From NCBI GenBank assembly GCA_951406725.2, contig OX597827.1, positions 1,674,001 through 1,738,000 on the forward strand: 64,000 nt of DNA, written 5' to 3'. The notes below the pieces were generated by a model. That model worked only from the letters and a program-made list of their open reading frames with translations. It searched no databases and was not told the DNA's origin. The stretch's first letter is position 1, and the number at the start of each line of letters is the position of its first letter. The position numbers were made by a program, and so were the translations under genes. Source of the DNA: Octopus vulgaris (taxonomy: Eukaryota). Below, piece after piece: positions 1 through 64,000 of this stretch.

Positions 1-52
1 TATATGTATATATGTGTATATATCTACATCTATCTATCTATCTATCTATCTA

Positions 53-97
<45 letters not shown>

Positions 98-149
98 GTC
101 TGTCTGTCTATCTCTCTGTCTATCTATCTATCTTTTTATCTATCTATCT

Positions 150-650
150 ACACCAGGTCCCAATCTGATTTGGCATGATTTTTACAGTGCGATGCCCTTC
201 CTAATACCAACCACTCCAAGAGGGTAATGGGAGCTTCTTGCACACCACCTATGGGACACCTGCATCAGACATGATTACAGTTTTACTTGGCTTGACAGTT
301 CATCTCAAGCAAGGTATATCACCAAAGGTCTTGGTCACTTATTGCCTCCATGAAGCCCAATGCTCAAAGGGTGCTTTTTATGTGCCACCAGCATGGGTGC
401 CAGTCAGCCATGACAATAATTTCACTTGGCTTCACGCATCTTTGGTATATCACCAAAGGTCCTGGTCACTTGTCATCGCCTTGGTGAGAACCAACATTCG
501 AAGATCATGCTTCAACACCCCGTCCCATGTCTTCCTGGGTCTACTCCTTCCACATGTCCCTTCAACAATTAAAGATTGGCAATTCTTTACACAGCTGTCC
601 CCATCAATATGAATCGCATGACCATACCAATGCAATTGTCTCTCTTGCAC
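150..650 (-). mobile_element. RTE-clade LINE 3' end (ORF C-terminus plus 3'UTR)
   Basis: Minus ORF 450-650 QERQLHWYGH...EGTCGRSRPRKTWDGVLKHDL...AMTSDQDLW matches the RTE C-terminal pattern (RLRWxGH...GxRxRGRPRKTW...DRxxW). It runs into the 'ccaatctgat...gatgcccttcctaat' 3'UTR family seen elsewhere in the window. Confidence 0.8.
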
Positions 651-1019
651 ATCACAAAAGATTACAACAATAATCTTTTGTGCCCATTATTTCAATGAGC
701 TTGTTAAACTTTTTTATATTCTCAACATACTCTTGTCACCAAAGAATGTATATTTATATGGATTATAGTACTCTGTGTCAACCGATATTCTGTGCATGTT
801 TGAATATACAGATACAATACCAATATCAATTCCTTCTGGAAACTATCTTAAGCATGTCCTTGAGAACGATTACTTATGTAGTAATCTTTTGTGCCCAATA
901 TTTTAAGGAACTTGTTGAACTTTTTTATGTCCTTAACAAGTCCCTGTTACCAAAGACTGTATATATGTAACGTAGCAATTTGCAACAAGCAATAATTAAC
1001 GCAACCAAACTTCTACATG

Positions 1020-1064
1020 TTACTTTTGACAATCTTTTTCCAAAGAGTGAAACCAGTAAAGTAA
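1020..1064 (+). ncRNA. Decayed minimal hammerhead ribozyme (likely PLE terminal-repeat relic)
   Basis: ttactt-TTGACAA-tcttt ttcc aaaga-gt-GAAAC-ca-GTA-aagtaa. Stem I is a perfect 6 bp, stem II is 5 bp, and the core differs from CTGACGA at two positions. AATAAA follows. Confidence 0.5.
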
Positions 1065-1102
1065 ATAAACATCTTTTAAATTGCATTTTCAAACCTTCTT
1101 TC

Positions 1103-1142
<40 letters not shown>

Positions 1143-1157
1143 GTATATATATACATA

Positions 1158-1284
<127 letters not shown>

Positions 1285-1421
1285 ATATATATATATAAAT
1301 TTAATTTTAATTGCTAAATTTTTCTTCAGAACATTTCTTAGTGATAAGACCTTAGCGAATCTATTTCTAGCATAAGGGTGTCCGCATAGTGGTTTCCCTC
1401 TAATATGTATGTATGTGTATA

Positions 1422-1488
<67 letters not shown>

Positions 1489-1880
1489 ATATACACATAC
1501 ATACGTATGTATGAATGTATGCCAAATTTCACTCATATGGTGCTTTTTGGTATGAAGTAATAGTAGAAAGCAGTTAACCCAAAGGACTAATAATGTAAGA
1601 CCATAGAACTACAGCTGCAATGCAAATATCAATGTATGTCTATAGGACAAAGTCTACAATATTTAATGAAATGGTTCTGTTGCATATGCTTAACATCCAA
1701 ATACATGCAAAAGGCAGTGTACATGAGTATATCCTTGAGTTTCCTATGCCGTTATATGTATGTAGAATTATGCAGTCTGTGTGTGTGTATTGAAGAAGGA
1801 ATGTCTAAAAACTGAAGTCAAATGCTTATATGTGAGTGCGGATGAGCGTGTGTGTGCATGAGTGTGTGCGTGTGTGCGTG

Positions 1881-1926
<46 letters not shown>

Positions 1927-2147
1927 TATTCATTAATGTAAATCTGTTATATATATATATATTTACACATATATTAATATACAGATAAATGCACAGCATA
2001 ACTGTGCATTATGTATATATATATGTGTGTGTGTATGTGTGTGTGTGTGTGTTCATAATATATATATATATATATATATATATACTTTATTTTAAGCAGC
2101 AGAAAATTCAACATATATATATATATGCAAATACATATGTATATGTA

Positions 2148-2180
<33 letters not shown>

Positions 2181-2983
2181 GGATAGATAGATAGATATAT
2201 ATGTGTGCGTGTATATATATACACCCGCACGCACATGTATCTATATGTGAAAGTTTAGTATAGATGTGTGTGCATGCGTATATATGTGTGTATGTATATG
2301 TGTATATATGTGTGCATATGTGTGTGTATGGAGAAATAGAGAGAGAGAGAGAGAGAGAGAGAAAGAGCAAGAAAATGAGATTGAAACTAATGCCTACATG
2401 TTTCTCTCTGTCTGTATCATGTATGCATGCATGTGTATGTGTGTGTGTGGGGGTGGTGGCGTGGGGGAGTGAACATGTGATTTTTCTGTGGCTGTTGTTG
2501 ATAGACATATTGTAAGCATTGTATATTTGGATATCATTTCACAATGTCAATATCTGTGTTACATGGACCTGGATGATATCTCTTCTCATTGCTAACTGGT
2601 CCCCTTGGCACCACCACCACCACCACCAATACCACCACCACCACCAATACCACCACCACCACTATTACCACTGTTGCTGCCTGCACTGCCACCACTGTGG
2701 CACATCATCATCATCATCAACACCACCATCATCATCAGCATCATCATCATCATTATCCTCACCATCGTCATCATCATTGTCGTCATCGTCATTATCATCA
2801 TCAAAACCACCATTGTCACCACACTCGTCCCCACCACCACCACCTCCACCATCGCCACCACCATCATGATCATCTACGCAGACTCACTTCCATCACGACC
2901 CACAACTGCAATCATAGCCCCCAACTGTTAGCTCAACAATAAGAACAAGAACTACAACACCAACAAAAACTACTACTACTACA

Positions 2984-3051
<68 letters not shown>

Positions 3052-3082
3052 CACCACCACCACCACCACCACCACCACCACC

Positions 3083-3146
<64 letters not shown>

Positions 3147-3537
3147 TATTGTTGCTGTTATGTCATTGCTATGAGGAAGATTAGAGTTGCTGTTTTGATT
3201 GTTGTTGTTGGAATAGTTGTAGTCAAGGCTATTGTCTACACAATAGTAACTTCGCAACAATAGTAAGTTATTCTAAGTAAAGTACATGGATATCTATCTA
3301 CCTATCTATCTATCTATCTAACTGTCAGATTGTCTGTCTATCTGTCTATCTATTTGTCTAGTTGTCTGTCTATCTATCTACCTATCTTTCTTTTGTTATA
3401 TATTTATTTATTCCGCTCTCTTTTTCTTTCTTCCCTCCTTCCTTTCTATCTATCTATCTATCTATCTATTTATTTATCTATCTATCTATCTGTCTATCTA
3501 TTTCTCTATATATCTATGAATACATGCACACGTGCAT

Positions 3538-3575
<38 letters not shown>

Positions 3576-4204
3576 ATTTTATCAGAAAGTTTCAGGAATA
3601 CACGCCATAACTACATTGTCTAATACAAATCTATATCCACTGCTGATGGCTCTCAAGTGATCTTCAGGAATTACATGAAATTTTATAACAGATTATTAGA
3701 AAAGCTTGTGATTCCTTTCACATCACTTTACCAAATTTTGCAAAACGAGCCGGCATGAAATTTCCTCTGATGTTCTGTCTGTGACTGAGACTAGCAGAAT
3801 TCTTTGTTAGGCTTTTGGGGATCATTTCTTCAATTAAACATGGATTCTCTTTTTGAGTGGTTTAGATATTTTAAGGCCATATTTCTTTTCTTCTTTTCCT
3901 ATTGAATTAATTATTTTTTATATTTTAGTTGTAGTAGAGGGTGATGATTGAAGCAGTCTTGTGTAGATGACGACGACAGTGATGATGATGATGATGATAA
4001 GGCTGACGATGAGGACGACAATGATAATGATGAGGATGTTGACAATAATGATGATGACAATAATGATGATGATCATCATCATGATGAATACGATGACTAT
4101 GGTTTTCAGGCAGTGCTCTTACATGGCTGCAGTTAAATGACTGAAACAAGTAAAATAATAAAAATATATATATATATAATATATATCAGGTAAGATTCAA
4201 AAGT

Positions 4205-4460
4205 GTGGAGGCGTGTGGCTTAGTGGTTAGGGTGTCAACACCATGCTAGTAAGATTGTAGTTTCGATTCCTGGACCGGGCGACACGTTGTGTTCTTAAGC
4301 AAAATAGTTCATTTCACGTTGCTCCAGTCCCCTTAGCTGGCAAAAAAGAGTAACACTGCGATGGACTGGTGTCCTGTCCAGCTAGGGAACACATACGCCA
4401 TAGAAACCGGGAAACCGGGCCCATGAGCCTGGCTAGGCTTTAAAAGGGCACCTTAATTTT
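4205..4460 (+). mobile_element. tRNA-derived SINE, family D
   Basis: A box TGGCTTAGTGG, B box GTTTCGATTCC, central 'ctgcgatggactggtgtcctgtccag', tail 'gagcctggctaggctttaaaagggc'. A second copy lies at 52568-52824 (-). Confidence 0.8.
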
Positions 4461-4739
4461 AGTGGAGGTGCATATATATATATATATATATACATATGTG
4501 TATGTAGGTAGACCCAGTCCAGGGATCCTGGTGTGGGATGTTAGTGAGCTTCAGGTATTTAGGCTGCTAGTATTGATGACAAAATGTGGACGATATGTAA
4601 TCAAATATCTTTAACATAATATATATATTAACACGCACATGAACACACACATACACATATATATATATGTATATATATATACATACATGCATATATAAAT
4701 ATAGATATACATATATATACGTGCATATACATATATAAG

Positions 4740-4791
<52 letters not shown>

Positions 4792-4799
4792 AGTATATA

Positions 4800-4836
<37 letters not shown>

Positions 4837-4945
4837 CCATACATAAATGTGTAGATATGTATATATCTTAAAATATAGCAAGTATATGTGTGTGCATTAG
4901 CGTGCGCATATGTGCATGTGTGTATACACATACACATACACACAG

Positions 4946-4982
<37 letters not shown>

Positions 4983-5203
4983 CAGAGAGGGAGACAGAGA
5001 AAGAGAGTACAGGGAAGAAGGGAAAAGACAGAGACATAGATAGGGATAAAGGCCATGAGGGAAATGAAAAATGAGCGGGAGTGATTCTGAGCCAAAAATT
5101 TTGTTTCCTGATAAATGTTAAGGACTTTGATTGATCGATAGATAGAGACATTTTATTTGTATTTATGTGTGTATATATACATATCTGTCTATCTATCTAT
5201 CTA

Positions 5204-5236
<33 letters not shown>

Positions 5237-5247
5237 ATATACATATT

Positions 5248-5634
5248 ATTTTACTTGTTTCAGTCATTTGACTGTGGCCATGTTGGAGCACCTCCTTTAG
5301 TCGAACAAATCGACCACAGGACTTATTCCTTATAAACCTAGTAATTATTCTATCGTTATCTTTTACTGGACTGCTAAGTTACAGGGATGTAAACACACCA
5401 ACATCGGTTGTCAAGCAATGGTGGGGGGACAAACACACACACACACACACACACACTCACACATGCATATATGTGACAAGCTTTTTTCAGTTTCCATCTA
5501 CCAAATCCACACACAATGCATTGGCCCGAGGTTGTAGTATAAAACACACATGTCCAAGGTACTACACAGTACGACTGAACACAGAACCATGTGGTTGGTA
5601 AGCAAGCTTCTTACCAAACAGCCACTCCTGCACC
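5248..5634 (-). mobile_element. tRNA-derived SINE, family A (CORE-like body, CR1-type tail)
   Basis: Head 'caggagtggctgtttggtaag...ggttc', internal (CA)n, tail 'gtgctccaacatggccacagtcaaatgactgaaacaagtaaaa'. Many copies occur in the window. Confidence 0.85.
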
Positions 5635-5994
5635 AATATGTGTGCGTGTATGTATATATATATATATATATATGAGATATCAATACAGGCTATATGTGTG
5701 TGTGTGTATACTTTTATTCCTTTCTTTACTAGTTTCGGTGGGTGGACTGTGGCACTGCCTTGGTGGGCTTGGTCAGTCAATTATCTTCAGTACTAAAAGA
5801 ATTAATTATTGAGCACAATCTGGTTCTTATTTTATTGGTCTCTTTTTTTCAAACCATCAAGTTAGAGGCTTGCCCAGAAACCAAGAGCAGTTGTCAATCA
5901 GTGGTGACTACAAACACAAAGACACACATAAACACACACACACACACGTAACTACTAGGACTTTGGATGTATGTCTATTAATATGTTGATTAAA

Positions 5995-6320
5995 GCATAT
6001 TCACTTGCAAAAAGGGACAGAGAAAGTGCTTTAAGGACACCCTCAGAGCCTCAACCCCAACGCCTAGTAAATGCAAGCGGAAGACAACCCAACCGGGTGA
6101 GGCTGCACAACAGAAGTACCACTTCCCAAGAACAGAATATGATTGGAGGAGCACAAAGAAAGTGCAAACTATGCAAATCCAGAGCCAACTCTTTGCTTCC
6201 AGTCTCAACAGACCATCTGTGGCTGACCTGCTAGACACCACAGCTAGTACACAATGCTGAATCTTCTTCCACATGATACCCTTGGCCATCAGCAACACCA
6301 ACGGACTAACTAACATCATA
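5995..6320 (+). mobile_element. Degenerate RTE-like LINE 3' fragment (second family)
   Basis: Reads GQRKCFKDTLRAS, resembling the RTE motif GGQRKRFKDTLKASL, followed by decayed C-terminal sequence. Confidence 0.5.
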
Positions 6321-7619
6321 TATAATTTATACACACACACACACAAACAAATACTTTCCAAAACCACCTGGGAAATTCTACATTGTTTGATTGTTTGATA
6401 TTAGTATGTGTACACACATACATACATATACACACACAAATATATGTGTGTGTATATATCTATGGATGTATATATATATATGTATATAGGTATATATATA
6501 TGTGTGTGTGTGAATATATATATATTTATATATATATATATATATACACTCACCATCAGCCGTCAAGCATCAAGTTTGGAGGAAGGGTAAGTTGATTACG
6601 TCGACCCCCCAGTGCTCAACTGGTACTTATTTTACCCCCCCCCCCCCACACACACACACCAAATGGATGAAAGGCAAAGTCGATATTGGCAGAATAAATA
6701 ATGATAATAATAATAATAGTAATGATAATAATAATGATGATTTCTTTTAAACAAGAAGATGGGAGTAGACAGACAGATATTGCAAGAGATTGTTTGGTGA
6801 TCTTTAAGGTGACATTTAGAAAATAGTTTTCAGACAGCAGGACAAGTTACAAGAAAATACCAAAACAAAGCAAAAAAAAATGGAAAAGTAAAAAGAAAAC
6901 AACAGAATATAAAACAAAAAGTCTCCACTCAAGAGAAACAACAACAGCAACAACAACAATGATAATAATAACAACAACAACAACAACAATAATAATAATA
7001 ATAATAATAATAATAAGATAAAGTCATCATATGTTTTAATTTGTTTTATATTTTTTTGTTAATGTTTATTGTTGAGGATGTTGAAGTGTGTGGGGAGAGA
7101 TTGGCAGAATCTATAGCGTCAGACAATCAGATGGACGTAGCTGGAGGGCCATGGATTAGCAGAAGTGGTAGAGAGTTGGGCAATATAATCCAAGAGGGGA
7201 GAGCCAGAACTGGTAAGCGTGTTGGAAAAAATTCTTTGAGTGGGTAGATTAGCAAAGCTTTAGTCTAAGCTGTTCTATTGCGGGTGTGGTAGTGGTTCAA
7301 ACCAGCTGGGATCAAATTTGTCTCACATCCTTGGAATCCTTGATAGGCTGATAAAATAAAAAAACTGAAGGGGTCAGTGTAATCTGATAAACCTATTTCC
7401 CTAAATTTTATTGCCTTACATCTCCGTTAGAAACCAGTGAAGGCATGGTGCCATGTGGTTAGGGTATCCAGCTTAGGATCATAAGGTCATGAGTTTGATT
7501 CTTGGCAGTGTGTTCTATCCTTGAGCAAGACACTTTATTTCACATTGCTCTAGTCCACTCAGCAGGCAAAAGTGGGTTGTACCACTATTATAAGGGACCA
7601 CCTTTGTCACATTCCATGC

Positions 7620-8075
7620 CTTGCAGAAACCAGGCTCCAATCTGATCTGGCAAAGTTTCTACAGCTGGATGCCTTTCCTAACACCAACCACTCTGAGTGT
7701 GTAGTGGGTGCTTTTACATGCTACCAGCATGAGGGCCAGTCAGGTGGTTCTGACAATGACCATACTCAAAAAGTGTTTTTTATGTGCTACCTGGATGGGA
7801 GCCAGTCCGGTGGCACTGGCAACGACTACAATCAAATGTTGTTTTTCCCATGCCACTGGCATATGTGCTGGTCAGGCAACGCTGGCAATGATCATGCTCA
7901 AATGGTGCCTTTTACATGCTACCAGCACAGGAGCCAATCCATGGCCCTGGCAATGATCATGCTCGGATATGTGCTTTTAACACTCCACTGGCATGAGTGC
8001 CAATCAAGCAGTACTGTCATCAGCCACCTCACCGATTTTGATTTTGATTTCACTTGCCTCAACAGGTCTTCACAA
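7620..8075 (-). mobile_element. RTE LINE 3'UTR copy with about five 66-bp tandem units
   Basis: Same 'ccaatctgatctggc...ggatgcctttcc' core as 150-450, then repeated 'ggtgctttttacatg...gccagtc...actggc' units, then the RTE ORF-end sequence 'tttcacttgcctcaacaggtctt'. Confidence 0.7.
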
Positions 8076-8155
8076 GCAAAGTTCATTGTCCAATGAATGA
8101 AGGGTACTCATAAGTGGGCTGGGTAAACCCACTGGAATAAGCCAATATATATATA

Positions 8156-8208
<53 letters not shown>

Positions 8209-8214
8209 TATATA

Positions 8215-8450
8215 TAGTAATCCCTCACCATATTGTGGTTCGTCTATTGTGATTCACCTATCGCAGTGTTTTATGTAAGCTCATGTTGATTCCTCTGTGG
8301 TGTTGTTTTGCATTTATAATGAACTAAATATATACAAATTATAAAAATAAGTAAAAAAAATATACAGTACCGTACTGTTTCTACTGTGCGGATTTTCACC
8401 TACCGCAGGGGCTTTGGAACATAACACCCACATTAGTTGAGCAGTTACTG
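8215..8450. mobile_element. Tigger/pogo-like MITE
   Basis: Imperfect terminal inverted repeats (TIRs) tagtaatccctcaccatattgtgg / cccacattagttgagcagttactg, flanked by TA. Confidence 0.45.
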
Positions 8451-8474
8451 TATGTATATCTATCTATCTATCTA

Positions 8475-8523
<49 letters not shown>

Positions 8524-9574
8524 ATTTACTACAGAAACGTAGTAACATAGACTGTTCTACTTCTTAGAGTGTGCTTCTCTGGATTTATGCTTTTTGAAAA
8601 TGATATACATATATGTATATGTATATATATATATATACACATGTATATCTGTATATGTGTGTGTATGTGTGTGTGTGTATTTGTATTTGTGTTTGTATCC
8701 CCACCATAACTTGACAAATAGTGTTGGTTTGTTTACATCCTCATAACTTAGTTCCTCAGCAAGATAGATTGATGAAATAAGGGGTTACTGCATTAAACTA
8801 AACCCCTCAAACCATTGCTCCAGAATGACCATAGTCCAATGACAGAAATAAGTAAAAAAAAAATATGAAATAATTGAAGTGGATAGAGGTTATTTAGTTG
8901 TGTAGTTTTAGCTACCATCACTATGGCCATGCTGGAGCACCGCTGTCATGCTGAAGTGGTAGAAGTGGAAAATTGTCAGCTTAAATTCCTTGTAGTACTT
9001 AGCGATGTTCTGAGTTCAAACTTTGCTTGGCTCAACTTTTCCATTCAAACCCTCCAAGTACCAGTAATATCCAAAGGTTTGTATTCAATTAATTGCTTAA
9101 CTGAATTTCTTACTCCACATCATTCTGCTAAATTCATATCCTTGCTCTCAAATTTAGAAATAAAAGGGGTGGTGGTAGTGGTGATGGTGGTGGTGTTTGT
9201 AGTGGTAATGGTGGTAGTGGGGATAGTGGTGATTATGGTAATGGTGGTGGTGGTTGTGTTAGTGGTGATGATTGTAGTGGTAGTATGGAGGTGATGATGA
9301 TGTGTTGCTGTTGCTGGTGGTAGTGTCATGACTTGGTAGTAGTGGTGGTGGTGGTGGTAGTGTGACGCAGGTAATGGTGGCAATTCATGGTGAATCTTGC
9401 TTTTGTTGTTATTGTAGTGGCAGCAGTGGTGGTGGTGGTGGTGGTGGTTGTGGTGGCGTTGGTGGTGGTGGTGTTGGTGGTGGTGGTTGTGGTGATAGTG
9501 ATGATCCAGCTCTTTGTTCTTGGGTGTGATAAGCAATCTGAAATCAGGGCTCGCCAGGGTGGGCAGAGGAAAGC

Positions 9575-9606
<32 letters not shown>

Positions 9607-10099
9607 TATAACATCAACAACAGCAACCACATCAGCAACAAGAACAACAGCAGCAACAACAATCGTGATTAGAATCTCAGCTACAACCCTGACAACATGA
9701 TCTACCACAACAACAACAACAACAACATCACCAACAGAAATGATAACGATGCAGCTTCAACAGGATTTCTCGACATATTAGAAACAGTAGTCAAATCACC
9801 CTCATATCACATCTTTCTCATCAAAGAAAGGCTTTCCAGCCTTGACCATCTCATTTAATATATCTGCAGCACAGTGTTCCCCAGTAAAACAATATGTTCG
9901 TTGTTTTTAGAAACAGTGCAATGTGAGGGATGTTTGACTCTTATTTCTTCCAGACCATGTGACCAGCGAGAACATCACTGACTTGCTCATCATATTTTTG
10001 TTGTTGCTGCTGTTAATGCTATTGTTGCTGTTGTTGTTGTTGCTATTGTTGTTGTTTCTGTTATTATTATTCATGTTGTTGTTGTTTTTAATATTCATC

Positions 10100-10130
10100 A
10101 TTATTATAATTATTATTATTATTATTATTA

Positions 10131-10179
<49 letters not shown>

Positions 10180-10186
10180 TAATAAT

Positions 10187-10273
<87 letters not shown>

Positions 10274-10286
10274 AATAATAATAATT

Positions 10287-10383
<97 letters not shown>

Positions 10384-10408
10384 TAATAATAATAATAATA
10401 ATAATAAT

Positions 10409-10507
<99 letters not shown>

Positions 10508-10529
10508 TAAAATAATAATAATAATAATG

Positions 10530-10576
<47 letters not shown>

Positions 10577-10648
10577 AATAATAATTAAAATAATAATAAT
10601 AATAATTATAATAATAATAATAATGATAATGATAATAATAATAATAAT

Positions 10649-10693
<45 letters not shown>

Positions 10694-10712
10694 AATAATA
10701 ATTAAAATAATT

Positions 10713-10753
<41 letters not shown>

Positions 10754-10784
10754 AATAATAATTAAAATAATAATAATAATAATG

Positions 10785-10831
<47 letters not shown>

Positions 10832-10895
10832 AATAATAATAATTATAATAATAATAATAATAATGATAATAATAATAATAATAATAATAATAATT

Positions 10896-10936
<41 letters not shown>

Positions 10937-10967
10937 AATAATAATTAAAATAATAATAATAATAATG

Positions 10968-11004
<37 letters not shown>

Positions 11005-11119
11005 TAATAATAATAATAATAATAATTATAATAATAATAATAATGATAATAATAATAATAATAATAATTATAATAATAATAATAATAATAATAATGATAA
11101 TAATAATAATAATAATTAA

Positions 11120-11151
<32 letters not shown>

Positions 11152-11170
11152 TAATAATAATAATAATAAT
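10100..11170. repeat. About 1-kb (AAT)n microsatellite with GAT/TAT/'taattaaaat' variants
   Basis: Seen directly. It accounts for the poly-I, poly-N and poly-Y ORFs. Confidence 0.95.
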
Positions 11171-11173
11171 ATT

Positions 11174-11358
11174 GTTTTATATTTAAGAGATGAGGAATTA
11201 TGCACATTACTTACATTATTTACATTTGACGGATATTAGTCCTCATCTTGTTTATTGTTAACACAACGTTTTGACTGATATATCTTCCAGCCTTCATCAG
11301 GTGTCTTGCGGAAATTTCAAACCTGGGTTCTCATTCCATTATTATTATTTGTTGTTGC

Positions 11359-11391
<33 letters not shown>

Positions 11392-11722
11392 CATTATTAT
11401 TATTATTATTACTATTATTATTATCATTATTCTTATCTTTTTATTTTTTATTATTCAGGTCACTGCCTGGAATCGAAATCAGAATCATGGGGTTAGTAGC
11501 CCGCACTCTTAACCACCATAAGTCCGTAGTGTAGTGGTTAAGAGCACGGGCTACTAACCCTAAGATTCCGAGCTCAATTCCAGTTAGTGACCTGAATAAT
11601 AATAATAATAATAACATCGAAAAATACCTTAGGAATGGGAACCCAGGTTTGAAATTTCCCCAAGACACTTGGTGAAGGATGGAGGGTATATCTGTCGAAA
11701 CATGTTAACAATAAACAAGATG
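11174..11722. mobile_element. Palindromic tRNA-head/(TAA)n/hammerhead element, copy 1
   Basis: Arms are inverted about ~11520. Each arm has a tRNA-like head (GTAGTGGTTAAGAGC...CTACTAA...B box), (TAA)n and an HHR (11260-11305 on minus; 11664-11706 on plus, decayed). Homologous to 63399-63982. Confidence 0.85.
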
Positions 11723-11838
11723 TTAACAACGATCAAACACACACACACATGCACAAACATGTATATTTACATTTCTACACACATGCTAGCATGGACAACG
11801 GACGTTAAATAATGATGATGATTAAATATATATATATA

Positions 11839-11895
<57 letters not shown>

Positions 11896-12040
11896 CTACA
11901 GATATATTGATACAGTTATATATCAGTGAATACATATATGTGTGTGTGTGTGTGTATGTGTGTGTATCTATCTATACATATATATATACATATATATATG
12001 CACCACATATATGTGTATTTATCTATCTATTTTTAAATAT

Positions 12041-12118
<78 letters not shown>

Positions 12119-12194
12119 GTCTATATATATATGTGCATATTTATATATATATGTATGTTAATATATGTGTATGTGTATATATATATATATATTG

Positions 12195-12405
12195 TTTCTA
12201 CTCTAGGCACAAGGCCCGAAATTTTGGGGGAAGGGGCCAGTTGATTAGATCAATCCCTATACTCAACTGGTACTTAATTTATTGACCCCGAAAGGATGAA
12301 AGGCAAAGTCGACCATGACGGAATTTGAACTCAGAACGTAAGAACAGATGAAATACCAATAAACATTTTGTCTGGCGTGCTAATGTTTCTGTCAGCTCAC
12401 CGCCT
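12195..12405 (-). mobile_element. tRNA-derived SINE, family B (Nin/Deu-like central domain)
   Basis: Reverse strand reads 'ggcggtgagctgacagaaacattagc...gagttcaaattcc...gactttgcctttcatcctttcggggtcaataaattaagtaccag'. Partial copies lie at ~6585-6695, 19783-19942, 31160-31300 and 46375-46492. Confidence 0.8.
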
Positions 12406-12488
12406 TATATATATACATATATAAACATAAACACACATATATATGTATTTATGTGTGTATATATATATGTATAAATACATATATATAT

Positions 12489-12537
<49 letters not shown>

Positions 12538-13083
12538 TATGTCCCACCTCTCTGTTAGAAAGCATAAGCACTTGCACGTAAACACAGATACAACGAAAAC
12601 TTCTGCCCAGCAAATTCAATCTTATACTCATTCATAAGAAAGAATACAGGAGATGTACACACGGTTATAAAGACAAAATATTTTCTCTGCTGCAGCATGA
12701 GTCTGATGTTGAGAAACTACAACAATTGGCAAGAGGCAACGTGAGATATCATCCAACACATGGCCCCATGGAGAAAGCAAATGCTGAATGTTTAATGCCA
12801 ATGATTTGTTTGTTTCTGTGTGTGCGTGTAACACCCATGTATGTATATCATCATCATCATCATCGACATCGTTGTTGTCATTATCATCCCCATCATCATC
12901 ATCATCGGTTAAAGACCACTTAACACATGACATATGTACATAAATATATGCAAGTCTATATAAGTGTTGTATGCATAACCCATGCTAGCATGGAAAACGG
13001 ACGCTAAACGATGATGATGATGATGATGATGATGATGATATATATACACATATACATGCATCTATTTATCTATTTATCTATCT

Positions 13084-13131
<48 letters not shown>

Positions 13132-13389
13132 GCATAAATATGGATATATGTATGAATTTGTATTTTATATATGTATCTATATCTATATCTATATATATAT
13201 CTATGCACACACACATATATATTTGTTTATACATGCATGTATATATACGCATGTACATATATATATGTGTGTGTGTGCATATATATATATAGAGAGAGAG
13301 AGAGAGATACACACACACACACACACACATACACACATATATATAATATACACATATATATATATATGTATATATGTATGTTGTATGTT

Positions 13390-13423
<34 letters not shown>

Positions 13424-13852
13424 CACATACACACACACACATACATGCATATATAAATACATACATACACACACACACACATATATATATATACAGGATG
13501 TGACAATGTGACAAGGTCAAAAATGAGCTAAATCCAGCCAGTGAGAAGAACGAACTCCAAAGATAAGTCTGAGAGTGAATAAAATATTAATTCCATATTC
13601 ACAAGTTCCGGCTAACTGTATTTTGTTTACAGCAATGTAAACTAGTCATTGGATGGTAGGAGGAGACCAACAGGGACACAAAGACACACACACACACACA
13701 CACATTCATCATCATCATCATCATCATTATCATTTAATATTTGCCTTCCATGCTGGCATGAGTTAGATGGTATCACAGGAGCCGGCAGATCAAAATACTG
13801 CACCAGACCCTGCTATCTGCTCTCTTTCTGTCTTTCTCTGTCACTGTCTCTG

Positions 13853-13889
<37 letters not shown>

Positions 13890-14867
13890 ATATATATATA
13901 TATATATGTTTATATATATAAACACATGGACATGCATTTGACAGGATTTCCACACAGTTTCCACCAACCAAGTTCACTGACAAGGCATTGATTGGATTAG
14001 GCTGCTATAGTAGAATACACCTGCCCAAGGTACAGCATAGTGGGATCGAAACCTGACTGAGATGGCTCAAAACAAGCTGCCCAACCACACAGCCATGCCT
14101 GCATCCTTACAAGCATTTCAATAAATAATTACACTTTACTTTAAGTATTGAGTGCATTTTTCTCCAGTATGCAGACCCACACATTGACCCCTGCATAGAT
14201 ATATAGATGTATGCTTATTTGTTTGTCCAGGAATGTATGTTCATGTATGTTTGTATGAATGAGCATATTTATGTATGTATGTATATATGTATGTGTGTTT
14301 ATGTATATACATATGTATAAGTATATTTATACCTATAAACAAAGTTGTATTTATCATGTCACATCAAAATATATTGTTTTTATTTTCAAGAAGGTGTGTC
14401 TTAGTGGTGTGTGTGTTTGTGTTTGTGTGTGTGTGTGCTTGAGTGTGTGTGTGTGTGCTTGTGTGTGTGTGTGTGTGCTTGTGTGTGTGTGTGTGTTCTT
14501 TTGTATATTTATGTATTTGAGCATGTATGTGTATGTCTGTGTGTATGCAATGTGTTTCTCATGTGTAGGCGCTGCTGTGGTTGACAGGTGTGTATTTCGG
14601 GTTGAACAGACAGACAGAAAGGCACATACACAAACGGAGATAGACTAATAGCCAAACAGGGCTTCACATACACATGTGTATGTGTGTATGTGCATGTATA
14701 TGTGTCTATGAGTGTGTGTGTGTATGTATGTGTACATGTGTGTATGTGTATGTATATATGGACAATTAGCTAGATAAGGCTTGATATACACGTATGTTGA
14801 TGTGTATATGTGTGTGAACATATGTATATATTGATAAATAGATGGATATACATATATATATATATGT

Positions 14868-14923
<56 letters not shown>

Positions 14924-14924
14924 G

Positions 14925-14969
<45 letters not shown>

Positions 14970-15113
14970 TATCAAATATGTATGCACTCACGTATACATA
15001 TATATTTTTTATATACACATGCTCACATACATTGAGAAAGAGAGAGAGAGAGAGAGAGCAAGAGAGAAGGAGAATGAATAAAAAGTCTGATTGATAATTG
15101 CAGTGATTGAATG

Positions 15114-15147
<34 letters not shown>

Positions 15148-15576
15148 GTATGTATATATCTATATATACATAGATATATATACATAAATATACATACACA
15201 CACACACATGCATATATATTTATATAATATGTATACATTTGTTGGTATAAAGGTATGAAGGTATCAGTTGTTGATTTTTCCGTTAACTCTCTACACAATA
15301 TATTCTCTATAACAAGGTCCAATCCTCTCCGCACACACAACACCACGACAGCCAACATCGACACTGACTGTGTGTGATCTCTGAGACAAACACACGTACA
15401 CACACAATACGTATTGAATCCATCACAAACTTGGTAGGACTCTTGACAAACACACACAGACACACGCATGCTCACACTCACGCATGAATTCACAAACACA
15501 CACCACATTACGCTCAAAGAAGACTTGGTACAACCGTCATTCATGTATATCATACAAACACACGTACACATACATA

Positions 15577-15622
<46 letters not shown>

Positions 15623-15725
15623 ATATATACATACACATACACACTAATGTACACATTCGATAAAAACCGTGGTATGACCTTCATGCAACACACTCTCATG
15701 TATACACTTATACACTTATGAACAG

Positions 15726-15760
<35 letters not shown>

Positions 15761-17910
15761 TACATGCTTGCGAACATACAATACTACCGAGACAAAAACT
15801 TAGTATGACTCTTGACACACCATACATACACACGTAGTGCCACAGACATGCATGTGCATGCACACACACACAAACACACACACACACATACACACAAACA
15901 CACATACACACACACATACACACATACACACACACACTTACACACATACACATACACACACACAAACTTGCAGCGCTACACACACTACCAGTGCACACAA
16001 ACACACAAACACACATACATACAAATACACACATACACACACCACAAACACACATACATGCACATACATACACAAACGCACACTCATACACACACACGCA
16101 TTTACAAATGCACAGCACCAGACGCATGCACATGTGCAACAATGCCTTGACAAATAATTAGTGCGACCCTTGACACTGCACACGTACACATGCATACAAC
16201 AGCACCAGACACATGTACGCAGACACTACATTATACACACAGATTCACACGCATACACAGACAATGCTACAGCACTAGACACACATACACATGAAGCACT
16301 ACACATAGACATACACACACACATGCTCATTCACATGCACGGCACTATTTTTGACAAAAACGGGATACAATCGTTCTCACACACACAAGCACAAACACAC
16401 ACACACACGAAACACTAGCTTGGCAAAAACTTAGTGGACAAATCATATGCACTCACACACAGACAAACACATATACACACACAGACACACAGATACACAC
16501 ACGCAGCACTCCACATGCATACTTACACACAAACACACACTCACATATAAACATACATACACAATTGGACATCTACTCTCAGCGTGGCATGACTCTTCAC
16601 ACACACGCACACACATACACACACAGCACTATACATACACATATACATGTGCACATAGGCACACATACACACTTACATGCATACATAGACACACACATGC
16701 AAGGCTGCATTTACTCTAGGCATGGCATATCTTCATACCTTAACTCTTCACACACTCATACACACTAACACAAACACAAACACGCAAACACAAACACACA
16801 CATGCAAGCACTCACATACACTACACGATCACACACACACACACAACACTACACACATATACATGCATTCACCAAAAACCAAAAAAAAAAAGATGCAACA
16901 CAACAGGATCCCCACACAATTCTTCAACACAACATTGTACCGACGACCACAGGCGTGATAACCGACACACCCACACAGCATGACCTTTGACACATACAAG
17001 CACACACAAGCATACACATACATACACATCTCTAAATGAAACTAACAAGTCTGGGAACCAACTTTGCGTCTCTGATTACAATAGTTCAAAGCAATATTAA
17101 CTGCAATTGTTTTTATTTATATTTCTCAGATATTTTTTTCATTTTGATTTAAAAATGAAGAAAGAAAAAAATCAGTTTGGAATGAGGTAAAATATATAAG
17201 AATTTTTTAAAGAAAAAAAGTAATAAAGATACCAAGAAAAATATTGTTTTTGTAGTTGTTATTGTTGAAACATAAGTAAATTTTTAACTCACCGAAGCTC
17301 TGGCTGGATGTAAACGTTATCTTCTCAATGTAAAGCTTAGTTTGAGAGGAGCGTATCCTTCTTTAGAGTTCTGTTGTACAACTGACTGCCGGCTGCTGTT
17401 GTAGTTACGGTTATGGGAGTGGGTGTGTGGCTGCGTATGTGCATGGGTTTATCTGTGCAGGAGTGCTCGCGTGTGTGTGTGGGTTTGTGTATGTGTCTGC
17501 GTATGTATTTGTGTGTGTGTGTGCGTGTCCACGTGCATGTGTGTGGGTGTGAGTATGTTTATGTATGTATGTATGTGTGTGCATGTGTCTGTGTGTCTGT
17601 GTGTATGTGTATACTTTTAATGCTTGTTGTGTTTGATGCTTATGTATCAGTGTAGTGTGTTTGAGTGTGTGTGAATGTGTGTCTTTATGTATGTGTATGC
17701 ATATAGTGCTTGTGTGTGTGTGTGTTTTGAGTGTGTGTGCCTATGTGTGTCTATACAGTGCTGTGACAGTATATCTATGTATATATATATATCTGTATGT
17801 GTGCATGTTTGTATGTGTCAATATGCATATGTATATCTATCTATGTGTGTATATATATACATTTATATATGTATATATATATAATATATAATCATATATG
17901 TAAGTATGTA

Positions 17911-17949
<39 letters not shown>

Positions 17950-18652
17950 TTATCTATCTATGTATGTATCTATCTATCTACCTACCTATCTGTGTATCTA
18001 TCTATCCATCTCTCGCTTCCTCTCTCTCTCTATATATATATATGTGTGTGTGTGTATGTGTATATACATATATGTATATATATTCTATCTATATCTACGT
18101 GTGTGTGTGTAAGTATATATATATATGGATATATGTACAGATATATATATGTGTGTGCGTGTGTATAGGTGTGGTAATCTGTATGCACTACTTTTGGTGT
18201 TCTCTTACATGTAGCATTTGTGCGTGATGTTTGATCTGTGTATACATGTGTGTGTATGTGTGTGTGTATGTGTGAGTGTGTGTGTGTGTGTGTGCGTGTG
18301 TATGTGTGTGTGTGTGTGTGTATGAGACTAGCAGAGAATGAGAGACAAAAAGAATGAGAGAGAGGGGCGGAAGAAATCCATGGAGCGAGCAAAGAAAAGA
18401 AAGTTCTGTGTGTTTGTGGTGGAGGTCGGGTGGGGGTTAGTGGGAAGGGATTGGAATAGAGAAGAAAGATGAGGAAGAGAGAGAGAGAGAGAGGCAAAGA
18501 GAGAGAGAGAAGGAAGAATAGAGGAAGAGATAGTGTGAGGGGGAGAACTTCTGTTGCGATATATCAATATCTATCAATCTGTTCCGTATCATTCTATAAT
18601 TACTGACACACAGACACATACATACACACACAGATATATATTTCTAACATAC

Positions 18653-18683
<31 letters not shown>

Positions 18684-18830
18684 TACACACACATATGATT
18701 ATATGGGTATTTGTACGCATATATCTATACATGTATGTATATATATGTGTATATATATTTCTATATACATATATGTGATATATGTATGTATGCATGTATT
18801 TATCTCTCTACATATCTCTCTCTGTATCTA

Positions 18831-18871
<41 letters not shown>

Positions 18872-19022
18872 GTAAGTATGTATACATATACACATACAGA
18901 CATATATAAACACATGCATGTTATGAGTGAGTGTGTGCAAGAGCCATGTACTTGTATGCTTGTGTTTGTGTGTGTACATGTATACACACATATACACACA
19001 TACTAATAACATGTAGACATAC

Positions 19023-19068
<46 letters not shown>

Positions 19069-19238
19069 GTATATATATATATATATGTATGAATATATAT
19101 AAGTATATAAATATATATATATAAAGACACACAATGCACATATACTTAGATAGGAGTTTGCGTGAGAGTGCATGTAGCTGTGTGTGCTTGTATGGTTCTG
19201 TATGTGTGTAAATGCATATACACACACAAACAAACACA

Positions 19239-19280
<42 letters not shown>

Positions 19281-19471
19281 TGAACAGATAGAAAAACAGA
19301 AGCAGATTAAGATGGATGAAGATATAAAGATAGAGATGCCAATACATATATTGAAAAATGTATTAGAAGACAAGTGGTGGTGGGTGTGGTGGGGGTGGAG
19401 GTGAGGGACATTCATAGATGTGTGTGAGGGTGTATGTATACGTATATCTAACTATACATACACACACACAA

Positions 19472-19509
<38 letters not shown>

Positions 19510-19547
19510 CTAGTTAGATAAATAGTTAGATAGATAGATAGGCTGGT

Positions 19548-19609
<62 letters not shown>

Positions 19610-19977
19610 CAAACAGACGGATAGATAAATTAATAGACAGGAAGACAGAAAGACAGACAGACAGTTAGATAGATAGATAGATAGATAGATAGATACATAT
19701 ATACATACACACACATACATAGATAGACACAAACACATACATACATACATAGACAGAGAGATGGATAGATGCATACACAGGAGGGCTAAACATAGAGGAG
19801 ACAAACAAGGTCAGACAAAGGGATAAAGTCGATTGCATCAACCCTAGTGTGTAACTGGTACTTATTTAATCGACCCCGAAAGGATGAAAGGCAAAGTCAA
19901 CCTCAGCGGAATTTGAAATCAGACTGTAATGGCAGACGAAATATATAATATATATATATATATATATTTATTTATTT

Positions 19978-20252
19978 ACTGGCACTTGTGCCGGCGTGCA
20001 GGTGACACGTAAAAAAACACGACTTTTTCGTGGCCATTGCCAGTACCGCTTGACTGGCCCTCATGCTGGTGGCACGTAAAAGCACCCAGTACACTCTCAG
20101 AGTGGTTGGCATTAGGAAAGGCATCCAGCCGTAGAAACTCTGCCAGATCAAGATTGGAGCCTGGTGCAGTCATCTGGTTCGCCAGTCCTCAGTCAAATCG
20201 TCTAACCCATGCTAGCATGGAAAGCGGACGTTAAACGATGATGATGATGATG
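19978..20252 (+). mobile_element. RTE LINE 3'UTR copy ending in (GAT)n
   Basis: Ends 'cccatgctagcatggaaagcggacgttaaacgatgatgatg' and is the reverse complement of the family at 37936 and 46692. Confidence 0.75.
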
Positions 20253-20339
20253 AGTCTGAGGTCATGCTGGAAGATTAGTGGAAGTATAACGTTACCATCA
20301 CTAGTGATCACTCCAAGCACCATGATGTTGACTGGATGT

Positions 20340-20600
20340 TTGATTTTTATCACTCTGGGTATGATTTTTATCCCATCCGACATGATTTTTATCACTCACA
20401 GCATGATTCTTATCACTTCTGGCATGAATACCAAGCAGTGCAGCATGTCGTTTCCAAATTTCTGTCATGCTGCTGTTTTTCTCACAGACGGTGCCCAACT
20501 GACCCTACTATACTGCATGGTTGGCAAAATCCAAAACTAACAACGCACATGCGTGGAATTGAAAGTATGAAATGGCAACAATTTACTCATTGCACCCTGT
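20340..20600 (-). mobile_element. 5' remnant of a maT/Tc1-like transposon with four 21-bp tandem units
   Basis: TIR-like tacagggtgc at ~20600. Minus peptide MTEIWKRHAALLGIHA resembles the N-terminus of the 27300 element (QEMKKHAAIVVIKV). Units atgatttttatcac... span 20340-20423. Confidence 0.5.
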
Positions 20601-20734
20601 ATATATATATTCAAATCAAATGAACAAATAGTCAATTGAAATAAACAAACAAATCTAATAAAAGAACAGAAAAGAATGAATGTGGGGACATGTAGGAGAA
20701 AGGTATTAGCTTGATGCTCAGTGGAAGGAGAGAG

Positions 20735-20767
20735 TTTGATGTTTCGAGCATAGCTCTTCATCAGAAA
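20735..20767 (-). ncRNA. Minimal hammerhead ribozyme (PLE 3' region)
   Basis: Minus strand ttt-CTGATGA-a-gagc tat gctc-GAAAC-ATC-aaa, where ATC is probably CpG decay of GTC. Confidence 0.8.
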
Positions 20768-20942
20768 GAAGAAAGAGAAAAGGACACAGATGGAGAAGAA
20801 ATCACTAACAGCATACATGTAGTAAGATATATATATATATATATAATGGGAAGGTTTACGAAAATAAACAAAAGACGAAGGCAGGTGGAGTACAAACAAG
20901 CAAATGTATTAGTATAGCGCTCGGGAATAGAAATAGAACAAG

Positions 20943-20980
20943 TCTTTTGCGTTTCGAGCCTATGCTCTTCGTTAGAAAGA
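20943..20980 (-). ncRNA. Minimal hammerhead ribozyme, second copy (decayed)
   Basis: Minus strand tcttt-CTAACGA-a-gagc atag gctc-GAAAC-GCA-aaaga. Stem I is 5 bp and there are two core mutations. Confidence 0.7.
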
Positions 20981-22997
20981 TATACAGAAAAGAAACAAGG
21001 AGAGAAAAAAAATGTGTGTAGGAGCTAACGGTTCATCATGGAGTTCTGACTTCAGGCAGAAGTCAGAGGTCAGAGGTCAGAGGTCAGAGGTTAGACGCTA
21101 GAGGGATAGTAGGGGAGATAACAGGGTCAAGTGACTTCGCCCTAACATGAAGGTGCGTGCGTGTATAAGAAAGTATGTATGTGCATGTGAAAGAGGGCTG
21201 GTGGTCTGAATGTGTGTATGTATGTATGTGTGGGTGTGGGGATATGGGGATGGGAGTGTGGATGGTGTGTTGTGATATGATATGTGTATGTATGTGTAGG
21301 TGTAAAGATGTGGGGATGGGTGTGTGGGCCGTGTGCTGTGGGTGGTGTGTTGTGATGTGATGTGTAATGTGGGCGGTGTGCTGTGGGCGGTGTGCTGTGG
21401 GTGGTGTGTTGTGATGTGATGTGTGGGTTCGGCTGGGGGTTGGGGTAGAGTGGTGGTTGTGGGGAGAGTGAGGGGGAGAGAAGAGAGGAGGGGAGGAGGG
21501 GAGGGAGAGAGGAGATGAGGGGAAGAGAGGAGGAGGAGGAGGGAGAGGAGGGAAGGGGGAGAGAAGGGGAGTGAGGGAGCAGAGAGAAAGAGAGAAGGGG
21601 AAGAGGGAAGAAAAAAGAAGAAAGAAGAAGAGGGAAGAAGGGAAAGAAGGGAAAGAGACTAGGGGTGAAAAGATGAAGGACTCAAGAGAAGTAGGAGTCG
21701 GGGAGGGGAGGTTAGATGAAAAGGGGGGAGAGTTGAGCCCAAATGGCATAAAAGAGCGAAGAGAGAAGATTAATCCCTGTTCATGGTGCAGGCGGGAATC
21801 CGGATGGCCTCTGTGCAAGGACAATCCGAACAGAGACAGGTGTTGCGAGGAGTGACCGGTGGAGCGGAAATGGCATGAGACTGGTGTGTCATTGGCGAGG
21901 TGGATGTCTCGGAGGTGCTCCGCAAACCGGTCAGCCAAGTGGCGTCCCTTTTGTCCGATGTACAGAGAATGGCAGAGAGAGCAGGAGATGCAATAGATGA
22001 TATTGCTGGAGGTGCAGGTGAAGGAGTCGATGATGCGATAGGGTCGATGATGGGTGCCGTGAGGAGGGTGGTGTTGGAGAGGTAAGGGCAACTGTGGCAA
22101 CGTGGGAGGGAGCAGGGGAACGAGCCAGGTTGGGAGGTAGGGTCAGGGAAGAAGCTGTGGACCAAGAGGTCTCGTAGGTTACGGGCTCATTTGAAGGAGG
22201 GGAGGGGTCAGTTAGGGAAGAGGTGTGAAGTGGACGGGTTTGACTGGAGATACCAGAAAGCTCGAATAATGGTGCGTTGGAGAGGTAGGGTAGTGGGGTG
22301 GTAAGTGAGGGGAAAAGAGAGGCGGGAGACTGCAGGGTGGGTTCAGGGGGAGAGAGCAGATGCACGGTCTATGGAACGTGCTCTGGCAAGGGCGGTGTGG
22401 ATAGTGGTGAGGGGGTATCCACGTAGGACAAAGTGGCGAGCCATGAGTTGAGACTGAGTCTCAAAGTCATGGTCGTCACTACAGAGCCTACGTAAATGGA
22501 GGAATTGGGAATAGGGGATGGAAAGCTTGGTGTGTTTGGGGTAGGAAGAAGAGAAGTTTAGGTATGAGTGTGAGTCTGTGTGTTTGTAGTGAATGGAGGT
22601 GGTAAGAGTGGAGTGATGAATGCTGACCAAAATGTCGAGGAAGGAGACATAGGTGTTGGAGATAGTGGAGGTGAAGTGGAGGGCAGGATGGAAGGATTGA
22701 ACGAAAGAGAGGAAGGAATCTAGATGTTCACGGGAGAGTGAGGTGGCACCAATAATGTCATCAATGTAACGACTGTATAGTTCGGGAGTGGGACTAGTGA
22801 AACTAGAGAATATTTGGGCCTCAACATAGCCAACGAACAGGTTTGCATAGTTGGGGCCCATTCGCGTTCCCATGGCCACTCCCGAGAACTGTTGGTAGAA
22901 CTCGACCGCAAACGAGAAGCAGTTAAGAGAAAGGACATATATATATATATATGTACATTTATATGTGTGTGTGTGTGTGTGTGTATGAATATATGTA

Positions 22998-23031
<34 letters not shown>

Positions 23032-23830
23032 CATATGTTTATATGCATATATAAATACATATACATACGTACACACACACACTCACACACACATTTAAGT
23101 ATGTATATATATGTATATGTAAATTTATATGTGTACCTGGGAAAGGTAAAATAAAATCAAAATACAGTAACTGAAAACACACACACACCCGCTCACACAC
23201 ATTCACACAGACATACATATAAACTGATATACGCAAACGCATGCACAAACACGTGCACAATGCACACACACAACTATATACCTTCATTTGTGTTAAAATG
23301 TTTGTTCATAAAAGAGTGTGTATTTGTGTGTTTGTGTTTATGTGTGTGTCTGTGGAGTGTGTGTGTGTGGAGTGTGTGTGTGTGTGTGTGGTGTGTGACA
23401 ATGATGGAAACATGTCACAGGCTCCATGCAAGTCAGATGGAGGCAACTGCAGTTAGGATGATGGAGGGTGGTAGTGGTAGGTGGTGGGGTGGGATGTGGT
23501 GGTGGAACTTGTTGGGCGAAAGGGTGACAGTGGGTAGAGAGTGTACTAAATACAAATTAAAGAGTGTATGAGATATAGAGAGAGAATGAGTAAGAGAGAG
23601 GAAGGGGGAGAAAAAGCATAAAGAAAGGGTATATATATGTATGTGAATGTGTGTTTGTACCCCTTGTCCCACAGGGGTAGGGAAATATCATCTCTATTTC
23701 TAAGAGGGCTATCTCTGTCACTCTTTCATAGTCTAACCTCTTGCCTAGCACATGGTCACTTCTCTCAATTCCACTCGCTCTCTCAGTTGAGAGGGCTTCA
23801 TCTTACAAGCTACTTGGTGACCTCCACTGG

Positions 23831-23930
23831 TGCTGGTGCCATGCAAAAAGCTTCCATGCTGGTGTCACATAAAAGTTCCCTATGCTGGTGCCACATTAAA
23901 AGCACCCATGCTGGTGCCATGTAAAAACAC
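23831..23930 (+). repeat. About four 25-bp units tgctggtgccacrtaaaaagcacc
   Basis: Seen directly. Related to part of the RTE 3'UTR unit. Confidence 0.6.
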
Positions 23931-24779
23931 TGATTTATTAAAATTTTCTTTCCTCTAGTTGATGTGGCTGAGATAAAATTGTTGTATCATATTTGATATA
24001 CCTGTATTTGTGTGTGTGTGTGTGTGTGTATAAATATCAAGATTATGATCTTAACTTGAAAAATACTTTACAGTTAATCATTTCATTTGGTACACAGGTA
24101 AATTACAATTTTTTTCCAATTGTTTAATATAGCAATTCAAAAATATCTTCAAAGCAATCCCAAGTATTACAAAATAGCCATAAGCTTAGATTGGCCTTTT
24201 GTCTTTGCAGAAATATTGCACAAATTATAGCAACACATAATGCTAAAATAATATTACGGAGATGTACTTGCACAGCAAGTGCCCTGATTTGAGATCGTAT
24301 GCTGGAATGAAAACAACTGCAGTGGGGAAGATGCAGCATGGATTTTTGTCAGTGAACAGGTCATGGTCTCAAAGTGACGAAAATATTTTGACAAATTAAA
24401 TTTAAATGTTGAAGTGAATCTAACGGATTTTGCGTGTTTCTTAAATGGCTTATAAACACCTTCCATGCTGCAATTGTTAAAATAATATTGAAGTTTCAAA
24501 AATGCGATTATAATCAGAATAGTACAGTAAATATTAAGCATAATAACATCAAACGAAATATTTAAAAAATCTCAAATAGAAGGGAACAATAAGAATTTAA
24601 ATGTCATGGAAAGGGAAACAATTCAATTTAACATAGCTAATAACATATTAATAAATTGAATAAAAGTTCATTTAGGATTAGAACAAAGATAACGTTATCT
24701 GATGGAGTAAATAGTAGTAAAGAACTTGGTGGAAATGAATTTGATTCTACAATGAATGATGAAATTAAAACTAAATCTG

Positions 24780-25485
24780 AGAGAAATATAAAAGGCTATC
24801 TTTGCAGTTGTTCTAAACTGGAATCCTGGTTTGGAAAATAAGTGTAAGATTAAGATGTAATATATAGATATAAGGTTACATTTGGGGCTAAGGAATTCTT
24901 TTACATTGGTGGGATATCATTCATTTTCAAGAGGAGACTAGCAAATCATTTGAGTTCATTTAAAGACAAAAATAAAAAGTTCCAAATGAGTATTAGCAAA
25001 TTAATCTGGTCTTTTAAGGATAATAACAAAGACTATACTATTAAATGGGAATTAATAGGCACTGCAAAACCATACAGACCTCTGGAACCAATAGGTGTGA
25101 CCTCTGTTTAGAAGAATTTTACAGGATTTTCACATCCAAGGTTAATGTAATAAATTCTAGACAAGAACAAGCATTGAGATCCTTGCACAAATGAGGAAAT
25201 TCACATTTGCCAAGTGTAAAGGAATGGTTATCATTTAAACTATACAAGGTTTTGAAATGACGGACTGAAAATGATTATCCAATGAGAACTTGAAATGGAG
25301 ATTGTTCATGTCTAACTTAGGGGACAGCTCTACATCATTCAATGCAGAGTAGATAAAAGAAAATTTTTAAAGGACCAAATTGAAGGATACCAAGTAAAGC
25401 CCCTGAAGAAACTGCATTGGTTTTACAGTAGAACTGCAATTGCTGGTTTCTAATCAAAGCAATTGAAATATATGTTGGTCTTTGT
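24780..25485 (+). mobile_element. PLE 3' fragment: GIY-YIG endonuclease plus hammerhead
   Basis: CSC..(frameshift)..DVIYRYKV..FYIG..FKRRLANHLSSF..SISKLIWSFK..IKWELIGTAKPY..RCDLCLEE..INSRQE. HHR at 25396-25483. Confidence 0.8.
25396..25483 (+). ncRNA. Hammerhead with enlarged, branched stem II (decayed)
   Basis: aaagccc-CTGAAGA-[actg..cagt; aattgct..agcaatt]-GAAA-T-ATAT-GTT-ggtcttt. Stem I pairs 6 of 7. Confidence 0.55.
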
Positions 25486-26362
25486 AAGGTGGTCTTTTAA
25501 ATTAAAGAATTAAAGGTAATGCTATGGAACTTTGTAGTAATCGTAATTATTGATATATATATATATACATACACATAAGTGTGTACATATGTATATATGA
25601 ATATGCATGTATACATATATACACGCATATATGTATACATATAACACAAACATATAAGCATAGGTACAAACACATGCATGCACATATATATGTATATACA
25701 TATACATGTGTATGTGTGTGTGTATTATGCATATTTATATCATATATATATACATATATATATATATATTATATATATATATATGTATGTATGTGTGTAT
25801 GTGTGTATGTGTATGTACAGATGTACAGGTGGTGCTATTAAGTTAGACATGGCCTGGGCCAATAATGGCCGAAACCTATCAAAGTATCAAAGTATCAAAG
25901 TATATATATATAATAGATCAGGATTCCTTTCCTCACTCATAATTTTTCTCTTCCTGCATGGATGTTTAAATGAGTGGATATGTTTTTCTCTTTTCAAAAA
26001 AATTTTCCCCCAGCATTCACTGTTTTCCTCTCATTATGCTTTAACGACCCTCCATGTTTGTTTGCGTTCAGTTTGCATGTTTTCACTGTTATTTTTTGTT
26101 CCCAACTTTGACCCTCCATAAATCCTAAAATTTTTTTAAAAATTTATGCAAGTAACTGTCTTAGAAAACTCATATTGTCATTGAATGCTCGAAATGAGGA
26201 GTAGATAAACAGCTGGCAACTGATGAAGGGTCCTTTTTCTGTGTTAACTTGTCCTGCTTTCCATTTCTTTTTCACATTTCTGTATTTCACTTGTTTTTCC
26301 CTTGTTTATTTACATATTTCATGTTATTTACCCCGTTGGTGACGTCCTGTACCCATATGTGC

Positions 26363-26425
<63 letters not shown>

Positions 26426-26688
26426 TATATATATATTATTTATAATGTATATATATATATTTATATATATATTATATATATTATTTATTATATATATATA
26501 TATATAATTTTTTTAATAAAGAATTAAGGATAAAATCAATTTAATGATTTTATCAAGTCGCCAGCAAGAAATAAAAACCTTACAGATAATATTTTATACT
26601 AATTTACAATTATATAAATAATTATATCAAAGGGTGCGGATTAACTACACCAACATGATAAAAATAGATGCCAAATGGCTCTAAAACT

Positions 26689-26811
26689 ACTTCAATACTC
26701 CATTAGCATGAGTTGTAAGTGAGTACATGAAAAAATTAATAAGATTTTCTGAAAACCTTATTAATTTTCTCCTCTGCCCGCTTACAACCCATGCTACTGC
26801 AGTATTGAAGT
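26689..26811. repeat. About 60-bp imperfect inverted repeat (long hairpin)
   Basis: acttcaatactccattagcatgagttgtaag...attaataagatttt-ctg-aaaaccttattaat...cttacaacccatgctactgcagtattgaagt. Confidence 0.85.
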
Positions 26812-27241
26812 GTTCATCATATAGTAGTAATTGGCATTTAGTTGTGACAATGCTGTCTTCGACATAAATTCCTTATATGGAGCTATGGCATCCCCTTTAC
26901 CCCATTTCTATAATTAGAAAATCTTTATTGTCTCCAATCATTTGTTCTTCCCTCTCAGAACCTTACAGTAGTCTGGAACAACTGAATCTTAGTCAGTCAG
27001 TTGATGGGCTCCATTACCTCATATGTTCTTAAAATTTAAATCCACATCTGTGTCTATATATCTACCTTCTCTATAATGTTGCTACTTGATATGAAAATTT
27101 TTGTATTAATGGAAAACCTCTATAATTGACTGATGAGTGTTCAGCATTTTAAAACTGTTGTAATACTTACAACATTTAATAAATGATGTAGTACGACACG
27201 ATCGTACCAAATTACCGGAGTCATTCTTGTTGCTTATTTTG

Positions 27242-27294
<53 letters not shown>

Positions 27295-27299
27295 ATATA

Positions 27300-28523
27300 C
27301 AGGATGCATAAGGTATTTGAGGACATACATTTTTTGGGTCATTGCTGCATGTTTTGCTAACTCTTTATAATCCTAGTTTCAGAAAATAATAATGGCAGAC
27401 GCTCAGCTTACTCAAGAAATGAAGAAGCATGCTGCTATTGTGGTTATAAAGGTTGCGTATAGCGATTTAGAAATATCTCGATTTTTAAAAGTTGTCAGAT
27501 TTTACATCTACAGAGATTGTAAGGAATTTAGAGACTGAAGATGGAGATGTATCACCAGTATCAAAGCATAAAAAGCATCCTAAATGCTCTGAAATCATTG
27601 GAACATCTGAATTTATCCAGCAAGTTCAACAGACTATTGATTACAATCCCAGAAAATCCATGAGGTCAATTGCAAAAGATCTCCATGTATCAGAAGGAAC
27701 AGTCAGAAATGTTGTCCATGAAGACATCAGATATAAATGATGAGGAAAGGTCAATTTGTCGGAAAGAGCAAAAGAAAATCATTACATCAGATCTAGAAGT
27801 CTCTTAAACAAACTGAAAAATACAGCAGAAGATTTGGTTTTTCTCAAACAGAAAAACTTTGACCAAGATCGAAAAGTTAACAGCATTGATAGATGGTTAT
27901 GTGCAGACCCTTCTGAAGTTCCATGTGTTATGCATACAAAATTTCCTGCAACTGTCATGGTTTTAGGGATTGTTAGCAATGAAGAACATATGATGCTTCC
28001 TTACTTCTTTCCAGATGGCCTTAGAGTTAACTCTGCTGCCTATATTGAGATCCTGGAAATACTTAAGCCCTGGATAGACAGTGTATGTAATATAAGACCA
28101 TATGTGTTTCAGTAAGACTCTGCACTATCACATATAGTTCTAGTAACAGAGGGATATTTGGCTGAAAATTTTCATGATCCCATAATTCCTAACATTTGAC
28201 TTTCTAATTCCTCAGATCTCCATCCATTGGACTATTACATGTGGAGTATTGTTAAGAGAGGTCAATGAACATGCCCATAACACCAAAGATTCTTTGAAAG
28301 CTGCCACAGTCAGTAATGTCCAAAATGAACCCAGACGATGTAGATGATTTAGCTCTGATATGGAAGCAGTTGTTGAAGCTGAAGATGGCGTTATTGAATA
28401 ACATTATAGAAAAGAAGGTTTATCTTTATCCTCATATTTTTTGATAAATAAAGTTATTATCTGTTATTATATATATGTTTTTTTTTTATAAACACAAATC
28501 TGTCCTCAAATATTTTAAGCAAC

Positions 28524-28526
<3 letters not shown>
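27300..28526 (+). mobile_element. Full-length decayed maT (DD37D) Tc1/mariner transposon
   Basis: 26-bp imperfect TIRs caggatgcataaggtatttgaggaca / tgtcctcaaatattttaagcaacctg. The transposase starts at ATG 27393 and has HTH PRKSMRSIAKDL. FQ*DSALSH...SSDLHPLDYYMW has 37 residues between the last two Asp. Stops and frameshifts are present. Confidence 0.9.
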
Positions 28527-28565
<39 letters not shown>

Positions 28566-28589
28566 TCAAAATATTAAATTCTAGTCATA

Positions 28590-28649
28590 GACTTACCAAA
28601 GGTTTCAAATCCATGAAAGCCACAGCCTCGTGGACACCTCATCAGACTC
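28590..28649 (-). ncRNA. Hammerhead ribozyme motif (isolated PLE terminal-repeat relic)
   Basis: Minus strand gagt-CTGATGA-ggt-gtccacga..tcatggat-tt-GAAAC-c ttt g-GTA-agtc. Stem I pairs 3 of 4 and stem II pairs 7 of 8. Confidence 0.6.
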
Positions 28650-28738
28650 GATACTAAAACAGAAAAATTAAACTTTTTCTTTCAATAATTACTGCTCTAT
28701 TCTTTACAGTGTGTTTCTTTTCTCATCTAGGTTTTATT

Positions 28739-28785
<47 letters not shown>

Positions 28786-28789
28786 CTTT

Positions 28790-29333
28790 TATTCTTTTAC
28801 TTGTTTCAGTCATTTGAATGCAGCCATGCTGGAGCACCGCCTTTAATCGAGCAAATTGACCCCAGGACTTATTCTAAGTAAGCCAGCATCAATTGTCAAG
28901 CATTGTTGGGCACACAAACACACATACATATATATATACGATGGGCTTCTTTCAGCTTCTTTTTTCTTTACTACCCACAAGGGGCTAAACACAGGGGACA
29001 AACAAGGACAGACAAAGGGATTAAGTCGATTATTTTGACCCCAGTGCGTAACTGGTACTTATTTAATTGACCCTGAGAGGATGAAAGGCAAAGTCGACCT
29101 CGGTGGAATTTGAACTCAGAATACCGCTAAGCATTTCGCCCGGCATGCTAACATTTCTGCCAGCTTGCCGCCTTAGGGGTTTCTTTCAGTTTCTATCAAT
29201 CAAATCCACTCACAAGGCTTTGGTCAGCCCAACGCTATAGTAGAAGACACTTGCCAAAGGTGCCACGAAGTAGGACTGAACCCGGAACCATGTGGTTGGT
29301 TAGCAAGCTACTTACCACACAGCCACTCCTGCG

Positions 29334-29336
<3 letters not shown>
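28790..29336 (-). mobile_element. Family A SINE interrupted by a family B SINE (28956-29176)
   Basis: Family A tail on the left and head on the right. The inner SINE is flanked by gggcttctttcag (28943-28955) and gggtttctttcag (29177-29189). Confidence 0.85.
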
Positions 29337-29379
<43 letters not shown>

Positions 29380-30324
29380 CAGAGAGAGAGAGAGCAAGAG
29401 AGAGAGCAAGAGAGAGAGAGGGAGAGAGAGGGAGAGGTGAGGGAAAGTAGATAGATAAATACATAGACAAATACATACTGCAGTTTACACACACACACAC
29501 ACACACACATACACAGACACACACGCATACATATATGTATAGACTGATAGATTGATAGATAGATTCTATGAGATATATATGCATATGAGGCTGTGTAGGT
29601 GTGTGCAGGTGCCATGTCATGCCTTTGCATTTATGGTCTGCAATATGTGTTAGAGTGTGGGTGAGTGCATGTGTGTGACTGCACACGCGCGCGTGTGTGT
29701 GTGTGTATGTACACATTATACATATGACAGAAGCAAGTAAAAGATAAGATATAGAATAATACATATACACATAGATATATATATATCATTATGGTTATGT
29801 CTGCATGAGCTCCTGTGTATATGTATATATGTGTGTGTGTGTGTGTGTGTGTCTGTGGGTGTGAGAAGCACTATGAAAGAGCTCACATATGTCTTATATG
29901 CCATGGAGAATCCAAGAATCTGTTGTGTAAGGAGAGAAGGCGAGCATGTTTACCTTCATCTCAAATCAATGGAAGCAGATGTTCCGTGGATAAGAAATTT
30001 GGAAAAGCAAAATGAGAAAATGTTAAATCTTTCTGTTGTTGTTGCTGTTGTTGTTGCTGCTTTATTTATTTGCTGTCAGTTATAAGATGACATTTTCAAG
30101 CCTTCCAGGAACACCTCGGAGTCGCGATCATTCCTTGTATGCGCTTGTGTGCACATGTGCATGTGAGTGTATGTATTGCGTTTGTATACGTACACATGCA
30201 TAGACATATATATATACGTAAATATATACATATGTATGTGTGTGTGCGTTTGTGTATTTGTACATATATATATATATCTATATATATATATATCTAAATA
30301 TATATAAATATCTATAAATATATA

Positions 30325-30372
<48 letters not shown>

Positions 30373-30544
30373 ATACATACACACACACACATATATATAT
30401 ACACACACAAACACATTCACATATATATGTAAATATATACGTATACGTATATGTATGCATGGATGGATCCCTCGTTATTGCAGTTTAACTGTCACAAACC
30501 CTTTCTCTGGTGTTTGGTTTCTCACATTTTTCTGTATCTTTCAA

Positions 30545-30581
<37 letters not shown>

Positions 30582-31971
30582 ATATATATATATATATATA
30601 TATCTTTCTATCTCTACCTATCTTTCTATCTATCTCTCCATCTATCATTCTTATGTGACATTTAGTCTTACCACCTTTGCCTATCTCTCTGTCTATCTCG
30701 CTTTCTGTATCCATCTGTAATTAGATTCTACCTTCCACAATAGCTTTTACTCTTTCCTTCTCTTTCTCTTTCTCTCTCTTTCTCTTTTGACTCCTACTAT
30801 CACCCTCATTCTTCTTTACTCCTTCTTTCTCTTTATCTTTCCCCGCCATCGCTTTCTTTGTCTATAACACTATAAAAATACCTTGTCTTCTCATTCAATT
30901 TATTCTCTCCAACCACTCTCTCTCTCTCTCTCTCTCTCTCTCATTCTCTCTCTCTCTCTCATTCTCACTCTCTCTCTCTCCCTCCCTCTTCTTCGAAGTA
31001 TCTCTCTTCTGCTCTTCAAATTTCTTTCTCTCTCTTCCATAATCTGAGTCTCTCTTTTTCTCTCACCTAATCTTTTTCTTTCTCTCTCATAATATATGAT
31101 TGATTGATTGATTCTAGTTTCAGCTCATGAGCTGTGGCCATGCTGGGGCACCGCCGGGCTAATCACAGAGGGGACAAACAAGGACAGACAAACGGAACAA
31201 GTCGATCACATCGACCCCAGTGCGTAACTGGTACTTAATTTATCGACCCCGAAAAGATGAAAGGCAAAGTCGACCTCGGCGAAATTTGAACCCAGAATGA
31301 TTACGCTCATAATATAAATCTTTCTAACTTACTTTCCTTTCCTCACTCTAGCCCTGGTGTCGCCCCCTCTCTCTCACTCTCTCTTTCTCTCTTTCTCTCT
31401 TGCTCTTTCTCTCTCTTTTCCTTCTTTCTATCTAATTCATTGTCACAATTTTCTTCTCACTAAAATCTCCTAAATCCCTCTCTGCTTACACTTTACACTT
31501 TCCTTTACTCCATGCACCTCTCCTTCTTTTAAACTTCTTCTCTCTCTGTCTCTCTCTCTCTCTCCCTACCCAAGTTTTCCACTCCTCTTTCGGTCTCTCT
31601 TCCTCTTTCGGTCTCTCTTCCTCTCTCCAAGTATCCCTCCTTCTCTCCCGCTCCCTTTCCCCGAATTTATCCCTTCCTCTCCTTCTCACTCCTTCTCACC
31701 ATTTTCTTTCCTTCTCTCAAAGTTTCTCTTTTCTCCCTCAAAGTTTTTCTCTCCTTCTATCCATTTCTCCTCTCCTTCTCTTTGAATCTCTCTTCCTCAA
31801 AGTCTTTCTTCCTTTCTCCAACTCTCTCTCTCTGTTTCTCCAAGTTCTGTTCCTCATTCAGTATCTCTCTCTCAATTTCCTTCTCTCTTTTCACTACTCA
31901 CTCTCTCTCTCTCTCTTACTCCCTTTCATTCTCTCTCTTTCTTTCTCTCTGTGACTCTCTCATTCACTCAC

Positions 31972-32123
31972 CTGTAGCAAACATCCCTGACAGACATGTA
32001 AAGACAGGTAGAAAAAGTCAAGTTGTTCTTCAATCCCTTAGGTGACGATAGAGAGCCTTATTGTATAACCAGAAGCTTAGTTTGTACAGAGATGTGGAAT
32101 GTAGGTTTATAAAATGTGAGCAC
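31972..32123 (-). other. Candidate non-coding or UTR exon
   Basis: Minus strand ...atattcAG|GTGCTC...GCTACAG|GTGAGT. It is a unique-sequence island between microsatellites, with stops in all three frames. Confidence 0.25.
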
Positions 32124-32496
32124 CTGAATATATTTGCAAACGTGTATGTCTACCTGTCCTTCAGTTCATCTGTTTGTTACACACATACACACACACATGC
32201 ATATATATGTATACACATATACACACACATATATGTATATACATATATATACACATATACACACACATATAAGTATATACGTATATATACACATACACAC
32301 ATACTTATATGTATATACATGTATAAATTAAATTAATCTATAGCTATCTATCTATCAATCAATATATATATCTGTGTTTGTGTATGTGTGTGTTTGTGAA
32401 CGTATGTGTGTGTATAAAATATAAATGCATATGTATATAGATAGACAAACAGATCGATAGATAGATTGACATACAGATATATATATATATATATAT

Positions 32497-32599
<103 letters not shown>

Positions 32600-32992
32600 G
32601 ATAGATAAATAGATAGGTAGATAGATAAATAGATAGATAGATCGGTAGGTAGATAGATATATAGAGAGATATATTTTGTTAATATTTGGTTATAAAGCTA
32701 AAAGTTTGATTCTTAAACAAGGGGCACATTGAGTCTTTGCACATGGTGCATCCTTTTACTTAGTTCTAGTTTACTCTGATGGAAAGGAGTTCCAGCCGAC
32801 TGTCGGTGCTCTTCTTCCTCCCCCCAGCACTCACGTCCAAGATGTTCCACTGTCAAAGGAGTGAGTCGGCTGAGAGAGGGTCTGTAGCTTACTCACAACT
32901 GCAAAGGCTCCGAAACAATTACTGAAAGCATGGGACAAGCTAACAAATCATACTCACTTGCAAGTAACATCTATGATGCAAACACACGCACG

Positions 32993-33030
<38 letters not shown>

Positions 33031-33250
33031 CACACATACACACTATTGTTTGACAACCAGTGTTGGTGTGTTTACGTCTTCATAACTTAGTGATTTGGCA
33101 AAAGAGATTGATGGAATAAGAGCCAGGTTTAACCAAATATAAGTCCTGGTGTTGGTGATTTTGACTCGAAATTCTTTGAGGCTCCAGCATGGCCGTAGTC
33201 TAATGACTGAAACAAGTAAAAGATAAAAGATAAATGTCCAACATTCAAAG

Positions 33251-33306
<56 letters not shown>

Positions 33307-33309
33307 TAC

Positions 33310-33341
<32 letters not shown>

Positions 33342-33444
33342 TTATTTATATATATACATGTACATACGTGTGTATGTATGTATGTATATATCTGTGTTTG
33401 TATGTGTGTGTGTGTGTGTGTGCACATATATGTGTGCCTTATCT

Positions 33445-33790
33445 TGCCCCACCACCATCACTTGACAACCGATGTTGGTGTGTTTACATCCCTGTAGCTT
33501 AGCGGTTCAGCAAAAAGAGACCGATAGAATAAGTACTAGACTTACAAAGAATAAGTCCTGTGGTCGATTTCATTGACTGCCAGCAGTGCTCCAGCATGGC
33601 CACAGTCAAATAACTGAAACAAATACGATGAGCTTCTTTCAGTTTCCGTCTACCAAATCCACTCAAAAGGCTTTGGTCAGCCTGAGGCTATAGTAGAAGA
33701 TACTGGCCCAAGGTGCCATGCAGTGGGACTGAACCCAGAACCATGTGGTTGGGAAGCAAAACTTCTCCCCACATAGCCACGCCTGTGCCT
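33445..33790. mobile_element. Two family A SINE halves (tail on plus, head on minus)
   Basis: Tail 33445-33625 joins an inverted head at 33625-33790. Another tail lies at 33045-33235. Confidence 0.75.
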
Positions 33791-34083
33791 ACTTGACCAA
33801 GATGGGCATCAAAACTGTCCCTCACTCTCCCTACAGTCTAGACCTTGCTCCCTATAACATACGGCTGTTCCCCAAGCTGAAAGAGAAAATGAAGGAGGCT
33901 CTAACAAGGATCCTGGACACCTTCACATTGGGAGATTTCCACAGGGTCTTCATGAAGTAGATGGAGTGCTTGTGCATTGGGGTCAGCTGATTCTACGTTG
34001 AAAGTAATTTGAATTTTCAACATCTCCGAAATTAATAAATATGTCTCTCCTAAAAGTCTCAAAACTTCTGGAATGCACCTTGT
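33790..34083 (+). mobile_element. mariner transposase C-terminal remnant
   Basis: YLTKMGIKTVPHSPYSLDLAP..RLFPKLK resembles HPPYSPDLAPxDFxLFPKLK. TIR-like end aaacttctggaatgcaccttg. Confidence 0.7.
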
Positions 34084-34315
34084 GGCTTTCCTGAATACCC
34101 AGATATTTTTAGCACCGATCGAGTGGGAAAGGGAACCTGAGTGGTCAATGATGTGGATATTTTGAAAAGGAGTTTTTCTATATTTGATTCTGTAAATAAG
34201 AACATTTCTTTTGGCCAAACTCCATGCCTGAATCAAATGCAGACATTTTTATTAAATCAAGGTGTTTTTGCAGAATTATAGATATTTATAATTTCGATCC
34301 TTGCAAATACATATG

Positions 34316-34361
<46 letters not shown>

Positions 34362-34468
34362 TGCATGCAGGCAAAAACACAGACACATGCATCCCTTTTG
34401 CTTTCTATCTTTTACTTTCTATCACTCTCTATTTACATTCCATGTATACATACATATATGCATGTACT

Positions 34469-34532
<64 letters not shown>

Positions 34533-34689
34533 TACATATATCTCCACTTATTATTATTATTATTATTTATTTTCATTGTATTTTTATATTTATATTCATG
34601 TAACATCGTCTGTTTTTCCGTCCTTGTTTTTGTATACATTTGAAGCTTTTTTCCAAGGAATCTAATGCTCTTAGCTTAGTTTTTTCCTT

Positions 34690-35242
34690 GGGGCTGGCCA
34701 GGCTGGAGCAATCTCAAGATTAATCAGCCAAAATTGCGAGCTTGAAGCAGTCCAACGACATTACACAAAGACAGTTGCATCAATGGAACGAGTGAGTTAC
34801 TGGGACAGGTTGAAAGAGCTACAACTCTATTCCCTGGAACAAAGAGGGGAGAGGTAGGCAGTGATATATATATGGAAGATACTGGAAGGACTGGAACCAA
34901 ACTTTGGAATAAAGAGCTATAGCAGACCATGAACAGGACGTCACTGTGCTCTCCCCATTGTGCCAACTGCTTCATCTCGGGCAAGGACAATGTACTGCAA
35001 TAGCTTGGGTTTCAAGGGCCCACAGCTGCTTAACATGACCTCTGGCTCATCAAGATCCCGGATGAGCCAATATCTAAGCAAGAAACTCAAAAGAGGGCAG
35101 TAGCATCGAACTCCATCCTTCACCAGAAGCCGCACCGACAAAGGTAGAAAGTGGAAAGATGATTACCATGGCAGTGCTCCAGCATGGCCACAGTCATTGG
35201 ACTGAAACATGTAAAAGAATAAAAGAATAAGGAATAAAAGAA
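34690..35242 (+). mobile_element. CR1-group LINE 3' end including tail
   Basis: LEAVQRHYTK..SYWDRLKELQLYSLEQRGER*AVIYIWKILEG, ending gtgctccagcatggccacagtcattggactgaaacatg(taaaagaa)n. Confidence 0.8.
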
Positions 35243-35510
35243 TATATCTATATCTATATCTACCTATCTATCTACATCACTCTTTCACCACTCTTTCTCC
35301 CACTCTTTCTTCTGTTGGCCTGCTCGCTTAGCCAGCGGGGTGGCGTCATTCGAAGGCTAAAACAATGCAAACGCATTGTGACCAACGATGTGTAACAACA
35401 TCTGATGGTCTGGTCGGTCACGTGATCACGTGATATATATGCAATAAGGTCTATATATGCAATGACGCCCATACTTTATGTCCATGCATACATGCTCACA
35501 TACATATGTA

Positions 35511-35940
35511 TGAGGAGATGCTGTAAACTTCTTGGTTTGGGATAAAAGAAAATACAGGTGAATCAGTGAATTATGATTTTATTCAACATATTACCCTCAC
35601 AGATTCACATATTCATTGCAGAAGTCCTTCAGTTTTTCCAAGTCCTGTAAAAGAACTTTCACAATATCCTTAACCCTTCAGTGTTCAGATTATTCTGTCG
35701 AATGCTAATGCTTATTTATTCACATTGTTTTGAATTAATCAAGTATTGTTTTGTAGCTTCAAAATTTTGATGATGTTTAGTTTTTTGATAATTGGTTAGT
35801 TTTAGAATGCCGCAGTACTGTGCATGAGGGAGGACACAGATCTAGCCAGTTTGGATGAAAATCTGGTAGAATATTTGGACTGGATATAGCCAGTTTAAAT
35901 GCTAAAGGGTTAAAGCCAGGAAATTCTCAGCGCCTCCTTG
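35511..35940. mobile_element. mariner-derived MITE hosting a piggyBac-like MITE
   Basis: TA-flanked imperfect TIRs tgaggagatgctgtaaacttcttggttt / aagccaggaaattctcagcgcctccttg. Confidence 0.6.
35670..35913. mobile_element. piggyBac-like MITE (about 240 bp)
   Basis: TTAA|CCCTT...AAAGGG|TTAA. Homologous copies at 43052-43278 and 49664-49874. Confidence 0.8.
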
Positions 35941-36252
35941 TATATGCATATATGTATTCTTAGATTCTTGTGTGCTTTTATACATGTGCAGAATCTAGTG
36001 CTTTCACCATTGATAAGAAATTGGATAAAAAAAAAGAATAAAACCAAGAATGAACCAACCTAAATGTAGGCATGGCTGTGTGGTTAAAATGGTTTCAGGT
36101 TCAGTTCCACTGTGTGGCACCTTGGGCAAATGCCTTCAACTACAGTACTGGACATAGCAATGCCTTGTGAGTTAACTTGGTAGATGGAAACTGGGAATAT
36201 GGTGGATGGAAAACCCATCATATAAATATAAATGGTTATAATGTGGTGGTGA

Positions 36253-36575
36253 AAGTGCATGGATCAGTGGTTAGAGTGTCGAGCTCACAATCATGGGGTA
36301 GTGAGTTCGAATCCTGGACCAGGCTGCGTGTTGTGTTCTTGAGCAAGACACTTTATTTCACATTGCTCCAGTTCCCTCAGCTGTAGAAATGATTGGTGGT
36401 GGCAGTGGTGCCAAGCTGTATTGGCCCCTTTGCCCTTGACTTGAATGACATCGGTAGTGCTGGGAGGGGAGGCTGACATGCATGGGTGGCTGCTGGTCCT
36501 CTATAAACAACCTTGCCTGGGGTTGTGCCTCAGAGGGTGACTTTCTAGGTCATTCATGACTGAAAGGGGTCTTTA
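36253..36575 (+). mobile_element. tRNA-derived SINE, family E
   Basis: Family D-like head (GTGGTTAGAG..GAGTTCGAATCC..cttgagcaagacacttt) with a different body 'ggtgccaagctgtattggcccc..aaacaaccttgcc..'. Copies at 56947-57280 (+), ~54775-55072 (-) and a head at 7441-7600. Confidence 0.8.
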
Positions 36576-37752
36576 ATGTGGTAGTGTTGTAGTTAGTGGA
36601 AGCAATGATAGCCTTGTTAGGGACAATAGTGGTGGTGGCAATAGTAATGATGGTGGAGGGGATGGTTGTATTGTTGTTGTTGTTGTTGTGGTGGTGGTGG
36701 TGATGGCGGTAGTAGAGTTAGTTGTAATGGTGGTGTTAGCAGTGGAGATGATTATAATGGTGGAGGTAATAGTGGTGGTGGTGGTAGTGTCAGTGGTACA
36801 GATGGTTTCAACAGTGGTGGTGGTGGTGGTGACAGTGGCAAAGGTGGTGACGGTGGTGGTGGTGGTGGTGGTGGTGGTTACAGTAGTAGTAGCAGTAGTG
36901 GCAGTAGATGATGCTAGAGATGTTGGTGGCAGTGGTTAGCAGAAACTACACCCACCCCCACTCTACACCTCAAGCCCCCTAGTCCCCTCACCCCCACCCC
37001 CACACTTCCACCACCCCGTCGTCACCATCCTTCACCTCGACATGTCACTCTGATTCAAAAGATACAGATTTACGTCTGGGGATAAAAAGATCAATATGCT
37101 GATAAGGTGGGATAGTATTGATCTTTAGGATTGTTTTTGTTGTTTATGCACCACACAAGCTTCTTCCCCACCTTTTTACCTGTTAACGATCTTATTCACC
37201 TGATCTTTCTGGGGTCTTTTCTTTGCCATTGTAATCTACGTGCCCCCTCCTCCTCCTCGATTTTGCCCCCTCCCCTTCTTCTTCTTCTTCTTCTTCTTCT
37301 TCTTTTTCAATTTCTTTCTTTGCCTTATTGTTCTTGTTCATCTCTTTCTTTCCATCATTCTTTCTTGTTATTTTTCTTTGCCTGCAACAATCTTCTTTTC
37401 TTTGTCTACCTCTTTCTCTACCTATTCTTTTTTTCCCGTTTTTGTTTTTTGTCCCGTTCCTCCCTCCCCTCCTCACCCTCCCCCCCCACCACCACCACCA
37501 TCACCACTGCCATGTCATACTACCCTGCCACCACAACCCCACCACCACTGTCATAAATACTGTTGCTGCTGCTGCTGCTGTCACTGCTACCACTGCCACC
37601 ATCACCACGACCACCACCACTAACCACAACAATCACAAACCCACCACCTCCATCACCGTCTCCACCAATTCATTTTCTCTTGCAATTGGTCAACAACAGC
37701 ATCATTGATCACAGTTTAACAACCGACTAATCACCATTTTACTGTATTTCAG

Positions 37753-37786
37753 ATGAGAAAAATGACACGGTGACAAGGGAGTACCT
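37753..37786 (+). CDS. Candidate 34-nt micro-exon of an unidentified host gene
   Basis: Branch-like gactaat, then ttttactgtatttcAG|ATGAGAAAAATGACACGGTGACAAGGGAGTACCT|GTAAGT. Only one frame is open (xEKNDTVTREYL). Confidence 0.4.
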
Positions 37787-37935
37787 GTAAGTTGGTACAG
37801 AACAAATATGACAAAGAACATTACTTCAAGAGCCTGTAGAAACTCTGTATACTGTTTTCTTACCAATGTTTTTATATTCTATAGTGATATACATCACTAA
37901 AAGGTATACACATATATGCATATATACTCAAACTG

Positions 37936-38648
37936 TCATCATCATCATCATCATCATTGTATAACATCCACTTTCTGTGCTGGCATGGGTTGGACGGTTT
38001 GACTCAGGACTTGCAAGCCAGCCAGGAGGATGCAACAGGCTCCAATCTGATCTGGCAATGTTTCTACAGCTGGATGCCCTTCCTAATGCTAACCACTCTG
38101 AGAGTGTAGTGGGTGCTTTTTACATGCTACCAGTAAGGGAGCCAGTCAGGGGCACTGGCATCGACCACACTTGAATGGTGCTTTTTACATGCCAGTGGCA
38201 TGGGTGCCAGCCAGGCGGCACTGGCATCGGTCATGCTCAAATGGTGCTTTTTATGTATCAGCAGCATGGGAGCCAGTCAGGCGGCACTGCCATCGAACAC
38301 GCTCGAATGGTGCTTTTTATATGCCACCAGTACAGGAGCCAGTCAGATGGCACTGGTATCAACCACGCTTGAATGGTGCCTTTTACATGTCACCTGCATG
38401 GGTGGAAGTTAGGTGGCACTGGCATCGATCACACTTGAATGGCACTTTTTATGTGAGCCAATCAGGTGACACTGGCATCAACACTCTCAAATGGTGCTTT
38501 TTGTGTACCAACAGCATGGGAGCCAGTGAGTCAGCACTGGCATTGACCACGCTCGAACGGTGGTCTTTTATGTTCCACTGGCACAAGAGCCAGTCATGTG
38601 GCACTGGCATTGACCACACTCAAATGGTACATTTTATGTGCCACCGGG
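37936..38648 (-). mobile_element. RTE LINE 3'UTR copy with about eight 66-bp tandem units
   Basis: (CAT)n tail, family core, then unit starts at about 38112, 38177, 38243, 38309, 38375, 38441, 38493, 38559 and 38626. Confidence 0.8.
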
Positions 38649-38812
38649 ACATAGATATGTCAATCTATATATTCTTAAAATGTTTATACATTAACAAAAG
38701 ATACACTTATGTATATGCATTAAGTTTGTATGTATATAAACTCAATTTACTTTTAAATTCTTCAATAATATACATGTGTATATATATCAAATTTATATAT
38801 ATGCATAATTGC

Positions 38813-39155
38813 AGGCATGACTGTGTGGTAAAGAAGTTTGCTTCCCAACGATATGGTTCTGGGTTCAGTTCCATTGCATGGGACCTTGGGCAAGTGTCTT
38901 CTGCTGTGTGTGTGTGTGTGTGTGTGTGGTGAGGGTGCACACATGTATTTGTGTTTGTCCTCCATCAATGCTTGTCAACTAGTGTTGGTGAGTTTATGTC
39001 ACTGTAAACTAGCAGTTCAACAAAAGGAGACTGATAGAATAGGTACCAGGCTTAAAAAAGATTAAGTACAGGGGTCAGTTCTTTTGACTAAGATATTTTT
39101 CAAGGGGGTGCCCCAACATGGTCAAGGTCTAATGACTGAAACAAGTAAAAGGTAA
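38813..39155 (+). mobile_element. Family A SINE (diverged)
   Basis: Head caggcatgactgtgtggtaaag..gggttcagttcc..ccttgggcaagtgtctt, tail gactgaaacaagtaaaa. Confidence 0.75.
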
Positions 39156-39377
39156 AAAATAAAATATACATGTAGATATAATAAATTTGTATGTATATAA
39201 ACTCTGTTTTTATATTCTTAAATAATATACATCACCAAAAGATATACACATGTATGTATATATACTCAGTATGATTAACAACAGCAGTCTTTAAAAGGGA
39301 ATAACCACTATCATGGCACTGGGTTAAATGGTCTAATGGGCACTAAGGTTAAATGATCTATATGGATAGGCTGTAGT

Positions 39378-39776
39378 CAGGGCGAAATTAACCATTAAGC
39401 AAAATAAGTATGTGCTTCAGGCATCAAAGAAAGGTGAGCATCACAGAAATTGTGGATGGTTTACTACACAAAAGAAATCACTTTAAAAACTTGCTAAGTT
39501 AATATTCAAAGTGATTTTAGGTGAGTGGAAATATAATTTGAAAGTGGTCATGGTGTTGTAGTGGGGATCTGATCTTAAAAAAAGTAGGGAAAAACTATTC
39601 TGGAAGTATAGAAAAATAAACATTTAATTCCTATCTTGCTGTTAGTTTTGCTCTATTTTGAAAAAGAGAAATTTATTTTATGGTTTATTATTGTTTATAT
39701 TTTGAATTACTTATATATGAGGACACTAAAATCTTTTGAGTGCTTAGGGCATTTAATGGGTCTTAATTTGGCCCTG
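39378..39776. mobile_element. hAT-like MITE
   Basis: TIRs cagggcgaaatt / aatttggccctg. 8-bp TSD gctgtagt / gctttagt with one mismatch. Confidence 0.65.
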
Positions 39777-41284
39777 GCTTTAGTCTATATGTCCTACATA
39801 CAAGAGCAAGGTATCGTATCCCTGCCACCTGTATAGACTACAGTCCCATCAATTTTAACCTAACATCATTAAATACTCCATGTAAAGACTGCTGCTCCTA
39901 GTGTGATGACCAAGTCACTGAATGATACCAACATCCCAACCTACCATGCTACCATGTGCTCTGTCTAATACAAGGAACTGATGTCTATGAATAGACCATG
40001 CTCACAGCTTGCTGCCTAAGTAATGCCAGCATCCTGCCAATATTCTGTCCAAACAGGACATGGTCCTAAAAATAAAGAAAATAGCTGGAGTCTCTTTTGC
40101 AGCATAAACAATGCATGACCTGACCTGCCCAGTATGAGCCTAACATCCAGAAGCCATCATGAATTCTCAAATCTCAAATCTCGCACTCTTCTCCTGATAT
40201 CACCAGGAGAAGAGTGTCTCACTGGCCCACAACGTTTTAAGTCATGGGGAGGTGAGTCAAACTGTTTTTAAATATATGTATCATGATCACATGATTGATT
40301 AGACTATTGGATGTTGTTTTGCATCACTGGTCACAATGCACTTTACATCATTTTAATTTTCAAATGATGCCAACCTACTGGCAAGCCTATACACACATAC
40401 ACACACACATGCATGCATACACACATATGCACACACACACACACATGCATGCACACGCACATACACACATACAGACATACATGCACACACATGTACACAT
40501 GCATACACACACGTGCACATATGTGCACACACATGCATGCATGCACATGCATACACACAGACACTCACACACACATGCATGCATGCACACATGCACGCAC
40601 ACACAAACACATACACACACCACACACACACCACACACACACACACACTCACACATATATACACACACATATATACGGTCAAGCTGGAATTAAATATAGT
40701 CACAGAAAATAGCATTGCACAAAGCCTTTCCGCAAAGCCCTATTTCCCACATGGTCTAAGAATGAGGCTGCCGAATGGTCGGATGCATGTGTCTCTGCAT
40801 TCTTTTCTGTCATCAGCTACAAACACTAAATCTGCCAGTTGATAAAGTGAAAGAATGCAGAAAGTCAGGCATCCTATGGCCTGGGGATATCATTCATAGC
40901 CCAATGTGTTTTTATATAAGTTATCTAAGAGGAGAATTTTCTTCCATTATTATTTTGCAGTGAAAGGTCTTCTCACATTTGAGTGTACTTGAATGTGTTA
41001 AACATGATTTTATGTATCTCATTATTCAGTTTATTTCAAGATTTCTAGCCAACACAGAAAGAACTGGTTTCTAACCTAGATCCAAGGCTCTTTGGAATTT
41101 CAACATCAACAACATAGTATTTTTGTATGTATGCATGTGTGTATGTATGCTTGTATGTATGTATGTATGTATGTATGTATGTATGTATGTATGTATGTAT
41201 GTATGTATGTATGTATGTGCAGATTTGTATATTTTATGCATGTATTCACATGCATATAGTTGCATATCTAGATATACTCATATA

Positions 41285-41915
41285 TATTTAAATGATAAAC
41301 TTCTGGAAAGTTTTACAGATTTTTACAGTTCCAGTGATGGATTGGATCTGTAGTCTTCAAATTAGCTTTCTCCTTTCTGGTTTTGAGAAGCCTAATTTCT
41401 TAAGATTGGTATTTAGGCATTATGTTGCATATCCCAGGGCCCCGATAATTACAGGTATAAACCTGAACTTGTAATCTGCATAGAGTAACTGCAGTTTTCT
41501 CAATAGTTCAGCATAGGTGTTCTATTTTTCACTGATCTTCAGCTTTATGTTAACATCCGTTGGGCAGCCAATTTCGACAACTGTGCAAAGTTTTTCTTCT
41601 CTATCCCAAATCATTATATCAGGTCTGTTGTGCTTACATTTTATTGAGGCCTTCACTGGTACATTCCACCAGTATTCCTTTTTATTATGATTGGCTATGG
41701 CTTCTAGCATATTGTGGGTTCTTATTTTCTAGTCCTCTGTATTATCCTTCCGACAGATTTCATTATAGAGTGTCCTAGCTACAATGTCATGTCTCATCGG
41801 TAGATAATACCGTGATGACATTTTCGGACAACTGCTTATGACGTGGGTGATATCTTCAGTATGAACTCCACAAAGTCTGCATTGGTTGTCACATTTTATG
41901 GCTTTTCCTGCATCC
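41285..41915 (-). mobile_element. R4/Dong-like non-LTR retrotransposon 3' fragment (restriction-like endonuclease)
   Basis: CRLCGVHTEDITHVISSCP (CCHC), RHDIVA, HNRPDIMIWD..VVEIGCP..EK*NTY..IPVIIGALG. Confidence 0.85.
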
Positions 41916-43051
41916 CTTTTGTGCATGTATATATGTATGTATCTGTCTATCACTCTTTGCCTCTCCTTTCAACTAACCATGTGACACATTTAGCCTTAGT
42001 ATATTATAATATGCCTCTCTTCTTTTTTCTCTACTCAGACTTCTCCCCCCACTCTCTTTCACTTTTACTCCACCTCTCACTCACTCACTCCTCTCTAACT
42101 AAAGTATAATGGGTGAACAAACAAGATTATTATACAGATTATTAAAGATCAGGACACAGGTGAAAGCATTCCTATACCTATCAACAGGTAAAAGTTTTCC
42201 TATTTTTGCCATCCATGAGGGTCTTTACAATATTTGAGAGATGGTCATGTGTTGTGTTTGCCCATAGTCAGATATGGTTTACAATTTAAAACTTAATCTA
42301 CTGACTGAAACCTTTTTCTCTCTGTGAAGTGGAGGCCATCAATGAGATTTCTCTGCTGTTTGCAACTCTGTGCAATCAGAAGCAGAGTGGTCTCCATCTT
42401 CTAGGTCTTGTTGGTTGTAAAACTGCTTTTTCCTAGGTTTGCGTGTTAAATGTAAAACCATTTCCTATTAGTCTGGCCCCTGTCCCTTCACTCTGCTGGC
42501 ATAGCTCTCAGAGTCAGTGAGGCACATAAACCACCACAACTGCAACAAGGACTGGATCCTGTCATGGGTAGCTTCAAAAACGTTAATCAATTAGATTGAT
42601 ATTAATGATGATGTTCAAACAGCAATTTTTCAATCAAGCTTTTTATTCTTTTCTGAATTGATCCATGTGTTTAGACACTCAAGTTATAGGAAACTGTTAA
42701 GCTATGGTCTCACTCTACAATTCAGAAATGAGAAGGGTGCTTGTGGTTTGCTTGCTAAGAGTGTCTAAAATAAAAAAGAAACTATTAACTTCAGTTCCAT
42801 CAAGGCACCTCATTTAAATGCAAATATTGGATTGCTCTTTTCTTAGCCCAAAAGGAACCATTATAAAATATGAATGACTTTCTGATACTCTGCTAATAGT
42901 AAATATTTGGTGAAACTTCAGGGCTTCCAAGTAGTATTCCACTGCATCAAATTTGGTAAATCAACAGAACATTTTATTTTATATTCTGCAAAACAACCTG
43001 ATAACTGTGGCACTGCAGTTCAAAGAAACTACTTTTGTAATATTTCTAATC

Positions 43052-43278
43052 TTAATCTTTTAGCATTAAGATTACTCTCTAAAACATAATACTTATTTAT
43101 CCATATTTTTTTTAATTAATCATGCATTGTCTTACATATTTGAGATTTCAATGTTGTGATTGTATATTTTTAGAATTACATTGTCTAGTAGGCCTGAGAG
43201 GCTGAATCTTGCTAGTTTGAACATAAAACATGTAGAATATTTTTGCTGGTATTGCCAGTTTAAATACTAAAAGGATTA
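43052..43278. mobile_element. piggyBac-like MITE (diverged)
   Basis: Aligns by eye with 35670-35913: ttaatcttttagc...tactaaaaggatta. Confidence 0.65.
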
Positions 43279-43440
43279 TGGTTAATCAAACCATTTACAA
43301 GGTTACTGATGAAAACCACTTTATTTTGGAAGGTGTTTGTTAAGCTATCCATAGGATTAGATATGAATCTGTGAACTTGGTCAGTAGGAGTATTATAAAA
43401 TGTAGATGAAGTAAGTTGGCCGTCACAAGTAATATACGAT

Positions 43441-43731
43441 GAACGTCGCCCTTTTCAAGCCTAGTCAGGCTCATGGGACAGGTTTCCCAGTTTCTGTGGT
43501 CTATGTGTTCCCCCCAGTCCATCGCAGCATTACCCAAGAAACAAGAAGGAAGAGTGAAAGAAAGTTGTGGCGAAGAGTACAACAGGAGTCGCCAATAACC
43601 CCTGCCGGAGCCTTATGGAGCTTTTAGGTGTTTTCGCTCAATAAATATACACAATGCCCGATCTGGGAATTGAAACCATGATCCTCCGACCGCGAGTCCA
43701 TTGCCCTAACCACTGGGCCACTGCGCCTCCA
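43441..43731 (-). mobile_element. tRNA-derived SINE, family C, with TSD
   Basis: Head ggaggcgcagtggcccagtggttaggg..gtttcaattccc, with the tail shared with family D. TSD cacaagtaatata at 43424-43436 and 43732-43744. Head-only copies at 59806-59893 and ~56315-56386. Confidence 0.85.
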
Positions 43732-45968
43732 CACAAGTAATATAAGATATACATATAGCAAGTTTGCTATGCTTAAAGAAGTTAGGCTTTGTTGCTGTGT
43801 TTTACAATGTTGTAGGCAGTGAAACTAATATGATAATCTCTGCGTTTATAATAAAATGAGTGTCAGCAATCTTTTTGAAAGTTGTTTGACATGTTTAGAG
43901 AGTGTAAGTCTATTTAGTTTGTTTGCTTGTATCAGGATGTCTGAGGATTGTCTGAGTGGTTTCATGCAATTATCTAAAAGGTTTTTAAAAGGCATTTATA
44001 GTGTATGAGAGGGCATTTCCATGTTCTAAAGCCACACTTGTCAATAATAGCATTGTATTGGTTGAAATTTTTGAAAGAACACTTTCCAACCTAAGGGTTT
44101 GATGACACTTAGTTTCCACTATGATTTACGTTTCATGATCCCAACAAAACAAGATGTTGTTTATGCCTATCTGAGAAATTACATATTTTTGTACAAATAC
44201 ACAGATAGCTGAGTGAATCAAGCACCTTACCTTTATGTGGCAAACTGATACCAGATACTAGCAGAATTCCCAATATTTTTGACTGATTCCATTACTTTCT
44301 GAGATCAGTTACTACATTTCACCAGCTTTACAAGCAGTAACAATTTGTTATGGAATTTTTGTCAACCATCGATGATGGAATTGCACCAGTTATCATTTTA
44401 CTGGATTAAGTGTTAGAAACACAAGGATGTAGCTGGAGAGAATATATTTAAATACGTGTATATATTTAGCTTAATATGTATGACATTTTCTTTTCTACGT
44501 CTTTTCCCATTAGCCATCATTACATTTCTATGTTATTTCTGCTTTATATGAAGATATTTTCATGTTTTATATATAACATTTCTAATTCCTATTCTTTGTA
44601 AAGAATGTTTATGTTTGAGATTTGTTACTTGCATTTGTAATAATAAACAGGTGAAGAAATAATGGACACATTTTGCTAATGTCTCATTCTTGCCATTTGT
44701 CCATTAATTCCCAGATTGTGTTTTGTTTTTTAACACCATTGACACTGCTGGATTGAACAGTACAGTCCAAGTGTTGAAACCATAATGATATCTGTTCAGC
44801 TGCTGATGATCAGCATAAATATTTGATGTGTTTGCTATCTACGAAGCTTTTATATCTTGTGATCTGGTTCTGAGTTGTCCTTCGTTCCCAAATGATTGAA
44901 CTTGTTAAAGGAGTCTTGGTTTCTTGGTTTTATGTTGGTTTTTATATTTTACACCATATTGTCTGATGGCACTTCATTGGGATCCTAATAATAGCAAGGT
45001 AATACTTATTTTAGGGTTTCTGCTTTAGTGAGGTTTTGTTACCTGAACCCTTATATTTTTGTTTTAAACTTGAATTCAGTTCCTGCCAAATGAACTCAGT
45101 GCTAAGATACTTTATGTGAAAACAATATTTATGTTACTTTTGTAAGATATATATTTCTCTTATCACTCCAATACTAATTTGTATTAGTGTTGTATTGCCA
45201 ATTGTTATGACGGTACTTCTTTACACTATAACTGTGTAGTAACAATAAAATATTTAACAAAGTTGGGTAACAACAACGTAACAATCCAGCAAAGCTCTCC
45301 ATGAACTATACACAAACCGACAAACGATATTCCAACAAACTACTAAAATGACACCTGACGACTTCCTGTGGTTAATGCCAACTCTCTCTTTATTTTGGCA
45401 CTGTGGTCATTCACACAGAGGGGACAGCACAAGGCCAGACAGAACACCACAGTGGGGACAAAAAACACAAAACGAATGAAAAAGCTGTTAAACAATAATG
45501 AAAATGAAATGGCTGCATGAGCCCTCCTCCCACGCAGTACCATTTGAATGTTTAAACACAGTTTACAATCTTCTTTTTTCCCTTTTTTTTTCCATCATCA
45601 TCGATTTTTCCCTTTTTTTTAATGAAACAATTTTACTAACTTTTTTTTTAAATATCTCATAAATGGTCCTAGTTCTTTTAACTCCACCACTGGTGGCAGT
45701 TCATCAAATTCCACCACAGCTCCCGACGGATCAATGCCCCTTCCACACATTTACCGCATGTATATATATATATGCATATATAATAATAAATATTAGGGAA
45801 TAAATCCAAATTTACAGGGAAAAATCAGATTTAGGATTGAATCCAATTTTATAGTAAAATATAATATAATATTAATTAGAGACAAAACCACTATTATGCA
45901 AATCAAACAAAGAAAGACTTAATCCAATACATAAAACATTTTATATAAATTAAATAAAATTAAGTTTT

Positions 45969-46014
45969 CCACTACAATTGTTTCCTGTCACTTCTAAGGA
46001 CATTCATCAGGTGG
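45969..46014 (-). ncRNA. Intact minimal hammerhead ribozyme
   Basis: Minus strand ccac-CTGATGA-a-tgtc cttagaagt gaca-g-GAAA-C AATT G-TA-gtgg. The core is complete, the cleavage triplet is GUA, and stem III is palindromic (ACAATTGT). Confidence 0.85.
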
Positions 46015-46516
46015 TTTCAAGACCTTCTATTCAATTTTAAATTATATATATATATGCATATATATATATAAAATGTATATATACTTAGTGGTTCTGACAT
46101 TCACCCACTTCAAAAATTTTTTTTAAATGGATAAAAAATTATTTCAACCTAAGACAAATATCCAAATTTCATCTCAGGGACTGTTAAAGAAACTTTCCTC
46201 ATGCAAAATTAATAGTAATTAGTGTCAGGGACCGTGTGATTACGTTACTGTGAGAACAACACATTTAAACTGTAATTAACCCTTTCATTTCACTCTGCTT
46301 AAATGTAAAGGGGAAGAAAATCTTGGTTTGGATTAAATGTAATCTTGTCTATTCTATATATACGTATCTATATACTGGCTTCAAATTTTTGCACAAGGCC
46401 AGCAATTTTTCAGGCAGAGTAAAGTTGATTACATCGACCCCAGTGCTCAACTGCTACTCAATTTATCAATCCGATAAGGATGAAAGGCAAAGTTATATAT
46501 ATATATATATATACTT

Positions 46517-46554
<38 letters not shown>

Positions 46555-46691
46555 ATCTCCATTGGTATCGCTGTTTAATGATTTTCTTTTATAAACTCTG
46601 TTGTATAAAGTAGAGTTGTTCATTAAGTCAGAGGCAAACATTCTCTATTTCAAGTTCTATCTATATGTCTATATATATATATATATATATA

Positions 46692-47028
46692 TCATCATCA
46701 TCATCATCATCATTTAGCACCTGCTTTCCATGCTGGTATGGGTTAGATGGTTTGACTGGAACTGGTAAGCCGGAGAGCAGCCCCTGGTTCCAATCTAATT
46801 TGGCTTAGTTTCTATGGCTGGATGCCCTTCCTAATGCCAACCACTCAAAATGCTTTAATGGCCCTTTTTATGTGTGCCACCGGCATGAGTGCATTTACGT
46901 GATACTGGCACGGGTGCCAGTTACTTGACACCAGCATTGACCACGGCTACATTTTTCACTTGGCTTGATGAGTCTTCTTAAGCACAGCATATTACGAAAG
47001 GTCTCGGTCACTTTTCATCGCCTCCATG
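46692..47028 (-). mobile_element. RTE LINE 3' end
   Basis: (CAT)n tail and family core, ending in the ORF-terminal 'aaggtctcggtcacttttcatcgcc' shared with 456-480. Confidence 0.75.
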
Positions 47029-47600
47029 ATATATATGTATGTGTGTATGTGTGTGTGTGTGTTAGCAAATACATATCTGACTCTACATTTATTGAGCACT
47101 TTTATATTTTATGTCCCACAAAATAGTGCAAAACATGTTTATGCTTTTGTATCAATGTGGATACAGGCATCTGCTAAATTAACTCCTCCTCCTCCTCCTC
47201 CCCCTCCATTTCTCTACTCTCATCTTATTCCCTGCACCATATGTATCCTTTCATTTCTTTCATCTTCACCTCTTCTTTTCTCTCATATTTTGTACCAACA
47301 CCAAAACAACTACCAGAACCAGCATAACAACCACCACCACCACCATTTAAATAGCACTATCCCCACATTCATTTCTACATATTTTACGATGACGACAGCC
47401 ACCACCACCACCACCACCACCACCACCTCCGGTACCTCCGTCACAACCACCGTTCATACCATACCCTCCAGTGATGTCAAAAGCTGCAATCATGTGCATC
47501 TATTAAAACATTTGAACAGTGCGTAGAAACCCTTAAGCAAAACGTATTGAAAAGAATTTTCTCTTTCATTTTCACCGATCTTTCTTACATATACATATGT

Positions 47601-47633
<33 letters not shown>

Positions 47634-47722
47634 TATTTATATATGTAAGTATGTATGTAGGTATGGATGTAAATTCATCTCTTTCTCTCTCTCTCAATAT
47701 ATATATATATATATATATACAT

Positions 47723-47790
<68 letters not shown>

Positions 47791-48324
47791 ATACACTTAT
47801 ATATATGTCTATGCCTGTATGTATTTATGTATACACATACACAGATACACAGTTGTCTCCATGTGTATGGAAGGACGGATGCATATACTTAAAAATAACT
47901 CTTTAAAATTCCCGGCTTTCTTTCTTGCTTTTCTCTCTAAGCTTTTCCTGTATTTCTTCAGTTTCTCTTCCATTCCTTCCTCCATTCAAATTCATCGTTC
48001 CTCTCCGCAGCTTTTAGTGCTTCCTTCTTTTGGCTTTTTTTTTTTACTTTGGTTTCCCTTCTCTTTCTTCTCTTTTCTAAATTCTTTAAAAATTTCTCCT
48101 CTCCTCTTTTTACCCCTTCCTCCCCTTTTTCACTTCCATTCTCCTCCTCCTTCCATTCTCCTCCTCCTCCTCCCACTTTGTGTTTTTATGTGTATGTGTG
48201 TGTGTGTGTATGTATGTGTATGTATATATATATATATATATATATATGCTTGCACACATACATGCATTCATATTTACAAACATATATACATGCACACATG
48301 TGTGTGTATGTGTGGGTATGTATG

Positions 48325-48368
<44 letters not shown>

Positions 48369-48544
48369 TATATATATATAAATATATATATATACATACA
48401 CATATATGCATACATATATATACACATACAAATGTATATATTAATACATATCTATCTGTCTTTGTCTCTCTGTCTGTCTTTCTCTCTCTCTCCATATGTA
48501 TATATATGTGTGTGTGTATGTGTTTATATATATATGTATGCATA

Positions 48545-48605
<61 letters not shown>

Positions 48606-48674
48606 GCATGTATAAATGTAAATATGAATGTTTGTATGTATGTGTGTACATGTATACATACATTCGTATATATT

Positions 48675-50750
48675 TATCAAATCCTGAAATTGCCCTCTCC
48701 AGATAAAGGACATTGACATCTTTGAAGCTGATTTAATGACAACCATAAAAAGGTACAATTCCAGCATCTTCCTAACACCTTCTTAAATTCCTCAAACATC
48801 TACATGGTTCAAATTAAACAATCACCTAATGTAAACATTCTTGCCAACAAAACAGAGAACATATATGTAACAAACTCTTCTATACACACCTGACTTCCTA
48901 CAAACACAATCATTGAAACATAAAATAAACTAACTTCTTTAATAAACGCAATGGCATAAGAGTTACTCACCCTTCTAAATACACAAGACTACTACACATC
49001 CTCATCCCTATATCACCTTCAAAGATCATAAGTTTAACGTCCTTTCTAATCTTAAATGTAAGTTGATTAACCCTTCTAAGAGCAAAATAGGAATTGTATG
49101 CAAGTGTGTACACAATACCATCGACTCTAATATTAGGAGGGCTATGGGGTTGATACAATGGGATTGCAGTACCACAATAAATGACTGCTTTTGTAGTATT
49201 GTGAATAAAGCAGCCTGTTAGTTCAAACAGTTTGATATTGTTACTTTCTACTCTTCGACACTCAAATCTCTCCTTCTCCTCCTGGTGGTCTTAGACTTTG
49301 GTAGGCAATTCATCAAAGTCAGTGTCCTTAATATCAGAATCATCATAAATGCTAGATCATCAATCATAGCTCATAAGGATTTCTGTTGGGTAAAGAGGAA
49401 AGGTGACCTGCTGTTCGTTGTATCTTTGAAGAGCTACAGTGGGACTCAGGTCACTAACTTCATCAGTATTTGTCTTGGATATTCTCAAGAAGTGTCCACA
49501 TCCTATAACTTTACCCTGACTTAGAATGATGGTCTGCCAGTCTCAAGCCATAAGAATGGCCACATCGTGGAAAAGTTCAGAAAAGATCTAATTATGATCT
49601 TCAAAAGAATTCAGCCCATCTATAACATCTATGTGACAAACGTTTTACTTTCTAAATGTAACCTTAACCCTTTTAGTATTCAGATTATTCTGTGAAATGT
49701 AGTATTTGTGTATTCATATTGTTTTGAATTAATCATGCATAATCTTGTAACCTAGAGATTTCAATAATGTGATTGTTAAGTTTCTGAAGGACATTGTAGG
49801 GTAGATGTGAGATGTCAGATCTGGCCAGTAGGATATTTAGCTGGATATGGCCTGTTTAAATGCCAAAGGATTAAACTTGAAGACTTGCAAGTATCAACCT
49901 CAAGGAAAACTCAAAGATGAAACTGTTTCCATTCACAGATATTCTAACCACCTCTCCAGTAGTAATTAGAAACCTAGTTACAAGAATAAGTAGAAGAATC
50001 TCTAAGCTACCAGCAAACAGAAATTTTCAATAAGGCTACCCTTAGGGGTGTTAGTGAGGGGTGGATTCATTGAGAAGCTAGTATATATGGAGAACAGCCT
50101 GTCCTATCTCCAAAGCTGAAGTAGGTTAGAACGAGAAAGGTAATCTGGTTTCATTCTCCATTTAACCTGGCTGTTTCAACATAGCTGAGAGCAATCTGAT
50201 ACTAATTACGAGCGCTTTTCTCTAGAATCCATAAATATTATAAATTATTCAATTCCCTCAATGTAAAGATCACTTACTCCTGCTTAGGCAACATTGCTTC
50301 AAATATCGTGTGTTACACTAGATGCAAATACATACCTACAGTTTCTTACCTATACCTCCAGCCTGTGACTGCTGAAATCCTACTAACTGCCCACCGAGAG
50401 GATCTTGTCTCTCAAAAGCTGTAGTTTATTGGGCCACCCTCACACCATGGGATGGCATTACAAGACACTACACAGGCATGACAGCCAATAACTTTTACGG
50501 AAGGTATACACTGTATATTAACTCCTCCCTGTCCCACCTCATCTGCAGAATCTGCAATCATCAAAATGACTCTTCCCAACATCAAATGGACTATCATTGA
50601 CAATTGACAGGGAATTTTTCTTACTTACCTATCACTTGCAATTGTCAACTCTGTCTCAGCAAAAGACTACACATACTTCACCAACTTGCATTGTCCATCA
50701 ATAGGAAGAATGGACTGCCTTAGAGTTATCTTCAGTGAGACACCCTGTTG
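48675..50750 (+). pseudogene. Near full-length, heavily decayed Penelope-like element (RT + GIY-YIG; same type as the 24780 fragment)
   Basis: FEADL, ANKTENIY, YITFKDHK..CKLINPSKSKIG, QFDIVTFYSS, WVKRKG..SYSG, RNDGL, FLNVTL|NL, HRYSNH, VIWFHSPFN, VKITYSC, CDC..CP..SCL..VVY, YTGMT, IKWTI, CQLCL. Interrupted by a MITE at 49664-49874. Confidence 0.85.
49664..49874. mobile_element. piggyBac-like MITE inside the PLE RT
   Basis: TTAA on both sides. Removing it restores FLNVTLNL. Confidence 0.8.
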
Positions 50751-51158
50751 AGGCGCTGTGAGCTACTGGCAGTTGCCAATTCAAGTACATCACCCTAGGC
50801 TTGGCTAACCACAAGACACAGGTAGGTTAATCAAACCTTGCCATCGGTATAGACTCCAGCCCCACCCATGCTGATAATCCAGCATCAGTTTTAACCTAAC
50901 ATCCTCAACTCTGGTTACTCCACATCCCACTCCACACCCGTAGAGATTGCTGCTGCTAAAGTGTTAACAATTCCACTGAACAACGACTAACTGACTAACT
51001 CACGAAAACACTCCACCCTTTGGTCAAATAAACCAACACCAATATTTACTTTGTAAGTTTGGTACTTATGTATTGGTTCCTTTTGCTGAATTACTAAGTT
51101 ATGGTAATATAAGCAAGCTGCCACCTGTGGTCAGGTCATAGTGGGAGACAATCACAAG

Positions 51159-51194
<36 letters not shown>

Positions 51195-51341
51195 GGGCAT
51201 TAATACACATAAATGCCTCATGCTATGAGGGACTATTAAATTTAAAACTAAATATATTTGAAAGGAATAATTATAATTTTCCCTTACGAGGTTTTTCACA
51301 CTGACTACATGATAAATTCTTATAAATATTTTATCCTATTT

Positions 51342-51385
<44 letters not shown>

Positions 51386-51597
51386 GATATTCATTTCTTG
51401 TCACCTCAAATGAATAAATTTTGGGCTTTTTGCTAAAGATTTCTGAGGGGAGGAACATTTCACCAAGTCTATAGACATATTGTTACAACCCTCATCTAAC
51501 CAAGAAGCATCCAACCCATGCCAACGGGGAAAACAAATTTCCTCATTTCTTTTGACTATCCTCATTATTATTAACTCCATTTATGTATGTGTATTCA

Positions 51598-51628
<31 letters not shown>

Positions 51629-51823
51629 TCACACATACACACACACTCACACACATACACACACAAAACTGTGCACAAATATATGCATTTATTTAGAGAG
51701 GGTGTCCTGACATAGAAACCTTGTCAAAACTAAGACATGACTAAAGCATGACATGACCCTGCAAATTGTCAGATCTTGTTGAAATCTCCAATACATGCCA
51801 GCATGAAAAATGCATGAGAAACG

Positions 51824-51825
51824 AT

Positions 51826-51856
<31 letters not shown>

Positions 51857-52230
51857 ATGATGATTATAATGGTGATGGTCATGATGACAACAATGATGAT
51901 GATGTTGATTATGATTATGACAACCATGATGGTGGTGATGATGATGTTGGTGATGATAGCAACAACACTGATGATGATGACGCAATGATGATGGTGATGA
52001 TGAAGAAGAAGAAGAAGATAATGATAACGATGATGATGATGATGATGACGACGACGACGACAACAGCGATGACGATGATGATGACGATGACAATGATAAT
52101 GACGAGGATGACAACAACGATGATGACGACCATGATGATGCTGAAGACGATGATGATGATGACGATGACAATGACAATGACAGCGACAATGATGGTGATG
52201 ATGATGATGATGATGATGATGACAACAATG
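51824..52230. repeat. (GAT/GAC)n compound microsatellite (another at 52870-53485)
   Basis: Seen directly. It is preceded by an RTE-tail-like 'catgccagcatgaaaaatg..aaacgatg'. Confidence 0.9.
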
Positions 52231-52567
52231 TTCTGATCTGAAGACATAAATCACTTTTTCCGCCTCTTATAATGAATTTTTCAGAAAATTTTCATTGGTC
52301 GGAAATTTAAAGCATAAAATGCCAGACAAAATCTCACTTGCCAGTATTATCCTGATTGTTCTCTAACTTTCGACGTAGAGAGCGCTTGGCTGCTTCCTCC
52401 TTGCATCCAACTGTCATAAAAGATGACTTCTGTGTTTTTCAGACTCTGTTAACTTGTTTTGTTTTAATATGAAACCTCATATCATTGTTAGATAGAAAGG
52501 GCCTTTGTTCACCTCATCAGATCTCCTGTGTGCCTGTGTCTGTGTCAGTGTTATGGCATGCAGTAAT

Positions 52568-52824
52568 AAAAATAAATGCGCCCTTTTAAAGCCTAGTCAG
52601 GCTCAGGGGCCCGGTTTTCTGGTTTCTATGGCGTATGTGTTCCCCAGCTGGACGGGACGCCAGTCCATCGCAGCGTTACTCACTTTTGCCAGCTGAGTGA
52701 ACTGGAGCAACATGAAATGAAGTGTTTTGCTCAAGAACACAACGCATCGCCTGGTCCAGGAATTGAAACCACAATCTTACGATCATGATGCTGACACCCT
52801 AACCACTAAGCCACATGCCTCCAC
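52568..52824 (-). mobile_element. Family D SINE
   Basis: Reverse complement of 4205-4460. Confidence 0.85.
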
Positions 52825-52866
52825 TATGGCATGTAGTACTTAAGTTTTATTCTTCCTAGTTTGTTG

Positions 52867-52914
<48 letters not shown>

Positions 52915-53395
52915 CGACAATAACAACAATGATGAGGATGACAATGATGATGGTGATGACGATGGCACAATGACAATGATGATGATGTGGTGATGACAAC
53001 GATGATTATAATGACTGCAATGTTGATCATGATGACTATGATTATGATGATGATGAGGAGGACAATGGTGATGACGACAAAGACAATGATGACAGTGTGG
53101 TGATGACAACGATGTTTATGATGATGATGATGATGATGATGATAATGATAACAACAATGGTGCTGCTGCTGATGATGATGACGATGATGATGACAATGAT
53201 GATGATAACAAGCTGCTGCTGTTACTGCTGCTGTTGCTGCTATTACTGCTGCTGTTGCCGATGCTGCTGCTGCTGCTGGTGATGGTGATGATGGTGATTT
53301 AGATGACAATGATCACAATGATGATGATACCAATGACGACGATGACGATGATGATGATGATGATATCACAATGACAATGATAAAGACGCCGTTGC

Positions 53396-53451
<56 letters not shown>

Positions 53452-55369
53452 ACGACGATGATGACGATGACGACGACGATGACGCGAAGATATTTTTAAG
53501 GACTTTGTGTTTATCACTGACATTAACACATGAGAAACACTTCCATTTTATGATATACCCAACAGCCTATTCATCTGTTTTGTAGCTTGTGTGCTTGCAT
53601 TTTGGTTTTTGAAATATATTTTTATGTAAGGAATGTATGTTACTATTTGGAATTTTTTTGTGTGTAATATTACTATTGTTGTTGTGTTTTTCTTTTATTT
53701 TTTCTTTTATCTCTTTTTTTTTTTGGTGCTTAAATTCTCTGCTGCTCTGATATTATCTAGTAGTCTATTATCTGCTTTATTCTGGTAATTTCTCAACATG
53801 AACTCCGTGCTGGTTAGCATAGAAACTATGTATCTAATGGAACAATCACCGTATGCCTTTCAGCTGCTTCTTAAAGACGTAAAGAATTTTGTAGCTTTCA
53901 GCAAGAATTTAGCATTTACTTTTATCGTGTAAACTTTTGAATAAATCTTTGAAAATTTCTGTGTAAGACGACTCTTGAATTATGGCCTTAGAAGCCTTAG
54001 TACCTTATTTCTTCTTTTTTTTTTTAGTTATTTAGTTATTTAGTTTTTCGTTTTATTTTATTTTGTTTACCAACCTAATACACAGCGAAGTATTCATTTT
54101 AGAGATAAATATAAAAGAACAAAACAAAAAAGAACACACTCACAAAAGATCAGTGTTAGACTATATTACCTGAACATATAGTGATAAATACAGCTCAATG
54201 TACAAGCACACACACACGCATTCACATTCACACTAACATATACATGCATATATACATAAACATACATAAATCTATATATATATACATAAAACCGAACTTT
54301 AGCAGAAACCAGAACACCCTTTATACAAATTACTGCGGCCTCCACAATGACAAAGTTTACTACTTCATCCTCATCAAAGCAACAAACACTCCAAATAGAT
54401 AAACAGAGTTAATTTCTAAATACCACCACAAGAACAAATACTATCTTCCTCATCTTAACAGAACTTAATTGAATGTAAACAGCTGTGCAACCAGAAATCT
54501 GCAGGCCACCATCCTGTATGGCAGAAAAATGGAAAAGAAGAAAATTCCAAGGCACAAAGCTGATGAAGCTGGCTGGAAAGATATTTACTACAGCAACCAA
54601 TTCTGTCTGAAAATTCTGTTCATCATACACAATGGAACATTTCATGTTGCACGCTGCACCATCAGTATTCTGACACACCAAAGTAATAAACTCTTGCTGC
54701 CTTGTGGGGAATTTACTGATTGTTTAAAAAAGGTAAGAGAGTAAACCCTTTCAGAAAATCCTGAAGGCGGGACCCTAAGGCAGATGTATAGTAAGGACTC
54801 TTTTTGGTGATGAATGACCATGGGATTGCACCTAGAAAGTTCCACTCTGAGGAACAAATCAGCGACCCAGGCATACCAGCCTCCCCTCTCCACCCCATTG
54901 ATAAGCAAAGGCTGATACAGCTTGGCTCTACTGATGTCACAACTCATCTTTTACAGCTGAGTGAAGTGAACCAATTGTGAAAGATCACAATACACTGCCC
55001 AGTCCAAGAATCAAACTTACTACCTCATGATTGTGCACCCAACACTCTAACCACTGAACCATGCACCTTCACAAGATTCCTTATACTTTCCCCATATAGA
55101 TGATACCCATAGTTTCATATGGTCTTGGAATATGCTTCCTGGAACTAAAACAATTCCAAGCTCCAGCCTTAACAAGAATATCTTGCTGTTTGTGTTGTTG
55201 TTGGTTGTTATTGGTTTTGTTGTTGTTAGCCCTAGGCCAATCCTGATGGAGATCTCACTATGATTAAATGCATTCCAGCTACCTTTTATCTTTTACTTGC
55301 TTCAGCCATTGGACTATGGCCAAGCTGGGGCACTGCCTTGAAGGGTTCAGTTAAACAAACTGATACTAC

Positions 55370-55757
55370 TCTTTTACTCTTTTACTTGTTTCAGTCATTT
55401 GACTGTGGCCATGTTGGAGCAACGCCTTTTAGTTGAGCAAAACGACCCCAGGACTTATTCTTTGTAAGCCTAGTACTTATTCTATTGGTCTCTTTTGCTG
55501 AACCACTAATGTTACGGGGATGTAAACACACCAGCATCGGTTGTCAAGCGCTGTTGGGGGGACAAACACATACATATATACATATACATATATACGATGG
55601 GCTTCTTTCAGTTTCCGTCCACCATATTCACTCACAAGGCTTTGGTCAGCCTGAGGCTATAGTAGAAGGCACTTGCCCAAGGTGGCATACAGTGGAACTG
55701 AACCCGGAACCATGCGGTTGGTAAGCAAGCTACTTACCACACAGCCGCTCCTGCGCT
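55370..55757 (-). mobile_element. Family A SINE, full length (diverged copies flank it at ~55285-55360 and 55785-56035)
   Basis: Runs from head gcgcaggagcggctgtgtggtaagtag to tail (gagtaaaa)n. Confidence 0.9.
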
Positions 55758-56946
55758 TATAGTACATATTTGTTTAAAAGTCTGATACTTATTCTATTGA
55801 TCATTTTTGCTGAACTGCTAAGTTGCAAGGACATAAACAAAACAACACTGCTTTTCAGACTGTGGAAGGCTGACAAATACAAACACAAAGATTCCCTCTA
55901 TCAGATTCCATCAAAAGGAATTTGTTGGCCTGAGACTATAGCAGAAGTCATTCCCCAATGTGCGATGCAGTGGAATTGAACCTGAGATTGCATGATTGCA
56001 AAGTAAGCTCCTTAACCACACCGCTGTGCTTGCATCTATGCCTTTCTTGTATTTTTTTAAGGGAATTTGAAAATAGATTTCAGAATATATCCTTCTCAAA
56101 TTTTACATGGTAGGGCGATTCTATTGGCTGCTTTGTGTAGCAGATCAAGCAACCACATAGACATTCTTTGTGATGTCGTTTCTACTGTTGTTATTGTTGA
56201 GGTCATTGTTATTGTTGCTGCTGTTGCTGTTGGTGTTGCTGTTGAGCGAACGGTCTTTGCCCCAGAGCTCGCAAGATGGGAAAAGTCCGAAGTGTGGTCC
56301 TTTGCTATTCGTAAGACCTGGGAATCGAAACCGCATTCTTATGACTGCGAGGCCGCTGCCCTAACCACTGGGCCATTGCACCTCCACTGTTGCTGCTTTT
56401 ATTGCTATTGTTGTTGTTGTTGGTGTTGTTCTCGTAGTTACAAATTTTGTTGGCGTTACTGTTGTTGTTGTTTTTACTTCTTCTCTTGCTGCTGCTACTG
56501 CTGCTGTTCTGGTTGTTGTTGGTGCTGTTGTTATTGTTGTTGTTGTTACCAAGGTATTACAGATGGAGATGTTTTCTCATTAAATATTCAAGATGCTTAT
56601 TTTTCATGAAAGTATTTAATATAACTTAATTAAGGAGAGATTTATTGGCTGAAGACTGGGTTATTGAATAGTAGTGGTTGTGGTGATGGTTTAGAAACAG
56701 TGGCACTGATGGTTATGGTAAGTGTGGGGTAGAGTGGTGCTGTTGGGGTGGTGTGCATGTACAAATGTATACATTATGTATATAAATATAATATCTGTTT
56801 GTATTTGCGCGTGTATGCATATATGTATATACATGTGTGTGTGCATATATATGTATATATATATGTGTAGATACGTATATGTGTATATATGTGTTTGTGT
56901 ATATATATATGTGTGTGTATATATTTATATGTGTGTATATATATGA

Positions 56947-57280
56947 AGGGGCATGGCTCAGTGGTTAGAGCGTTGAGCTTATGATCGTGAGGTTTTGAGT
57001 TCAAATCCTGGACCGGGCTGCAGCATGTTGTTCTTGAGCAAGCCACTTTATTTTACGTTGCTCCAGTTCACTCAGCTGGAGAAATGAGTTGCAATGTTAC
57101 AGGTGCCAAGCTGTATCGGCCCCTTTACTTTTCCTTGGATAACACTGGTGACATGGAGAGGGTAGGTCGGTATTCATGGGCAACTGCTGGTCTTCCATAA
57201 ACAACCTTACCCGGACTTGTGCTTGGGAGGGGAACTTTCTAGGTGCAATCTCATGGTCAGTAATGACCGAAGGGGGTCTC
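56947..57280 (+). mobile_element. Family E SINE
   Basis: TGGCTCAGTGG A box, GAGTTCAAATCC B box, body as at 36253. Confidence 0.85.
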
Positions 57281-57315
57281 AGCATATATATGTATATGTA
57301 TATGTGTGACCATAG

Positions 57316-59330
57316 TTAGGAACAGTAGTCTAAGTAGCTCAAGACATGTTTCCTCCAAAGGACCATCATGGTTTCCTGTTCACTTGTTCTGAAAGCTTGG
57401 AGGATCCATTCAGCTATCCGTCTACATTTTATTGCCAAATTAGTAATATGCACCTGGAAAGATGCATCATTAGTCATGTCAGTGCCTAGGTCATGCACTG
57501 GTTTTGATTCAGCAATTTCAGTTCCACTTGGGCCAGTGTATCCTGTCTGCATTTCCTTCAGTTTTGGGTGCTGGCAGCGCAGGGCTTGGAATTTTCCAGC
57601 ATTAAACTGTATGTTATTGTCTTCATACCACCTGTATATTGCATCCAATTCTCATTGCAGTTGCATGATATTTCCAGAGTTCTGAATCTTTTGACAGATT
57701 TTTATATCATCTGCATAGCTAGCAAGGGTGGCTCTCTGAACAGCTGAAGGCTTGTCTGAGAGGACTGCTATGAATAGCAGTGGCCCTAAGACAGTGCTCT
57801 ACGGAACACCACTCACTATTTGTGTTCATTTGAGGCGGCGCCATTGGTCACCACAACCTGACTTCTATGATTTAGAAAGTTGTAGCCACTCTCTTTTACT
57901 CTTTTACTCTTTTACTTGTTTCAGTCATTTGACTGTGGCCATGCTGGAACACCACCTTTAGTTGAGCAAATCGACCCCAGGACTTATTCTTTGTGAGCCT
58001 AGTACTTATTCTATCGGTCCCTTTGGCTGAACTGCTAAGTTACAGAGACGTAAACACACCAGCATCGGTTGTCAAGCGATGTTGGGGGGACAAACACAGA
58101 CACACAAACATATGTACACACATACACACACACACATATATATACATATATACAACGTGCTTTTTTCAGTTTCCATCAACCAAATCCACTCACAAGGCTT
58201 TGGTTGGCCCGAGGCTATAGTAGAAGACACTTGACCAAGGCGCCACACAGTGGGACTGAGCCTGGACCAAGACATTAGTAAGCAAGCTATTTACCGCACA
58301 GCCACTCCTCCAAGTTTTCTGACAATGTGAAGATCGTGGAGTTTGTGACATATGATATCATGGTCGATCTTATCAAAGGCTTTTGCAAAGTCAAGATATA
58401 TCACATCTGCATTTGTACTATTGAGCAGCTGCTTTAACATCTAATCCTAGTGTTGTAAGAGCTGTGTCTGCCTCATTCTGGATGGCAGTCAGTTAGTCAT
58501 TCTCTTCAAGGAATGTGATTAGTTTCCTGCAGACTATTCGTTCCATGACTTTGCTGATGTGCGAAAGGCCCATGATCTTTAGCATCTGCTCTGCTTCCTC
58601 ATTTGTGGATAGAGCATGGTCTTCTCCCTCTTTCATTTTGCTTGGGAGCTTAACACTTGCAAAGGAGTTCTGGAAAAGAAGCTGCAGTGGTTTTGCAAGA
58701 GCTCATTTGCATGATTTGAGAAGGGTTGCTGGGAATCCCTCAGGGCCAGCAGCTGAGTTTGCATCCACCTCATCTATGGCTAATATTACATCTTTGATAT
58801 TGATGATGATGATGATGATCATCATCATCATCGTTTAACGTCTGTTTTCTGTGCTAGCAGGGTTGGATGGTTCAACCGGGGTCTGGGAAGCCAGGGGCTG
58901 CACCAGGCTCCAGTCTGATCTGGCAGTGTTTCTACAGCTGAATGCCCTTCCTAACACCAACCAGTCCATGAGTGTAGTGGGTGCTTTTTACGTGCCACAG
59001 GCACAGGTGCCAGGGGAGGCTGCTCCTTTGGTTACAAGTGGAGTGGCAAAGAAACCTGCTGGTCTGTTCACTTGCCTGTATCCCGAAGGAATTGTGAACA
59101 CATTTTGGAACTGTTCGTTCAGTATTCCACTTATCCTTATTGGGTTTTCTGTGATGGTGTCATCCTTTTGGATGAAGGGCCCTATCTTTTAGTGTACTGA
59201 GTCCATTTCTTTGAAAAGGTTAAAGAAAGCTTTAGCTTTAATATTTTCTATAACCCAAGCCTCCTAATCTGCTCTCTCTCTTTTTTCCATGGGATTATTG
59301 CAGATATATCTTAATCTTTTCACTACTTTT
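57316..59330 (-). pseudogene. CR1-group LINE ORF2 (RT) remnant with nested insertions
   Basis: AAGPEG, SKVMERIV, DVIYLDFAKAFDKIDH, SGVP*STVLGPLLF, SYADDIK, FNAGKF, LDYCS. Split by a family A SINE (57891-58310) and an RTE 3'UTR (58818-59020). Confidence 0.9.
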
Positions 59331-59699
59331 GAGATGTTTGTTCAGGCAGTTTGCAATCTTTGACTGTTGTCTCATAAAACTGAAGACAATGATGATGCAG
59401 AAGAGGAAGGAAGGGTTTTAATAATAATGATTATAGTGATGATGATGATGACGATGACGATGATGATGATGATGATGACGGCAGTGAATTTGCAGCTGCT
59501 ACTCATAATGAGATCCTGGTAGTGATGTTAACGATGTTGTTTCAATTTCATTACAAATGTTTGAATTTAGAAGAGGCATTCTACATGTTTCGTTTTAACA
59601 CACATGCACCACCATTTATATTCATCCAGCACTTTTGCCCCTTCTCTCTCTCTCTATTATATTTGTACATATTTGTCTACACATGTATGTGTGTGAGTG

Positions 59700-59733
<34 letters not shown>

Positions 59734-59757
59734 CATGTGTATGTATATATACACATG

Positions 59758-59807
<50 letters not shown>

Positions 59808-59892
59808 GAGGTGCAATGGCCCAGTGGTTAGGGCAGTGGACTCGCGGTCTTAGGATCGCGGTTTCGATTCCCAGACCGGGCGTTGTGAGTGT

Positions 59893-59938
<46 letters not shown>

Positions 59939-60416
59939 GATATACATATACATATATATATGAAGATATATATACATATATATGTAGATATATATATGTA
60001 TACATACATATATGTATATATATACATATACACACACACATATGTATATAAATGTATATATATATATATATAGATATATGTAAATAAATGAGGGAATATA
60101 GAAGTACATATACATACATAAAGACACACTCATGCATGCACACACATACACACATACATATATATAAGTATGACTCACTAGCACACACACCTACATGTAT
60201 GTTCATGTATGTGTGTGCATGCATGCATATGTGCATGTGTGTGTGTGTGTGTGTGTGCATGAGAGAGAGGAGGCAGGAGGGGGAAGGATATTTGTAATTT
60301 GTTAACAATTTTTAATATTTCTTCTTTCACAGAGAATTATCCAGAACAAAGCACTGCGATCCTTCAGGCTATTCTTCTATTTCACTTGATAAGAATGTTT
60401 TCAAGGAGACTGCTTC

Positions 60417-60478
<62 letters not shown>

Positions 60479-60600
60479 CATGCTTGCATGTATGTATGTA
60501 TGTTGGTATGTTTATATATGTATATATACCTATACATAAATATATGTATATATATAAATAAATATGTCCATATATGTATATATATATACACACACACACA

Positions 60601-60637
<37 letters not shown>

Positions 60638-60898
60638 TAGTTATATCTCACATGCTATCTCTCTTTCTCCCACCTCTCTCTCTCACTCTGTCTGTCTCTC
60701 TTTCTTTCTCTTATTCTCATGATCTTTATATTATACTTATATCTGCATCCATACATTATCTTTAGTGCTCCTGTCCTCTGTTTATGTAAATCTGTGTATT
60801 TTACTATCTCTCTCTGTATGAGTGTATGCTTGTATGCATGCATATATGTATGTATGTACGTGTGTTTGTGTGTGTGTATATATATATATATATATCAG

Positions 60899-61179
60899 CA
60901 GTGGCGGACTGACCAGGTTCCCAGCTTTCCCAATGGCAAGTGGGTCCCTGCGCCATAAGAATCCATATATCGGGGTCCATGTTAATATCTAAGGGTCCCA
61001 CCCACTCAAGTTTAAGAATTCTTATTCTCTCCTGGAAGAATGCATTAATTATTTCAGTCTGGGTATGTTTGGAGACAGTTGAAAAGAATACTTTTAACGA
61101 AAAAATTAAATTAAATGATAGCATTGTAGTTGCAGGTGGACCCCCTTAGTCCAATATTTTTAGACTCAGTCTGCCACTC
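60899..61179. mobile_element. hAT-like MITE
   Basis: TIRs cagtggcggactga / tcagtctgccact. No clear TSD. Confidence 0.5.
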
Positions 61180-61364
61180 TTTATGTGCGTGTGTGTGTGT
61201 CTGTGTGTTTGTGTGTGTCTGTGTCTGTGTGTGTGTGTGTGTGTGTGTGTCTGTGTGTGTGTGTGCATATGCATGCATCAATTAATCTGTCTGTCTGCTT
61301 ACCTGCCTGCCAATGGCTGTTTGTCTCACTGTATCCTTGTCTCACTTTCCCTCTTTATACACAC

Positions 61365-61398
<34 letters not shown>

Positions 61399-61852
61399 GC
61401 ACACGCATTCACACACACACACATTTACCTTCATTAATGTGTAGGGACATAGATATATCTCTGATGGTGAACAGGTATGCAACAAGACCTTTTGCAAGTG
61501 AGAGACCTGAAGTTCTTCTTAGAACATTTCTCCAAGAGACCAATACTCTGTTGCAAAACCTAAACCTGGTTCGGTCCAGTGAGGTGTAGATGAGATTATG
61601 TTCAAAGAAGAGTTAGATGAGTTTTAATCCAACATATCAGATGAATCTATGTTGCTGCAAGAGGCACAACAAATGACAGTTTTGTCCAACTTTCTGCTTC
61701 CAGGGACAGAAACATTTATGCTAAACAAACAATTCTTGCTAACGTTAGTGCCCCAACACGACCACAACCTCTGGCTGAAACCAATGAAAGAATGAATAAA
61801 TACATACATACACAAGCATATATACATATACATACATATATACACATATATA

Positions 61853-62964
61853 TTGGGTTGGCAACTAAGTTCTGCTTTTTTCTTAAATTTTGGAATTTAT
61901 TGCAGTTTTAAATTTTGGAATCTATTTTTTTTTTGAGAATTCTATTTTTGAATCATTTTGGAATCTATTTTGTTTTTTTTCTAGTTAATTTTAGTTAAAT
62001 TTATGTTCAGATCATTAAAATGGAATGTCAAGTTAAGAAAAACAAGCATTTTCGACACCTGTTTGCTTTTAATCAAAGTTCTAAGGCTGCAAAAGCTGCT
62101 CACAACATTTGTGCTGTGTATGGAGCGGGTGCCATAGCTGAAAGAACTGCTCATGATTGGTATGCCAAGTTCAATAATGGAAATTTTGACCTCAAAGACA
62201 CACCTCATCCTGGCGGTTTATTTGAGTTTGATGAAGAGCGATTAAACCAACTTTTGCATGAAAATTCTCATCAAATGACCAGAGAATTGGCAGAGAAAAT
62301 GGAATGCTCCCACATTGCCATAGAGAAGCATCTTCACTCGACGGGAATGGTTCAGAAGTATGGAGCATGTGTTCCGTATGCTTTAAGTAACAACAACAAA
62401 AATCAATGAGCCACAATCTCCGCTGGTTTGCTTGCTTGTCACCACTCAACTCATGGACACAAGCAACAATTTCTTTACTGAATCGTTACTGGTGACAAAA
62501 AATGGTGCCTGTACATCAATATGAAGCAGCGTAAGGAATGGCTTAGCCCCGGTAAACAAGCGACACCATGCGTGAAACAAGATCTTCATCCACGTAAAAC
62601 AATGCACGACAACGCCCGCCTTCATATCACCAATATGACCAAGGAAGCCATTCAAAGACATGGCTGGGAAGTGCTGCCACACCCACTGTACTCTCCTGAT
62701 TTGGCACCAATGGATTTCCAGCTCTTTCGATCTCTTTCAAATGCTATGCATGGAGTTTCGTTCAGTACTGATGCAGAATTGAGAGCTTGGTTGGATCAAT
62801 TTTTCGAGTCGAAATCGAGGAACTGAAAATTTTGTTGAACATTGGGAAGAAGTTGTAAACAACAAGGGTGAATACATTATTGATTAATTAGTTGCTATTT
62901 TTTTATTAAACCTTTTAAAAAATTAAAATTTAAAAAAATGGCAGGAACTTAGTTGTCAACCCAA
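61853..62964 (+). mobile_element. mariner (DD34D) transposon, internally deleted
   Basis: TIRs ttgggttggcaactaagttc / gaacttagttgtcaacccaa with TA flanks. Motifs CVPYAL (WVPHEL), VTGDKKW and HDNARLH..HPLYSPDLAPMD with 34 residues between the Asp. Stops are present. Confidence 0.93.
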
Positions 62965-63398
62965 TACATATGTACATTCATGTATAAATATATGTGTGTA
63001 TATATACATACCTAAATATATATGTATGAATGTATTTTTGTATGTATTTATTCATTATGTGCAACAGAAGTAGCATTAGTTTAAAATTGCAATCTGTGTA
63101 ACATATTTAATGCATATGCATCATAGAAAGTCAAATTAACTGCAGTATTCAGCCCAAAATAACATTTCTTATTGATGTATACTGTTAACTCAAAAATATA
63201 TTATTAGTGGCCAAAAATCCTCCAAAAGTGATGACATTTTAAATGCTAATTTCTGCCTCTTTGGATTTTCATCAGTAGCAAGCACCTGTGGGCAACTGCA
63301 TGCTAAAGCAAAATCCTTTATCATTGTTTTCTTGTTTCAGTGATAGCAGATTTTGACTGCAATCCACTTGGCAATCTGAACATCATTGATAAAGTGGG

Positions 63399-63582
63399 AT
63401 TCAGTTCTATATTTAAGAGATGAAGAATTATGTACATTATTTATATTATTTACATTTGACGGATATTTGTCCTCATCTTGTTTGTTGTTAGCACAACATT
63501 TCGGCTGATATCCTCTCCAGCCGTCATCAGGTGTCTTGGAGAAATTTTGAACCTGGGTTCTGATTCCTAAGGTATTTTTCAA

Positions 63583-63617
<35 letters not shown>

Positions 63618-63754
63618 TCACTGCTTGGAATCAAACTCGGAATTTTAGGGTTAGTAGCCTGTGCTCTTAACCACTTTGCCGTATGCCACAGGCATATGGC
63701 GTAGTGGTTAAGAGCTACTAACCTGAAGATTCCAAGTTCGATTCCAGGTAGTGA

Positions 63755-63829
<75 letters not shown>

Positions 63830-63982
63830 CAACATTGAAAAATACCTTAGGAATGAGAACCCAGGTTCGAAATTTCCCCAAGACACCTGATGAAGGCTGG
63901 AAGATATATCAGTCAAAACTTTGTGTTAATAACAAACAAGATGAGGACAAATATCAGTCAAATGTAAATAATGTAAATAATG
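63399..63982. mobile_element. Palindromic tRNA-head/(TAA)n/hammerhead element, copy 2, with 9-bp TSD
   Basis: Centre gccgtatgcc-aca-ggcatatggc (axis 63688-63690), A box TGGCGTAGTGG, B box GTTCGATTCC. HHRs at 63490-63535 (-) and 63882-63927 (+). TAAAGTGGG at 63390-63398 and 63983-63991. Confidence 0.9.
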
Positions 63983-64000
63983 TAAAGTGGGGCTGTATGG

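Follow-up and report, generated by a model that had tools for sequence, protein, structure and literature searches.

Two head-to-head pairs of a short element

The window, a stretch of 64,000 nucleotides of Octopus vulgaris DNA, contains two loci, at 11174-11722 (copy A) and 63399-63982 (copy B), in each of which a single element of about 280 nt is arranged head to head with a second arm of itself (Table 1). From the axis outwards, each arm consists of a tRNA-like head of about 70 nt with A and B boxes, an (AAT)n run, and a unique body that carries a decayed minimal hammerhead. The two copies are 52.2 kb apart. Copy A aligns with 63474-63983 (E = 7e-137), and its own arms match each other in inverted orientation. 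The long-arm ends of the two copies agree.

Table 1. Positions of the two pairs, their parts and the neighbouring repeat in the window
Feature	Position	Strand	Basis and remarks
(AAT)n tract beside copy A long arm	10129..11171, 1043 bp	.	TRF, 91% matches; GAT/TAT/TAA interruptions recur
Copy A long arm	11174..11522, possibly to 11170	-	arm alignments, profile search
Copy A 3' tail, missing from copy B short arm	11174..11204	-	inverted match to right arm of copy B ends at 11204
Copy A long-arm hammerhead, minimal type I	11260..11305	-	descriptor match, 1 core mismatch; first core box intact, G12->A, palindromic ACGT retained
Copy A long-arm internal (AAT)n, expanded to 118 nt, 17-nt linker gone	11338..11455	-	TRF, arm alignment
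Copy A long-arm tRNA-like head, A box eroded at axis	11456..11522	-	weak ARAGORN match (loop ACT), relaxed threshold only
Copy A axis, diverged, 12 nt shorter than copy B axis	11515..11535	.	read from sequence
Copy A short-arm tRNA-like head, A and B boxes with 1 mismatch each	11523..11594	+	profile search, box scan
Copy A short-arm internal (AAT)n	11595..11614	+	arm alignment
Copy A short-arm body	11615..11722, end blurred to 11734	+	hammerhead at about 11664-11706 decayed: 2 core mismatches, 3-nt deletion
Copy B left 9-bp target site duplication TAAAGTGGG	63390..63398	+	flank comparison
Copy B long arm	63399..63688	-	tail 63399-63434, hammerhead 63490-63535, (AAT)n 63585-63613, head 63614-63688
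Copy B long-arm hammerhead	63490-63535	-	neither core box altered; only 3 pairs in stem I
Copy B axis GCC-ACA-GGC	63685..63693	.	read from sequence; A box starts 63697
Copy B short arm, without tail	63690..63982	+	head 63690-63758, (AAT)n to about 63832, hammerhead 63882-63927
Copy B right 9-bp duplication	63983..63991	+	first 2-4 bases readable as element too

When the window was searched with profiles of the head and of the body, both loci were found to be pairs, all four arms were paired and single arms numbered zero. A fifth arm was not found in the window, where the best other matches reached E values of 0.038 (head profile) and 0.24 (body profile). The pairs measure 550-585 bp, the arms about 280 nt, and the loci are dispersed, as SINEBase requires of short (<1 kb), interspersed and non-tandem elements. 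The head-to-body stretch is 118 nt long in the left arm of copy A, where a conserved 17-nt linker has been lost, and 37, 46 and 91 nt long in the other arms. The axis, taken from D-loop GG to D-loop GG, spans 21 nt in copy A and 33 nt in copy B. The output of a generic repeat finder was dominated by microsatellites, and two GTGACCTG-like matches at 49403 and 49447 were attributed to chance.

These results agree with most of what an earlier, sequence-only reading of the window had described, namely a second inverted copy 52 kb away with a nearly identical long-arm end, a more truncated short arm in copy A, differing (TAA)n lengths, a decayed axis and the position of copy A at the end of a 1-kb (AAT)n tract. 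That reading also held the head-to-head structure to be reproducible rather than a chance double insertion, and the pairing at both loci together with the single insertion of copy B (see below) bears this out. It had further named shared flanks, as after a segmental duplication, and single-arm copies as findings that would speak against it. In the flanks, of which only 9 nt are visible to the right of copy B beyond its duplication, we found just two microsatellite-sized matches (E 0.04 and 0.49), and within the window no arm stands alone.

The tRNA-like head

The A-box and B-box patterns that we used follow the consensus of these boxes. In three arms the distance between the two boxes is 45 nt, and each box has one mismatch except for the eroded A box in the left arm of copy A. 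The right arm of copy B carries a 6-nt deletion between the boxes, and its box pair passes the scan of the window at 63697. Altogether 10 box pairs were found in the window versus 0-2 in five shuffles. The nine others start at 4216, 36260, 56954 and 59817 on the forward strand and at 42704, 43720, 52813, 56031 and 56375 on the reverse strand; they belong to further dispersed repeats, which are probably SINE families of their own with a tRNA-like head.

ARAGORN found no tRNA at its default threshold. At its most relaxed threshold it made weak calls in three of the four arms, with conflicting isotypes, where SINEBase asks for at least 60% tRNA identity over 60 nt. The Rfam tRNA model gave no match at the gathering score in the whole window and none at E up to 10 in either locus. 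On its sequence features, the head is best described as tRNA-like. In copy B, both heads begin no more than about 1 nt from where standard tRNA numbering would place +1, and the shorter axis of copy A represents either another junction or a later loss. Because both promoters point outwards from the axis, each set of Pol III boxes would transcribe one arm only. Runs of at least four T are absent from the sense strand of every arm and occur one to four times on every antisense strand, and the missing runs may merely reflect the A-rich composition.

The body, its hammerhead and its open frame

The body motif is composed of stem I, CTGATGA, a single unpaired nucleotide, a stem II of 5-6 bp with a G-C closing pair, GAAA, a palindromic ACGT and the other strand of stem I. 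A descriptor that allowed at most one core mismatch matched the left arm of copy A and the right arm of copy B as its only two matches in the window; 10 shuffled windows gave two matches in total. In the other two arms, the left arm of copy B keeps both core boxes with a stem I of 3 pairs, and the right arm of copy A has two core changes. The ribozyme is incomplete in every arm, and position 17 is occupied by U, a poor cleavage base at that position of a hammerhead. Rfam gave no hammerhead at the gathering score in the whole window or at E up to 10 in each locus, its matches being unspecific hairpins and snoRNAs. The minimal hammerheads of Penelope-like elements (PLEs), as described by Cervera and de la Pena (PMC4209133), have an unpaired base before stem II, a G-C closing pair, a short stem I and a palindromic 15.2-16.2, and the hammerhead of the window element agrees with them in these traits. 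The same study reports that such hammerheads are also found in pairs on opposite strands, 100-700 bp from each other.

The body also contains an open frame, which spans 49-53 codons in both arms of copy B and is broken by stops in copy A, and which we used solely as a search handle. Its peptide had one named match, an uncharacterised record from Octopus bimaculoides with 79% identity over the whole query, reaching the long-arm end.

Ends, tail and target site duplication

Counted from hammerhead stem II, the long arms continue for 123-124 nt, the short arm of copy B for 88 nt, and the short arm of copy A for about 47-59 nt, its end being blurred between 11722 and 11734. At this blurred end, 11702-11729 holds a 10-bp direct repeat ATGTTAACAA, which is perhaps the result of slippage that replaced the true end. 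A tail of about 35 nt is one-sided, the left 36 nt of copy B having no partner on the right. Within it, 63403-63429 is predicted to fold on its own as a small hairpin. For the anole PLE, the tail has been placed at about 85-119 from the AUG at stem II, and the protein is reported to cleave and extend both strands and to prefer ATT (PMC11167929).

The sequence TAAAGTGGG bounds copy B on both sides and has no other occurrence in the window; among about 20000 random 26-mers, 30 had a 9-mer in common with the left flank. Two related peptides (P0005 and P0026) have the same long-arm end as copy B, which places the duplication no more than about 1 nt from the element. Since one 9-bp duplication bounds the whole pair, copy B entered in one event. 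At copy A no target site duplication was detectable, the best agreement being 3 nt, and a degenerate candidate (TAACAACGA versus the AAT tract) was too weak to be accepted. The duplication at copy B makes the pair the unit of insertion, from which it does not follow that both arms are transcribed as one unit. Accordingly, the proposal of the sequence-only reading that the palindrome is the mobile unit holds for insertion, and its extension to the palindrome as template goes beyond what the two copies show. About 430 bp to the left of copy B, at 61851-62966, lies a decayed mariner, with terminal inverted repeats that match over 21 nt with one mismatch, a Mos1-type HTH (Pfam HTH_48, E 9e-15) and weak similarity to DDE domains.

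The (AAT)n tract and the internal runs

The tract beside copy A consists of 347 triplets, namely 298 AAT, 31 GAT, 12 TAT and 6 TAA. Within it, GAT-GAT followed by a TAA/TAT variant repeats every tens of bases, which suggests an expansion through the duplication of longer blocks. To the left of the tract, at 9998-10135, an opposite-sense (TTG)n and then (TTA)n run turns to (AAT)n at about 10129, so that a microsatellite hairpin lies beside copy A. In the element itself, the simple repeat is internal in all four arms and the 3' ends are unique sequence, where SINEBase describes a terminal simple-repeat tail. Because the repeat is an internal part of every arm and travels along with it, the (AAT)n run moves with the element, varies in length and hence seeds microsatellites. 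Copy A adjoins the tract, and copy B lies in non-repetitive DNA. Of the earlier suggestion that the element targets or seeds (TAA)n, the seeding is thus borne out by all four arms and the targeting fits one of the two copies.

Divergence of the arms

Over 146 aligned columns, the arms differ by 12.3% and 13.7% within the copies and by 7.5, 12.3, 15.1 and 16.4% between them, and the pattern is unchanged when CpG sites are left out. The closest arms are the left arm of copy A and the right arm of copy B (7.5%), which share three states, two of them non-CpG. In a quartet likelihood analysis with RELL on the four arms, the crossed tree received 0.55, the within-copy tree 0.38 and the tree joining long with long arms 0.07, all of them less than 1.2 log units from the star. 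The four arms are therefore not distinguishable from a star tree. The comparison of arm with arm that had been recommended earlier, made here on four arms, too few to be informative, gives within-copy arms that are not closer to each other than arms of different copies.

Relatives and the search for a partner

A full HMMER search of 1.84 billion proteins with the body frame returned 91 short peptides, the longest of 179 aa, and no autonomous partner among them. A search aimed at longer relatives of the frame scored none, and no PLE reverse transcriptase (RT) or GIY-YIG domain was found among the 107 of 127 window ORFs that were scanned. An autonomous PLE has an ORF with RT and GIY-YIG, and the arms carry the frame of 49-53 codons only. 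A weak zf-RVT match at 41732-41968 on the reverse strand (E 3e-4, below the Pfam cut-off) is probably a piece of a LINE.

With a second profile there were 1791 matches, 120 of them listed. The analysed set comprised 201 distinct peptides among the matches listed, with three near-duplicate cluster members left out; 34 of these are closest to the window element (family 1), and the other 167 belong nearest to a different family (family 2), which has the hammerhead-and-tail region in common with it. Family 2 (P0004, P0021, P0059, P0069 and others) is a high-copy family in which retrozyme-like head-to-tail arrays of about 43 codons and head-to-head pairs are both seen. Its units co-vary in the codons of the two stem II strands (odds ratio 2.7, p 0.02, in family-2-like units), which compensatory change that maintains the ribozyme pairing would predict, and shared CpG decay with copy age equally. 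Among the matches listed, 146 family 2 ends were readable, of which 123 coincide with the long end, 17 lie about 10 codons before it and 6 fall at other positions, an excess of long ends that is inflated by a search ranking favouring them. The 22 family 1 ends among the matches listed are blurred, 4 being long, 10 near the short end and 8 elsewhere.

Inversions were seen in 10 of the 201 peptides among the matches listed, all of them head to head and all in family 2. The score threshold for a hidden inversion was 18, the maximum in 180 shuffles being 14.0, and 28 peptides only had sufficient upstream length to show one. In these inversions the sense arm starts between -40 and +10 codons around the hammerhead region, so that the axis is variable. 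In the family 1 peptide P0005, an antisense body match stands directly before the sense hammerhead, without a head, with a marginal score of 15.8. Head-to-tail tandem units occur in 25 of the 201 peptides among the matches listed. By analogy, this mixture of tandem, inverted and tailed forms is as PLE papers describe. The two pairs within 64 kb and the 34 family 1 peptides (among the matches listed) suggest a high copy number.

Predicted duplex RNA and possible editing

In the predicted folds, copy A forms 178 cross-axis pairs with a longest helix of 28, and copy B forms 234 pairs with a longest unbroken helix of 47. Relative to 100 dinucleotide shuffles each, the z scores are -25 for copy A and -38 for copy B, and none of the shuffles folds as well. 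If Pol II read through an inserted copy, the RNA would plausibly form a duplex of 180-230 bp open to ADAR, as a side effect. The duplex of about 250 bp that had been expected agrees with copy B and is overstated for copy A. A host exon indicating read-through was not identified among the 107 of 127 window ORFs scanned. In the substitution table of the copies, a search for an A-to-I footprint gave mostly CpG and scattered changes in a small sample. Octopus and frog have been reported as highest in long dsRNA potential (PMC5625713), and in squid the ubiquitous edits are described as falling on repeats (PMC9068888).

Proposed mechanism of insertion and alternatives

Considering the anatomy of the arms, their pairing, the one-sided tail and the target site duplication of copy B, all of which can be read directly in the window, we think it fairly likely that the element is a non-autonomous, SINE-like element, probably transcribed by Pol III and mobilised by PLEs, and that the palindrome is a product of integration and not an RNA template. 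The pairing would be most simply explained as the known inverted insertion product of PLEs, by analogy with these elements, a connection that the sequence-only reading did not draw. Three features expected of a non-autonomous PLE are present. The minimal type I hammerhead is decayed, and it is matched by the descriptor in two of four arms with both boxes intact in a third. A 36-nt tail is found at one end of copy B, and family 2 has two preferred ends about 10 codons apart. A 5'-adjacent inverted copy is seen at both window loci and in all 10 inversions of the relatives among the matches listed. On the other hand, no partner RT was found in the searches above, and all 10 strong inversions among the matches listed belong to family 2, which is a different family.

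In the proposed mechanism, the unit would comprise the tRNA-like head as an internal Pol III promoter, the (AAT)n run, and then the hammerhead-and-tail module of a PLE pseudo-LTR. Pol III would copy one arm from the axis outwards, and a PLE protein with RT and GIY-YIG would bind the 3' hammerhead-tail module in trans. Both strands of AT-rich DNA would then be nicked about 9 bp apart, and each nick would prime reverse transcription, where a distal start would give an arm with the tail and a proximal start an arm without it. Because the RNA is short, both cDNAs would usually reach +1 and be joined head to head, so that the palindrome would be rebuilt at insertion. Given dependence on PLEs, we consider this twin priming to have slightly better than even chances. 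For the last steps, self-priming on an antisense template, as proposed in PMC3846280, would be an alternative. A broader form of the preferred reading would see a true Pol III tRNA-derived SINE that parasitises PLEs and not LINEs, is abundant in octopus, inserts by priming on both strands a fold-back of 500-600 bp as its default product, and thereby acts as a genome-wide factory of ADAR substrates with a sizeable part in the dsRNA load and hyper-editing of octopus; we regard this as possible but doubtful.

A fixed palindromic master could also be the template, that is, a dimeric element propagated from read-through RNA, probably by a PLE RT, with the arms as separate lineages. The closeness of the left arm of copy A to the right arm of copy B, which makes the crossed tree marginally best, is the main result in favour of such a master; the axis lies at the head in both copies, and PLEs are reported to mobilise unrelated sequence between pseudo-LTRs in trans (PMC3846280). 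However, the crossed tree beats the star by only 1.2 log units with the within-copy tree still at 0.38, and complete copying of a single-arm RNA would equally place the axis at +1. The outward promoters, the known habit of PLEs and the variable axes of the relatives, namely those of family 2 and the marginal headless inversion of P0005, all argue against it, and a hairpin of 230 bp would be a poor template for RT, so that we judge a palindromic master unlikely.

The other explanations concern the kind of element and the way in which its arms came together. A LINE-dependent tRNA SINE, whose arms were paired when another copy inserted into the first or next to it, or through a local inverted duplication, would share the tRNA-like head and the trinucleotide run with SINEs in general, nine other A and B box pairs lie in the window, and SINEs are given as 11.6% of the O. 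vulgaris genome (PMC13282606). Such an origin is very unlikely in our view considering that all four arms are paired, that one duplication bounds all of copy B, that the simple repeat is internal and that the 3' end is a hammerhead with an optional tail. Long inverted repeats and duplications of about 9 bp are also features of Mutator-like elements, and a fold-back MITE of a DNA transposon would fit the long inverted arms, the missing coding capacity and the 9-bp duplication; but the ends are not the mirror images that terminal inverted repeats would form (36 unmatched nt at the left of copy B), relatives show head-to-tail arrays and two preferred 3' ends, and the arms carry tRNA-like and hammerhead modules, which leaves a MITE only a very slight chance. 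Palindromes can be mis-assembled, and the right flank beyond the duplication of copy B is visible for only 9 nt. Nevertheless, a segmental duplication or an assembly artefact is scarcely credible against flanks that differ, arms that diverge by 7.5-16.4% and the same body in an O. bimaculoides record.

Comparison with known systems

For the PLE-mobilised, SINE-like element that we prefer, several parts are known, namely the inverted architecture of Penelope elements, the combination of Pol III promoter and hammerhead in Schistosoma, and short elements that depend on PLEs. In the octopus, Ohshima and Okada are said to have described three tRNA-derived retroposons in 1994, and Albertin et al. 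reportedly described a 'Twin' SINE in 2015. We suppose that 'Twin' could be the family of the window element, and its name might refer to paired copies. These octopus SINEs come from the same host group and have a tRNA-like head. The element may accordingly already be catalogued under an octopus SINE name, in which case the gain would be a corrected mechanism and not a new family. In the available text of the literature searched, which included cephalopod repeat papers, a PLE parasite from octopus with a tRNA-like head and head-to-head arms is not described.

The way in which the inverted insertions of PLEs arise is called unresolved in the literature (PMC8557442). With a short element whose RNA start is set by an internal Pol III promoter, this question becomes testable by alignment alone, where the position of the axis, the side on which the tail lies, the length of the duplication and bases diagnostic of one arm tell twin priming apart from self-priming on an antisense template and from a palindromic master. 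If the element is a SINE that parasitises PLEs, the many copies of it would decide by which route Penelope inversions arise. SINEs are by definition LINE-dependent in SINEBase (PMC3531059), and a tRNA-headed PLE parasite would therefore widen the class. Short elements that depend on PLEs are already recognised (PMC8969392). Considering that PLEs, for which a library of 190 O. vulgaris consensus sequences exists, are reported to make up 6.83% of that genome, besides the share of SINEs given above (PMC13282606), an element that inserts hairpins could matter for the editing of repeats in cephalopods. The palindromic Harbinger repeat of Xenopus tropicalis is likewise a self-folding repeat and is heavily edited there (PMC5625713); it is a DNA transposon with demonstrated editing, where the octopus element is a putative ADAR substrate.

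The hallmarks of PLEs include an inverted 5' copy, a one-sided tail of 30-40 bp and a bias to microsatellites (PMC8557442), and rotifer PLEs are described with head-to-head junctions and duplications of 8-10 bp (PMC3846280). The pseudo-LTRs of EN+ PLEs (Penelope/Poseidon, Neptune and Nematis) have, like the element, a minimal hammerhead near the 3' end and a tail of 30-40 bp similarly far from stem II (PMC8557442, PMC4209133, PMC11167929). They also have a head-to-head inverted copy, duplications of 8-10 bp and AT-rich or microsatellite targets (PMC8557442, PMC3846280, PMC11167929). In contrast to these PLEs, the element has no RT or endonuclease ORF, its 5' part is the tRNA-like head with (AAT)n, and both arms of copy B are full length, where PLEs have one arm truncated at the 5' end.

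Metazoan non-LTR retrozymes and other non-autonomous PLE derivatives, such as MRC1 of Chlamydomonas, are also short and non-coding, carry a type I hammerhead and are proposed to depend on PLEs (PMC7229834, bioRxiv 10.64898/2026.07.22.740005, PMC8557442). Retrozymes are described there as head-to-tail tandems, whereas the window copies are dispersed inverted pairs with a tRNA-like head, and tandem units occur only in the family 2 relatives (25 of 201 peptides among the matches listed). The SINE-like retroposons Sm-alpha and Sj-alpha of Schistosoma have a Pol III promoter followed by a hammerhead, as in the element, but are described as tandem repeats, and the available text of that source does not describe inverted pairs or an optional tail (PMC6765202). 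On the one hand, the element is not an autonomous PLE, having no ORF of that kind, nor a retrozyme, not being tandem, nor a MITE, its ends being asymmetric. On the other hand, its 3' module points to PLEs and not to LINEs and, apart from the terminal simple-repeat tail of SINEs, which it does not have, it resembles a SINE, and its insertion looks like that of a PLE.

What the first reader, a model, noticed from the sequence alone, without database searches (positions are those of the whole stretch)
63399..63982. Palindromic 'twin-headed' tRNA-SINE carrying a hammerhead ribozyme in each arm
Seen: a ~585-bp fold-back element. From the 3-nt axis each arm reads a tRNA-like head (GGCATATGGCGTAGTGGTTAAGAGC..GGCTACTAACC..GTTCGATTCC), then (TAA)n, a spacer, an HHR and a tail. 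The four arms in this window give the consensus gacac-CTGATGA-a-ggctg gagggtatat cagcc-GAAAC-GTT-gtgtt, so stems I and II pair and stem III is reduced to the palindrome AACGTT. This copy has a 9-bp TSD, its left arm is ~30 nt longer than its right, and it encodes no protein. Established: minimal HHRs with palindromic stem III typify Penelope terminal repeats, PLE insertions often carry an inverted truncated 5' copy, and schistosome Sm-alpha is a precedent for a Pol III repeat with an HHR. Inference: a Pol III-transcribed, ribozyme-processed SINE mobilised by a PLE RT/GIY-YIG, whose cDNA folds back at the RNA 5' end to give divergent promoters. I do not know of this architecture being described, but could not search.
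Basis: partly seen in the sequence, partly recalled or inferred. Interest (0 to 1): 0.9.

Follow-up and report, generated by a model that had tools for sequence, protein, structure and literature searches.

The report
Penelope retroelement with tRNA-derived promoter
The fold-back repeat is not a separate SINE but the doubled end piece of a protein-coding Penelope-type jumping gene, whose unusual feature is a tRNA-derived promoter that may let RNA polymerase III, which normally makes only short non-coding RNAs, transcribe the whole element.

Summary
The element is real: two head-to-head arms (tRNA-like head, (TAA)n, minimal hammerhead), a 34-nt tail on one arm, and a 9-bp TSD. It is not an independent SINE. 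Each arm is the pseudo-LTR of an autonomous RT/GIY-YIG Penelope-like element (PLE) in the same genome: the head follows the ORF stop (24 of 30 loci), and the 'spacer, hammerhead and tail' are the ORF's first codons. Inverted pLTRs, a one-sided tail, 8-10-bp TSDs and palindromic junctions are published PLE traits. The axis is fixed only in a subset (154 exact loci), at a parental hairpin just before the head. Templates show no sign of ribozyme cutting. Not found in the papers I could search: a tRNA-Arg-like A/B-box head inside an autonomous PLE's pLTR; 24 of 30 heads begin at -7..+5 of tRNA +1; and no conserved T4 terminator on the sense strand of the 2.7-kb unit, whereas a control PLE has several. 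Best reading: a Pol III promoter drives short pLTR RNA, perhaps also the mRNA. This is inferred; a TATA-like box at -34 and hairpin stalling are live rivals.

The parts
63390..63398 (+). Left target-site duplication TAAAGTGGG
   Evidence: family TSDs of 7 nt or more in 38 of 70 pairs vs 1.8% in shuffled pairings
63399..63432 (-). PLE 'tail' (34 nt), on the left arm only; in the parent it runs on into the ORF
   Evidence: exactly one tailed arm in 64 of 71 pairs
63399..63586 (-). Left arm body = ORF-start part of the parent pLTR (start codon mutated here)
63490..63535 (-). Left minimal type I hammerhead motif (stem I GACAC/GTGCT, CUGAUGA, stem II GGCUG/CAGCC, GAAA; C15.2 mutated)
   Evidence: matches min-HHR traits in PMC4209133; no Rfam hit
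63587..63612 (-). Left (AAT)n tract between head and body
63613..63687 (-). Left tRNA-like head (A box degenerate, B box GTTTGATTCC)
63684..63694 (.). Axis TGCC-ACA-GGCA: remnant of the parent's UTR/head hairpin TGCCC-AC-(G/A)GGCA, one C lost
63690..63757 (+). Right tRNA-Arg-like head: A box 63697-63707, B box 63736-63745, 6-nt deletion in the anticodon arm
63758..63830 (+). Right (AAT)n tract
63831..63982 (+). Right arm body, tail-less; open frame from ATG 63853 = first 44 codons of the parent ORF
63882..63927 (+). Right hammerhead motif, core broken (GAAA to AAAA)
63983..63991 (+). Right target-site duplication TAAAGTGGG
11170..11735 (.). Second two-armed copy in the window: tailed left arm, scrambled axis, decayed right arm

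Best explanation
The element is a short, head-to-head insertion of the pseudo-LTR (pLTR) of an autonomous EN+ Penelope-like element of about 2.9 kb. The parent's order is: tRNA-like head, (AAT)n, ORF start carrying a minimal hammerhead and the tail, RT, GIY-YIG, stop, 37-nt UTR, head, (AAT)n, ORF start again [SHOWN]. The pLTR holds a captured tRNA-Arg-like type 2 Pol III promoter; transcripts start a few nt before the tRNA +1, inside a small hairpin [INFERRED]. The element's protein cuts both target strands 7-14 nt apart and starts reverse transcription at two sites about 34 nt apart, one from each target end, giving one tailed and one tail-less cDNA [INFERRED from PAc biochemistry and the 64-of-71 pattern]. 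The two cDNAs are joined head to head. If they reach the RNA 5' end, the GGGCA/TGCCC palindrome pairs and gives the fixed-axis twin seen here; otherwise short homologies give variable axes [junctions SHOWN, route INFERRED]. The hammerhead is uncut in the RNA that gets copied [SHOWN for inserted copies]. The lack of T4 terminators suggests the same promoter may also transcribe the coding RNA [weaker INFERENCE].
For: Parent: the tail runs into an ORF (27 exact junctions vs 3,864 exact tails). A head hit follows the ORF end in 24 of 30 GIY-YIG loci, a head or body hit in 29 of 30. Near-full-length copies L262, L268, L275. RVT_1 E 1.4e-9; 54-64% identity to three RT-bearing proteins; best PDB hits are group II-like RTs and TERT. 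Pairs: 71 of 106 loci, 26 of 40 in the tail-chosen set; one tailed arm in 64 of 71; TSD of 7 nt or more in 38 of 70 vs 1.8%. Fixed axis: 154 loci, gap exactly 4 nt in 46 of the 50 listed although 0-8 was allowed; unfolded parental junction 170 loci. Head: 49 matches over its 73 nt to a genomic tRNA-Arg(TCG), z 7.6, best of 27 distinct tRNA genes. 5' ends: 24 of 30 heads start at -7..+5; 23 of 29 after dropping one near-duplicate, P 2e-20 against an 8% background, 1e-11 against 20%. ORF-bearing copies with a full head also start there (L105, L334). T4: no site shared by more than 4 of about 40 copies; 0-1 per near-full-length copy vs about 6 (base-composition model, P0 0.002-0.003) or 3.4-4.1 (dinucleotide model, P0 about 0.02) expected; control Neptune-like PLE 2.08 per kb with conserved sites; Phe TTT share 0.25 vs 0.48 in controls. 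Two templates in some pairs: variants 130G and 61A are concordant above chance but discordant in 12 of 26 and 11 of 21 carrier pairs. Literature: two RT start sites bound the tail, both strands are extended, uncut RNA is the substrate (PMC11167929).
Against: No direct evidence of Pol III transcription. Three RNA-seq runs show equal depth in both directions and no start or end pile-up, which fits passive read-through or an unstranded library. A TATA-like TATAAG lies at -34, which suits a Pol II start at about -7 equally well; a rotifer pLTR has TATA/Inr motifs. Palindromes at pLTR 5' ends with self-priming are known without Pol III, and the hairpin (-9.6 kcal/mol, z -2.4) could itself stop RT. 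The T4 test rests on one ancestral sequence: against synonymous resampling the expectation is only 1.22 per kb, about 3 sites per ORF, so zero has P near 0.05; TCT and CCT codons are also under-used; there is only one control PLE family. ARAGORN and Rfam do not recognise the head, and other SINE-like heads in these loci score almost as well against it (11.5 vs 16.5). No intact ORF-head-ORF tandem was seen. Pair analyses include complex loci that may be more than one insertion.
Confidence: 0.62

Rival explanations
1. Ordinary Pol II-driven PLE. A tRNA-derived SINE head once landed in the 3' UTR and is a passenger; 5' ends cluster because a TATA-driven Pol II start lies there, or because RT stalls and self-primes at the hairpin. 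The T4 gap is chance or codon bias.
For: TATAAG at -34 and TCACT at -19. About 10 of the 24 short heads start at +1..+5, inside the hairpin's 3' strand, as stalling predicts. Published pLTR palindromes and self-priming (PMC3846280). Penelope has an internal TATA-less promoter like those of LINEs (PMC2377424 abstract). T4 absence is only P about 0.05 under synonymous resampling.
Against: A and B boxes are intact and correctly spaced in the consensus, and starts sit where Pol III would start. Other hairpins in the body give no comparable cluster. The control PLE keeps T4 sites.
Confidence: 0.28
2. One reading: an independent Pol III SINE, processed by its ribozyme, that borrows the PLE enzymes and spreads as a palindromic twin.
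For: About 80% of heads lack upstream parent sequence; fixed-axis twins recur; short copies are slightly closer to consensus than ORF-linked pLTRs (0.052 vs 0.066; the consensus was built mostly from short copies).
Against: Head, (AAT)n and body are all in the autonomous element; no variant marks short copies (92 short vs 66 ORF-linked arms); no excess of 5' ends at the cut site (2 of 398 arms start at body position 93, 2 at 94); axes vary and arms can differ in subfamily variants.
Confidence: 0.08
3. A MITE or other fold-back DNA transposon with long terminal inverted repeats.
For: Inverted arms and a TSD.
Against: Ends are asymmetric (one tail), TSD length varies from 7 to 14, inner ends are variably truncated, and the sequence is a retroelement's pLTR.
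Confidence: 0.01

Closest known systems
EN+ Penelope elements, e.g. Pen2a_Av/Pen2/Pen3a of Adineta vaga (PMC3846280, passages) and the general scheme in PMC8557442 (passages)
   Same: pLTR overlapping the ORF start, inverted 5' pLTR, one-sided 30-40-bp tail, 8-10-bp TSD, palindrome at the pLTR 5' end and at head-to-head junctions, solo pLTRs.
   Different: Those pLTRs are described with TATA/Inr motifs; no tRNA-derived head appears in the passages read. Here pLTR-only twins far outnumber ORF-bearing copies.
PAc, Poseidon of Anolis carolinensis (PMC11167929, parts 1-2 of 4 read)
   Same: Hammerhead at the ORF start; tail lies between two RT start sites; both strands cut and extended; uncut RNA is the substrate; no RNA ends at the cut site.
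   Different: The PAc ORF starts at hammerhead stem II; here the in-frame ATG lies 34 nt before the core. No Pol III promoter is reported in the parts read.
Minimal hammerheads of metazoan PLEs (PMC4209133, parts 1-2 of 4 read)
   Same: Extra base after A9, G10.1-C11.1 pair, palindromic 15.2-16.2; pairs of motifs 100-700 bp apart on opposite strands already noted and ascribed to truncated PLEs.
   Different: 'tRNA' and 'octopus' occur 0 times in that paper.
TRIMp3: Cassandra, Helenus, Ajax (PMC10886601, passages)
   Same: A small-RNA-derived Pol III promoter inside a terminal repeat, probably from a SINE insertion.
   Different: Those are non-autonomous LTR elements, and the paper argues autonomous partners must use Pol II. 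Here the head sits in the autonomous element, which is a PLE.
Schistosome Sm-alpha/Sj-alpha (seen only through review passages, PMC6765202)
   Same: Pol III promoter together with a hammerhead in a short repeat.
   Different: Those are tandem, released by cleavage, and no coding parent is named in the passages; here copies are dispersed, inverted, uncut and part of a coding element.
Non-LTR retrozymes as PLE derivatives (bioRxiv 10.64898/2026.07.22.740005, part 1 of 5 read) and MRC1-type non-autonomous Chlamys
   Same: Short PLE-derived units with pLTR sequence.
   Different: They are head-to-tail tandems; no tRNA head or head-to-head pairs in the text read.

Membership tests
EN+ Penelope-like element | [quoted passage not shown] | tested here: met
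   RVT_1 hit; collinear match to P0001 across near-full-length copies. The GIY-YIG label rests on a recalled motif and domain order; Pfam gave no hit for that fragment.
EN+ Penelope-like element | pLTR that includes the ORF start | tested here: met
EN+ Penelope-like element | Minimal type I hammerhead in the pLTR | tested here: met
   Consensus fits the min-HHR traits; Rfam silent; cleavage untested
EN+ Penelope-like element | 30-40-bp tail at one end; inverted 5'-truncated copy; short variable TSD | tested here: met
   64 of 71 pairs with one tail; TSD of 7 nt or more in 38 of 70
Penelope/Poseidon clade | Placement in an RT tree with named references | not tested
   No named reference proteins were in hand; the clade label is recalled from N-terminal motifs
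tRNA-derived SINE (SINE2) | tRNA-derived head with A and B boxes | tested here: met
   (z 7.6 to tRNA-Arg(TCG)); not called by ARAGORN or Rfam
tRNA-derived SINE (SINE2) | Non-coding family distinct from its autonomous partner except at the 3' end | tested here: not met
   The whole arm is the partner's pLTR; no short-specific variants
tRNA-derived SINE (SINE2) | Transcribed by Pol III | not testable with these tools
   Indirect support only; RNA-seq uninformative
Non-LTR retrozyme | Head-to-tail tandem of at least two hammerhead units | tested here: not met
   Arms are head-to-head; a separate tandem derivative exists on C29
MITE / fold-back DNA transposon | Symmetric TIR ends and fixed-length TSD | tested here: not met

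The most novel reading that the evidence does not exclude
An autonomous, protein-coding retrotransposon that has swapped its Pol II promoter for a captured tRNA promoter and purged oligo-T terminators from its whole 2.7-kb unit, so that Pol III makes both its RT/endonuclease mRNA and an abundant short pLTR RNA. The element would then be its own LINE and its own SINE, its uncapped message would need an unusual route to translation, and the twins would be a genomic record of two-ended, sometimes two-template priming.
Probability: 0.33. Interest if true: 0.82.

Novelty: new variant of a known kind. Interest (0 to 1): 0.55.

Why it matters
Pol III promoters are known in non-autonomous elements (SINEs, TRIMp3), and one source read here argues that autonomous elements must use Pol II. 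A coding PLE driven by a tRNA promoter would be an exception and would show one route by which SINE-like repeats arise straight from a PLE's own end. The family is large (roughly 15,000 tailed ends, 3,864 x 114/30; a rough estimate), so its junctions make the open question of how PLE inverted structures form testable on thousands of events. For annotation, these copies will look like tRNA-SINEs or MITEs but are PLE ends, and each twin is a potential source of long double-stranded RNA.

Tried and rejected
Rfam at E-value threshold: no hammerhead or tRNA on the element or on six parental-junction loci; the whole-window scan was swamped by microsatellite hits and listed 150 of 496. ARAGORN: nothing in the window or on the head consensus down to -ps80. 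Single-arm hammerhead folds are not better than shuffles (z -0.5 to -1.0). The window's other PLE (21084-23038) was considered as partner and rejected: different hammerhead and 3' region. In-vivo ribozyme cutting: no cluster of 5' ends at the cut site; the six ends at body 95 are mostly deletions joined at a GTTAA homology with the head. A donor SINE for the head: not found; all 30 head loci fit this family, and other SINE-like heads match only 38-51 positions. Relatives with DNA context: none in metagenome or viral contigs, so I could not test whether related PLEs have the head or lack T4. ESM Atlas on the ORF N-terminus: nothing at 0.9 or above. Run search: no RNA holder listed on record. 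One hammerhead-core count was off by one position and gave 0 of 187; it was redone. One of 12 rows in alignment A1 (L085) was a wrong interval. The tail-to-ORF scan allowed 5 errors and caught several tail-only loci (e.g. L024, L032, L039, L065), which I did not count as ORF-bearing. Earlier scan findings: none. Not-in-print claim: nine answered searches bear on it besides the first; none listed a PLE with a tRNA-derived pLTR, judged from titles and abstract starts plus the passages cited. Not seen: the 2015 octopus genome paper (I recall, unverified, an octopus repeat called 'Twin'), Lunse et al. on dimeric PLE hammerheads, Repbase, Dfam, and the Zenodo library of PMC13282606 (main text parts 1-2 of 3 read; its one supplement has 0 'hammerhead' and 0 'twin'). 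The family may well be in such libraries under another label. The host is not established by any search; 'octopus-like' is my recollection from genome size and microsatellite content.

Full report
1. The observation. The window is G000:C14:1674001-1738000 of a 2.80-Gb animal genome; no call names the host. The element is present as described: two inverted arms meeting at 63688-63690, each with a tRNA-like head, an (AAT)n tract, a spacer, a hammerhead motif and an end; the left arm has 34 extra nt; TAAAGTGGG flanks both sides. A second two-armed copy lies at about 11170-11735. The 29-nt tail has 3,864 exact matches genome-wide, control 0. In loci not chosen by the tail, 30 of 114 tail-like stretches are exact, which gives roughly 15,000 tailed ends. 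Copies are about 5% from consensus. Rfam and ARAGORN recognise neither head nor ribozyme. The hammerhead call rests on the consensus core and on traits listed for PLE minimal hammerheads. The tRNA call rests on A and B boxes and an alignment with 49 matches to a genomic tRNA-Arg(TCG), z 7.6, best of 27 distinct tRNA genes recovered. In this copy the right ribozyme core is broken and the left has a changed C15.2.

2. Architecture of the family. Of 106 loci examined, 71 are head-to-head pairs (26 of 40 in the set chosen only by the tail; flanks were about 1 kb, so long pairs are missed). In 64 of 71 exactly one arm has the tail. A direct repeat of 7 nt or more flanks 38 of 70 pairs, against 1.8% of shuffled pairings, with lengths mostly 7-14. 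Either the tailed or the tail-less arm can be the truncated one, and axes vary. These are the published marks of Penelope-like elements: an inverted 5'-truncated copy and a 30-40-bp tail at one end (PMC8557442, passages); 8-10-bp TSDs and palindromes at head-to-head junctions (PMC3846280, passages); opposite-strand hammerhead pairs 100-700 bp apart (PMC4209133).

3. The parent. Two loci continued past the tail into an open frame. Following it gave an N-terminal region, a C-terminal region with a GIY-YIG-type motif and RT, and near-full-length copies such as L262, L268 and L275. The protein is 54-64% identical to three RT-bearing database proteins. In 24 of 30 loci chosen by the ORF's C-terminal part, a head hit follows on the same strand, after the stop codon and a 37-nt UTR; 29 of 30 have a head or body hit. 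The arm's spacer, hammerhead and tail are the ORF's first codons. So each arm is the parent's pLTR, whole. Comparing 92 short with 66 ORF-linked arms gave no diagnostic variant (54 tests, smallest p 0.014). Under 1% of exact tails continue into the ORF (27 vs 3,864).

4. The axis. The parent has a hairpin at the UTR/head border (-9.6 kcal/mol, z -2.4 in L180). The exact twin junction occurs at 154 loci, with the same 4-nt gap in 46 of 50 listed; the unfolded parental junction occurs at 170. In several fixed-axis loci the fold-back runs only about 20 nt and then jumps into the body at a shared GTTAA, so the junction is made anew in each insertion. The focal axis is this hairpin's loop with one C lost.

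5. Where templates began. Among the first 30 of 1,790 exact head matches, 24 begin between -7 and +5 of the tRNA +1 and 6 run on into the UTR or ORF. Six of 30 parental-junction loci end within the next 32 nt or so upstream (my reading), a background near 8% per 12 nt; 23 of 29 (one near-duplicate dropped) has P 2e-20, or 1e-11 at 20%. The two ORF-bearing copies with a full sense head, L105 and L334, start at the same place; no intact ORF-head-ORF tandem was found among the loci. This is where Pol III would start on a type 2 promoter (established knowledge, recalled). It is also 27 nt below a TATA-like TATAAG and inside a hairpin, so Pol II initiation or RT stalling are not excluded.

6. Terminators. 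Pol III stops at runs of four or more T (established knowledge, recalled). In 93.7 kb of summed, redundant ORF fragments T4 occurs 0.37 times per kb and no site is shared by more than 4 of about 40 copies; head and body consensus have none. The three longest near-full-length copies have 1, 0 and 0, against about 6 expected from base composition (P0 0.002-0.003) or 3.4-4.1 from a dinucleotide model (P0 about 0.02); five shorter copies have 0-1. Twelve other retroelement-like ORFs that I picked by eye from 30 have 1.62 per kb. A Neptune-like PLE of the same genome has 2.08 per kb with a site shared by most of 30 copies. TTT is 25% of Phe codons against 48% in controls, but TCT and CCT are low too, and synonymous resampling expects only 1.22 per kb, about P 0.05 for one ancestral ORF. 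The signal is suggestive, not decisive.

7. The ribozyme. Of 398 arms, 2 start at the first base after the predicted cut and 2 one base later; the rate of 5' ends there is no higher than elsewhere in the body. The copied RNA was therefore uncut, as found in vitro for PAc (PMC11167929). The commonest non-CpG change in the core is at N7, the free position (63 of 270 arms), a mild hint that source elements kept the core. Activity is untested; single minimal hammerheads showed no cleavage in vitro in PMC4209133.

8. RNA data. Three RNA-seq runs laid on L180 at 82% likeness gave 6,700-9,600 reads each, about equal in both directions, a 2.5- to 3-fold step in depth at the hairpin that is also seen in DNA-type contigs, 345-429 reads per run carrying the inverted head at that point, and no place where many molecules begin or end. 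This confirms that twin junctions are common but says nothing on the polymerase.

9. Mechanism. Shown: parent structure, one-tail pairs, TSDs, hairpin axis, clustered 5' ends, uncut template. Inferred: the protein cuts both strands and primes one cDNA from each target end at the two RT start sites that bound the tail (by analogy with PAc); the cDNAs join head to head at the terminal palindrome or at short homologies. Fold-back of a single cDNA cannot give pairs whose tailed arm is the shorter one (e.g. L053, L056, L057). Arms share non-CpG variants above chance (0.0064 vs 0.002 per site, maximum of 1,000 permutations 0.0038), yet two subfamily variants are discordant in 12 of 26 and 11 of 21 carrier pairs, so some pairs probably used two templates; later conversion between arms and composite loci blur this. 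Inferred with less support: Pol III transcription from the captured head, for the short RNA (about 0.6) and for the mRNA (about one in three).

10. Verdict. The palindrome, tail, TSD and hammerhead are known PLE behaviour, and the 'SINE' is the PLE's own end. What I did not find in print, within ten searches of an open-access library and without Repbase or Dfam, is a tRNA-derived Pol III-type promoter inside the pLTR of an autonomous PLE. The nearest precedents are non-autonomous (TRIMp3, PMC10886601; Sm-alpha, review passages). New variant of a known kind; interest 0.55; 0.82 if the whole coding element proves to be a Pol III transcript.

Noticed in passing
window 20700-23038 (-): A different, Neptune-like PLE (label recalled) with RT and GIY-YIG fragments, a long pyrimidine-rich 3' region and its own hammerhead-like motifs near 20764 and 20970; 2,821 first-look candidates in the genome. 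Used as the T4 control.
   Followed up: partly
L091-L094, L097, L098 (all on C29; L092 and L098 are one locus): A head-less derivative of the finding's family: head-to-tail units of about 276 bp (hammerhead body plus ORF start) joined at the same junction in five loci of one contig. This resembles a non-LTR retrozyme being born from a PLE.
   Followed up: no
L038: Both arms are tailed and the flanks beyond both tails are near-identical inverted copies, i.e. a larger inverted duplication centred on the element.
   Followed up: no
L242 and L244 (C1, about 0.86 Mb apart): Near-identical junction and upstream sequence; probably one insertion duplicated with its surroundings.
   Followed up: no
window 10088-11186: About 1.1 kb of (TAA)n-type microsatellite directly abutting the tail of the second copy.
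   Followed up: no
window 61999-62826 and 27744-28115: Decayed Tc1/mariner-like transposase fragments (label recalled).
   Followed up: no
window about 41800-41900 and 57316-57651; L106, L109, L183, L021: Fragments of R4/Dong-like and CR1-like LINEs (labels recalled); the R4/Dong-like ORFs often sit beside the family's (TAA)n tracts.
   Followed up: no
L059 1410-1500 (oriented as) and about 25 other places: Other tRNA-derived SINE-like heads with A and B boxes, unrelated to this family beyond generic tRNA likeness.
   Followed up: partly
family consensus, body 120-150: A 9-bp unit before the tail varies from zero to several extra copies without shifting the ORF frame, giving an Asn/Val-rich stretch; hairpin arms GATGAGGA/TCCTCATC bracket the tail-less end.
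   Followed up: no
L117 2352-3086 and L127 682-1190 (oriented as): ORF fragments of two further PLE-like families, one Naiad-like (label recalled).
   Followed up: no
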